From an uncultured Sphaerochaeta sp. (GTDB taxonomy: Bacteria > Spirochaetota > Spirochaetia > Sphaerochaetales > Sphaerochaetaceae), in NCBI GenBank assembly GCA_964527665.1, contig CAZGOK010000001.1:1-39657 (forward strand): 39,657 bases of DNA, written 5' to 3'. The notes under the pieces were generated by a model. That model was given only the letters and a program-made list of their open reading frames with translations, did no database searches and had not been told where the DNA came from. This document shows, piece after piece, positions 1-39,657 of this stretch. Made by a program: the position numbers and the translations under genes. The stretch's first letter is position 1; each line of letters begins with the position of its first letter.

Positions 1-724
1 TACCATAGACTCGACCAACCGCTATGCAAAGCAGCTTGCCAGTGAAGGGTGTGTTCTTCCTACCTTAGTCCTTGCCCACAGCCAGAGTGGGGGTAGGGGG
101 CGCCTGGGGCGAGAGTTCTCAAGCCCCAAGGGCGGCATCTACCTCAGCTTGGTCCTTGCCCCTCCCGCTTCTGTCCTATTGGCCTCCCTGATAACCAGCG
201 CTGCCGCTGTGGCCACAGCGGCAGCCGTCGAGGAGGTGTGTGCTATCTCTTGTGGCATAAAATGGGTAAACGATCTCTTCCTTGACGGACGCAAGGTGGG
301 GGGCATCCTCACCGAAGGGGTGATGAATATGGAAAGCGGGAAGCTCGCCTCGGTGGTGGTGGGTATCGGCATCAACTTTTCCACACCCCTCCAAGCGTAC
401 CCCCCAGCTCTTCGCCCCATTGTAACCTCCCTCTATCCGAAAAGCTCCCTCGTTCCCAAGGAGGTCGATGCCTCTTCGTTGGTTGCCTCCCTGGTCACTC
501 TCCTTGTCGGGTACTCAACTACCCTGGAAGAGCGCTCCTTCCTGCCTGAATACCGCTCACGCTCCATTGTCCTGGGCAAGCAGATTCTCATTCGAGCGCA
601 GAGGAAAGAGCGCAAGGCCCTGGCCCTATCCATCGATGAGGATGCCCACTTGGTGGTGAGGGTCGAGGGTGGGGGTGTGGAGATTCTCAGCAGCGGAGAG
701 ATTAGCATCGGCCTTGATGCATAA
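1..724 (+). CDS. birA: Biotin--[acetyl-CoA-carboxylase] ligase, 5'-truncated by the window edge
   Basis: Frame is open from base 2: TIDSTN...QSGGRGRLGR.F.SP.GGIYLS, then IKWVNDL, KVGGILTE, VVGIGIN and a C-terminal SGEIS. Confidence 0.95.
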   Translation, partial: TIDSTNRYAKQLASEGCVLPTLVLAHSQSGGRGRLGREFSSPKGGIYLSLVLAPPASVLLASLITSAAAVATAAAVEEVCAISCGIKWVNDLFLDGRKVGGILTEGVMNMESGKLASVVVGIGINFSTPLQAYPPALRPIVTSLYPKSSLVPKEVDASSLVASLVTLLVGYSTTLEERSFLPEYRSRSIVLGKQILIRAQRKERKALALSIDEDAHLVVRVEGGGVEILSSGEISIGLDA

Positions 725-773
725 GTTTGGTTTATAGTATAGTTCTTTCTACTTGTACGAAAAGGAATATACT

Positions 774-2537
774 ATGCTTGATACAGTACGTCAGTCTTGG
801 AAAGCCCTTGTTGAGAAGGAACTTGCCCTATATGCCCTTACAATTCTTGGAGAAGAGGTCGTTTTGCCACCCCTGGCTGTGCAGACCCCTCCCAAGCCCG
901 AGTTGGGAGACCTTGCCTTCCCCCTGTTTGCCTATGCGAAAATTCTTCGTACAGCCCCTCCCATGCTCGCCTCTACTCTCAAGGCCCGTATCGAGAAACT
1001 CTCTGATCGTCCCTTGGGGGAGCTGCTGGTAGCAGGTCCCTATTTGAATATCCGCATTGATATGGGAGCTTTGGCTTCCTCCCTGTCTTCTGCCATTGAG
1101 GCGGAAGGCTCCCTGTATGGTACGAACAAGAGCCTCTGTGACAAGCGCATAACCGTTGAGTTCAGCTGCCCCAACACCAACAAGCCCCTGCACTTGGGCC
1201 ATATGCGCAACGATAGCATAGGGGAGAGCATCAGTTCTATTCTGAAGGCAAACGGAGCGACTGTACGCAAGGTGAACCTGATCAACAACCGCGGGGTGCA
1301 CATCTGCAAGTCCATGCTCGCCTACCAGAAGTTCGGCAATGGGGAGACCCCTGAGTCGACAGGGATGAAAGGCGACCACTTTGTAGGAAAGTACTATGTC
1401 AAGTTTGCCGCTTGGGCAAAAGAGGAAGCTACTGCCGAACTTCAGGCTCAGCAGATGCTGCAGAAGTGGGAAGAGGATGATCCTGCAGTGATGGAGCTCT
1501 GGCACAAGATGAACAAGTGGACTCTCGACGGGCTTGCCGAAAGCTACAAGAGCATGGGCATCAGCTTTGACCATTATTACTATGAGTCCGAGACCTACAA
1601 GTACGGCAAGGACGAGATTCTCAAGGGCCTTGAGAAGGGTGTCTTCTACCGCGAGGAGGACGGCTCGGTCTGGGTCGACCTCGAGGCGGTCAAGCTGGAT
1701 AAGAAGGTTCTGCTGCGTAAGGATGGAACGAGCCTGTACATGACCCAGGATGTGGGGACCGCCATCATGCGGCACAAGGACTGGCCGTTCGACTCCCTCA
1801 TCTATGTGGTGGCAAGCGAACAGCAGTACCACTTCAAGGTGCTCTTCCATGTCCTGTCGCTGCTTGGATACACCTGGGCAGAGGACCTGCACCACCTTTC
1901 GTACGGCATGGTCAACCTCCCTGACGGAAAGATGAAGAGCCGTGAAGGTACGGTTGTGGATGCTGATGAGCTGGTTGCCCAGATGACCGCCATGGCAGCC
2001 GGGGAGATCGCTGCCAAACAGCGTGAGGAGCAGGTCGGTGATGTGGCGAAGACCTCATCCTCGATAGCCTTGGGAGCTCTGAACTACTACCTCCTACAGG
2101 TGAACCCCCTCAAGGACATGATCTTCAACCCTGCTGAGTCCATCTCATTCAATGGGAACACCGGCCCTTACCTGCAGTATATGGGGGCAAGGATCTCCAG
2201 CATGCTGGGCAAGTACGAAAGTGAGGGAGGCGACAGGACCAAGCTCGGCTTTGACAGCAGTCTGCTCACCCTCAGCGATGAGCGCGAGCTCATCAAGCAG
2301 ATCGCCCTCTACCCTGAGGTGGTGGCCCGTTCAGGGGCGGAGCTGGATCCTTCGCTTGTTTGTGTCTATCTGTATGAGCTTTCCAGGCTGTTCTCCCGCT
2401 GGTACCATGACAACCCGGTGCTCAAGGCAGGAAGTGACGAGCTTGTCCGCTCAAGGATCGAACTCTCTGCGATGGTGATGCAGGTTCTCAAGAACGCATT
2501 TGCCCTGGTCGGCATCCCCTTTTTGCACTCGATGTAG
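774..2537 (+). CDS. argS: Arginine--tRNA ligase
   Basis: FSCPNTNKPLHLGH (HIGH-like), GKMKSREG, GNTGPYLQY; AAAGGA precedes ATG 774. Confidence 0.97.
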   Translation: MLDTVRQSWKALVEKELALYALTILGEEVVLPPLAVQTPPKPELGDLAFPLFAYAKILRTAPPMLASTLKARIEKLSDRPLGELLVAGPYLNIRIDMGALASSLSSAIEAEGSLYGTNKSLCDKRITVEFSCPNTNKPLHLGHMRNDSIGESISSILKANGATVRKVNLINNRGVHICKSMLAYQKFGNGETPESTGMKGDHFVGKYYVKFAAWAKEEATAELQAQQMLQKWEEDDPAVMELWHKMNKWTLDGLAESYKSMGISFDHYYYESETYKYGKDEILKGLEKGVFYREEDGSVWVDLEAVKLDKKVLLRKDGTSLYMTQDVGTAIMRHKDWPFDSLIYVVASEQQYHFKVLFHVLSLLGYTWAEDLHHLSYGMVNLPDGKMKSREGTVVDADELVAQMTAMAAGEIAAKQREEQVGDVAKTSSSIALGALNYYLLQVNPLKDMIFNPAESISFNGNTGPYLQYMGARISSMLGKYESEGGDRTKLGFDSSLLTLSDERELIKQIALYPEVVARSGAELDPSLVCVYLYELSRLFSRWYHDNPVLKAGSDELVRSRIELSAMVMQVLKNAFALVGIPFLHSM

Positions 2538-2539
2538 GC

Positions 2540-3115
2540 CTACTCACCCTTGTACAGGGCGCAGAAGCTGGTGATGAACCTCTCCTCTCTCCAAGGCAGG
2601 TCGACATCCTTGCCGACCAGGGTCTTGGAGAGGAGGTTCTGCACCGTTGAGCTGAACATCTCGATGGCCAAGTCCAAATCCTCAATCTCCAGTCTTCCCG
2701 TCTCAGCGAGCTCCTCTATGAGGACCCTGCTTTGCGCGTCAAACATCTCTGAGAGGGTGCTCGCAATTGCAGAGGCTTCCGGGTGGATGAGCTTTTCCGC
2801 CTCGATGATGCTGTAGAACCATGACAGGGGCTCGGTCGTATAGACATCACTGTAGTGGTCCATCGCCCTGAACAGGACATCGCTGGCCTTGCCTGCGAAT
2901 GAGATGGTGACCTGCTGGGAGTATGCGAGCTTCCTACAGTAGGCGAACAAGGACGCGACCAGGTCGTCCCTGCTGGTAAAGTGGTGGAAGACCGAAGCCT
3001 TGGAGATGTCGTTCTCCTTGGCCAGATGGGCTATGGAGACGTTGTCTATGCCCTTCTTCGATCCTAGTTCCAGCAGCGATAGTATGAGCTTTTGTTTGGT
3101 TGTTGAGGTATTCAT
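2540..3115 (-). CDS. TetR/AcrR family transcriptional regulator
   Basis: N-terminal HTH (GIDNVSIAHLAKENDISKASVFHHFTSRDDL). ATG 3115 chosen because the ORF-track extension runs through the promoter and operator. Confidence 0.9.
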   Translation of the reverse strand: MNTSTTKQKLILSLLELGSKKGIDNVSIAHLAKENDISKASVFHHFTSRDDLVASLFAYCRKLAYSQQVTISFAGKASDVLFRAMDHYSDVYTTEPLSWFYSIIEAEKLIHPEASAIASTLSEMFDAQSRVLIEELAETGRLEIEDLDLAIEMFSSTVQNLLSKTLVGKDVDLPWREERFITSFCALYKGE

Positions 3116-3120
3116 ACCCA

Positions 3121-3150
3121 ATACTAACCTATCGGTCGGTAGGTTATCAA
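3121..3150 (-). promoter_or_regulatory. TetR gene promoter with a palindromic operator in the spacer
   Basis: Minus strand TTGATA-18-TAGTAT; near-palindrome TAACCTA-tcggtcgg-TAGGTTA at 3125-3146. Confidence 0.7.
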
Positions 3151-3192
3151 CTACTTTTTCTTTGTTTTTCAATCATTTATCTCATGATTAGC

Positions 3193-3222
3193 TTGAAGTT
3201 ACTCTTTGATGCATGGTATAAG
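3193..3222 (+). promoter_or_regulatory. Putative sigma70 promoter of the rplU operon
   Basis: TTGAAG-18-TATAAG with TGn extension. Confidence 0.5.
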
Positions 3223-3259
3223 AGGAGGGCACAAACTAAACGTAAGGATGCAAATCGAT

Positions 3260-3574
3260 ATGTATGCACTTGTAGAAATTCTCGGAAAACAGTACAAAGC
3301 AATCGAAGGTCAGACCGTTCGGGTTGATTACATCAGCCAGAAAGAAGAAGGCTCTTCGCTTGAGTACGAAACAGTTCTCGCCATTGTGGATGAGGACAAT
3401 GCAAAGTTTGGCACCCCCTATGTAGCAGACGCTATGGTCAAGGCAACCCTCCAAGGAAGCCTCAAGGGTGACAAGATTCGGGTGTACAAAAAGAAACGCC
3501 GCAAAGGATACACTAGGACCCAAGGTCATAGACAGAAGTATTCACTGATCTCAATCGATCAGATTATCGCCTAA
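3260..3574 (+). CDS. rplU: 50S ribosomal protein L21
   Basis: MYALVEILGKQY...KKKRRKGYTRTQGHRQ. Confidence 0.97.
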   Translation: MYALVEILGKQYKAIEGQTVRVDYISQKEEGSSLEYETVLAIVDEDNAKFGTPYVADAMVKATLQGSLKGDKIRVYKKKRRKGYTRTQGHRQKYSLISIDQIIA

Positions 3575-3586
3575 GGAGGAAGGAAT

Positions 3587-3838
3587 ATGGCACATAAGAA
3601 AGGTGGTGGTAGCACCCGCAATGGTCGCGATTCCAACTCACAGCGCCTTGGCGTCAAACGCTTCGGTGGCCAGGTGGTAAAAGCCGGTGAGATCATCGTA
3701 CGTCAGCATGGAACCAAATTCCACCCTGGCGAAAATGCAGGATTGGGTTCTGATTATACCCTTTTTGCAAAAGCTGCAGGTACTGTACTGTTCCACGTAA
3801 AAAAGAACCGTAAGTATATCAGCATCGTAACTGAGTAG
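3587..3838 (+). CDS. rpmA: 50S ribosomal protein L27
   Basis: [24 protein letters not shown]; strong AAGGAGG SD. Confidence 0.99.
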
Positions 3839-3882
3839 TTTTACCTACCGATATTGGCCTTATGGCCTGAGTAGACGAACGC

Positions 3883-4965
3883 ATGTTTGGATTTTCAGAT
3901 GAGACCTATATTGATGTTGCCTCCGGAAACGGGGGCAACGGTTGTGTTTCCTTCCGCAGGGAAAAATATGTTCCCAAGGGCGGACCGGATGGTGGCGATG
4001 GCGGGCGTGGGGGCAATGTTGTCTTTGTAGTGAAGAACAACCTGAGGACCCTTGGCCATCTGAAGATGGTGCGCTCCTATCGTGCGGAAAATGGGCGTAA
4101 TGGCTCAGGGGATCGATGTTATGGCCGTGATGGCAACGACATTGAGATCGCTGTCCCTCCGGGGACCGTGCTCAAGGATCCCAACACCGGAGAGCTCATC
4201 AAGGACCTCACAGGTGAGGAGCGATGGGTGTATCTGACCGGTGGCCGCGGAGGCCAGGGCAACTATCATTTCAAGACCTCTGTACGACAGGCTCCCCGTT
4301 TCGCCCAGCCAGGTGAAGCCGGACAGGAGTTTCGTATCGGTGTGGAGCTTCTGGTCCTTGCCGATATCGGCTTTGTAGGATTTCCCAATGCGGGAAAATC
4401 CTCTCTGCTCAATATGCTGACCAATGCCCGTACCAAAGTTGCAGGGTACCCCTTCACCACTAAGATTCCTCAACTGGGTATGCTTCGCTATGGTGACCAC
4501 GACATCGTGCTTGCCGACATCCCCGGCCTTTTGGAAGGGGCGAGCGAAGGAACCGGCATGGGAATCAAGTTTCTCAGGCATATCAACCGCACTACAGGGC
4601 TGGCATTCTTCATTGACCTCAGTGATGACCGCTACCTTGATGCCTACGATATCCTGTGCAATGAGCTTGCTTCCTTTGAACCTTTGCTTTTGGATAAGAA
4701 ACAGGTTATTCTTGGGACAAAGCTCGATGAGCCGGGAACCAAGGAGAGGCTTGCAGAGTTGCAGGCGAAGTACCCTGACAAAGAGGTGATAGGATTGTGT
4801 GTCTACCTGGACATCGGCCTCGAAGAGGTCAGGCAATCATTCATCAAGATGGTGGGGGATACGGAAAACCCGACTCTCCAGGCCCTTGGTGACAGTAGCG
4901 TAGGTGGGTTTTCCACTTCCGTGAACATGGAAGCCGAGTATCCTGACGAGCCTTTCGAACTCTAG
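3883..4965 (+). CDS. obgE: GTPase ObgE/CgtA
   Basis: Gly-rich Obg domain (FRREKYVPKGGPDGGDGGRGG), GFPNAGKS, YPFTT, DIPG, TKLD. Confidence 0.97.
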   Translation: MFGFSDETYIDVASGNGGNGCVSFRREKYVPKGGPDGGDGGRGGNVVFVVKNNLRTLGHLKMVRSYRAENGRNGSGDRCYGRDGNDIEIAVPPGTVLKDPNTGELIKDLTGEERWVYLTGGRGGQGNYHFKTSVRQAPRFAQPGEAGQEFRIGVELLVLADIGFVGFPNAGKSSLLNMLTNARTKVAGYPFTTKIPQLGMLRYGDHDIVLADIPGLLEGASEGTGMGIKFLRHINRTTGLAFFIDLSDDRYLDAYDILCNELASFEPLLLDKKQVILGTKLDEPGTKERLAELQAKYPDKEVIGLCVYLDIGLEEVRQSFIKMVGDTENPTLQALGDSSVGGFSTSVNMEAEYPDEPFEL

Positions 4966-4974
4966 GGGGAAAAG

Positions 4975-5613
4975 GTGGTCAAGCCAGTCGCCACTGCTAT
5001 GGTGGGAGGAAGTTTCAATCCGGTACATCTTGGCCATCTTCACCTGATCCACACGGTGGCAACCACCACCAGGTACAGGCGGTTCATATGCATTCCCGTA
5101 GCACAAAACAATTTCAAGCGTGATGCGACTCTGATAGAGGCGCATCACCGCCTTACCATGCTCCATCTCAGCTTCGCTTCCTATAGGGAGCTCTATCCGG
5201 ACGACCCCCCACTCGAACTGTTGAGCGACCCTTGCGAGATAGAGCGGGGAGGGGTCTCCTACACCTACGACACGGTCAAACACCTCTACCTCACCTATGG
5301 CATCAGGGGCAGGCTCGGTCTGGTCATGGGTGACGACCTGCTCCCCTCGCTGGAGAAGTGGCACAAGTATGACGAGCTGAAGGAGCTGGTCGCCTTTGTG
5401 GTCATCAGGCGCGAAGGGGAGGCAGCTGCCTTCCATGACAGCGCTGTAGACCTTGAATACATTGACAACATCCCCCTTGATGACTCATCCACCGCCATCC
5501 GCGAGGCTTGTGCCCGCTTGGGCGGGGATGAGGAGCTTCCCCCTTCCATCCGCTCTTTGATGCAGGAGGAGGTTGCCGCCTATGTCCAGCAGAACAAGCT
5601 CTATCGCTCTTGA
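4975..5613 (+). CDS. nadD: Nicotinate-nucleotide adenylyltransferase
   Basis: GGSFNPVHLGH, SYTYDT, MGDD, SSTAIR; follows obgE. Confidence 0.92.
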   Translation: MVKPVATAMVGGSFNPVHLGHLHLIHTVATTTRYRRFICIPVAQNNFKRDATLIEAHHRLTMLHLSFASYRELYPDDPPLELLSDPCEIERGGVSYTYDTVKHLYLTYGIRGRLGLVMGDDLLPSLEKWHKYDELKELVAFVVIRREGEAAAFHDSAVDLEYIDNIPLDDSSTAIREACARLGGDEELPPSIRSLMQEEVAAYVQQNKLYRS

Positions 5614-6166
5614 GAGGGCCCTGTCCTCCCTGATGAGCGAGAAGAGGTTCCTGCACAGCAAGGCGACAGCAGAGAGTTCGCTGAGCCTGGTCCTGCAGTA
5701 TGGGGAACGGCTGGACCGGGAGCTTTGTACCCAGGCAGCCCTCCTGCATGATATTGCCAGGGAGTGGGGTGATGGGCAGCTTCTTTCCTATGCAAAGGAG
5801 CACTGCCTTCAGCTGGAGGCAGAAGAGAAGGGGGACCCCGTCCTGCTGCACGCACCTGTAGGGGCCCACCTGTTGGCAGAGAAGGGGTATGAAAGCTCTC
5901 TTTGTCTGGCAGTGCGCTACCACACGCTGGGAAGCGTGGGTATGGGGCGTCTTGGGCTGGTGTTGTTCATCGCTGATTACATCGAGGACGGCAGGACCCA
6001 TATCACTGATGCGACAAGAAAGAGCCTGCGATCATTGCCATCGCTGGAGATGGTCTGCTTGGAGATCCTTAGGATGCAGGGGCGATACCTTCATACAAAG
6101 GGCAAAGATCTTGCAGGATGTACAAAGGAGCTGAAGAGCTTCATTCTCTCTGGAGGGCTCCTATGA
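5582..6166 (+). CDS. yqeK: YqeK-family HD protein (symmetrical Ap4A hydrolase)
   Basis: RFLHS, LLHDIAR, LLHAPVGA, YHTLG, FIADYIE; AGGAGG SD before ATG 5582; overlaps the end of nadD. Confidence 0.88.
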   Translation: MSSRTSSIALERALSSLMSEKRFLHSKATAESSLSLVLQYGERLDRELCTQAALLHDIAREWGDGQLLSYAKEHCLQLEAEEKGDPVLLHAPVGAHLLAEKGYESSLCLAVRYHTLGSVGMGRLGLVLFIADYIEDGRTHITDATRKSLRSLPSLEMVCLEILRMQGRYLHTKGKDLAGCTKELKSFILSGGLL

Positions 6167-6735
6167 AGAGGATCCTTGGTATGGGACTTGTGCTCCTGCT
6201 TGTGCTCTGCTCGGGGTGCACCTCCGACAAGAGGGAAGCGTATTATGGCTTTTTCGGCTCTGAAAGCGTTGTCCTGGTTGTGCAGGGTACCCATATGGTT
6301 GTCCTGAGCATGGGTGGCCCCCTTGTACAGGGGTATGCCCTCTCTGAGGGCCTTGAGCCGAGGGATGCCCTGCCACGCTTGCTGGGCATCCCTGCCAAGG
6401 CATATTTCGGCAGTGATGAGCGCTCTCTTGCTGAAGTTCGCTCCCTGCTGACCACCTTGGCCAGTGAAAGCCTTGGTATTGCACGTTCGGAAGTGACCGA
6501 TGAGCTCTCGCTCTCTGTCCTGGTTTCTAGAGCTGGCGACTTGAGGAAAACCCCATTCGTCAGTACACTACAGTTGTTGACGGGCCTCCCGGATGGCTTG
6601 GCCCTGCTGCAGAAGATGAAGAGCTGCCACACCTATGATGTGGGGCAGTTTGTTTCGATAGATATAGACACTGATTGGAAGTTATTGAAGGAATACCTGG
6701 GCCGATGGCTCACAGGCGCCTTGCTTCTCGAGTGA
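6163..6735 (+). CDS. Hypothetical lipoprotein
   Basis: MKRILGMGLVLLLVLCSGC signal/lipobox; ATGA overlap with yqeK. Confidence 0.7.
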   Translation: MKRILGMGLVLLLVLCSGCTSDKREAYYGFFGSESVVLVVQGTHMVVLSMGGPLVQGYALSEGLEPRDALPRLLGIPAKAYFGSDERSLAEVRSLLTTLASESLGIARSEVTDELSLSVLVSRAGDLRKTPFVSTLQLLTGLPDGLALLQKMKSCHTYDVGQFVSIDIDTDWKLLKEYLGRWLTGALLLE

Positions 6736-6749
6736 AGGAGAATGATTTG

Positions 6750-7160
6750 ATGAATACGACGGTAGCGGCCAATGCAGAAAAGCTTGGCCAGTTTTTAGAA
6801 GACCACAGGTGCACGAACGTCAATATCCTGGATATTGAAGGGCAGTGTTCCTGGGCTGATTGCTTTATCATCGCAACGGTAAACAGCGTAGGACACCTCA
6901 AGGGCGTTGCCCACGAGTTGTGGGGCGAGATCAACGCCCTTGATCTCACTGTAGCCAACCGCCATAAGTCACCCCAGGGTGATGGATGGGAGCTTGTGGA
7001 CTGTGGCGATATTGTCATCCACCTGATGAGTGAGGAGCTCAGGGATTTCTACTCCCTGGAAAAGCTCTGGCAAAGTCGTGCTGCCGTTGATGCGGACACC
7101 GAAAGCGAAGAGTCACAAGGGGAAGAGGACGATGATGAGGAAGAAGACGAGCAGGACTGA
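6750..7160 (+). CDS. rsfS: Ribosome silencing factor RsfS with an acidic C-terminal tail
   Basis: DCFIIAT, WELVDCGDIVIHLMSEELRDFYSLEKLW; AAGGAG SD. Confidence 0.93.
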   Translation: MNTTVAANAEKLGQFLEDHRCTNVNILDIEGQCSWADCFIIATVNSVGHLKGVAHELWGEINALDLTVANRHKSPQGDGWELVDCGDIVIHLMSEELRDFYSLEKLWQSRAAVDADTESEESQGEEDDDEEEDEQD

Positions 7161-7186
7161 GTATACCACTACTCTAGTGGGTGCTC
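7159..7186. terminator. Hairpin between convergent rsfS and MATE genes
   Basis: gagtat-a-ccacta-ctc-tagtgg-gtgctc followed by a T-rich run. Confidence 0.5.
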
Positions 7187-7232
7187 TCTTTTCCCCCTTT
7201 CCATACTAATGTCCAACAAATATGGTGATCGA

Positions 7233-8594
7233 TCAGATCACCTTTTTTGTTTTCCACTTGCCCCGTACGAATCGTATGAAAAAGAGCGTACCCCGGCACA
7301 GCCAGTCGATATACATCCCAAACCAGACCCCATAGACTCCAAATCCCAGGTAGAAGGAGAGCACATAGCTTGATCCTACCCTGAATACCCACATGCTGAA
7401 CATGGACACTATCATGGTGTACCGCACATCCCCCGCTGCCCTGAGGAAGTTGGGGATGGTAAAGGAAAATGGCCAGATCAGGGTGCTTGCCACCATCGCG
7501 GTCCTGATGATGTTGCTCGCCAGGAGCGAGGCTTCGGATGAAAGGTTGAAGATGTTCACCACAGATGGGGTGATGATGAAAATCGGCACTGTGATCATGG
7601 CTATGGAGGCATATGCGAGTATAAGCAGTCTTCTGCCATAGAAGGAAGCCTGGTCGGGCCTCTTCGCCCCAAGGCTCTGTCCTATGATGGTGATGGAGGC
7701 CATGTTGATCGCCCTGCCGGGGATGTTGGCCAGTGAGGCAACGGAGTTGGCTATCGCATTGGCTGCAAGGGCTACCGTGCCGAAGGATGCGATGAAGCTC
7801 TGCACCAAGAGGCGTCCGATATGGAAGATGCTCCCCTCTATCCCAGTGGGGATGCCGATCGTGAGGATTTTTTTTATCTTGCCCCCATGCCATTCGAACT
7901 TCCATATCTTATGGATGAAGATGATGTTGTTTTTGTTGCTTATCAGGACGACCATGATGGTTGCCGCTAGTATTCTGCTGAGCAGGGTTGCAAGACCCGC
8001 ACCCCCCACCCCCATGTCGAGGACGAAGATGAAGTAGGCGTTGCCTGCTATGTTGGTGATGTTCATCAGGGTGCTTACAAGGAGGGAGACCTTGCTGTTG
8101 CCCATGGAGCGGAACAGGGCCGCACAGGCGTTGTAGGAGGCGAGAAAGGGCAGGGAGAGGAGGATGTACTTGAAGTAGATGGTGCTGCTTGCGAGTACAT
8201 CGGCCTCGATGGAGCCGAATATCAACGATATGATCGCTTTTCGGATAGGCAAGCAGAGGATGAGCAGCAAGGTGGCAACACTCAACGATAGGATGAACAG
8301 CTGCTTGGCTGCATCATTGGCTGAAGCATGGTCTTTCCTTCCAAGGTACTGGCTGGCAACTACAGCCCCTCCTGTGGCAAAGGAGGCAAAGAGCTGGACC
8401 ATGAGGTGGGATATGCTGTCGACGATGCTCACTGAACTTACCGCAACCTCCCCGACAGAGGCCACCATCACCGTATCGACTATGCCGATGGTAATGGCAA
8501 GGAATTGCTCTGCTATCAAGGGGACGATGAGCATGAAGAGAAACCGTCGGGAGAACAACGGTTCTTTCAATGACCGATGTGCTAGTGTATTCAC
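7233..8594 (-). CDS. MATE family efflux transporter, copy 1 (453 aa)
   Basis: About 12 hydrophobic segments; VDTVMVASVGEVAVS, SQYLG, RSMGNSK, IGIP, RAAGD. Confidence 0.95.
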   Translation of the reverse strand: MNTLAHRSLKEPLFSRRFLFMLIVPLIAEQFLAITIGIVDTVMVASVGEVAVSSVSIVDSISHLMVQLFASFATGGAVVASQYLGRKDHASANDAAKQLFILSLSVATLLLILCLPIRKAIISLIFGSIEADVLASSTIYFKYILLSLPFLASYNACAALFRSMGNSKVSLLVSTLMNITNIAGNAYFIFVLDMGVGGAGLATLLSRILAATIMVVLISNKNNIIFIHKIWKFEWHGGKIKKILTIGIPTGIEGSIFHIGRLLVQSFIASFGTVALAANAIANSVASLANIPGRAINMASITIIGQSLGAKRPDQASFYGRRLLILAYASIAMITVPIFIITPSVVNIFNLSSEASLLASNIIRTAMVASTLIWPFSFTIPNFLRAAGDVRYTMIVSMFSMWVFRVGSSYVLSFYLGFGVYGVWFGMYIDWLCRGTLFFIRFVRGKWKTKKVI

Positions 8595-8613
8595 AAACAG
8601 GGACCTCTTCTCT

Positions 8614-8642
8614 ATCTTAGAGTTGATATGAGGTTATAACAA
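8614..8642 (-). promoter_or_regulatory. Putative promoter of MATE copy 1
   Basis: TTGTTA-17-TAAGAT, at the same position relative to the start as the copy 2 promoter. Confidence 0.55.
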
Positions 8643-8671
8643 GAGGGTTGAATCCCATATTCAACCCTCTT
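8641..8671. terminator. Perfect 13-bp stem-loop
   Basis: AAGAGGGTTGAAT-cccat-ATTCAACCCTCTT. Confidence 0.7.
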
Positions 8672-9002
8672 TGCTTCTACTACAACAAGATAGAGTCATT
8701 AAACACCCGATAGGTTACCATCCATGCTATGCTTTCAGCTTGCAGGTAGTAAGATCAGTCCACCCTATGCGCAGGTATTGTATGCGTATGACTATTGTAC
8801 ATTGAACTCAGAGGATTCTGGCCTCCATATTGGTTTGGCTAGGAGCACACATTGTACTGTTGCAGAGTCACATTTTTACTCTGCTTGGCAGAAACTGCCA
8901 TCAATGTTGCAGTTTGAAGCAAAAATGGTACACCAAGTACAGTGTTGGTAGCGTTCAGTTACAGCAATTCATATGATTTACGAAACAGAAAAAGGCGATT
9001 AC

Positions 9003-11060
9003 ATGGGAAAAAATATGCTTGAAATTCGGTTCCTAGGAGCAATTAACACCGTCACCGGTTCTTGTACCTATATGAAATATAGTGATGCTGATGGAAAGAC
9101 GTTGCACTATCTGGTCGATGCTGGGATCATGCAGCAAGAAAAAGAGCCCGATGGACAAAAAGAAGCGATACTGCAGCTTGCCAAACAACTCGATGGAGTC
9201 TTCATCACCCACTCACACATCGATCACATAGGGCTACTGCCAGACTTGTTGGAAAATGGGTTTGCAGGAAATATATACTGCACCAAGGCTACAGCCTCTC
9301 TGATGGAGATAATGCTCAAAGATTACTACACCATACCTGACAGGAGAGACGAAACTGAAAAGTTGCTCTATGACCTCACGGATAAACTGTTTCTAGTCGA
9401 TACTATAAAAAATAAGGGCAGGGATTTTCAGTTCGGGCAAACGTATCTTTCCCTTCACAACAACTTTACCGTAGGGTTTCTCAGGACCTCACACATTTTA
9501 GGTTCGACAGCATACTATTTTCAATGGCGCCCTGATTCAGAAGAAGATGCGTACAAATCGGTACATTTCTCAGGTGACGTGGGTACGGCCGATACCAAGG
9601 AGCACTCCACCTTCATCGCCAAAAACTGGCAGTACCCCTATTTTCAGGGGATAAAAAACTATTTTATTCTGGAATCAACCTATGGTGGTAGGGAAAGGGA
9701 CCCTATCTATACTTTTGAGAAGCGGTTGCTGGCATTGGAAAGGGTTGTCAGGGATGCTATGAACAATAACAAAACGCTCATCATCCCGGTGTTTTCCCAG
9801 CATCGGGCACAGGAAGTGATGCTTGACCTTTTTTATCTCAGTGAAATAAAAAAAGTCAAAGGTCCTACCTACACTGCAAACTTTTACAAAACCAAAAAAG
9901 CATATTCGATTGCAAAGGCAATCGAATCAAGCAAAGAGGAGAGCCATAAACAAGCTATAACAGATTCTGTCAAAAAACTTTGGGAAAAGCATTATCCTCG
10001 TGAGGAGTTTAATCTTGAAGTCCAATTCAAGAATCTCAGTGATGAGTTCATCCGGGCGTGCGTTGATGAGCAGAACAGAATCATGGGAACAGAAGAGACC
10101 AAAAGCTTCACTGTCTCTACCATGCCTGGGATGTTGAATGAAATCTCCAAAGTCTATGCAGAAATGCTTGGGGATGTATTTATGCAGGAAGGGGGCACAT
10201 TGAAGTTCAAATATCTTTCCAACACGTTTCGTGATGCCTTTGTCGGGAAGCACCCAACAACCAGGGAAGAGGTAGAGAGTATCCGGTACGTGCTTAAAAA
10301 GATTTTTACAGGATTTTGCAGGCAAATTGAAAGCCCGAAAAAAAAGTATGCTAAAAATCAACTCGTGGAACAAGAATTCATGCTGCCCTTGATCCCAACC
10401 AAAACAAACATTATCCTCTCTTCCTCGGGGATGTGTGACTATGGCTATATGCCTTTTCTTATTGAGAAATTCTATGCTGATGAGGATACTGTACTTGCTT
10501 TGACAGGGTATCAGGCAGAAGGCACAAATGGGTCCCTCTTGAAAAAATTGGCAGATGATAGTTTGAGTGAGGATGAGAAAGTTCTGATCAAATTAAACAA
10601 TCCGGAAATTTGGCTCTCTGACATCAAACTTAGTGTCATTGACCTTTCTCCCTATTATTCAGGGCATGCCGATATGCATATGCTCCGTGAATATGTGTGC
10701 TCAAAGCATGGTAAAGTCCCCAATACCATACTCTCTGAGGTGTTTCTCAATCATGGGCAAGACTCTTCAAGAATCAAACTACAACAGGAAATTGAATCAC
10801 TGTCGCAGGATATGAAAGTTACCCTGCCTGAGTTGGATATGGTCTACAACCTTACCGATGACACTGTATCCATCGCACCTAAGGTAGTTCCACAAAGAAT
10901 TGATAGGGGTACCGGTGAGCGTGCAAACTCGCTGTTGGGGAAAACGGGTATAGTGCAACTTTCCAACAATGCATATGTGGTTTTGTTTCCTGAAGATGTT
11001 TCTTCGCAAGAAATAGATGAAGTTTTGGCCCCTGTCGCTCGATTCTTTGAAAAACCATGA
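9003..11060 (+). CDS. Metallo-beta-lactamase fold, beta-CASP family (ribo)nuclease
   Basis: FLGA..TVTGS, VDAG, THSHIDH, SHILGS, FSGD, ESTYG, SSSGM, TGYQAEGT, SGHAD, NHG. Start could be 8973, 9003 or 9015. Confidence 0.92.
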   Translation: MGKNMLEIRFLGAINTVTGSCTYMKYSDADGKTLHYLVDAGIMQQEKEPDGQKEAILQLAKQLDGVFITHSHIDHIGLLPDLLENGFAGNIYCTKATASLMEIMLKDYYTIPDRRDETEKLLYDLTDKLFLVDTIKNKGRDFQFGQTYLSLHNNFTVGFLRTSHILGSTAYYFQWRPDSEEDAYKSVHFSGDVGTADTKEHSTFIAKNWQYPYFQGIKNYFILESTYGGRERDPIYTFEKRLLALERVVRDAMNNNKTLIIPVFSQHRAQEVMLDLFYLSEIKKVKGPTYTANFYKTKKAYSIAKAIESSKEESHKQAITDSVKKLWEKHYPREEFNLEVQFKNLSDEFIRACVDEQNRIMGTEETKSFTVSTMPGMLNEISKVYAEMLGDVFMQEGGTLKFKYLSNTFRDAFVGKHPTTREEVESIRYVLKKIFTGFCRQIESPKKKYAKNQLVEQEFMLPLIPTKTNIILSSSGMCDYGYMPFLIEKFYADEDTVLALTGYQAEGTNGSLLKKLADDSLSEDEKVLIKLNNPEIWLSDIKLSVIDLSPYYSGHADMHMLREYVCSKHGKVPNTILSEVFLNHGQDSSRIKLQQEIESLSQDMKVTLPELDMVYNLTDDTVSIAPKVVPQRIDRGTGERANSLLGKTGIVQLSNNAYVVLFPEDVSSQEIDEVLAPVARFFEKP

Positions 11061-11070
11061 GAGAAGAAGT

Positions 11071-11107
11071 CAGCAGAACAGAGAGTTGAAAGCTCTCTAT
11101 TCTGCTG
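11071..11107. terminator. Stem-loop between the convergent nuclease and MATE copy 2
   Basis: CAGCAGAA-c-AGAGAG-ttgaaag-CTCTCT-a-TTCTGCTG. Confidence 0.65.
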
Positions 11108-11192
11108 CCTTGATAGCTCTGTTTAGAGAGAGCTTCTCACACAGAAGCAGTGGATTTTCAAGGTTTCTACACTCGTTTCAAGACATTTTTGC

Positions 11193-12554
11193 TCAGATCA
11201 CCTCTAATAATTTCCACTTTCCCCTGAGGAAGCGGATGATGAACAGCACCCCTCGGAAGAACCAGTCGATATACATGCCGAACCATACTCCATAAACTCC
11301 AAACCCAAACTGGAAGGAGAGCACATAGCTTGAGCCCACCCTGAAGACCCACATGGTGAACATCGAGACGATCATGGTGTACTTCACATCCCCTGCTGCC
11401 CTGAGGAAGTTGGGGACGGTGAAGGCCATCGGCCAGATGACGGCGGTTGCGACCATCGCTGTCCTGATGATGTTGCTTGCAAGGAGCGAGGCTTCGGCGG
11501 AGAGACTGAAGAGGTGGACTATCTGGGGGGTGAAGATGAAGATGGGGATGGTCATGATGCCCATGGAGGCATAGGTTATCAGCAGCAGCCACTTGCCGTA
11601 GTGGACCGCCTGCTCGGGCTTCTTTGCCCCGAGGCTCTGCCCTATGATGGTGATGGAGGCCATGTTTATGGCCCCTCCTGGGATATTGGCCAGAGAAGAG
11701 ACGGAGCCTGCGATGGCGTTGGCGGCAAGGGCAACGGTGCCGAATGAGGCAATGAAGCCCTGGACCATCAAGCGCCCGATGTGGAACATGCTCCCTTCAA
11801 TGCCTGTGGGAACCCCAATCTGCAGGATCTTCTTCACTTTTTCCCAGTGCCATTCGAATTTCCATATCTTATGGATGAAGATTATGTTTGCCTTGTTGCT
11901 TATCAGGATGACCATGATGATGGCAGCTGCCATCCGGCTGAGCAGCGTGGCAAGCGCTGCTCCGGTTACCCCAAGGTGCAGGCCAAAGATGAAGTAGGCG
12001 TTGCCTACGATGTTGATGATGTTCATCAGGGTGCTTACAAGGAGTGAGACCTTGCTGTTACCCATGGAGCGGAACAGGGCCGCACAGGCATTGTAGGAGG
12101 CGAGGAATGGCAAGGACAGGAGGATATAGAGGAAATATACGGTGCTGTTGGCCAGGACATCCGCTTCCAGCGAGCCGAATATGAGGATGATGATGTTCTT
12201 GCGTACCGGGATGCACAGAATGAGCAGCACGGTGGAGACCACCACCGAGAGGATGAACAGCTGCTTGGCCGCATCATTGGCCGAAACCCGGTCTTTCCTT
12301 CCCAGGTACTGGCTCGCTACAACCGCGCCTCCTGTGGCGAAGGCTGCGAAGAGTTGGATGATGAGGTAGGATATGCCGTCGACTATGCTGACGGCACTCA
12401 CCGCAGCCTCTCCGACTGATGCCACCATCATGGTATCGGCCATACCAATGGTGACGGCAAGAAACTGCTCTGCGATCAGAGGTAGGATGAGCCTACGAAG
12501 AAACTGGGGGGAGAACAGGGCATCTCCCAAGGATCGGCGTTCTGCTTTTTTCAC
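11193..12554 (-). CDS. MATE family efflux transporter, copy 2 (453 aa from GTG 12554)
   Basis: Colinear paralog of 7233-8594; GTG 12554 gives the same length and has a GAGG SD at the equivalent position. Confidence 0.95.
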   Translation of the reverse strand: MKKAERRSLGDALFSPQFLRRLILPLIAEQFLAVTIGMADTMMVASVGEAAVSAVSIVDGISYLIIQLFAAFATGGAVVASQYLGRKDRVSANDAAKQLFILSVVVSTVLLILCIPVRKNIIILIFGSLEADVLANSTVYFLYILLSLPFLASYNACAALFRSMGNSKVSLLVSTLMNIINIVGNAYFIFGLHLGVTGAALATLLSRMAAAIIMVILISNKANIIFIHKIWKFEWHWEKVKKILQIGVPTGIEGSMFHIGRLMVQGFIASFGTVALAANAIAGSVSSLANIPGGAINMASITIIGQSLGAKKPEQAVHYGKWLLLITYASMGIMTIPIFIFTPQIVHLFSLSAEASLLASNIIRTAMVATAVIWPMAFTVPNFLRAAGDVKYTMIVSMFTMWVFRVGSSYVLSFQFGFGVYGVWFGMYIDWFFRGVLFIIRFLRGKWKLLEVI

Positions 12555-12573
12555 TGACAAGAACCTCGGCACT

Positions 12574-12602
12574 ATCATAGGGGCTAAAAACTGTAGGGAC
12601 AA
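12574..12602 (-). promoter_or_regulatory. Putative promoter of MATE copy 2
   Basis: TTGTCC-17-TATGAT. Confidence 0.55.
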
Positions 12603-12630
12603 GGGGGGCTTGAGAGCAAGTCCCCCTTGT
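12599..12630 (-). terminator. Hairpin ending the ABC operon
   Basis: ACAAGGGGGGCTTG-agag-CAAGTCCCCCTTGT. Confidence 0.65.
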
Positions 12631-12644
12631 TCATCAAATGTACT

Positions 12645-13436
12645 CTAGCCTTTTGTGAGAAGGCCCTGGTCACTGTCAAAGGTCTTGTTCCTGAGGTCCT
12701 TGAAGAGTTTGACAAGCTTCTCCACCGTAAGCTTGGACTTCTCTTCCCCTGCGACATCCAAGATGATGTTCCCCTCATCCATCATGATCAGGCGGTTTCC
12801 GAAGTCGATGGCAAACTGCATGTTGTGCGTGACCATCAGGGCTGTCAGCCTGTACTCCCGTATGTAACGCTCGGTGAGGGCCATGACTATCTGGGCGTTG
12901 CGGGGGTCGAGAGCCGCCGTGTGTTCGTCAAGCAGGACCATCTTGGGCTTGCTCATGACGGTCATAAGGAGGGTGAGGGCCTGTCTCTGGCCCCCAGAAA
13001 GAAGCCCCACGTTGTCCTTCAGCCTGTCCTGCAACCCGATGGGTTCCAGAAGGTGGCTGAAAAACTTACGCTTCTCATTATTAAGGCTTACGCGCAATCC
13101 TTTCATCCCCTTGGTGGCGGCTGTGATCATGTTGTCCTCGATGGACATGTTTGCAGCGGTGCCCTTGGTGGGGTCCTGGAAGATTCTCCCGATGGTCATC
13201 GCCCGCTTGTACTCTGCGCTGTTGGTCACATCTGTGCCATCGAAGATGATCTTGCCGCTGGTAAGGGGGTAGGTTCCGCTGACCAGGTTGAACAGGGTGG
13301 ATTTTCCCGACCCATTGGAACCGACCACACAGATGACATCTTCCTTGTTCACATGCAGGCTCACATCATCGATGGCCATCTTCTCATTGACAGTGCCCGG
13401 GTAGAAGACTTTGGTCATATTGGTTATTTCAAGCAT
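12645..13436 (-). CDS. ABC transporter ATP-binding protein
   Basis: GSNGSGKST, LSGGQRQ, LLDEHTAALD, VTHN. Confidence 0.96.
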   Translation of the reverse strand: MLEITNMTKVFYPGTVNEKMAIDDVSLHVNKEDVICVVGSNGSGKSTLFNLVSGTYPLTSGKIIFDGTDVTNSAEYKRAMTIGRIFQDPTKGTAANMSIEDNMITAATKGMKGLRVSLNNEKRKFFSHLLEPIGLQDRLKDNVGLLSGGQRQALTLLMTVMSKPKMVLLDEHTAALDPRNAQIVMALTERYIREYRLTALMVTHNMQFAIDFGNRLIMMDEGNIILDVAGEEKSKLTVEKLVKLFKDLRNKTFDSDQGLLTKG

Positions 13437-14383
13437 CAGTTCTCCTCCTTCAGGGTGGCTTCATGTTTGGCTATGGAGCGTGCAATGGCTTTTTTCTTAG
13501 CCCCCTTGGATGAAGCCAGGCTTCTTGTCTGGGCTATGAACAGGGAGGCAATGACCAGGATGCCAGTGAGCAACTTGAAGTCATTGGGGGTGATATGGAT
13601 CAGGTAGCCGTATTTTCGTCCGAAGAACATGAGGGCCTTGTACATGATGGCGCCAAATATGGCGCGCAGGGTAAGAAGGGATATCCGGTTGGTGGAGAAG
13701 AGGAACTCCCCAAGCATGATGGCAGCAAGGCCCTGGATGATCATGCCCTGGCCGAGGTTTGCATCAGCAAAGCCCTGGTACTGGGCAAGCAGTCCCCCCG
13801 AAAGGGCGATCAGGCCGTTGGACAGTCCGATACCCATGAGCTTGAGCACCTCAGGATTGATGCCCTGGCTGATGACCATCTGCTCATTGCCTCCCATCGC
13901 ACCCATGGAGACTCCCAAGTCGGTGCGGAAGAAGATGTCGATGAGTACCTTTACAAACAGGACTACCGCAAGCGTCCCTACAAGGGAGGCCCACTCCGGT
14001 GAAAGGGTGGTGAAGAAAGAGGGAAGCTTTGAGTAGAGCGTCTCGACGCGCAAGAGCGGTACGTTGGCCTTGTTGCCCAGGATGCGCAAATTGATCGAAT
14101 AGAGCATCGTCATGGTGAGGATTCCTGCCAGGAGGCCGGGTATCTTCAGTTTGTTGTGTATGGCTGCGGTCACCATGCCGGCCAGTACCCCTGCAACAAA
14201 GGAGAGCAGCAGGGCAAGAGATATCGGCAGGCCGTTGACGATTGCCATCGTTGCCACCGCCGCCCCTGTTGCAACCGATCCGTCGCACGTCAGGTCGGCA
14301 AAGTCCAATATCCTATAAGAGATGAGAATGCCAATGACCATAAGTGAAAAGACCAGGCCATCTACGAAAATTCCTTCTAACAT
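13436..14383 (-). CDS. ABC transporter permease (BPD_transp_2-like)
   Basis: Hydrophobic; ISYRILDFADLTCDGS, LLAGIL, LSNGLIALSG. Confidence 0.93.
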   Translation of the reverse strand: MLEGIFVDGLVFSLMVIGILISYRILDFADLTCDGSVATGAAVATMAIVNGLPISLALLLSFVAGVLAGMVTAAIHNKLKIPGLLAGILTMTMLYSINLRILGNKANVPLLRVETLYSKLPSFFTTLSPEWASLVGTLAVVLFVKVLIDIFFRTDLGVSMGAMGGNEQMVISQGINPEVLKLMGIGLSNGLIALSGGLLAQYQGFADANLGQGMIIQGLAAIMLGEFLFSTNRISLLTLRAIFGAIMYKALMFFGRKYGYLIHITPNDFKLLTGILVIASLFIAQTRSLASSKGAKKKAIARSIAKHEATLKEEN

Positions 14384-14405
14384 GTAAAACCCCTTCACAA
14401 GAAAA

Positions 14406-14435
14406 AACCGCCGCTCTCAAACAAGAGTGGCGGTT
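14406..14435 (-). terminator. Intra-operon terminator-like hairpin after the binding-protein gene
   Basis: Minus strand AACCGCCACTCT-tgtttg-AGAGCGGCGGTT then TTTTC. Confidence 0.7.
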
Positions 14436-14450
14436 CTATAATGACCCAGA

Positions 14451-15455
14451 CTATTTCTGCCTGATGGTCTTTCCGTCCTTGATGAGCACAGCCGCACTGT
14501 CCAGCAGTGACTGCGGAATAGTATAGCCAAGCTTCTTGGCTGTATCAAGATTGAACCAAAGCTCGAACTTGGTTGGATCGGTGATATAGACGGTTCCAAT
14601 CGATCCTGCTTTCTCGCCCTTGAGCAGTTTCTCAACCACTTTGCCTGTTTCCACTCCGATGCTGTAGTAGTCAAAGCCCCATGCGATCATGGCATTGAGC
14701 CCGTCAACTCCAGAGGGGTCGGCACTCATCAAGGGCTTGCCGGCCTTGGTGGTGACATCGTCGACAGAGGCGAGGGCACTGATGACGGCGTTGTCTGTAG
14801 CAATGTAGATGGCATCGACGCGGTCGATGATGGCCTGGGTTGCCATTTTGACTTCACTGGAGTTGCTGATGGCAGCAGAGACAAAGCCTACACCAAGGTT
14901 TTCACAAGCGGCCTTGGCCATCTCCATCAGGATGACGCCGTTGGCCTCTCCCGATGCGTAGATGTTTCCAATTGTCTTGGCACCGGTAAGGTCAACCAAA
15001 AGCTTGATCTGCTCCTGGACAGGGTTCTTGTCCGAAACCCCTGCGATGTTCGCTGCAACCAAGCCGGCTTCAGATGCGTCGGTGACGGCACTGAATACCA
15101 CCGGGGTGGAAGAGGTGATCGGGAAGACCTGGGCAAGGGCCTGTGCTGAGGGAGTGGCTATGCCGACAGCCACATCCACCCTGTCGCTTTTGAACTTCTG
15201 AGCGATGGAGGATGCTGTTGAGATGTCGCCGTTGGCATTCTGCAGGTCAAAGGAGACCTCCAAGCCGGTTGTGGCAAGATAATCCATCATTCCTTTCTCT
15301 GCAGCATCCAGGGCTGGGTGCGCAAGGAGTTTTGATACCCCTACCTTGTATCCTGTAGACGCCGGCTTTTCAGCGGCTCCGCCTGCAAAAATAAAGGATG
15401 TAGTGCTAAGAAGTATGACGAGCAATAAGGCTAGAGTGCGAAGTGTGATTTTCAT
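14451..15455 (-). CDS. ABC substrate-binding protein 1 (ABC_sub_bind family; aromatic amino acid ligand plausible)
   Basis: Signal peptide ending FAGG; HPALD, NANGD, IATPSAQ, FSAVTD, TDNAV; GGAGG SD. Confidence 0.92.
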   Translation of the reverse strand: MKITLRTLALLLVILLSTTSFIFAGGAAEKPASTGYKVGVSKLLAHPALDAAEKGMMDYLATTGLEVSFDLQNANGDISTASSIAQKFKSDRVDVAVGIATPSAQALAQVFPITSSTPVVFSAVTDASEAGLVAANIAGVSDKNPVQEQIKLLVDLTGAKTIGNIYASGEANGVILMEMAKAACENLGVGFVSAAISNSSEVKMATQAIIDRVDAIYIATDNAVISALASVDDVTTKAGKPLMSADPSGVDGLNAMIAWGFDYYSIGVETGKVVEKLLKGEKAGSIGTVYITDPTKFELWFNLDTAKKLGYTIPQSLLDSAAVLIKDGKTIRQK

Positions 15456-15493
15456 AAGGTATCCTCCCGATATGTGGCAACTGCGATTGCGCA

Positions 15494-15522
15494 ACTATAG
15501 CCTTATTTTTGTCTTTTGTAAA
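15494..15522 (-). promoter_or_regulatory. Putative promoter of the ABC operon
   Basis: TTTACA-17-TATAGT. Confidence 0.6.
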
Positions 15523-15720
15523 TCGTATTATGCATAATATTGAATATTAATTCATACTTTATGCATATGAGTTGTTGTGCACGTAACAAACCAGCCATTT
15601 TTCCCTACACAACTGGGATTCCAGGAGCGTAGTAGTATGAGCACATGCTGCTAAAAAAGCATTCCAGAGCATTGGACACTGACCAATTAGGCATGGAGGG
15701 AACAAGGAAGAGGACATATG

Positions 15721-15753
15721 CAAGCTCTCCGGAAGGCTTCTCCGGAGAGCTTG
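15721..15753. terminator. Perfect 13-bp stem-loop downstream of the small lipoprotein gene
   Basis: CAAGCTCTCCGGA-aggcttc-TCCGGAGAGCTTG. Confidence 0.65.
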
Positions 15754-15789
15754 GTTAGGTTCTTTATACTCTATCGCAAACAGCGATTG

Positions 15790-16098
15790 TCACTTCCTTC
15801 TTGACTTCCTTCTTGCCAAGGAGATGCCTCCAAAGCCGCTGATGATCGCGATATAGAAGCCAAAGTCATAGAGCCAGCCGCTATTGTACGCCTCATATAT
15901 GCGGACAGAGGGATTGAAGAAGCCCATAATGAGGGATATGGGGGCTATCCACCCATGCCAGATGCCCAGGAAGAATCCTGCAGGCTTGTCCACTGTGGTG
16001 ATGAGCGTTCCCGGCAGGCATGCGGTGAGCAGGAACGTCGAGATGATAAGCAGCACTATGCAGGTCAAGGCCGTTCGCCTTTGTATTGGTTGGGTCAT
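15790..16098 (-). CDS. Small membrane lipoprotein, hypothetical
   Basis: Lipobox LLTAC; hydrophobic GFFLGIWHG and YDFGFY segments; AGGAGG SD. Confidence 0.8.
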   Translation of the reverse strand: MTQPIQRRTALTCIVLLIISTFLLTACLPGTLITTVDKPAGFFLGIWHGWIAPISLIMGFFNPSVRIYEAYNSGWLYDFGFYIAIISGFGGISLARRKSRRK

Positions 16099-16210
16099 GG
16101 GATCCTCCTAAAGCTGTCCTAAGAGTACCCCCATGGTGGGCATTGGGCAAGACGGTGCACAGTGCATCGTCCACCTTTTGGTTCTGAAGAGCTATGGATA
16201 GGGACTAAAA

Positions 16211-16241
16211 AAGAGAATCTGGATCCAATCCAGATTCTCTT
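16211..16241 (-). terminator. Intrinsic terminator of binding protein 2
   Basis: 14-bp perfect stem AAGAGAATCTGGAT-cca-ATCCAGATTCTCTT, with a T run on the minus strand. Confidence 0.75.
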
Positions 16242-16303
16242 CATCCAAGGGTATCTATGGGTAGTTATTAGGTGGAACAGAGTATCAAGGGCTAGTACAC
16301 CCA

Positions 16304-17299
16304 TCAGGGGCGCTGTATCTTTCCATCCTTGACCAGTACAGCAGCTGAGGCAAGCAGCCTTTCATCAATGGTGATGCCAAGCTTCTTTGCCACATCAAGG
16401 TTGAACCAGAGTTCGAACTGAGTGGGGTCATCAAAGAAGACCGCTCCGACATCCTTGGGGTCCTCTCCATTGAGGATCCTCTCCACCACCTTGCCTGTCT
16501 CTACTCCTACGGTGTAGTAGTTGAAGCCCCAGCTCATGAGGAAGTCGATGTTCTCGCTGCTGGTGGTATCAGTATTGAAAAGAGGGATGTCTGCCTTCTT
16601 GCATACATCACTGACGCCTGCAATGGCACTGACCACTGTGTTGTCGATGGCGATGTACATGCCGTCAATGCGTCCGACGATAGACTGGGCAGCCATCTTT
16701 ACTTCACTGGAGTTGCTCACAGCCGCTGCTACGAACTCAATGCCACGGGCTTTACAGATATCCCTTGCCAGTTCCATCATGGCAACGCCGTTGGCTTCAC
16801 TGCTGGTGTAGATCATGCCTAATCTTTTTACTCCAGTGATGGAGAAAAAAGTATCCAGCTGTAACTCGACAGGGTTGAGGTCTGAGATTCCTGCAATATT
16901 GGTCGGCTCTGTCCTGTCATAGTTTGCAACAAGACCCGCTGCAAGGGGGTCGGTAATTGCTCCGAAGACCACAGGCTTGTCGGTTATGACTTGTGCGAGG
17001 GCTTGGGCTGGAGGGGTGGCAATTCCTATGACCAGGTCTTTTTTGTCGCTTTTGAACTTCTGTGCTATTGCGATGGCGGTGCTGATCTCTGCGTTGCAGT
17101 TCTGCAGGTCAAAGGTTGCCTTGATGGTGGTGCTGTTGAGGTAGTCCTGGATGCCCTGCTCGATATCATCGAGGGCGGGGTGGGAGACCATCTTGGAGAT
17201 GCCGATGGAAACCCCCTCTTTTTTTGTCTCGGTGGCAGGCTGGGCTAAAAGGAGGGAAGGGATTATGAGGGCGATGATGAGGATGGCAAGTTTTTTCAT
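16304..17299 (-). CDS. ABC substrate-binding protein 2 (paralog of 14451-15455)
   Basis: HPALD, AQKFKSD, IATPPAQ, SNSSEVKMA, FELWFNLD shared with protein 1; AAGGAG SD; TTGCAT-17-TATAGT upstream. Confidence 0.92.
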   Translation of the reverse strand: MKKLAILIIALIIPSLLLAQPATETKKEGVSIGISKMVSHPALDDIEQGIQDYLNSTTIKATFDLQNCNAEISTAIAIAQKFKSDKKDLVIGIATPPAQALAQVITDKPVVFGAITDPLAAGLVANYDRTEPTNIAGISDLNPVELQLDTFFSITGVKRLGMIYTSSEANGVAMMELARDICKARGIEFVAAAVSNSSEVKMAAQSIVGRIDGMYIAIDNTVVSAIAGVSDVCKKADIPLFNTDTTSSENIDFLMSWGFNYYTVGVETGKVVERILNGEDPKDVGAVFFDDPTQFELWFNLDVAKKLGITIDERLLASAAVLVKDGKIQRP

Positions 17300-17434
17300 G
17301 GTGGTTCTCCTTGTGATGGCGTTACTATACATAGTAACTTGGAAGGATGCAAGTATCTTTGCATAGAAACATGAAAAAACCGATTTCTTTTTTCTTTTTT
17401 TGAATGTTTTCCTGGGTGATCGTTCAGTGCAAAT

Positions 17435-17469
17435 AAAAAACCTCCCCAACATACCATGGGGAGGTTTTG
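17435..17469 (-). terminator. Intrinsic terminator of the acidic protein gene
   Basis: Minus strand AAAACCTCCCCA-8nt-TGGGGAGGTTTTTT. Confidence 0.8.
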
Positions 17470-17487
17470 CTGATGGTGCTCTAGGCT

Positions 17488-17778
17488 CTAGAAATCATCG
17501 TCATCATCGAGGTCATCGAGTGAAAAATCATCCTCGTCTTCCTCGTCGAAGACCACATCCTCAAACGACTCATCACCGTCGATCATGAAAGCGTCGTCGA
17601 TGAGCTCGTCCTCGTCTTCCTCACTGTCGAGAGGCTCGTCGTCATCATCGCCGAATTCAATTACCTCCGGGGCATCGTACAGGTCTGCCAAATAAGCATC
17701 TTCTTCATCTTCGAGCTTGCTGAAGTAACGATCTTCCTCATCATCGAGGTCTTCCTCTTCATCACGGTATTTAGCCAT
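17488..17778 (-). CDS. Small, extremely acidic protein (96 aa) of unknown function
   Basis: MAKYRDEEEDLDD...LDDDDDF; own promoter, AAGGAG SD and terminator. Confidence 0.85.
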   Translation of the reverse strand: MAKYRDEEEDLDDEEDRYFSKLEDEEDAYLADLYDAPEVIEFGDDDDEPLDSEEDEDELIDDAFMIDGDESFEDVVFDEEDEDDFSLDDLDDDDDF

Positions 17779-17819
17779 GTTCCTTCTCCTTGAAAAACTT
17801 CTCTTCCCTTCTAGGTATA

Positions 17820-17848
17820 ACAGTAAAAGATGCTCATTCACTTGTCAA
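17820..17848 (-). promoter_or_regulatory. Near-consensus sigma70 promoter of the acidic protein gene
   Basis: TTGACA-17-TACTGT. Confidence 0.7.
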
Positions 17849-17922
17849 TTGCTTATTGGTCATTCCTGTATGGTTGCAGTAACTCTGGACAGCTCCGTTT
17901 CACACTGCTATGATTGGCCCAT

Positions 17923-18945
17923 ATGAGAAACAGAGACGAATATTTGGCCATTCCTATGGGCGATCCTGCGGGGATCGGGCCTGAGATACTCCTTAAAACA
18001 TTGATTGGTTCATCAGGATCACTGCATGTCGTAGTGGTGGGATCAGCACCTTTGTTCGCACAGACTGCAAAGGATTTGCACCTTGGGGGGGCTTTTGATG
18101 CTGTGGTGGATAACCTTGCCTCGTTGCAGGCTGCCCAAAGCGAAGGCCTCGGGCGCATCCTCTACAATATCGAAGGGGTGGACCTCACCCTGTTCGCCTA
18201 TGGGGAGGTCAGTGCCATGTGTGGCAAAGCCGCCTACGATGCTATCAGGATGAGTGTAACGCTGGTCAGCGAGGGGTACTGCAAGGCGATCGTAACCCCA
18301 CCTCTGCATAAGGAGGCGTTGCAAGCGGCAAAGATTCCACATATCGGCCATACGGAAATTCTTGCCCACCTCACCGGCTCAAAGGAAGCGGTAACCATGT
18401 TCGATACCTTGGGGATGAAGATCTTCTTCCACACCAGGCATCTCTCCCTTTCGGATGCGTGCAAGGCAGTCACCAAGGAGAGCCTGTTGAAGACCATCCT
18501 CCTGTGCGATGCCATACTTTCCTCGAACAGCGTCTTTGACAAGGCCCTGCCCATGGCTGTAGCCGGGCTCAACCCCCACTGTGGAGAGCACGGACTCTTT
18601 GGAGATGAGGAAGGTGTGGCCATCGAGCCTGCCATTGCCGAGGCAAGGGCAAGGGGGGTCAATGTGGTCGGTCCCATCGGTGCCGACTCGGTATTTCACC
18701 AGACCAAAGTGGGCAGGTACAGCTGCGCCATCTCGCTCTACCATGACCAGGGGCATATCGCGGCAAAGACCTTGGATTTTCACCAGACCATATCCATCAC
18801 CTGGGGTTTGCCCTTTTTGCGCACCAGTGTGGACCATGGCACAGCATTCGATATAGCAGGCAAGGGCATAGCTGATAACCGGGGCATGGCAAGAGCCATA
18901 CAGGTAGCCTCTGAGTATCTGGCTTCTGAGGAGGGGCTTTCATGA
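17923..18945 (+). CDS. pdxA: PdxA-family dehydrogenase (4-hydroxythreonine-4-phosphate or D-threonate-4-phosphate)
   Basis: MGDPAGIGPE, GHTE, GLNPHCGE, YHDQGH, RTSVDHGTAFDIAG. Confidence 0.93.
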   Translation: MRNRDEYLAIPMGDPAGIGPEILLKTLIGSSGSLHVVVVGSAPLFAQTAKDLHLGGAFDAVVDNLASLQAAQSEGLGRILYNIEGVDLTLFAYGEVSAMCGKAAYDAIRMSVTLVSEGYCKAIVTPPLHKEALQAAKIPHIGHTEILAHLTGSKEAVTMFDTLGMKIFFHTRHLSLSDACKAVTKESLLKTILLCDAILSSNSVFDKALPMAVAGLNPHCGEHGLFGDEEGVAIEPAIAEARARGVNVVGPIGADSVFHQTKVGRYSCAISLYHDQGHIAAKTLDFHQTISITWGLPFLRTSVDHGTAFDIAGKGIADNRGMARAIQVASEYLASEEGLS

Positions 18946-20141
18946 AGAAACAAACAGTTCTCGGTATAATGAGTTTGGTGGCGGCCCTGGTCCTCACCTC
19001 GTGTGCAACATCAATACAGGTGCGACACCTCGTCCCTAGCGAAGTTGATGTCAGCCAACACCGTACCATTGCCATCGGTTCCACCAGCATGTATACCTTC
19101 CCCCGGGGCTCGACGCTCCCACCTTGGATAAAGGGCTCCAGTGATACCTCCTTCACCCTCAGCAGCGGCTTCAATCAGAGTGTCAACGCAAAAGTAGCGG
19201 ATGCAAGCACGGCATTCCTCGCCGATGCCATGGTAAACACCGAGTACTTCACCGTCCTGCCCCCTGAGACCACCGATGCCTACCTTATCCTGGCAAAGAG
19301 TGGTGAGGATTCCTATGCCATGCTCAGGAAGAAGGGCGTTGATGCCCTGCTACAGAGCTCCATCACGTACATGAACTGCGAAGAGCAGATCATAGGAAGG
19401 GATATCAAGGAGTGGGTCACAGAAGATCCTGCACCCAAAACACCTGATCCTGGAGATCCTCCCTATGTTCCAAAAATAATAACCTACGAGAAGGTGACAG
19501 GGCGCTCATACTTTCTTGAACAGAAGGCCACAATTACCTTTACCTATACTCTCATAGACCTGCATGCCAATAGGATCCTCGCCACACAGAGCTTCACGCT
19601 ACAGAAATCTCAGGAGACGTGCCTGGGCAAGACCATCTTTGGATCAGGCTCTGAAAGCCGGGATAAGAGTGAGCGTTGCTACTCCAGTGGATTCGCTCCC
19701 TCCTTCTTCCCTCTCTTTAATGCGATGGTCAAGGAGATCCCTGCTACAATTGCCAGGCAGCTTGCCCCCTCATGGACTGAATCGAGAGTCTCCCTGATGG
19801 CGAACAAACCCAAGGCTGATGTCGACCATGCGTACAAGATGGCTGAAAAGGGTGATCTCAGAGGCGCTTATGCAGTGTTCAACCAGATGTGGGAGCAAAA
19901 TCTTCACACACCGAGTGGGTATAATGCAGCCTTGTTGCTTGAAGGCCTTGGCCAGTATTGTGAAGCCCTCGCCCTGATGAACGAGGTGTACAACAAAAGC
20001 GGGGACCCAAAGAGCCATGACCAGCTGATACGGCTCAAAGCAGTCGTCAGCCAGCAGGAGCAGGCTATGAAGCAGATTGACGGGAGTGTAGATCTTGTCG
20101 ATGGGAAGATGATCAAAACACAAATAGTGACGGCACAATGA
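18942..20141 (+). CDS. Lipoprotein with C-terminal TPR-like helices
   Basis: Lipobox LTSC; YNAALLLEGLGQY.EAL TPR-like pattern. Confidence 0.75.
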   Translation: MKKQTVLGIMSLVAALVLTSCATSIQVRHLVPSEVDVSQHRTIAIGSTSMYTFPRGSTLPPWIKGSSDTSFTLSSGFNQSVNAKVADASTAFLADAMVNTEYFTVLPPETTDAYLILAKSGEDSYAMLRKKGVDALLQSSITYMNCEEQIIGRDIKEWVTEDPAPKTPDPGDPPYVPKIITYEKVTGRSYFLEQKATITFTYTLIDLHANRILATQSFTLQKSQETCLGKTIFGSGSESRDKSERCYSSGFAPSFFPLFNAMVKEIPATIARQLAPSWTESRVSLMANKPKADVDHAYKMAEKGDLRGAYAVFNQMWEQNLHTPSGYNAALLLEGLGQYCEALALMNEVYNKSGDPKSHDQLIRLKAVVSQQEQAMKQIDGSVDLVDGKMIKTQIVTAQ

Positions 20142-20677
20142 TGAAGAAAGCACGAATACTGGTATATACAGGGGAAGGCAAGGGCAAGACCACCGCTTCG
20201 ATGGGGCAGCTGATGAGGGCCTTGGGCCACGGAGGCACATGCGCTGTCGCGCAGTTCATCAAGGGCGATCCCCAAAGCCTCGATAGCGGCGAATACCGCA
20301 CAGCTTTGAAGCTTGGCGTTGTGTGGAAGAATTTCGGCAGTGGGTTTACCTGGGTCGGGGACAATGCAAAGACCAATGCAGAGCTCGCCCTCAAGGGGTG
20401 GGAACAGGTGAAGAGGTGGATCTCCACCTCAGCCTTTGACCTGATAGTCCTGGATGAGTTCACCTATACCCTAAGCCTGGGGTACCTCGATGCAGAGGAA
20501 GTTTGCCACTGGTTGGAGGATCATAAGGTTGGGAAAGGGTTTCCTCACCTCGTCATTACCGGGCGCGATGCTCCGCCCTGCCTTGTTTCGATAGCCGATA
20601 TGGTCAGTGAAGTGCATATGGTTAAGCACCATATGTACTCTGAGGGCTCTCAAGCGGCCCCTATGGTGGAGTATTGA
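20138..20677 (+). CDS. cobO: Cob(I)yrinic acid a,c-diamide adenosyltransferase (CobO/BtuR family)
   Basis: VYTGEGKGKTTA, QFIKG, GSGFTW, LIVLDE, VITGR. Confidence 0.92.
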   Translation: MMKKARILVYTGEGKGKTTASMGQLMRALGHGGTCAVAQFIKGDPQSLDSGEYRTALKLGVVWKNFGSGFTWVGDNAKTNAELALKGWEQVKRWISTSAFDLIVLDEFTYTLSLGYLDAEEVCHWLEDHKVGKGFPHLVITGRDAPPCLVSIADMVSEVHMVKHHMYSEGSQAAPMVEY

Positions 20678-20718
20678 CCCCTTGATAGCCTAAATTACAA
20701 CTCTCTCATCTTTATCCT

Positions 20719-20746
20719 TTCACAAACGCCTATTTCTGGGTATAAT
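20719..20746 (+). promoter_or_regulatory. Putative promoter of the phosphatase-RloAB-LuxR-esterase cluster
   Basis: TTCACA-16-TATAAT followed by an AGGAG SD. Confidence 0.6.
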
Positions 20747-20764
20747 CACAAGCAGGAGTTTCAT

Positions 20765-21400
20765 ATGGGCCTTTGTGATTTTCATTGTCACCTATTACCT
20801 CAGATTGATGACGGCTATGTCGCACTTGAGGGTTTCTCCCGGATGTTGAGCCTCTACAAAGAGAGTGGGGTATCAACCCTTGCCTTTACGCCCCATATCT
20901 ACAATCCGTACGTGACAACCAATATCGGGTCACTGCGAGAGACGTTTGCATGGGCCTCTAAGGTGGCTTTGGATATGGGGATGGTCACGTACCTGGGTAG
21001 CGAGCTTTTTGTAGGCACCCAGGAGGAGTTGAAGTGCATTCCGATAGCAGACAAATACTGCCTGGTCGAGTTTGGCCTCTCTCTTCCCCCGGCAAACCTC
21101 ATCCCGCGCCTGGAGAAGCTGACAGGGGAAGGCCTTACCTTAATTCTAGCCCATGTGGAGAGGTATCGTTGGCTGACACCCACGAACTCCGCGTTGGAGC
21201 GCCTTCTTGCCCTTGGGGCACTGGTGCAGGTGAATGTTGAGGCCGTTGAGGATGGTTCCGCTTTGCCCTACCTTGAGGCAGGTCTGGTGGACCTTATTGC
21301 AACGGATAACCATGGTGATGAGACGCTTCCTAATCGTATGCTTGCTGTCCTGAATGAGTGGCCAGAGGTTTACAAGAAGATGGAAGGGATGATTGTATGA
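20765..21400 (+). CDS. PHP-family protein tyrosine phosphatase (CpsB/CapC-like)
   Basis: DFHCHLLPQIDDG, TPH, LVEF, LAHVERY, ATDNH. Confidence 0.9.
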   Translation: MGLCDFHCHLLPQIDDGYVALEGFSRMLSLYKESGVSTLAFTPHIYNPYVTTNIGSLRETFAWASKVALDMGMVTYLGSELFVGTQEELKCIPIADKYCLVEFGLSLPPANLIPRLEKLTGEGLTLILAHVERYRWLTPTNSALERLLALGALVQVNVEAVEDGSALPYLEAGLVDLIATDNHGDETLPNRMLAVLNEWPEVYKKMEGMIV

Positions 21401-21434
21401 TATTCACCCGATGGGTGAAGTAAGGAGGTAGCGT

Positions 21435-22682
21435 ATGCTGCTTGATATGACTATTGCGAACTTCAAGTCCGTACAGTCTGCACAGACTATTTCGTTTGAA
21501 GCTGTCAGGGACAATAGGTTTCCCGAGTCAAAAGTGGTCTCAGTCAACGATAAGCTCAAACTTATCAAGACTGCAGCCATCATAGGGCCAAACGGAGCTG
21601 GAAAGAGCTCTTTTGTCAGGGCACTTGAGGCTTTGAAAGGGATAGTGACTGCACCTGAAGATACGGTGAACCCGTTGCAGATTCTCAGCGGGACCTCATT
21701 TGCCTACTCTGATGAGAAGGGCAAACCGGCCACCATCATCATCAGGGTGGTGATGGAACAGGGTGATGAGACGCAGGATTCCACCATTGCCATCTATACC
21801 CTGGTCGCTGACCGGGAGAAGATCTATGAGGAGTCCATGTTCAGCATGATCGGTCGGTCAAAGCGGCTTATGTTTGAGCGCAAGCTCAATGAGGCCTCCC
21901 TGCTGCTCGATGATGCGGACCTCGCATACAAGTACCGCTTCGGTAAGAACTACCGTGGGGAGAAGAAGCGTCTCGTCGACAAGGTTGACGAAAAGCACTC
22001 CTTCCTGACCGCTTCGATGGAAAAGGGCAGTGAGACCACCCTCCCTCTCTACACCTGGATCAACGAGTGCCTGCACCTGTTGCCCATGGGTGTTTCCAGC
22101 CTTAGTGAGAAGTACCTCATCGCCCAGCTGACCGAGCATCCCACCTGGGTAAAACAGCTGACCAACTTCCTGTGGAGTGTGGATATCACCGACATCCGAG
22201 ACATCAAGATCAAGGATGACCGCCTTATCTTTGTCCACACCAACGTCACCCAGCACTACGCATCATACTTCTCCTTGGAGAGTTTGAGTCTCAGGCGTCT
22301 TTGCCTGGTCGGTGTTGCTTTCTTTGAGAGCTTCATCAAACCCAGGACCCTGATCATTGATGACTTCGGCATGTTGCTGCACCCCTATGTGCTGGCGCAC
22401 ATCGTGGAGATCTTTGAGGCGAGCAATACCGGCTATGGATCGCAGATGCTTGCCGTCGACTGCAACCCCTCGCTGCTGCAACCCGGCCTGATGAGGCGTG
22501 ATGGCATCTACTTTGCTGAGAAGAACAGCGAGAGTGCAACTGTCTACTACAGCCTTGCCAACTACAAGTACTCCAAGAACAGGGATAAGACCCAGTCCCA
22601 GTATATGAACGGAGCTTTTGGTTCGCTACCGATCCTTTCAGAGTTTTACTTTGTTGACGACAATACGGACAAGGAGGTCTGA
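21435..22682 (+). CDS. RloA/AbiLi-like ABC-type (AAA_21) ATPase with degenerate hydrolysis motifs
   Basis: N-terminal IANFKS, Walker A GPNGAGKS, IIDD...LHP, RRDGIYFAEK, C-terminal YMNGAFGSLP. Confidence 0.85.
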   Translation: MLLDMTIANFKSVQSAQTISFEAVRDNRFPESKVVSVNDKLKLIKTAAIIGPNGAGKSSFVRALEALKGIVTAPEDTVNPLQILSGTSFAYSDEKGKPATIIIRVVMEQGDETQDSTIAIYTLVADREKIYEESMFSMIGRSKRLMFERKLNEASLLLDDADLAYKYRFGKNYRGEKKRLVDKVDEKHSFLTASMEKGSETTLPLYTWINECLHLLPMGVSSLSEKYLIAQLTEHPTWVKQLTNFLWSVDITDIRDIKIKDDRLIFVHTNVTQHYASYFSLESLSLRRLCLVGVAFFESFIKPRTLIIDDFGMLLHPYVLAHIVEIFEASNTGYGSQMLAVDCNPSLLQPGLMRRDGIYFAEKNSESATVYYSLANYKYSKNRDKTQSQYMNGAFGSLPILSEFYFVDDNTDKEV

Positions 22683-22684
22683 CC

Positions 22685-23326
22685 ATGGCACGCAAAAAAA
22701 TATCTAACAAGCCGCGCAGGACTATCCTGATAGTTACAGCCACCGAAGCTGAAGCTCTCTATTTCTCCCAGATGCGCAAGGATTGCCGTTATTCCAATCT
22801 CACTGTGGTGTGGGAGCAGGAGTTCAAGGATCTTGAGAATCTGATCAACCTCGCATCGCGCTATCGCAATACGGGCAACTACTCGGTTGTCTGGGTCCTG
22901 TTTGGCCTTGCCGATCTTGCCATTGCACCTTCTGAGGTGAAGAGGCTGCTTCCACATGCCAAAAAGAAGAAGGTGTCCCTATCGTGGACCAACCCCTCCA
23001 TGCCTCTTTGGTATCTGTTGCACCTGCAGACCCCACGGGGATTTGTCGGTGAGCCCTCCCTGATAACGAGCGCTTTGGAAAAATCCCTTCCAGGCTTTAC
23101 CCCTGATGCCTCCTATCTCCTGACTGAGGGCATGTACCTGCATCTGAAGCTCTATCCTGCCAAGGCTAAGGCTTCCCTCAATGCAAGTGCCTATAACAGG
23201 CTGGTGGAGAAGGACCTTGGGCTTGCCGCCATATCACTGGTGCCGCTGCTGAATGATATTACTGAGATCTGCGGGCTTGCAGACCTTACTCATAATCAGA
23301 AGCAGTTGGGTATGCACAAGGGGTAG
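22685..23326 (+). CDS. RloB/AbiLii-like protein with degenerate TOPRIM-like motifs
   Basis: Basic N-terminus, ILIV....E..YF, VWVLF, TNPSMPLWYLLH; 2 nt after the RloA-like gene. Confidence 0.8.
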   Translation: MARKKISNKPRRTILIVTATEAEALYFSQMRKDCRYSNLTVVWEQEFKDLENLINLASRYRNTGNYSVVWVLFGLADLAIAPSEVKRLLPHAKKKKVSLSWTNPSMPLWYLLHLQTPRGFVGEPSLITSALEKSLPGFTPDASYLLTEGMYLHLKLYPAKAKASLNASAYNRLVEKDLGLAAISLVPLLNDITEICGLADLTHNQKQLGMHKG

Positions 23327-23331
23327 GAGTG

Positions 23332-24219
23332 GTGAATGGATTGACTTTACTGGTCTATATGATTTCGTTTGCCCTAGGCTGTATGACGCTGGCACTAGCC
23401 ATCGTCTACAGCATGCATACCTCCCATCACTGGACCAAATTCTTCATTATCTGCCATGCATCCCTGTTGGGATGCATGATACTCTTGGCCCTGCAGCTAA
23501 TCTCGGCCCTCTTCCTTACCGGAATAGCCTCTGTGGTTGTGGGCTACGTGATCGGGTCGGTCTTCATCGCTGATGTGGCCTTCTTGACAGTATTCCTGCC
23601 GTACTTCACCACTTGGGTGATAGCACACCCCTGGAGGAATCCCTATAAGACAATTTTTACCCTGCTTGGCCTTGTCTACCTCTCTCTTGGAGTCTTCCAT
23701 GGCATTACCGGCAGCAAGACCCTCGATGACCTGATGATCTTGCTGTTCGTCTTTGTAGTGGGGTTCTGCCTAATCATCATGCTCAAGAACCTCTCATCCA
23801 TTGAGAACAAGACTGCCAGGGCAACGTGCATCACCATCATCATCGTCGGTGCCGCCATGCTGCCCTCCATCCTGCTCTCCCTGTTTTTCCCAACTATCAA
23901 GCCTCTGATGTACGGGGTGTATTTCCTTGCCTTCTCCATCACTGTGATGACATTCCTGTTCCTGGAGTTCGTCAGGCTGGCCAGAGAGGGGGCCATCGGA
24001 AAGAAAGACCTTGCCCTGGAGGACCTTGGCCTCTATCATATCACCGAGAGGGAGTTTGCCGTGATCCAGCTGGTAAGCAATGGTATGACAAACAAGGAGA
24101 TAGCTGCAGACCTTGGCATCAGTGCCAATACGGTGAACAACCACGTGGCCAATATCTTCTCCAAGACAAAGGTACGCAGTAGAATAGACTTGCTTAATCT
24201 TCTCAAGCAATCGTGGTAA
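23332..24219 (+). CDS. Membrane-anchored LuxR-type regulator (about 7 TM helices plus C-terminal HTH)
   Basis: Hydrophobic N-terminal ~210 aa; ITEREFAVIQLVSNGMTNKEIAADLGISANTVNNHVANIFSK. Start uncertain (23329, 23332 or 23341). Confidence 0.9.
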   Translation: MNGLTLLVYMISFALGCMTLALAIVYSMHTSHHWTKFFIICHASLLGCMILLALQLISALFLTGIASVVVGYVIGSVFIADVAFLTVFLPYFTTWVIAHPWRNPYKTIFTLLGLVYLSLGVFHGITGSKTLDDLMILLFVFVVGFCLIIMLKNLSSIENKTARATCITIIIVGAAMLPSILLSLFFPTIKPLMYGVYFLAFSITVMTFLFLEFVRLAREGAIGKKDLALEDLGLYHITEREFAVIQLVSNGMTNKEIAADLGISANTVNNHVANIFSKTKVRSRIDLLNLLKQSW

Positions 24220-24230
24220 GGAGACCCAAG

Positions 24231-25070
24231 ATGCACATTTCCTATGACGTGTTTGCCTGGAATAAAAATCACTATCAGGACAAGGCTCCTGTGCGCACGT
24301 GTGCCCGGTCTTGGCAGATGGTTCATCAGAGCCGCTCTGAAAAGGCTGTCCTGCTTGTCCATGGCTTCAGCGGATATCCAGGGGAGGTCGTCAGGCCTGG
24401 TGTGGATCTCTATGAGGCCGGCTTTGACTGCTATGCCCCCCGCCTGCCCGGACATGGCACCAGTGGGGACGACTTTCTGGCTTCCAAGGCTGAGGACTGG
24501 ATAGGTACCATCTACGATGCCTATGCCCTGCTCTCTACCAGCTACAAGAGTGTCTTCCTGGTTGGTCACTCGATGGGTGGGGCGATAGCCACCATCATCG
24601 CTGACGCCTTTGATGCAAAGCGCCTCGCCCTCTTGGCCCCGGCCTTGTTGGTGCCTTCCATACCTGTATTGAAGCTCAGGATTTTTCGTCACCTGGTCAA
24701 ACGACAGAAGGTGGCGTGGAAAAGTGATCCTGAGTACCAATTCTACTATGAGGGTGATGAGGACGACGATGAGTTTCTCGGTTCAGAGTACTGGTCGTTT
24801 GTCTTTCCTCCGGCTGTATGGCAGCTGGAGAGGGTGCGCCGTCAGGCTGTAGCGGCTCTTGATCATCTCAAGGCCGACACCCTGATCATCAGCGGTGGGT
24901 TGGACAAGACAGTCCCCCAGGCAGCGAGCCGCCTGGTCATTGAACGGGGTAAGGGGGAAAACAGGCACCTGCATATCCCTGCAGCCTCCCACTTCATGCC
25001 CTACGACAAGAATCTGCCTGCCCAGAACAAGGCTATGGAGAGTGTTGTCTCTTGGTTGTTGAAGGAGTAG
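24231..25070 (+). CDS. Alpha/beta hydrolase (carboxylesterase or monoacylglycerol lipase-like)
   Basis: LVHGFSG, LPGHGT, GHSMGG, DKTVP, ASH; AAGGAG SD. Confidence 0.9.
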   Translation: MHISYDVFAWNKNHYQDKAPVRTCARSWQMVHQSRSEKAVLLVHGFSGYPGEVVRPGVDLYEAGFDCYAPRLPGHGTSGDDFLASKAEDWIGTIYDAYALLSTSYKSVFLVGHSMGGAIATIIADAFDAKRLALLAPALLVPSIPVLKLRIFRHLVKRQKVAWKSDPEYQFYYEGDEDDDEFLGSEYWSFVFPPAVWQLERVRRQAVAALDHLKADTLIISGGLDKTVPQAASRLVIERGKGENRHLHIPAASHFMPYDKNLPAQNKAMESVVSWLLKE

Positions 25071-25102
25071 GTGCAGTCTGACCTACAGAGCAGGGCACCC
25101 TA

Positions 25103-25135
25103 GAAGGGCGTAAGGAGGTTTTCCTTACGCTCTTT
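25103..25135. terminator. Hairpin between the convergent esterase and HD genes
   Basis: GAAGGGCGTAAGGA-ggttt-TCCTTACGCTCTTT. Confidence 0.65.
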
Positions 25136-25850
25136 TCAGGTTGCGGGCCATGAAGCGTCCCTTGAGCAGTTCGTAGTACTCATAGACTGAGGATATCTTG
25201 TCGCTCAGGGAGACTACAAAGCTCTCCTTGTACCGCGGTATCGACATGGTCTTGGGGAACATGTGCTTGACGATGATGTCAGCTTCCAGGTCGGTCACCT
25301 CAAACTGCTCTCTGGCATTGGCCAGGGCGATGTGTGGGTGCTCCCTTCCGTGCAGGGATCTTTTCAGGTCGTTTGCCTTGCGCTCCCTCCAGTCATAGAG
25401 GAAGAAGTCATGCAACAATCCGCCCCTGGCAGCAGAGCGGTAGTCGAGGCGCATTGCCTTGGCTATCACGTACGAGATGTAGGAGACGCGGATCACATGG
25501 TCATAGATGTGGTTGGTGTGGTGGAAAAACCCCTTGAGCTTGCGAAACTCCTGATTGAGGAGAATGTCATCAACGAGGAGGATGAACTCCTTGCGTTGTG
25601 GACGGGCAAGGAGAAAGGGAATCCTGCCTATGCGTACCATCGAGCTGTGCAGGTGGTAGGCCAACAATAGGCTGATCTGGGATATGACCAAAAAAAGTAT
25701 CATGGAATTGCTCGAATAGAGAGCAAACTTTGAAGCAAAACTGTCTGCGATGAAGAGCATGGCCAACAGGATGGCTGGAATGGTAAAAAGTCTTCGTAGC
25801 TCTTTGTGGTTGCCGTCTCCGAATGCAGTTGTAGTGGGAATAGCGTACAG
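25125..25850 (-). CDS. HD-domain phosphohydrolase with N-terminal membrane segments; probable CTG start
   Basis: DHVIRVS, LLHDFFLYDW, HP, KHMFP, SLSDK; frame open back to CTG 25850, which follows AAGGAGG. Confidence 0.85.
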   Translation of the reverse strand: MYAIPTTTAFGDGNHKELRRLFTIPAILLAMLFIADSFASKFALYSSNSMILFLVISQISLLLAYHLHSSMVRIGRIPFLLARPQRKEFILLVDDILLNQEFRKLKGFFHHTNHIYDHVIRVSYISYVIAKAMRLDYRSAARGGLLHDFFLYDWRERKANDLKRSLHGREHPHIALANAREQFEVTDLEADIIVKHMFPKTMSIPRYKESFVVSLSDKISSVYEYYELLKGRFMARNLKRA

Positions 25851-26127
25851 GGTAGTCCTCCTTAGGATAATTGTTAGAACTCTATACCAAATTAGGAATT
25901 AGGGTCAATGCCCGGACCTCTTTCCAAAGGGAAATGGTCTATAAAGGTCCGTTTTATTGAGGAAACCATTCAAGATATATACTGAGGGTGATATTCTGAA
26001 ATCCTGCACGATTGGATGCTTGGACTGCTGTGTGGATGTATGTGTCTCTCTTTGCACGGTTCAGCAGATTGTTGCCATTATCTTGTTTTTACGGTACAAC
26101 AGTAGCAATGAGAAGGAGTATATCCTG

Positions 26128-27609
26128 ATGGAAGTTAGAGTACGTTACGCCCCCTCTCCAACCGGTCTGCAACATATCGGTGGAGTGCGCACAGCTTTGT
26201 TCAATTATTTTTTTGCCCGTGCCAACGGGGGAAAATTCATTCTTCGTGTGGAAGACACCGACCAGGAGCGGTATAGCGACGAATCCTTGCAGGATTTGTA
26301 CGATACGCTCAACTGGCTTGGCCTCAAGTGGGATGAAGGTCCTGTTGTCGGCGGTCCGTATGGACCGTATATCCAGAGCGAACGCTTTGAGCTCTACAAG
26401 AGCTATGCCGAGCAGCTTGTTGCCGACGGCAAAGCCTACAGGTGCTACTGCACCTCTGAGCGCCTTGACGCCCTTCGCCTTGAACAGCAGGCGACCAAGA
26501 GCGAGGTGCAGGGCTACGACCGCCACTGCTCAAGCCTTAGTGCCGAAGAGCGGTCCGAGCTTGAGAAGCAGGGCCTCAGTAGTGTCATCCGCCTCAAGGT
26601 ACCCCTCGAGGGCAAGACCACCATCCACGACGTGCTCATGGGTGACATAACCCGGCGCAACCGCGATGTGAGCCCTGACCCCATCCTTCTTAAGAGTGAT
26701 GGCTTTCCTACCTATCACCTGGCTAACGTCATCGACGACCACGCGATGCACATCACGCACATCATGCGTGCCCAGGAGTGGATCCCCTCGGGGCCGCTTC
26801 ACATCTTGCTCTATGAGGCATTCGGATGGGAGGCCCCGCTGTACTGTCACCTTCCGATGGTGATGGGCAAGGATGGCCAAAAGCTCTCCAAGCGCCATGG
26901 CTCCACTTCTGTGAAGGATTTCAGGGAGAAGGGGTATCTGCCTGAGGCACTGACCAACTATGTGAGCATGGTCGGGTGGTCCTATGACGGACAGAGGGAG
27001 TTCTTCACCAAGGATGAGCTTGAGGAGCTCTTCACCTTGGAGAAGATCAGCAAGTCCCCGGGGATCTTTGACTACAAGAAGCTGGACTGGTTCAATGGCC
27101 AGTATATCCGCCAGATGAGTGATGATGCCCTTGAGGCGCTGTTGCTGCCCTATATGGTGGAGGCAGGCTTCATCTCTGAGCCTCTCTCCTCTGAGGTACA
27201 GGCAAAGCTTGATGCCCTGGTACCTGTGGTGAAGGAGCGCTTGAAGACTCTCAGCGATGTGGTCCCACTCTCGCGCTTCCTCTTTGAGGAGCCAGAATAT
27301 AGTGACCGATCGCTGTTTGTTGCTAAAAATGTGGAGCCTTCTGTCGCCCTCTCTGCCTTGGAAGGGGCGTATGCGATCCTGAAGAAGGGTCTGGCGGAAG
27401 GCCTTCCCACCGAGGATATGGAGCAGGCTATGGCCGACTTGGCAGCGCGTTTGGGCGTAAAGGTAAATGGGGTCTTCATGCCCCTGAGGGTGGCTATTAC
27501 CGGCAGTTCGGTGAGCCTGCCCCTGTTTGATTCGATTTCCCTGCTTGGGCAGGAAAAAACATGTGAAAGAATAGAGACAGCATTGTCAGTGCTGAAGAGT
27601 GAGGGTTGA
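26128..27609 (+). CDS. gltX: Glutamate--tRNA ligase
   Basis: VRVRYAPSPTGLQHIGG, RVEDTD, KLSKRHG; AAGGAG SD before ATG 26128. Confidence 0.97.
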   Translation: MEVRVRYAPSPTGLQHIGGVRTALFNYFFARANGGKFILRVEDTDQERYSDESLQDLYDTLNWLGLKWDEGPVVGGPYGPYIQSERFELYKSYAEQLVADGKAYRCYCTSERLDALRLEQQATKSEVQGYDRHCSSLSAEERSELEKQGLSSVIRLKVPLEGKTTIHDVLMGDITRRNRDVSPDPILLKSDGFPTYHLANVIDDHAMHITHIMRAQEWIPSGPLHILLYEAFGWEAPLYCHLPMVMGKDGQKLSKRHGSTSVKDFREKGYLPEALTNYVSMVGWSYDGQREFFTKDELEELFTLEKISKSPGIFDYKKLDWFNGQYIRQMSDDALEALLLPYMVEAGFISEPLSSEVQAKLDALVPVVKERLKTLSDVVPLSRFLFEEPEYSDRSLFVAKNVEPSVALSALEGAYAILKKGLAEGLPTEDMEQAMADLAARLGVKVNGVFMPLRVAITGSSVSLPLFDSISLLGQEKTCERIETALSVLKSEG

Positions 27610-27613
27610 GAAT

Positions 27614-28945
27614 ATGGCTGAAGTAACAATGGACAAGATTGTCTCGCTGTGTAAGAGGCGTGGATTTATATTCCAGTCGAGTGAGATCTATGGTGGGCTG
27701 AACGGGGCGTATGACTACGGTCCTATGGGTGTGCAGCTGAAGAACAATATCCGTGATTTCTGGTGGAAGGAGATGACTCAGATCCATGACGACATCGTCG
27801 GACTCGACGCTTCGATTCTGATGCACCCCCGTGTATGGGAAGCGAGTGGACACCTGTCGAACTTCACCGACCCCATGGTGGACTGCAAACAGTGCAAATC
27901 CCGTTTCAGGGCCGACCAGATCGACCTCAACGGGGCATGTCCCACCTGCGGCACCAAGGATAGCTTTACCGAGCCTAGGAACTTCAACCTGATGTTCTCC
28001 ACCCATATCGGCGCTGATGCCGATTCTGGTTCGACCATCTATCTCCGTCCTGAAACCGCCCAGGGCATCTATGTGGACTTCAAGAACGTTGTGCAGTCCA
28101 GCAGGGTGAAGATTCCCTTTGGCATTGCACAGGTGGGCAAGTCCTTCCGCAACGAGATCACGACAAAGAACTTCATCTTCCGCTCCTGTGAGTTTGAGCA
28201 GATGGAGATGCAGTGGTTCTGCAAGCCAGGCAGTGACGAAGAGTGGTTCGTATACTGGAAGGAGCAGAGGATGGCCTTCTATGAGAAGATGGGCATCAAG
28301 GTCTCCAGCTTGCGCTGGCACCAGCATGGTCCTGACGAACTCGCCTTCTATGCCAAGGATGCCTATGACATCCAGTTCCTCTTTCCCATGGGGTGGCAGG
28401 AGCTTGAGGGTGTGCATAACCGAACCGACTATGACCTTACCCAGCACCAGACCTTCAGCGGCAAGGAGATGAACTATCTCGACCCCCAGACCAACGAGCG
28501 CTACATCCCGTACGTGGTGGAGACCTCAGCAGGGCTGACCCGCAACGTCCTGATGGCTCTCAGTGATGCTTATGAGGAACAGACCCTGGAAGGAGGGGAT
28601 GTGCGCACCGTGATGCACTTCCACCCCACGATCGCTCCTGTGACGGTGGCGGTCCTCCCCTTGGTAAAGAAGGATGGCATTGCCGAATTTGCCTCCAAGC
28701 TTGAAAAGGAGCTCCGCTCTGATTTTGTGACCTTCTTTGATGTCAGCGGGGCCATCGGCAGGCGCTATCGCCGCATGGATGAGATCGGGACCCCTTACTG
28801 TGTCACTGTCGACTATGAAAGTCTTGAGGACAATACGGTGACGTTGCGCATGCGCGACAGCATGGAGCAGGTTCGCATTCCCATCACCGAGTTGGTGGCA
28901 ACCATCAACAAAGCGACCAAAGAGTACAAAAGAGTAGAGGCATAG
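27614..28945 (+). CDS. glyQS: Glycine--tRNA ligase, alpha2 (eukaryote/archaea-like) type
   Basis: LCKRRGF, YDYGP, LRPETAQG, FRNEI, IGRRYRRMDEIGTP. Confidence 0.97.
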   Translation: MAEVTMDKIVSLCKRRGFIFQSSEIYGGLNGAYDYGPMGVQLKNNIRDFWWKEMTQIHDDIVGLDASILMHPRVWEASGHLSNFTDPMVDCKQCKSRFRADQIDLNGACPTCGTKDSFTEPRNFNLMFSTHIGADADSGSTIYLRPETAQGIYVDFKNVVQSSRVKIPFGIAQVGKSFRNEITTKNFIFRSCEFEQMEMQWFCKPGSDEEWFVYWKEQRMAFYEKMGIKVSSLRWHQHGPDELAFYAKDAYDIQFLFPMGWQELEGVHNRTDYDLTQHQTFSGKEMNYLDPQTNERYIPYVVETSAGLTRNVLMALSDAYEEQTLEGGDVRTVMHFHPTIAPVTVAVLPLVKKDGIAEFASKLEKELRSDFVTFFDVSGAIGRRYRRMDEIGTPYCVTVDYESLEDNTVTLRMRDSMEQVRIPITELVATINKATKEYKRVEA

Positions 28946-28947
28946 GT

Positions 28948-30204
28948 ATGAACAAGGCACTAAAGACCTTGATGGACCGCGGGTTCATCAAGGCATTCAC
29001 TGATTTGGATGCACTGAGCGCATTGATGGACAAAGAGAAGGTATCCTTCTATGTGGGGGCAGACCCCACAGGAAAGAGCCTGCACATCGGGCATATGGTT
29101 CCCTTCTTTGCAATGCACCACCTGCAGCTTGCCGGGCACAACCCCATAGCCTTGGTAGGAGGCGGCACCGCCATGATCGGGGACCCTTCAGGGAAGACTG
29201 AGCTGCGCAAGATGCTTACCCCTGAGGAGGTGGCTTCCAACTGTGCCTCCATCAAGGAGCAGCTCAGTACAGTGGTGGACTTCGCCGAAAATCCTGCAGA
29301 CGGTATGGGCAAGGCTGTGATGCTCAACAACGCAGACTGGCTCACCAACCTGAACTATATCGATTTCCTTCGTGAGATCGGGCGCCACTTCTCGGTAAAC
29401 AGGATGCTCACCTTTGAATCTTACAAAGCCAGGCTCGAGCGGGGCCTCTCCTTCATCGAGTTCAACTACCAGCTCTTGCAGTCCTATGACTTCCTTACCC
29501 TCTACCGCGACCATGGCTGCCGGCTCCAGATCGGTGGCGATGACCAGTGGGGCAACATCGTTGCAGGCATCGACCTGATCAGGAAGACAGAATCGGCAGA
29601 GTGCTATGGCATGACGTTCAACCTGATCGCTCGTTCTGACGGGCAGAAAATGGGCAAGAGTGAGAAGGGTGCGGTCTTCCTTGACCCCGAACTCTTCACA
29701 CCCTATGACTTCTACCAGTACTGGCGCAACGTTAACGATGAGGATGTGGTTAAGTTCCTGAAGCTTTTCACCTTCCTCCCCCTTGAGGAAATCGCCCAGT
29801 ATGAGGGCGATGGGATCAACATCAATGATGCCAAGATCCGCTTGGCCTATGAGCAGACCAAGATCATCCATGGCGTTGAGGAGGCAGACAAGGCTCAGAG
29901 CGCCGCTCAGGCGATGTTCGGTTCTGCCACAGTCGGTTCTGAAAGCAGGGAAGGGATGAACGCCCTTGAAGTGGAGAGAAGTGAGCTTGAGGCGGGTATC
30001 CCTGTCCTGGTTCTCTTTGCCCGAACTGACCTTGCTTCTACCAACAGTGATGCTAGGCGTCTGGTCAGTGGTGGGGGAGCGTGGGTCGGGGAGACCAAGA
30101 TCACCGACCCCAAGGCTGTGATCGACCTCTCCTTCCTTGATGAGCAAGGTGAGATCCTACTCAGGGCAGGCAAGAAGCGGTACTTCAGGATAGTGGTCAA
30201 ATAA
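28948..30204 (+). CDS. tyrS: Tyrosine--tRNA ligase
   Basis: GADPT..SLHIGH, QIGGDDQWGN, KMGKS, S4-like C-terminus RAGKKRY. Confidence 0.97.
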   Translation: MNKALKTLMDRGFIKAFTDLDALSALMDKEKVSFYVGADPTGKSLHIGHMVPFFAMHHLQLAGHNPIALVGGGTAMIGDPSGKTELRKMLTPEEVASNCASIKEQLSTVVDFAENPADGMGKAVMLNNADWLTNLNYIDFLREIGRHFSVNRMLTFESYKARLERGLSFIEFNYQLLQSYDFLTLYRDHGCRLQIGGDDQWGNIVAGIDLIRKTESAECYGMTFNLIARSDGQKMGKSEKGAVFLDPELFTPYDFYQYWRNVNDEDVVKFLKLFTFLPLEEIAQYEGDGININDAKIRLAYEQTKIIHGVEEADKAQSAAQAMFGSATVGSESREGMNALEVERSELEAGIPVLVLFARTDLASTNSDARRLVSGGGAWVGETKITDPKAVIDLSFLDEQGEILLRAGKKRYFRIVVK

Positions 30205-30242
30205 AACACCCCTCTCTGAGAAACTTCTTTCTGAACCTTTAG

Positions 30243-30282
30243 GCCCCACCCCTCTTTGGCGTTTGTCAAAGTGGGGTGGGGC
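30243..30282 (+). terminator. Terminator of gltX-glyQS-tyrS
   Basis: GCCCCACCCC...GGGGTGGGGC long stem followed by a pyrimidine run. Confidence 0.75.
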
Positions 30283-30410
30283 TCTCCTTCTTTCTTCTCT
30301 GTCAACGTTTTTCCTTTTTTATTGGTTTGCACTTTCTGTAAGATGGGATGTGACTAAGAGAGAATTTAATCCCATACTCTGAAAAGAACAGAGCTGATCG
30401 GGCAAAAGAA

Positions 30411-30473
30411 ATTCCCCGCAAAGCGAGGAATAGTACGAACCCAGCCTAACTCCCTAAGGAGGCAAGGCCGGGT
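30411..30473 (-). terminator. Two hairpins downstream of desulfoferrodoxin
   Basis: Minus strand ACCCGGCCT...AGGCTGGGT, then ATTCCTCGC-ttt-GCGGGGAAT-TTCTTTT. Confidence 0.6.
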
Positions 30474-30487
30474 AGCTTTCTTGGTCT

Positions 30488-30868
30488 CTACAGGGCAACT
30501 TTCCAAAGTCCGTGCAGGTTGCAATACGCAAGGACCGCAATGGGCTTGTCATCATCAATGCAGAAGGTAACATGAGGCTTGCCGTCTATGACGGGATTCT
30601 TCCTCTGACCACCTTTCTCTGTCTCCAGATAGATCCAGCTGATGTGGTGTTCTTTTGTCATGGGATGATCTACCGATCCGACGTTTACAGTAACAATGTT
30701 CTTCTCGACTGTTGCAACAGGAACATGTTTTTCCTTTGCTGCATCAACGGTGTTTACCGTCAGGGTAGTCATCTCTTCTCCACAGCAGGATAGGGTAGGT
30801 CCCCTATCGACGACTTTAGAGGCAATGTTCCCGCAAATTTTGCAAATGTAAAATTCTTGATCTTTCAT
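30488..30868 (-). CDS. dfx: Desulfoferrodoxin (2Fe superoxide reductase)
   Basis: CKICGN and SCCG (centre I); EKHVP, HPM, HHI, CNLHG (centre II). Confidence 0.93.
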   Translation of the reverse strand: MKDQEFYICKICGNIASKVVDRGPTLSCCGEEMTTLTVNTVDAAKEKHVPVATVEKNIVTVNVGSVDHPMTKEHHISWIYLETEKGGQRKNPVIDGKPHVTFCIDDDKPIAVLAYCNLHGLWKVAL

Positions 30869-30948
30869 TTGTGTCTCCTTACCTCCCAGTATACTAAAAA
30901 AATGGCCATCCGTACAGCGAATAATGAATTAGGTGCTTTGCTCCAGTG

Positions 30949-32310
30949 TTAGACATACCCTTGTGCTATCATGGCATCGGAGATCTTGAGGAAGCCTGCA
31001 ATGTTGGCACCGTCGACAAAGTTGTTCTTTGTGCTGTACTTGTCCGCTGCCACGCTGATGGTGCTGTAGATGTTCTTCATGATGGTCAAAAGCTGTGCAT
31101 CAACCTGGGCTGGAGTCCATTGCAGCCTCTGGCTGTTCTGGGCCATCTCAAGGCCGGAGACAGCAACCCCTCCTGCATTGGAGGCCTTCGCCGGTGCGAG
31201 CAGGACTCCCCCTTCCATCAGAATCTCCTCAGCCTGCAAGGTGGTGGGCATGTTTGCCCCTTCACCGACGAGCTGGATCTTGTTGGCTACAAGGTTCTTC
31301 GCGTCCTCACCGTTGATCTCATTCTGCGTTGCACAGGGGAAGGCGTAATCGGCCTTCACATCCCACAGGGGGTTCGATGGAGCTGAACCGTTGTGGGGGA
31401 TGTAGGTGGCATCCTTGTACTTCTGAGCATATTCTGCAATGCGTCCCCGCCTGACATTCTTCAGTGTCTTGATGTATGCAAGCTTGTGTTCGTCAATGCC
31501 GCTGGGGTCGATGAGCACACCGCTTGAGTCACTCATGGTGAGAACCTTGGACCCCATGGTCAGCAGTTTCTCAGCGGTGAACTGCGCTACGTTGCCGCTT
31601 CCGCTTACCAGGCAGCTCTTGCCCTCAAGGCTCTTGCCTTGGGCAGCGAGCATCGCAGCGGAAAGATAGACCAGGCCGTAGCCAGTGGCTTCAGGACGGA
31701 TGAAGGATCCGCCATAGGAGGGGTGCTTGCCGGTAAGGATACCCACACTCTTGTTATGGATGCGCTTGTACTGCCCATACATGTACCCGATCTCCCTGCC
31801 GCCCACACCGATATCACCGGCAGGCACGTCGGTGTCCTCCCCGATGTGTCTGCCCAGCTCCAGCATCAGGCTCTGGCAGAAGCGCATGACCTCGCCATCG
31901 CTCTTGCCCTTGGGATTAAAATCGCTTCCTCCCTTGCCTCCGCCTAGGGAGAGGCCGGTAAGGCTGTTCTTGAAGGTCTGCTCAAAGGCAAGGAACTTCA
32001 GGATGGAGAGATTGACTGAGGGGTGGAAGCGCAATCCCCCCTTGTAAGGGCCGAGGGCGCTGTTCATCTGCACCCTGAAACCGCGGTTGAGCTGCATTGA
32101 CCCGTCATCGTCAAACCAGGGGATGCGGAACATGATGACCCGCTCCGGTTCCACCATGCGGTCGAGCACCTTGTGGTAGAGTATCTGGGGAATATCATCG
32201 ACGAGCTTGTCGATCGAGGATAGGAATGAGGTGACAGCTTGGATAAATTCAGGTTGGTTTGCATCGAGCTGGATCACACGGTCCATCACTCGTTGGGTTG
32301 CATCATGCAT
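30949..32310 (-). CDS. gdhA: Glutamate dehydrogenase (NADP-type)
   Basis: GPYKGGLRFHPSV, GGGKGGSDF, DVPAGDIGVGGRE, RPEATGYG, SGSGNV; GAGGAG SD before ATG 32310. Confidence 0.97.
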   Translation of the reverse strand: MHDATQRVMDRVIQLDANQPEFIQAVTSFLSSIDKLVDDIPQILYHKVLDRMVEPERVIMFRIPWFDDDGSMQLNRGFRVQMNSALGPYKGGLRFHPSVNLSILKFLAFEQTFKNSLTGLSLGGGKGGSDFNPKGKSDGEVMRFCQSLMLELGRHIGEDTDVPAGDIGVGGREIGYMYGQYKRIHNKSVGILTGKHPSYGGSFIRPEATGYGLVYLSAAMLAAQGKSLEGKSCLVSGSGNVAQFTAEKLLTMGSKVLTMSDSSGVLIDPSGIDEHKLAYIKTLKNVRRGRIAEYAQKYKDATYIPHNGSAPSNPLWDVKADYAFPCATQNEINGEDAKNLVANKIQLVGEGANMPTTLQAEEILMEGGVLLAPAKASNAGGVAVSGLEMAQNSQRLQWTPAQVDAQLLTIMKNIYSTISVAADKYSTKNNFVDGANIAGFLKISDAMIAQGYV

Positions 32311-32669
32311 GGGGTAACTCCTCAGCTTCTGTGCATAATTATGCAAGAAGCTGTATATAACAATATAGAAAGCTTGGCACTTGGTAAAGCGCTTAGGGAA
32401 AGATAAAAACAGAGGGAGAATATTGCGGTATGCGTAGGAACTAACAGAAAAAGGGTTATATTGAGCAGGAACGCAAAGGTGCGGGGTGTGTGTTGCCCCA
32501 TGCATGAGAAACAAGGAACGTAGGAGGGGAGGGAGAAAAAAAGTATTTTTTCTCCCTCCTTCCTTATTGCCCTCTGTATTTCACCCTATTCAGCTCCTCA
32601 AGCCCTATCGTGCTGGTAATGCTCGTATCTCTCTGTATAGGATCTCTTGTCAAAGGCCAGGTAACAAGC

Positions 32670-32698
32670 CAAAGGGCCCCTTTTTAAGGAGCCCTTTG
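32670..32698 (-). terminator. Hairpin after mtnA
   Basis: Minus strand CAAAGGGCTCCTT-aaa-AAGGGGCCCTTTG. Confidence 0.65.
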
Positions 32699-32729
32699 TC
32701 ATTGTACAGTGCATCTTCTTTCAGAGCAA

Positions 32730-33779
32730 TTACAGGCTTTCGCCCTTTCGCAAGCGCTCGATGTTCTCCTTGAATGGGGGACGGATGATGCCCTTTTCTG
32801 TGATGATGCCGGTGATGTTCTGGTGGGGTGTCACATCGAAGGCGGGGTTGAAGACCTCCATATCAAGAGGGGCAACCTGCGTATCACCAACGAAGATGAC
32901 TTCGTTCTTGTCTCTCTCCTCGATGGGGATGAGCGAGCCGTCTGCTAGGTTGAAGTCTATGGTGGAGATCGGCACAACCGAGTAGAAGGGCACCCCGTAC
33001 TGCTTGCAGATCACCGAGAGGGAGAAGGTGCCCAGCTTGTTGGCCACATCCCCGTTGGCGGCGACACGGTCCCCGCCTAGGATCACCAGATCTATCTTGC
33101 CGTCACGGATCAGGGTGGCTGCAGCGCTGTCGGGGATCAGGGCTGAGGGTATCTTCGCCTCCATCAGCTCCCAGGCTGTCAGGCGCGCTCCTTGGAAGCG
33201 TGGACGAGTCTCGTCAGCGTAGACGAAGATGTTCTTCTTGTCATAGAACGCTTCCTTGATGACACCAAGGGCGGTTCCCCAGCCTGCGGTGGCAAGGGCT
33301 CCTGTATTGCAGTGCGTCAGGATGGTCGCCCCCTGTGGAACAACAGTGTTGCCTATCCTGCTCATAGTCTTGTTTGTCTGGATATCCTCGGCTCTGATAG
33401 CATCAGCCTCATCCTTCAGGGCGGAGAGGATTTCTTCTGTGGGATTCTTTTCAACCTTCAGAAAAACCTTCCACATGCGCTCAATCGCCCATTCGAGGTT
33501 CACTGCAGTCGGGCGGCTCTTGGCCAGGAAGTCACAAGCCTTTCTGAGTTCTGTTCTGAACTGCTTGTTGGCAGCATATTGGACGGCTGCCAGATAGACG
33601 CCATAGGCTGCAGTTGCACCGATAGCCGGAGCTCCCCGGACCACCATGTCCCTGATGGCAAACTCCACATCCTGGTATGTCTTGCAGGCAAAGTAGGTAT
33701 AGGTGGCCGGCAGGACCCTCTGGTCTATCAGAAAGAGCGCCTCCTCTTTGAACTGGAGGGTAATGAACGATTCATCCAT
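32730..33779 (-). CDS. mtnA: S-methyl-5-thioribose-1-phosphate isomerase
   Basis: IDQRVLP, MVVRGAPAIG, SRPTAVNL, THCNTGALAT, DETRP, NPAFDVTP. Confidence 0.95.
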   Translation of the reverse strand: MDESFITLQFKEEALFLIDQRVLPATYTYFACKTYQDVEFAIRDMVVRGAPAIGATAAYGVYLAAVQYAANKQFRTELRKACDFLAKSRPTAVNLEWAIERMWKVFLKVEKNPTEEILSALKDEADAIRAEDIQTNKTMSRIGNTVVPQGATILTHCNTGALATAGWGTALGVIKEAFYDKKNIFVYADETRPRFQGARLTAWELMEAKIPSALIPDSAAATLIRDGKIDLVILGGDRVAANGDVANKLGTFSLSVICKQYGVPFYSVVPISTIDFNLADGSLIPIEERDKNEVIFVGDTQVAPLDMEVFNPAFDVTPHQNITGIITEKGIIRPPFKENIERLRKGESL

Positions 33780-33843
33780 GGGTAGCTTCTCCTTTGTGGT
33801 TTCTCTCTATTTTTCTTACTTTCTTCCTAACATTTTCAACATA

Positions 33844-35133
33844 TCATCTGGTGCGAATAGCATCCCATCGTGAGTTGACATCCTTGTGGATCTCGTCCTG
33901 GTCAAGGCCAAGGACTCTGCGCTTTTCCATGACCATCTTGCCTTGGCAAAAGACCGTATCGACATCGGAGGCCTGGGCTGAGTAGACCAAGGCGCTGAAC
34001 GGGTCGTTCAGGGGGGTCAGGTGGGCCTTGCCAAGGTCCAGGAGGAGTATGTCCGCCTCTTTCCCCACTTCAAGGGTGCCGATCTTCTTCTCCAGGCCCA
34101 GGGCCTTCGCCCCGTTGATCGTGGCCATCTTCAGCATATCAAACGGCTTGAGGTTGCACAGGTGCCCGGAATGGACCGAACTGAGCAAAGTGGCGATGTG
34201 CATCTCCTCAAAGAGGTTCTGGTTGTTGTTGCTGCTCGATCCGTCACAGCCGATGGCTACGTTGATGGAGTTCTTCAGGAAGACGGATATGGGGGCGACC
34301 CCACTGGCAAGCTTGCAGTTGCTGCTGGGGTTGTGCACTATCGTGGTGTTGAGACCTTTCATGAGCTCAATCTCACTGGGGGTGAGGTGGACACAGTGTG
34401 CCAGTATCGAGGGGATGTCCTCTAGAGCACCTATGGATTCCAGGTAGTGCAAAGGGGTCTTGCCATGCTCCTTCAGACAGGCGTCAACCTCTTTCTTTGT
34501 TTCGCTGAGGTGGGTATGCAGATTTCTGTGGTTGGCTTTTGCCCAGGCATGTCCATACTGGTAGGTCTCTGTGGTGCAGGTGTAGATCGCATGAGGGGCG
34601 ATGTCGAGGGTAATCCTACCCCCTGACGCCGCTATTGCAGAATCGGTAAGCTTCTCTCTCTCCCTGACCCTCAGTTTGGAGGATGAGAGGTCCCCAAAGA
34701 GCGTCAGCCCAAGGTTAGCCCGTATGCCCCCCTCATTGGCTGCGCGGGCAGTGGACTCCGGGAAAAAGTACATGTCGTTGAAGGTCGTGATGCCGCTTTG
34801 GATCTGTTCGATGACTCCTAGGCGGGCGGAGGCGAGCACATCTGATTGTGATAGCTTGTCCTCAATGGGGAAGATCTCTGCTAGCCAGGCCTGCAGGTTC
34901 GGTGCACTGTCTCGATAGTTGCGCATGAACTGCATGGCAAGGTGGGTGTGTGCGTTGACCAGGGCAGGCATGGCAAGCATCCCGGTCGCATCCAGGGTTG
35001 TGTCGGGGATAAAGCCTTGTGGCTTCTCTCCGACAAACACGATTTTTGTTCCTTCAAGGCCTATATCGCCATAGAAATATTCCCCTTCTGCTCGCATGGG
35101 AATAATTAGGGCATTGGAAATAATAGTTTTCAT
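33844..35133 (-). CDS. mtaD: Amidohydrolase, MTA/SAH deaminase-like
   Basis: NAHTH, APHAIYT, HTHLSET, AHCVH, HNPSSNCKLASG, DGSSSNN; adjacent to mtnA. Confidence 0.8.
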   Translation of the reverse strand: MKTIISNALIIPMRAEGEYFYGDIGLEGTKIVFVGEKPQGFIPDTTLDATGMLAMPALVNAHTHLAMQFMRNYRDSAPNLQAWLAEIFPIEDKLSQSDVLASARLGVIEQIQSGITTFNDMYFFPESTARAANEGGIRANLGLTLFGDLSSSKLRVREREKLTDSAIAASGGRITLDIAPHAIYTCTTETYQYGHAWAKANHRNLHTHLSETKKEVDACLKEHGKTPLHYLESIGALEDIPSILAHCVHLTPSEIELMKGLNTTIVHNPSSNCKLASGVAPISVFLKNSINVAIGCDGSSSNNNQNLFEEMHIATLLSSVHSGHLCNLKPFDMLKMATINGAKALGLEKKIGTLEVGKEADILLLDLGKAHLTPLNDPFSALVYSAQASDVDTVFCQGKMVMEKRRVLGLDQDEIHKDVNSRWDAIRTR

Positions 35134-35156
35134 AGTGGTATAGTAGCATATTGTTC

Positions 35157-36866
35157 TTATGCAGTCACTCTATTGCGTTTGATCTTTTTGGTACTGGTCA
35201 TCTCCATCGGCTCATGCACAATGGTCAGTCTAGAGATTTTCTTGTACCCCTGGAGGCTTTGGTTGATCTCCCTGATGATGGATTCGAGGTCAGCCTTCTC
35301 TTCCACCTCATGGGTTGCGTAATACTCCATGTTTGGATGGATGACCGCTTCGATCAGTTCCGAGAGGCTTCCCTTATGCTCCTGATAGCCGCGGATGAGC
35401 ACCTGCTCGACTTGGGCATAGAGCTGGAACATATCCTCAATCTCCTCAGGGTACACATTCTTGCCCCCTTCGGTGATGATGAGGTTCTTTGCCCTTCCCT
35501 TTAGGTATAGGTAGTTCTCCCGGTCCAGATATCCTAGGTCGCCGGTCTTCAGATAGCCATCCTCGTCAAAGAGCTCCTTGGTATGGGCTTCGTCCTTCCA
35601 GTATCCGCGTGTGATGTTCGGCCCCTTTACCAGGATCTCCCCGATGCCGTTGGCATCAGGGTTGCCGATCTTCATCTCCACCATGGGAAAGACCATGCCC
35701 ACGGACTCTATCTTGAAGTGGCTTATCGGGTTGAGGGTAAGGATCGGGCTAGTCTCGGTAAGGCCATAGCCCTGTATGAAGTCCAATCCAAGCTGCTGGT
35801 ACTGTTTGAATACCACGGGCGAAAGGGGCCCGGCGCCGCAGATGAGAATCCTGTTCTGGTCCAGGCCTACCTTGCTGAGCAGCATCTTGTTGAAGACTCC
35901 CCTGAATATGTTCGCCTTGAGGTGTTTTTTTGTAAACCCGTTTATGGTCATCATGGTCCGTACCAGAGCGTATGTGACCAGGCCCTTCTTACGGACCTGC
36001 TTCATCATACCTGTGAGTATTTTATTGTAGAGCATGGGGATGCCCATGAAGATGGTGACTTGGCCTTTGGTCATGTCCGCTATCATGCGCGAGACCGCTA
36101 TCTCCTGGCCGAAGACACATTCAGCTCCATGCTTGATTGTCTCAAGAAGGACAGCGGTGCAGCAGTAGGAGTGGTGCAAAGGAAGCAGTGCATACAGCAC
36201 ATCAGTCTCATCCAGGCTGAGGAAGATTCCATCACAGGCTTGGTAGACATCGCTGACAATATTGGTATGGGTAAGCGTTGCCCCCTTCTCGCGTCCGGTG
36301 GTCCCGCTGGTGAATAGGATCGCTGCAACATCTTCACACGTACCACTATGCTTCTGATACTCGGCTTGTGCCTGAACAGCTTCAAGGGAAGGACAGAGGT
36401 CACTCTCTCCAAGGAGGGTGGCCATCCCCTTGAGCGCTTTGAACCAGGGCAACTCATGGTTGAGGGACTCAAGCACACCCTTGTCCCCAAACACGAAGCA
36501 GGCTTCACAGAATGAGCAGAGGTCTTCCATGCGGCGTGTAGGCATCTGGTTGTCCAAGGGGACGACAATGGCCCCTGCATGCAATACCGCCAGGTAGGCT
36601 ATCGCCCAGGAGGGGCTGTTCTTTCCATTGATGACCACGCGGTCCCCAGGCTGTACCCCTTGCTCCTGTAGGTAGGAGCTGACACGCACCATCGCACTGT
36701 CGACTTCGGCATAGGTGAGGGTGCTTCGTTCAGGCTTGAATGAGGTGAAGCAGGGGCGGTGGGGGAATTTTTCCAAGGTTATGGAAAACATCTCTATGAT
36801 GGTGGGCCACTCTCCGGTAAACAGGGTGCCCCGACTTTGATCTAGTTCTTCCCAAGAGTGTTGCAT
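35157..36866 (-). CDS. Long-chain fatty acid--CoA ligase (AMP-binding family)
   Basis: FTSGTTG..KG, QGYGLTET, TGDLG, GRAKN, GKNVYPEEIE; GGGAG SD before ATG 36866. Confidence 0.92.
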   Translation of the reverse strand: MQHSWEELDQSRGTLFTGEWPTIIEMFSITLEKFPHRPCFTSFKPERSTLTYAEVDSAMVRVSSYLQEQGVQPGDRVVINGKNSPSWAIAYLAVLHAGAIVVPLDNQMPTRRMEDLCSFCEACFVFGDKGVLESLNHELPWFKALKGMATLLGESDLCPSLEAVQAQAEYQKHSGTCEDVAAILFTSGTTGREKGATLTHTNIVSDVYQACDGIFLSLDETDVLYALLPLHHSYCCTAVLLETIKHGAECVFGQEIAVSRMIADMTKGQVTIFMGIPMLYNKILTGMMKQVRKKGLVTYALVRTMMTINGFTKKHLKANIFRGVFNKMLLSKVGLDQNRILICGAGPLSPVVFKQYQQLGLDFIQGYGLTETSPILTLNPISHFKIESVGMVFPMVEMKIGNPDANGIGEILVKGPNITRGYWKDEAHTKELFDEDGYLKTGDLGYLDRENYLYLKGRAKNLIITEGGKNVYPEEIEDMFQLYAQVEQVLIRGYQEHKGSLSELIEAVIHPNMEYYATHEVEEKADLESIIREINQSLQGYKKISRLTIVHEPMEMTSTKKIKRNRVTA

Positions 36867-37147
36867 GGTAGGATCTCCCAATTGGTATCATATGATAGGA
36901 ACATACTATACGCCCACCATATGATGGTAAAGAAGAGTTTTACAGAAACAGCCAATAATGTCAATGTCTTGTATAAGATGTTGTATCGATTGGGTTTATG
37001 GAGATAGTAGTTTTGTACTATTATGGATGGATCAAGAAGAATAGGCCAAACAGTTTTGTGTAGGGATGAAACATGCTCTACCTGGATGGCGATTTTTTTT
37101 TGGTGTGTATGGTATGCTTGAAGAAGATATTCCACCTTGGAGGGTAT

Positions 37148-37573
37148 ATGCAAAATACACACGGTGAAACCAACCTCGAGAAGATACTGGCGAATTTGCA
37201 GCCCATACTCGCACAGGAGCTTTATGTATTCTGTTTTCTTGACTGTCCTTGTCTCCCTGATTTTCCTGTCAGGGCATGCATAGGTGAGCAAGAGGGTATG
37301 ACTCTGATCATGAGGCAGGAAGAAGCAGATCTACAAGGTTTTTCCTATGAGGGAGTGTGGAGGCTCATCACAAGGCGTGTGCATTCGAGCCTGCAGGCCG
37401 TTGGGTTGACAGCACGTGTCTCAACCCTCCTCTCTGATGCAGGAATAAGTGCAAATATGGTTGCAGGGTACTACCACGACCATATGTTTGTTCCGGCAGG
37501 AGCGGCAATGGCCTCTTGTGATCTGCTGAGTCAGCTAGCTTGTGGGAAAAAGCCTTGTATCACCGGAAAGTGA
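37148..37573 (+). CDS. ACT-domain protein (ACT_3/ACT_7, DUF2241-like)
   Basis: GETNL, EQEGMTLI, VHSSLQAVGLTA, ISANMVAGYYHDHMFVP; GGAGG SD. Confidence 0.85.
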   Translation: MQNTHGETNLEKILANLQPILAQELYVFCFLDCPCLPDFPVRACIGEQEGMTLIMRQEEADLQGFSYEGVWRLITRRVHSSLQAVGLTARVSTLLSDAGISANMVAGYYHDHMFVPAGAAMASCDLLSQLACGKKPCITGK

Positions 37574-38302
37574 GGAGATGTCATCATATATGACATCGGC
37601 ATAGCGCTTGAGCATCTTCTTGTCATTGCTTCCGGTCAAAACGGCGATGGTATATCCGGCCTTTGCCTTCTTGGCCATATGCATGTCCGTCTGCGTATCG
37701 CCTACCATGGCGACCTCGGTACTCGCTAAGGAGAAGCGGGAGCAGAAGGCCTCAAAGGCCTGGGGGTGGGGTTTCTTATGGTATTTGCTGTCGCGTGTGC
37801 TCAGGAAGTCGACCATGTGCTCAAGGCCCATCAATGAGAGGAACGTCTTTGAGGATGATTCGGTGTCGCTGGTGATGATGCCGATGCGATACCCATGCTC
37901 CTTGAGTTGTGCGAACAGCTGTTGTTGCATGGAGAAGTCAAGGGTCTTTAACTTTTCGCCTACAAGGAACTCGCTGTTTTTTATATTCTGGTTATAGACG
38001 CGGAAGGTCTTGATCACAGGGATGCGGTAGCGTATGCAGTACAGCAGGTAGCGTTTGATGATGACTCGTTTCTTATGGGTGAATACCAACCCGTTTGCAA
38101 GGGTGTTGCCCTCTGCATCAATTCCCATCAGGCGAAGCATCGCCTGTTGGGCCGGTTTGTGTTTTTTCTTGTTTTTCCCCATCTCTGCAAAGGCTGTGGT
38201 TATGGCCTCACTGAGCACCTCCGCCCATACTTGGGCGTAGTCGAAGAGAGTCCCATCCTTGTCAAAAACTATTCCCTTGAGGTTATACGCGTTTTGTGTC
38301 AT
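37535..38302 (-). CDS. HAD-superfamily hydrolase
   Basis: FDKDGTL, IITSD, KPHP, MVGDTQTD. Confidence 0.92.
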   Translation of the reverse strand: MTQNAYNLKGIVFDKDGTLFDYAQVWAEVLSEAITTAFAEMGKNKKKHKPAQQAMLRLMGIDAEGNTLANGLVFTHKKRVIIKRYLLYCIRYRIPVIKTFRVYNQNIKNSEFLVGEKLKTLDFSMQQQLFAQLKEHGYRIGIITSDTESSSKTFLSLMGLEHMVDFLSTRDSKYHKKPHPQAFEAFCSRFSLASTEVAMVGDTQTDMHMAKKAKAGYTIAVLTGSNDKKMLKRYADVIYDDISSLSGDTRLFPTS

Positions 38303-38352
38303 GTTTTAGTATCTTACGAGATTTTACCAACATTTGGCTAGGGGATTACAGG

Positions 38353-39084
38353 ATGAATGATATTAGTACCAAGACAGTGCAGCGGACGCTTCAGTTTAGG
38401 TCTCAGGTCGAGTCCTTGCGCTTCTCTACAGACTTCGTGGTCTACAATCCCCTGCTCTATGCGTGGGACCTCCACGAGCAATATATACGCAAGTATGTGA
38501 ACAGGCCCGTTGATACACTATTCCTTGGCATGAACCCCGGGCCCTTTGGCATGGCTCAGAACGGTGTCCCCTTTGGGGAGGTCAATGCGGTCAGAGATTT
38601 CCTACACCTGGACGGAGAGGTGGGAAAACCCCCCTTTGAGCATCCGGCACGCCCTGTCCTGGGTATGGAGTGCAAGCGCAGTGAAGTCAGCGGCAAGAGG
38701 CTCTGGTCCCTTTTCAGTGAGCGCTACGGCTCTGCGCAAGCATGCTTCTCCTCCCTTGCCGTGGTCAATTACTGCCCCCTGGTCTTTATGGACCGTGGCC
38801 CGACAGGAAGGAACATCACACCCGACAAGCTTCCCAAGACAGAACGCGTTGCCCTTGAGACAATCTGTGACAGCTATCTTATGGATATGGCTCTTCTGAT
38901 CAAGCCTAAAAACTTCATTGGAGTGGGCAAGTATGCTGAGAAGAAATTGGAAAAACTTTTCTCAGGTGAGCAGGGCCATATGGTGTCGTCCATCCTTCAT
39001 CCGAGTCCGGGTAACCCGCAGGCAAACAAAGGCTGGAGTGAAAAGGTCACCGGAAAACTGGTCTCCCTGGGTGTCTGGTCCTAA
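38353..39084 (+). CDS. SMUG1-family (family 3) uracil-DNA glycosylase
   Basis: VYNPL.YA, GMNPGPFGMAQNGVPFG, SEVSGKRLW, NYCPL, HPSP. Confidence 0.92.
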   Translation: MNDISTKTVQRTLQFRSQVESLRFSTDFVVYNPLLYAWDLHEQYIRKYVNRPVDTLFLGMNPGPFGMAQNGVPFGEVNAVRDFLHLDGEVGKPPFEHPARPVLGMECKRSEVSGKRLWSLFSERYGSAQACFSSLAVVNYCPLVFMDRGPTGRNITPDKLPKTERVALETICDSYLMDMALLIKPKNFIGVGKYAEKKLEKLFSGEQGHMVSSILHPSPGNPQANKGWSEKVTGKLVSLGVWS

Positions 39085-39213
39085 CGTATATCAAGTTGTG
39101 CTACATTAGTTCGTTTTAGTATGAATGTCTTGTGCATTCTGATAAATATGTTCTGTAAGCCTAGAATCTTAGGGTAAAATATGGCTTGTAGTAAGGAAAG
39201 TTGTTGATCGTGC

Positions 39214-39242
39214 TAGACAATTCACTTTTGCTTTGATACTGT
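39214..39242 (+). promoter_or_regulatory. Putative ispE promoter
   Basis: TAGACA-17-TACTGT with TGn extension. Confidence 0.6.
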
Positions 39243-39248
39243 TCTGTC

Positions 39249-39657
39249 ATGGGTTTTATGCTTTCTCGTCAGGCTTACGCAAAAGTGAATCTTCATCTTG
39301 CCGTCGGATCCCCTTTTGCAGATGGGTACCACCCCATCGAGTCCATCTTCTCCCTAGTCGATCTCTCTGACCGCATAGATATGAGCTACCGCACAAGCGA
39401 CACTTTCTCCGTCGAGGTCACCGGCTTGGAGGCCTACTGCGAAAAAGGTAGCGACACCCTGAGCAAGGCGGCAACGCTCTGGCATGAAAGAAGCCGCCTC
39501 CCCCTATCCATACATGTCCACTGTGAAAAGAACATACCCGTCCGGGCAGGCTTAGGCGGCGGCTCCAGCGATGCGGCAGCACTGCTGCTCTTGTTGCAAG
39601 AGGCCTCAGGCGCGAGGGCCCTCGCTTTCAAGGAGCTTGAAGAGGTTGCCTTGGGCG
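39249..39657 (+). CDS. ispE: 4-diphosphocytidyl-2-C-methyl-D-erythritol kinase, 3'-truncated and absent from the ORF track
   Basis: Hand translation: AYAKVNLHLAVG....DGYHPIESIF ... KNIPVRAGLGGGSSDAAA. Confidence 0.93.
   Translation, partial: MGFMLSRQAYAKVNLHLAVGSPFADGYHPIESIFSLVDLSDRIDMSYRTSDTFSVEVTGLEAYCEKGSDTLSKAATLWHERSRLPLSIHVHCEKNIPVRAGLGGGSSDAAALLLLLQEASGARALAFKELEEVALG

What the first reader, a model, noticed from the sequence alone, without database searches (positions are those of the whole stretch)
21435..23326. RloA/RloB (AbiL-type) pair in which both partners look catalytically disarmed
Seen in RloA: Walker A is intact (GPNGAGKS), but the signature region reads ESLSLRRL, Walker B reads IIDDFG and the switch region reads VDCNP. 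Seen in RloB: IVTATEAE, VWVLFGLAD and TNPSMPLW. Known, from my recollection of family consensus: RloA/AAA_21 proteins usually have ESxGT, hhhDE and TTH at these sites, and RloB has CEG..TE..YF, VFDxD and SNPxFE.W as its TOPRIM-like acidic centre. On that basis the ATPase catalytic Glu, signature Gly and switch His are all replaced, and RloB has lost its first Glu, the DxD and the later Glu. Both ORFs are full length, 2 nt apart and have good SDs. Composition is host-like (one hand-counted 60-nt line was 57% GC) and no mobile element is nearby. Inference: an anti-phage toxin/ATPase module has been domesticated into a pseudo-enzyme pair, such as an ATP-binding scaffold, sensor or decoy, rather than decaying.
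Basis: partly seen in the sequence, partly recalled or inferred. Interest (0 to 1): 0.75.

Follow-up and report, generated by a model that had tools for sequence, protein, structure and literature searches.

The report
Disarmed defence pair kept by spirochaetes
Two genes related to a phage-triggered cell-suicide system lack the residues their relatives keep for cutting nucleic acid and turning over ATP, yet are strongly conserved at one chromosomal spot in three spirochaete lineages, so they likely now form a harmless ATP-bound complex with a cellular job, predicted to involve binding DNA or RNA.

Summary
The pair is AbiL/RloAB-like. RloA has Walker B Glu→Asp in 49 of 49 clade members (Glu in 172 of 177 other RloA) and no switch His. 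RloB lacks the first TOPRIM Glu in 49 of 49 and the first DxD Asp in 47 of 49.

These are not pseudogenes: dN/dS is 0.04 and 0.09. The orthologue is in 188 of 201 Sphaerochaetaceae genomes and in two related orders (6 of 6, 5 of 7), sits at one locus, and is inherited mostly vertically.

Refinements: RloB looks dead, because its old catalytic columns drift, though its second Glu is kept. RloA looks re-tuned, because its new residues are fixed, so it is likely a slow ATP-holding ATPase. Signature Gly→Ser and the last RloB Glu loss are mostly family-specific. New features are a basic patch, a shortened arm and two RloB cysteines. The flanking phosphatase follows Wzc, and LuxR is independent of the pair.

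Best reading: a domesticated, non-lytic complex, possibly binding nucleic acid; function untested. Literature searches found no description. This scan noted the same system before on another genome (e1-3004724).

The parts
21435..22682 (+). RloA/AbiLi-like ABC ATPase of Rad50/SMC fold, 415 aa, with non-canonical catalytic motifs
21585..21608 (+). Walker A GPNGAGKS, Lys intact; changed from the family's usual GANASGKSN (A54→G in 49 of 49)
21927..21983 (+). Basic patch, residues 165-183; median net charge +5 to +6.5 in the clade against +1 in other RloA; candidate nucleic-acid contact (inferred)
22182..22238 (+). Shortened arm D250-H268: median 19-24 aa in the clade against 47-48 aa in other RloA
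22278..22301 (+). Signature region ESLSLRRL; Ser kept, Gly→Ser in 40 of 49 (all 39 Sphaerochaetaceae rows plus 1)
22353..22370 (+). Walker B IIDDFG; catalytic Glu→Asp in 49 of 49
22455..22469 (+). Switch region VDCNP; His→Cys (39), Val (9) or Ser (1)
22685..23326 (+). RloB/AbiLii-like TOPRIM-type protein, 213 aa; keeps 1 of 5 canonical acidic residues (E23)
22730..22798 (+). IVTATEAE plus the clade motif YFSQMRKDCRY.N: first Glu lost, E23 kept, C34 in 45 of 49
22889..22915 (+). Former DxD site, now FGLAD
22988..23011 (+). Former SNPxFExW site, now TNPSMPLW
23270..23299 (+). Clade-specific C-terminal motif CG.AD..HNQ; C196 in 49 of 49 (CGxC in the two other lineages)
20765..21400 (+). Neighbour, not a needed part: CpsB/CapC PHP phosphatase whose presence follows the Wzc kinase rather than the pair
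23329..24219 (+). Neighbour, not a needed part: hydrophobic LuxR-family regulator, kept without the pair in 3 of 3 pair-less genomes

Best explanation
This AbiL/RloAB-type pair lacks its relatives' nuclease and fast-ATPase residues yet is conserved as a chromosomal core locus, so it was likely domesticated once into a non-lytic complex in which RloA is predicted to hold ATP as a slowly turning head dimer, RloB is predicted to be a nuclease-dead bound subunit, and the complex would bind nucleic acid through a new basic patch. Shown: the substitutions, their fixation, purifying selection, distribution, synteny and independence from the neighbours. Inferred from related enzymes: loss of cutting, slow hydrolysis, and a persistent A-B complex like the locked PARIS Walker B mutant. 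Weakly inferred: DNA or RNA as the ligand, and a role as an ATP-state-dependent clamp or regulator. I put 'domesticated and non-lytic' at about 0.7; the nucleic-acid-binding step alone is about 0.35.
For: Residues. Walker B E→D in 49 of 49 against E in 172 of 177; switch His in 0 of 49 against 162 of 177. Clade RloB keep 0-3 of five canonical acids, other RloB keep 4-5. In Ts OLD, removing DxD plus the late Ser/Glu abolishes nicking even with the first two acids left (PMC7049728); this RloB lacks E19, D74, D76 and E107. In PARIS, Walker B E393Q and AriB E90A or E26A each abolish defence, and E393Q keeps AriB bound. Selection. Median dN/dS 0.041 (95 of 435 pairs usable) and 0.089 (106 of 435); D310 uses both Asp codons and is never Glu. 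Distribution. 188 of 201 family genomes, 6 of 6 and 5 of 7 genomes of two other orders, and no other carrier among 401 class genomes. One clade, support 1.0. RloA distances track GluRS (r 0.74, rate 1.2x; 13 of 18 strong splits shared). Kept in 1.2-Mb genomes directly before gltX without the other neighbours. Only distant (<60% identity) hits on plasmids and phages, while a canonical RloA hits 173 plasmid records. New constrained features: basic patch, short arm, C34/C196. Precedent for recruitment: Cran1 (PMC12796447).
Against: No activity, binding or phenotype was measured. RloB keeps E23 (43 of 49) and often has E21 and D77; all three are acidic in 21 of 39, 5 of 6 and 4 of 4 rows, which could form another metal site. 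In the two other lineages E23 and E107 are both mostly kept, and single-site OLD mutants still nick. Non-canonical Walker B also occurs in a defence system (Menshen NsnB DE→EN), GajA is described as defending without hydrolysis, and 5 of 133 distant RloA representatives lack both the Glu and the His. The pair is not universally needed: it is absent from the gltX locus in 4 of 4 genomes of a related family and in 3 small Sphaerochaetaceae genomes that form one clade. 4 of 18 strong RloA splits conflict with GluRS. RloB overall charge does not differ from canonical RloB (median pI 9.3 against 9.1).
Confidence: 0.62

Rival explanations
1. A rewired but active enzyme pair. RloA hydrolyses ATP with a D309-D310-D342 arrangement, and RloB binds metal through E21/E23/D77 or its cysteines to nick or process a specific cellular nucleic acid, as the domesticated archaeal OLD protein Cran1 does.
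For: D310 and, in Sphaerochaetaceae, D342/C343/N344 are invariant rather than drifting. E21, E23 and D77 are frequent. OLD ATPases are active with non-canonical motifs, and single metal-site mutants still nick. Glu→Asp sites hydrolyse slowly.
Against: The RloB acids are not invariant in Sphaerochaetaceae: E23 33 of 39, D77 27 of 39, and 3 rows keep none of the five canonical acids. The H-loop His is essential in Ts OLD and is absent in all 49, replaced differently between lineages.
Confidence: 0.17
2. Still a defence part: a sensor or decoy that binds phage DNA mimics for an effector encoded elsewhere, or a resident antidote that neutralises incoming mobile AbiL toxins.
For: AriA senses acidic DNA mimics with basic residues, and this RloA gained a basic patch. 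Canonical RloA/RloB pieces occur in the same genome on small contigs, three of five low in GC. Defence ATPases with odd motifs exist.
Against: Housekeeping-like rate and vertical descent across three orders are unlike defence genes; canonical RloB is patchy in other families. No active effector is conserved nearby. The arm region is shortened. Canonical RloB copies in relatives are only 22-29% identical.
Confidence: 0.12
3. The pair is the signalling core of a five-gene regulatory cassette with the PHP phosphatase, the LuxR membrane regulator and the hydrolase.
For: Tight gene spacing and frequent adjacency in all three lineages.
Against: The phosphatase (132 of 201) follows Wzc (138 of 201) genus by genus, not the pair: in one genus 10 and 9 of 46 against 46 of 46; in another 0 and 0 of 4 against 4 of 4. 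wzc-PHP stands without the pair in 4 of 4 loci of a related family, and LuxR stands without the pair in 3 of 3. The pair stands without a LuxR orthologue in 4 of 5 genomes tested. The whole neighbourhood, tRNA synthetases included, is syntenic.
Confidence: 0.07
4. Recently inactivated, decaying defence genes.
For: Catalytic residues are lost.
Against: dN/dS 0.04 and 0.09; full-length frames in the loci examined; identical substitutions across orders.
Confidence: 0.01

Closest known systems
AbiL (AbiLi/AbiLii) of Lactococcus and Campylobacter RloAB
   Same: Two-gene order, Rad50/SMC-type ATPase plus RloB TOPRIM protein; best PADLOC hits AbiLi and AbiLii; many shared RloA motifs (ES, LHP, RRD, YxxGxxGAxP).
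   Different: Walker B Glu, switch His and TOPRIM E/DxD lost; arm shortened; new basic patch and cysteines; core chromosomal and vertical instead of patchy and plasmid-borne. The mechanism of AbiL itself is still open (PMC13064643).
PARIS (AriA/AriB)
   Same: ABC ATPase plus separate TOPRIM protein. The natural substitutions fall on the kinds of site whose mutation (E393Q, E26A, E90A) switches PARIS off.
   Different: A different family: AriA model 45 bits against AbiLi 182.5; no AriB hit for RloB. PARIS is active and toxic.
Cran1, archaeal class 5 OLD ATPase-nickase (PMC12796447)
   Same: A defence-family ATPase/TOPRIM recruited to a cellular role.
   Different: Cran1 is one catalytically active polypeptide in archaea; here two proteins with lost catalytic residues in bacteria.
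Degenerate nucleotide-binding sites of ABC exporters
   Same: Walker B Glu→Asp with H-loop and signature deviations; ATP is held and hydrolysed slowly (PMC7756269).
   Different: Those sit beside a consensus site in a transporter. Here one clade copy per genome implies that both sites of a homodimer would be degenerate, and no membrane domain is attached.
RecF/RecR (recalled: weak SMC-like ATPase with a non-cutting TOPRIM partner)
   Same: Architectural analogy only, from memory.
   Different: Not a replacement: RecF and RecR are present in 5 of 5 carrier genomes.

Membership tests
AbiL/RloAB | Adjacent AbiLi-like and AbiLii/RloB-like genes | tested here: met
   adjacent in all wide clade loci examined
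AbiL/RloAB | Rad50/SMC-type ABC ATPase fold | tested here: met
   model pLDDT 81.6; best Foldseek hits Rad50, E 7e-9
AbiL/RloAB | TOPRIM/OLD fold of the second protein | tested here: inconclusive
   VIA-align: OLD 6p74 Z 8.5, rmsd 3.8, 132 aligned, tied with unrelated Rossmann-like folds; GajA Z 7.0 and Bp OLD Z 6.9 also listed; Foldseek nothing at E<=0.001. Sequence homology to RloB is firm.
AbiL/RloAB | Walker B Glu and switch His | tested here: not met
   0 of 49 for each, against 172 and 162 of 177
AbiL/RloAB | TOPRIM Glu plus DxD | tested here: not met
   E19 0 of 49, D74 2 of 49; all three absent in this protein
AbiL/RloAB | Patchy, mobile occurrence | tested here: not met
AbiL/RloAB | Abortive infection phenotype | not testable with these tools
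   needs phage assays
PARIS | AriA and AriB family membership | tested here: not met
   AbiLi far outscores AriA; no AriB hit
PARIS | Hexameric ATPase that releases its effector on binding a DNA mimic | not testable with these tools
   oligomer and trigger binding not modelled
Degenerate ABC nucleotide site | Walker A intact, Walker B Glu→Asp, altered H-loop or signature | tested here: met
   definition
Degenerate ABC nucleotide site | ATP bound but hydrolysed slowly | not testable with these tools
   needs biochemistry

The most novel reading that the evidence does not exclude
An abortive-infection toxin-ATPase module was captured once by an ancestor of several spirochaete orders, and both halves were converted into a pseudo-enzyme machine: a natural ATP-locked SMC-like head dimer with a nuclease-dead TOPRIM subunit that binds DNA or RNA (possibly under metal or redox control by its new cysteines) in a near-essential housekeeping process of the coccoid spirochaetes.
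Probability: 0.3. Interest if true: 0.85.

Novelty: new variant of a known kind. Interest (0 to 1): 0.62.

Why it matters
It is a clean natural case of a defence toxin and its ATPase being disarmed together and kept as core genes over order-level time. That makes the route from defence system to housekeeping machine testable in culturable hosts. It offers a probably non-toxic, naturally locked AbiL-type complex for the structure that the family lacks (no RloB relative among solved structures by sequence). It also warns that defence-annotation profiles match this locus in nearly every Sphaerochaetaceae genome although the effector looks dead.

Tried and rejected
Complex prediction of RloA with RloB gave no verdict: scores 0.52/0.54/0.49, but one unrelated control scored 0.48; not used as evidence either way.

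Replacement of RecF, RecR or SMC was rejected: RecF and RecR are over the cut-off in 5 of 5 carrier genomes, SMC matches 5 of 5 (4 over the cut-off). RNase M5 was found in 0 of 5; uninformative, as the family rang in only 4 of 14 control genomes.

Coupling to the phosphatase, Wzc or LuxR was rejected as obligatory.

An obligate C34-C196 pair is not supported by co-loss: 4 rows lack C34 and keep C196.

The Q-loop is not diagnostic: it is variable in canonical RloA too. The promoter and terminator scan was at chance level. PDB sequence searches gave only P-loop matches and no RloB. The Atlas, run with homologue P0144, returned only RloB clusters. The RpoB tree is the quick one; the careful search did not finish. 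No remnant of the pair in four gap stretches beyond one 31-residue match at E 0.002. Wide-locus dN/dS had only 0-4 usable pairs per gene and was set aside.

Full report
Observation. Both ORFs, their 2-nt spacing, ribosome-binding sites and all quoted motifs are as described. They match AAA_21 and RloB in Pfam above the curated cut-offs, and AbiLi and AbiLii in PADLOC. The RloA model is a Rad50-like ABC head. The RloB model gives a middling match to OLD nuclease, Z 8.5, tied with unrelated folds. Close homologues carry the source label Sphaerochaeta, so family f1 is taken as Sphaerochaetaceae.

Comparators. Sets were chosen by profile score, not by motif. The clade set is 49 non-redundant loci: 39 from f1, 6 from f7, 4 from f71. 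Other RloA number 177: 133 of the 150 library representatives, plus 44 from loci. Left out were 1 clade query, 6 high-scoring rows and 10 rows under 380 aa. Other RloB number 46, from the loci, with duplicates, split and short ORFs left out. Three comparator pairs scanned score 279-316 bits on AbiLi and 87-110 on AbiLii, so the comparators are AbiL-family members. The experimentally tested Lactococcus sequences were not in hand.

RloA residues. Walker A Lys is kept everywhere. Walker B Glu is Asp in 49 of 49, against Glu in 172 of 177. The switch His is Cys (39), Val (9) or Ser (1), against His in 162 of 177. Signature Gly is Ser in 40 and Gly in 9, against Gly in 177 of 177. In the 120 best homologues, these columns are invariant in 119, with one gap. 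D310 uses both Asp codons and never Glu, so Asp is selected. Against the reading, 5 of 133 distant representatives lack both Glu and His.

RloB residues. E19 is lost in 49 of 49 and D74 in 47 of 49; D76 is Asp in 11 and E107 is Glu in 13; E23 is kept in 43. These old catalytic columns vary freely, unlike RloA's. Ts OLD uses E377/D431/D433 and D381/S478/E480; single-site mutants still nick, but the DxD plus Ser/Glu mutant does not (PMC7049728). Mapping these onto E19/D74/D76 and E23/S102/E107 is my inference from motif order and the start of the structural alignment. On that mapping this RloB should not cut. The f7 and f71 proteins, which mostly keep E23 and E107, are less certain. E21 and D77 are often acidic and leave room for another metal site.

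Distribution. In one search, 193 of 201 family genomes match. By my count of the table 184 match at E<=1e-98 and 4 more at 1e-36 to 1e-73 (taken as partial); 5 have only weak hits and 8 none. That gives 188 of 201. RloB is in 23 of 24 genus relatives. The clade also fills two other orders: 6 of 6 and 5 of 7, with 4 of 4 at >=90% completeness. In 401 class genomes only these three families match strongly, and a 301-genome phylum draw gave only weak hits outside the own genome. Plasmids and phages hold only distant relatives.

Selection and descent. Among 30 genus-level loci, median dN/dS is 0.041 for RloA (95 of 435 pairs with dS 0.05-1.5), 0.089 for RloB (106 of 435) and 0.098 for the phosphatase (83 of 406), by my own NG86 script. 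The clade is one branch, support 1.0, with a long stem. Over 35 loci, RloA evolves at 1.2 times the rate of GluRS; 13 of 18 strong splits are shared and 4 conflict. A quick RpoB tree joins f1, f7, f71, f70 and f75 (SH-aLRT 94), with f7 and f71 as sisters as in the RloA tree, and groups three pair-less f1 genomes. f70 lies between the carriers and lacks the pair at the same wzc-PHP-gltX locus in 4 of 4 genomes. One gain with losses is the simplest reading; an ancient transfer is not excluded. The pair is therefore widely kept but dispensable in some lineages.

Neighbours. The usual order is PHP-A-B-LuxR-hydrolase-gltX in f1 and wzc-PHP-A-B in f7 and f71. The phosphatase follows Wzc by genus, not the pair. 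LuxR occurs without the pair, and the pair without a LuxR orthologue. Two genomes of 1.2 Mb keep only A-B-gltX. The unit is A plus B. This departs from a five-gene cassette reading.

What is new in the clade. A basic patch at RloA 165-183, a much shorter D250-H268 arm, a changed Walker A, and in RloB the motif QMRKDCRY.N and a C-terminal CG. That the patch lies where Rad50-type heads contact DNA is recalled and judged from secondary-structure order only; it was not tested.

Mechanism. In PARIS the Walker B mutant loses hydrolysis and defence and keeps AriB bound (bioRxiv 10.1101/2024.01.02.573835); the AriB active-site mutant is non-toxic (PMC11464382). Glu→Asp ABC sites hold ATP and hydrolyse slowly (PMC7756269). 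I therefore expect a stable, non-lytic complex of an ATP-holding RloA and a nuclease-dead RloB, with nucleic acid as the likeliest ligand. The first part is well grounded by analogy; the ligand is a guess. The rivals are a rewired active enzyme, a defence sensor or antidote, and a regulatory cassette.

Literature. Searches for RloB/AbiL terms, Sphaerochaeta with RloB (0 papers), domestication terms and Sphaerochaeta core genes found no description of this clade. The library lacks most subscription papers, and no supplements were read; supplementary tables of defence-system surveys or of the spirochaete pangenome preprint could list these genes. Seen as passages only: PMC10440598, PMC11464382, PMC13064643, the PARIS preprint, PMC12409363, PMC7756269, PMC12065111, PMC12236494 (no mention of RloB). 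Seen as passages plus one section: PMC7049728. Seen as abstract plus Discussion: PMC12796447. The original AbiL paper was not seen. An earlier AI note of this scan on another genome reached the same domestication reading; it is not independent support.

Verdict. Real, ancient and under strong selection; a new variant of the AbiL/RloAB kind that fails the family's catalytic and mobility tests. Function is unproven. Interest 0.62.

Noticed in passing
window 20765-21400; G000:C19 (L165:1067-3703): The CpsB-type PHP phosphatase is the only one found in this assembly, and its likely partner Wzc lies on another contig. In f7, f71 and f70 the two are adjacent, so the kinase-phosphatase pair was split in Sphaerochaetaceae but is still co-retained.
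   Followed up: yes
G000:C613, C453, C534, C353, C200: Fragments of canonical RloA/RloB with intact motifs lie on small contigs of the same genome; three have GC of 0.38-0.42.
   Followed up: partly
P0256, P0284, P0308, P0359, P0360: Distant RloA representatives that separately lack both Walker B Glu and switch His; possible independent degenerate lineages.
   Followed up: no
L152:4656-6098: An f71 RloA carries an in-frame Ala/Gly/Thr repeat insertion of about 46 residues after the Walker A helix.
   Followed up: no
window 18942-20141: A 399-aa lipoprotein-like ORF with no Pfam hit, syntenic in 32 f1 loci and kept in pair-less genomes.
   Followed up: no
window 17488-17841 (- strand): A very acidic 117-aa ORF; a similar acidic ORF family recurs at this position in 7 related loci.
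   Followed up: no
G154:C1 (several places): One genome has six copies of the CpsB-type phosphatase, where all others listed have one.
   Followed up: no
L206, L207, L208: The three pair-less Sphaerochaetaceae genomes have longer RpoB frames (1313-1341 aa against about 1190) and form one clade.
   Followed up: no
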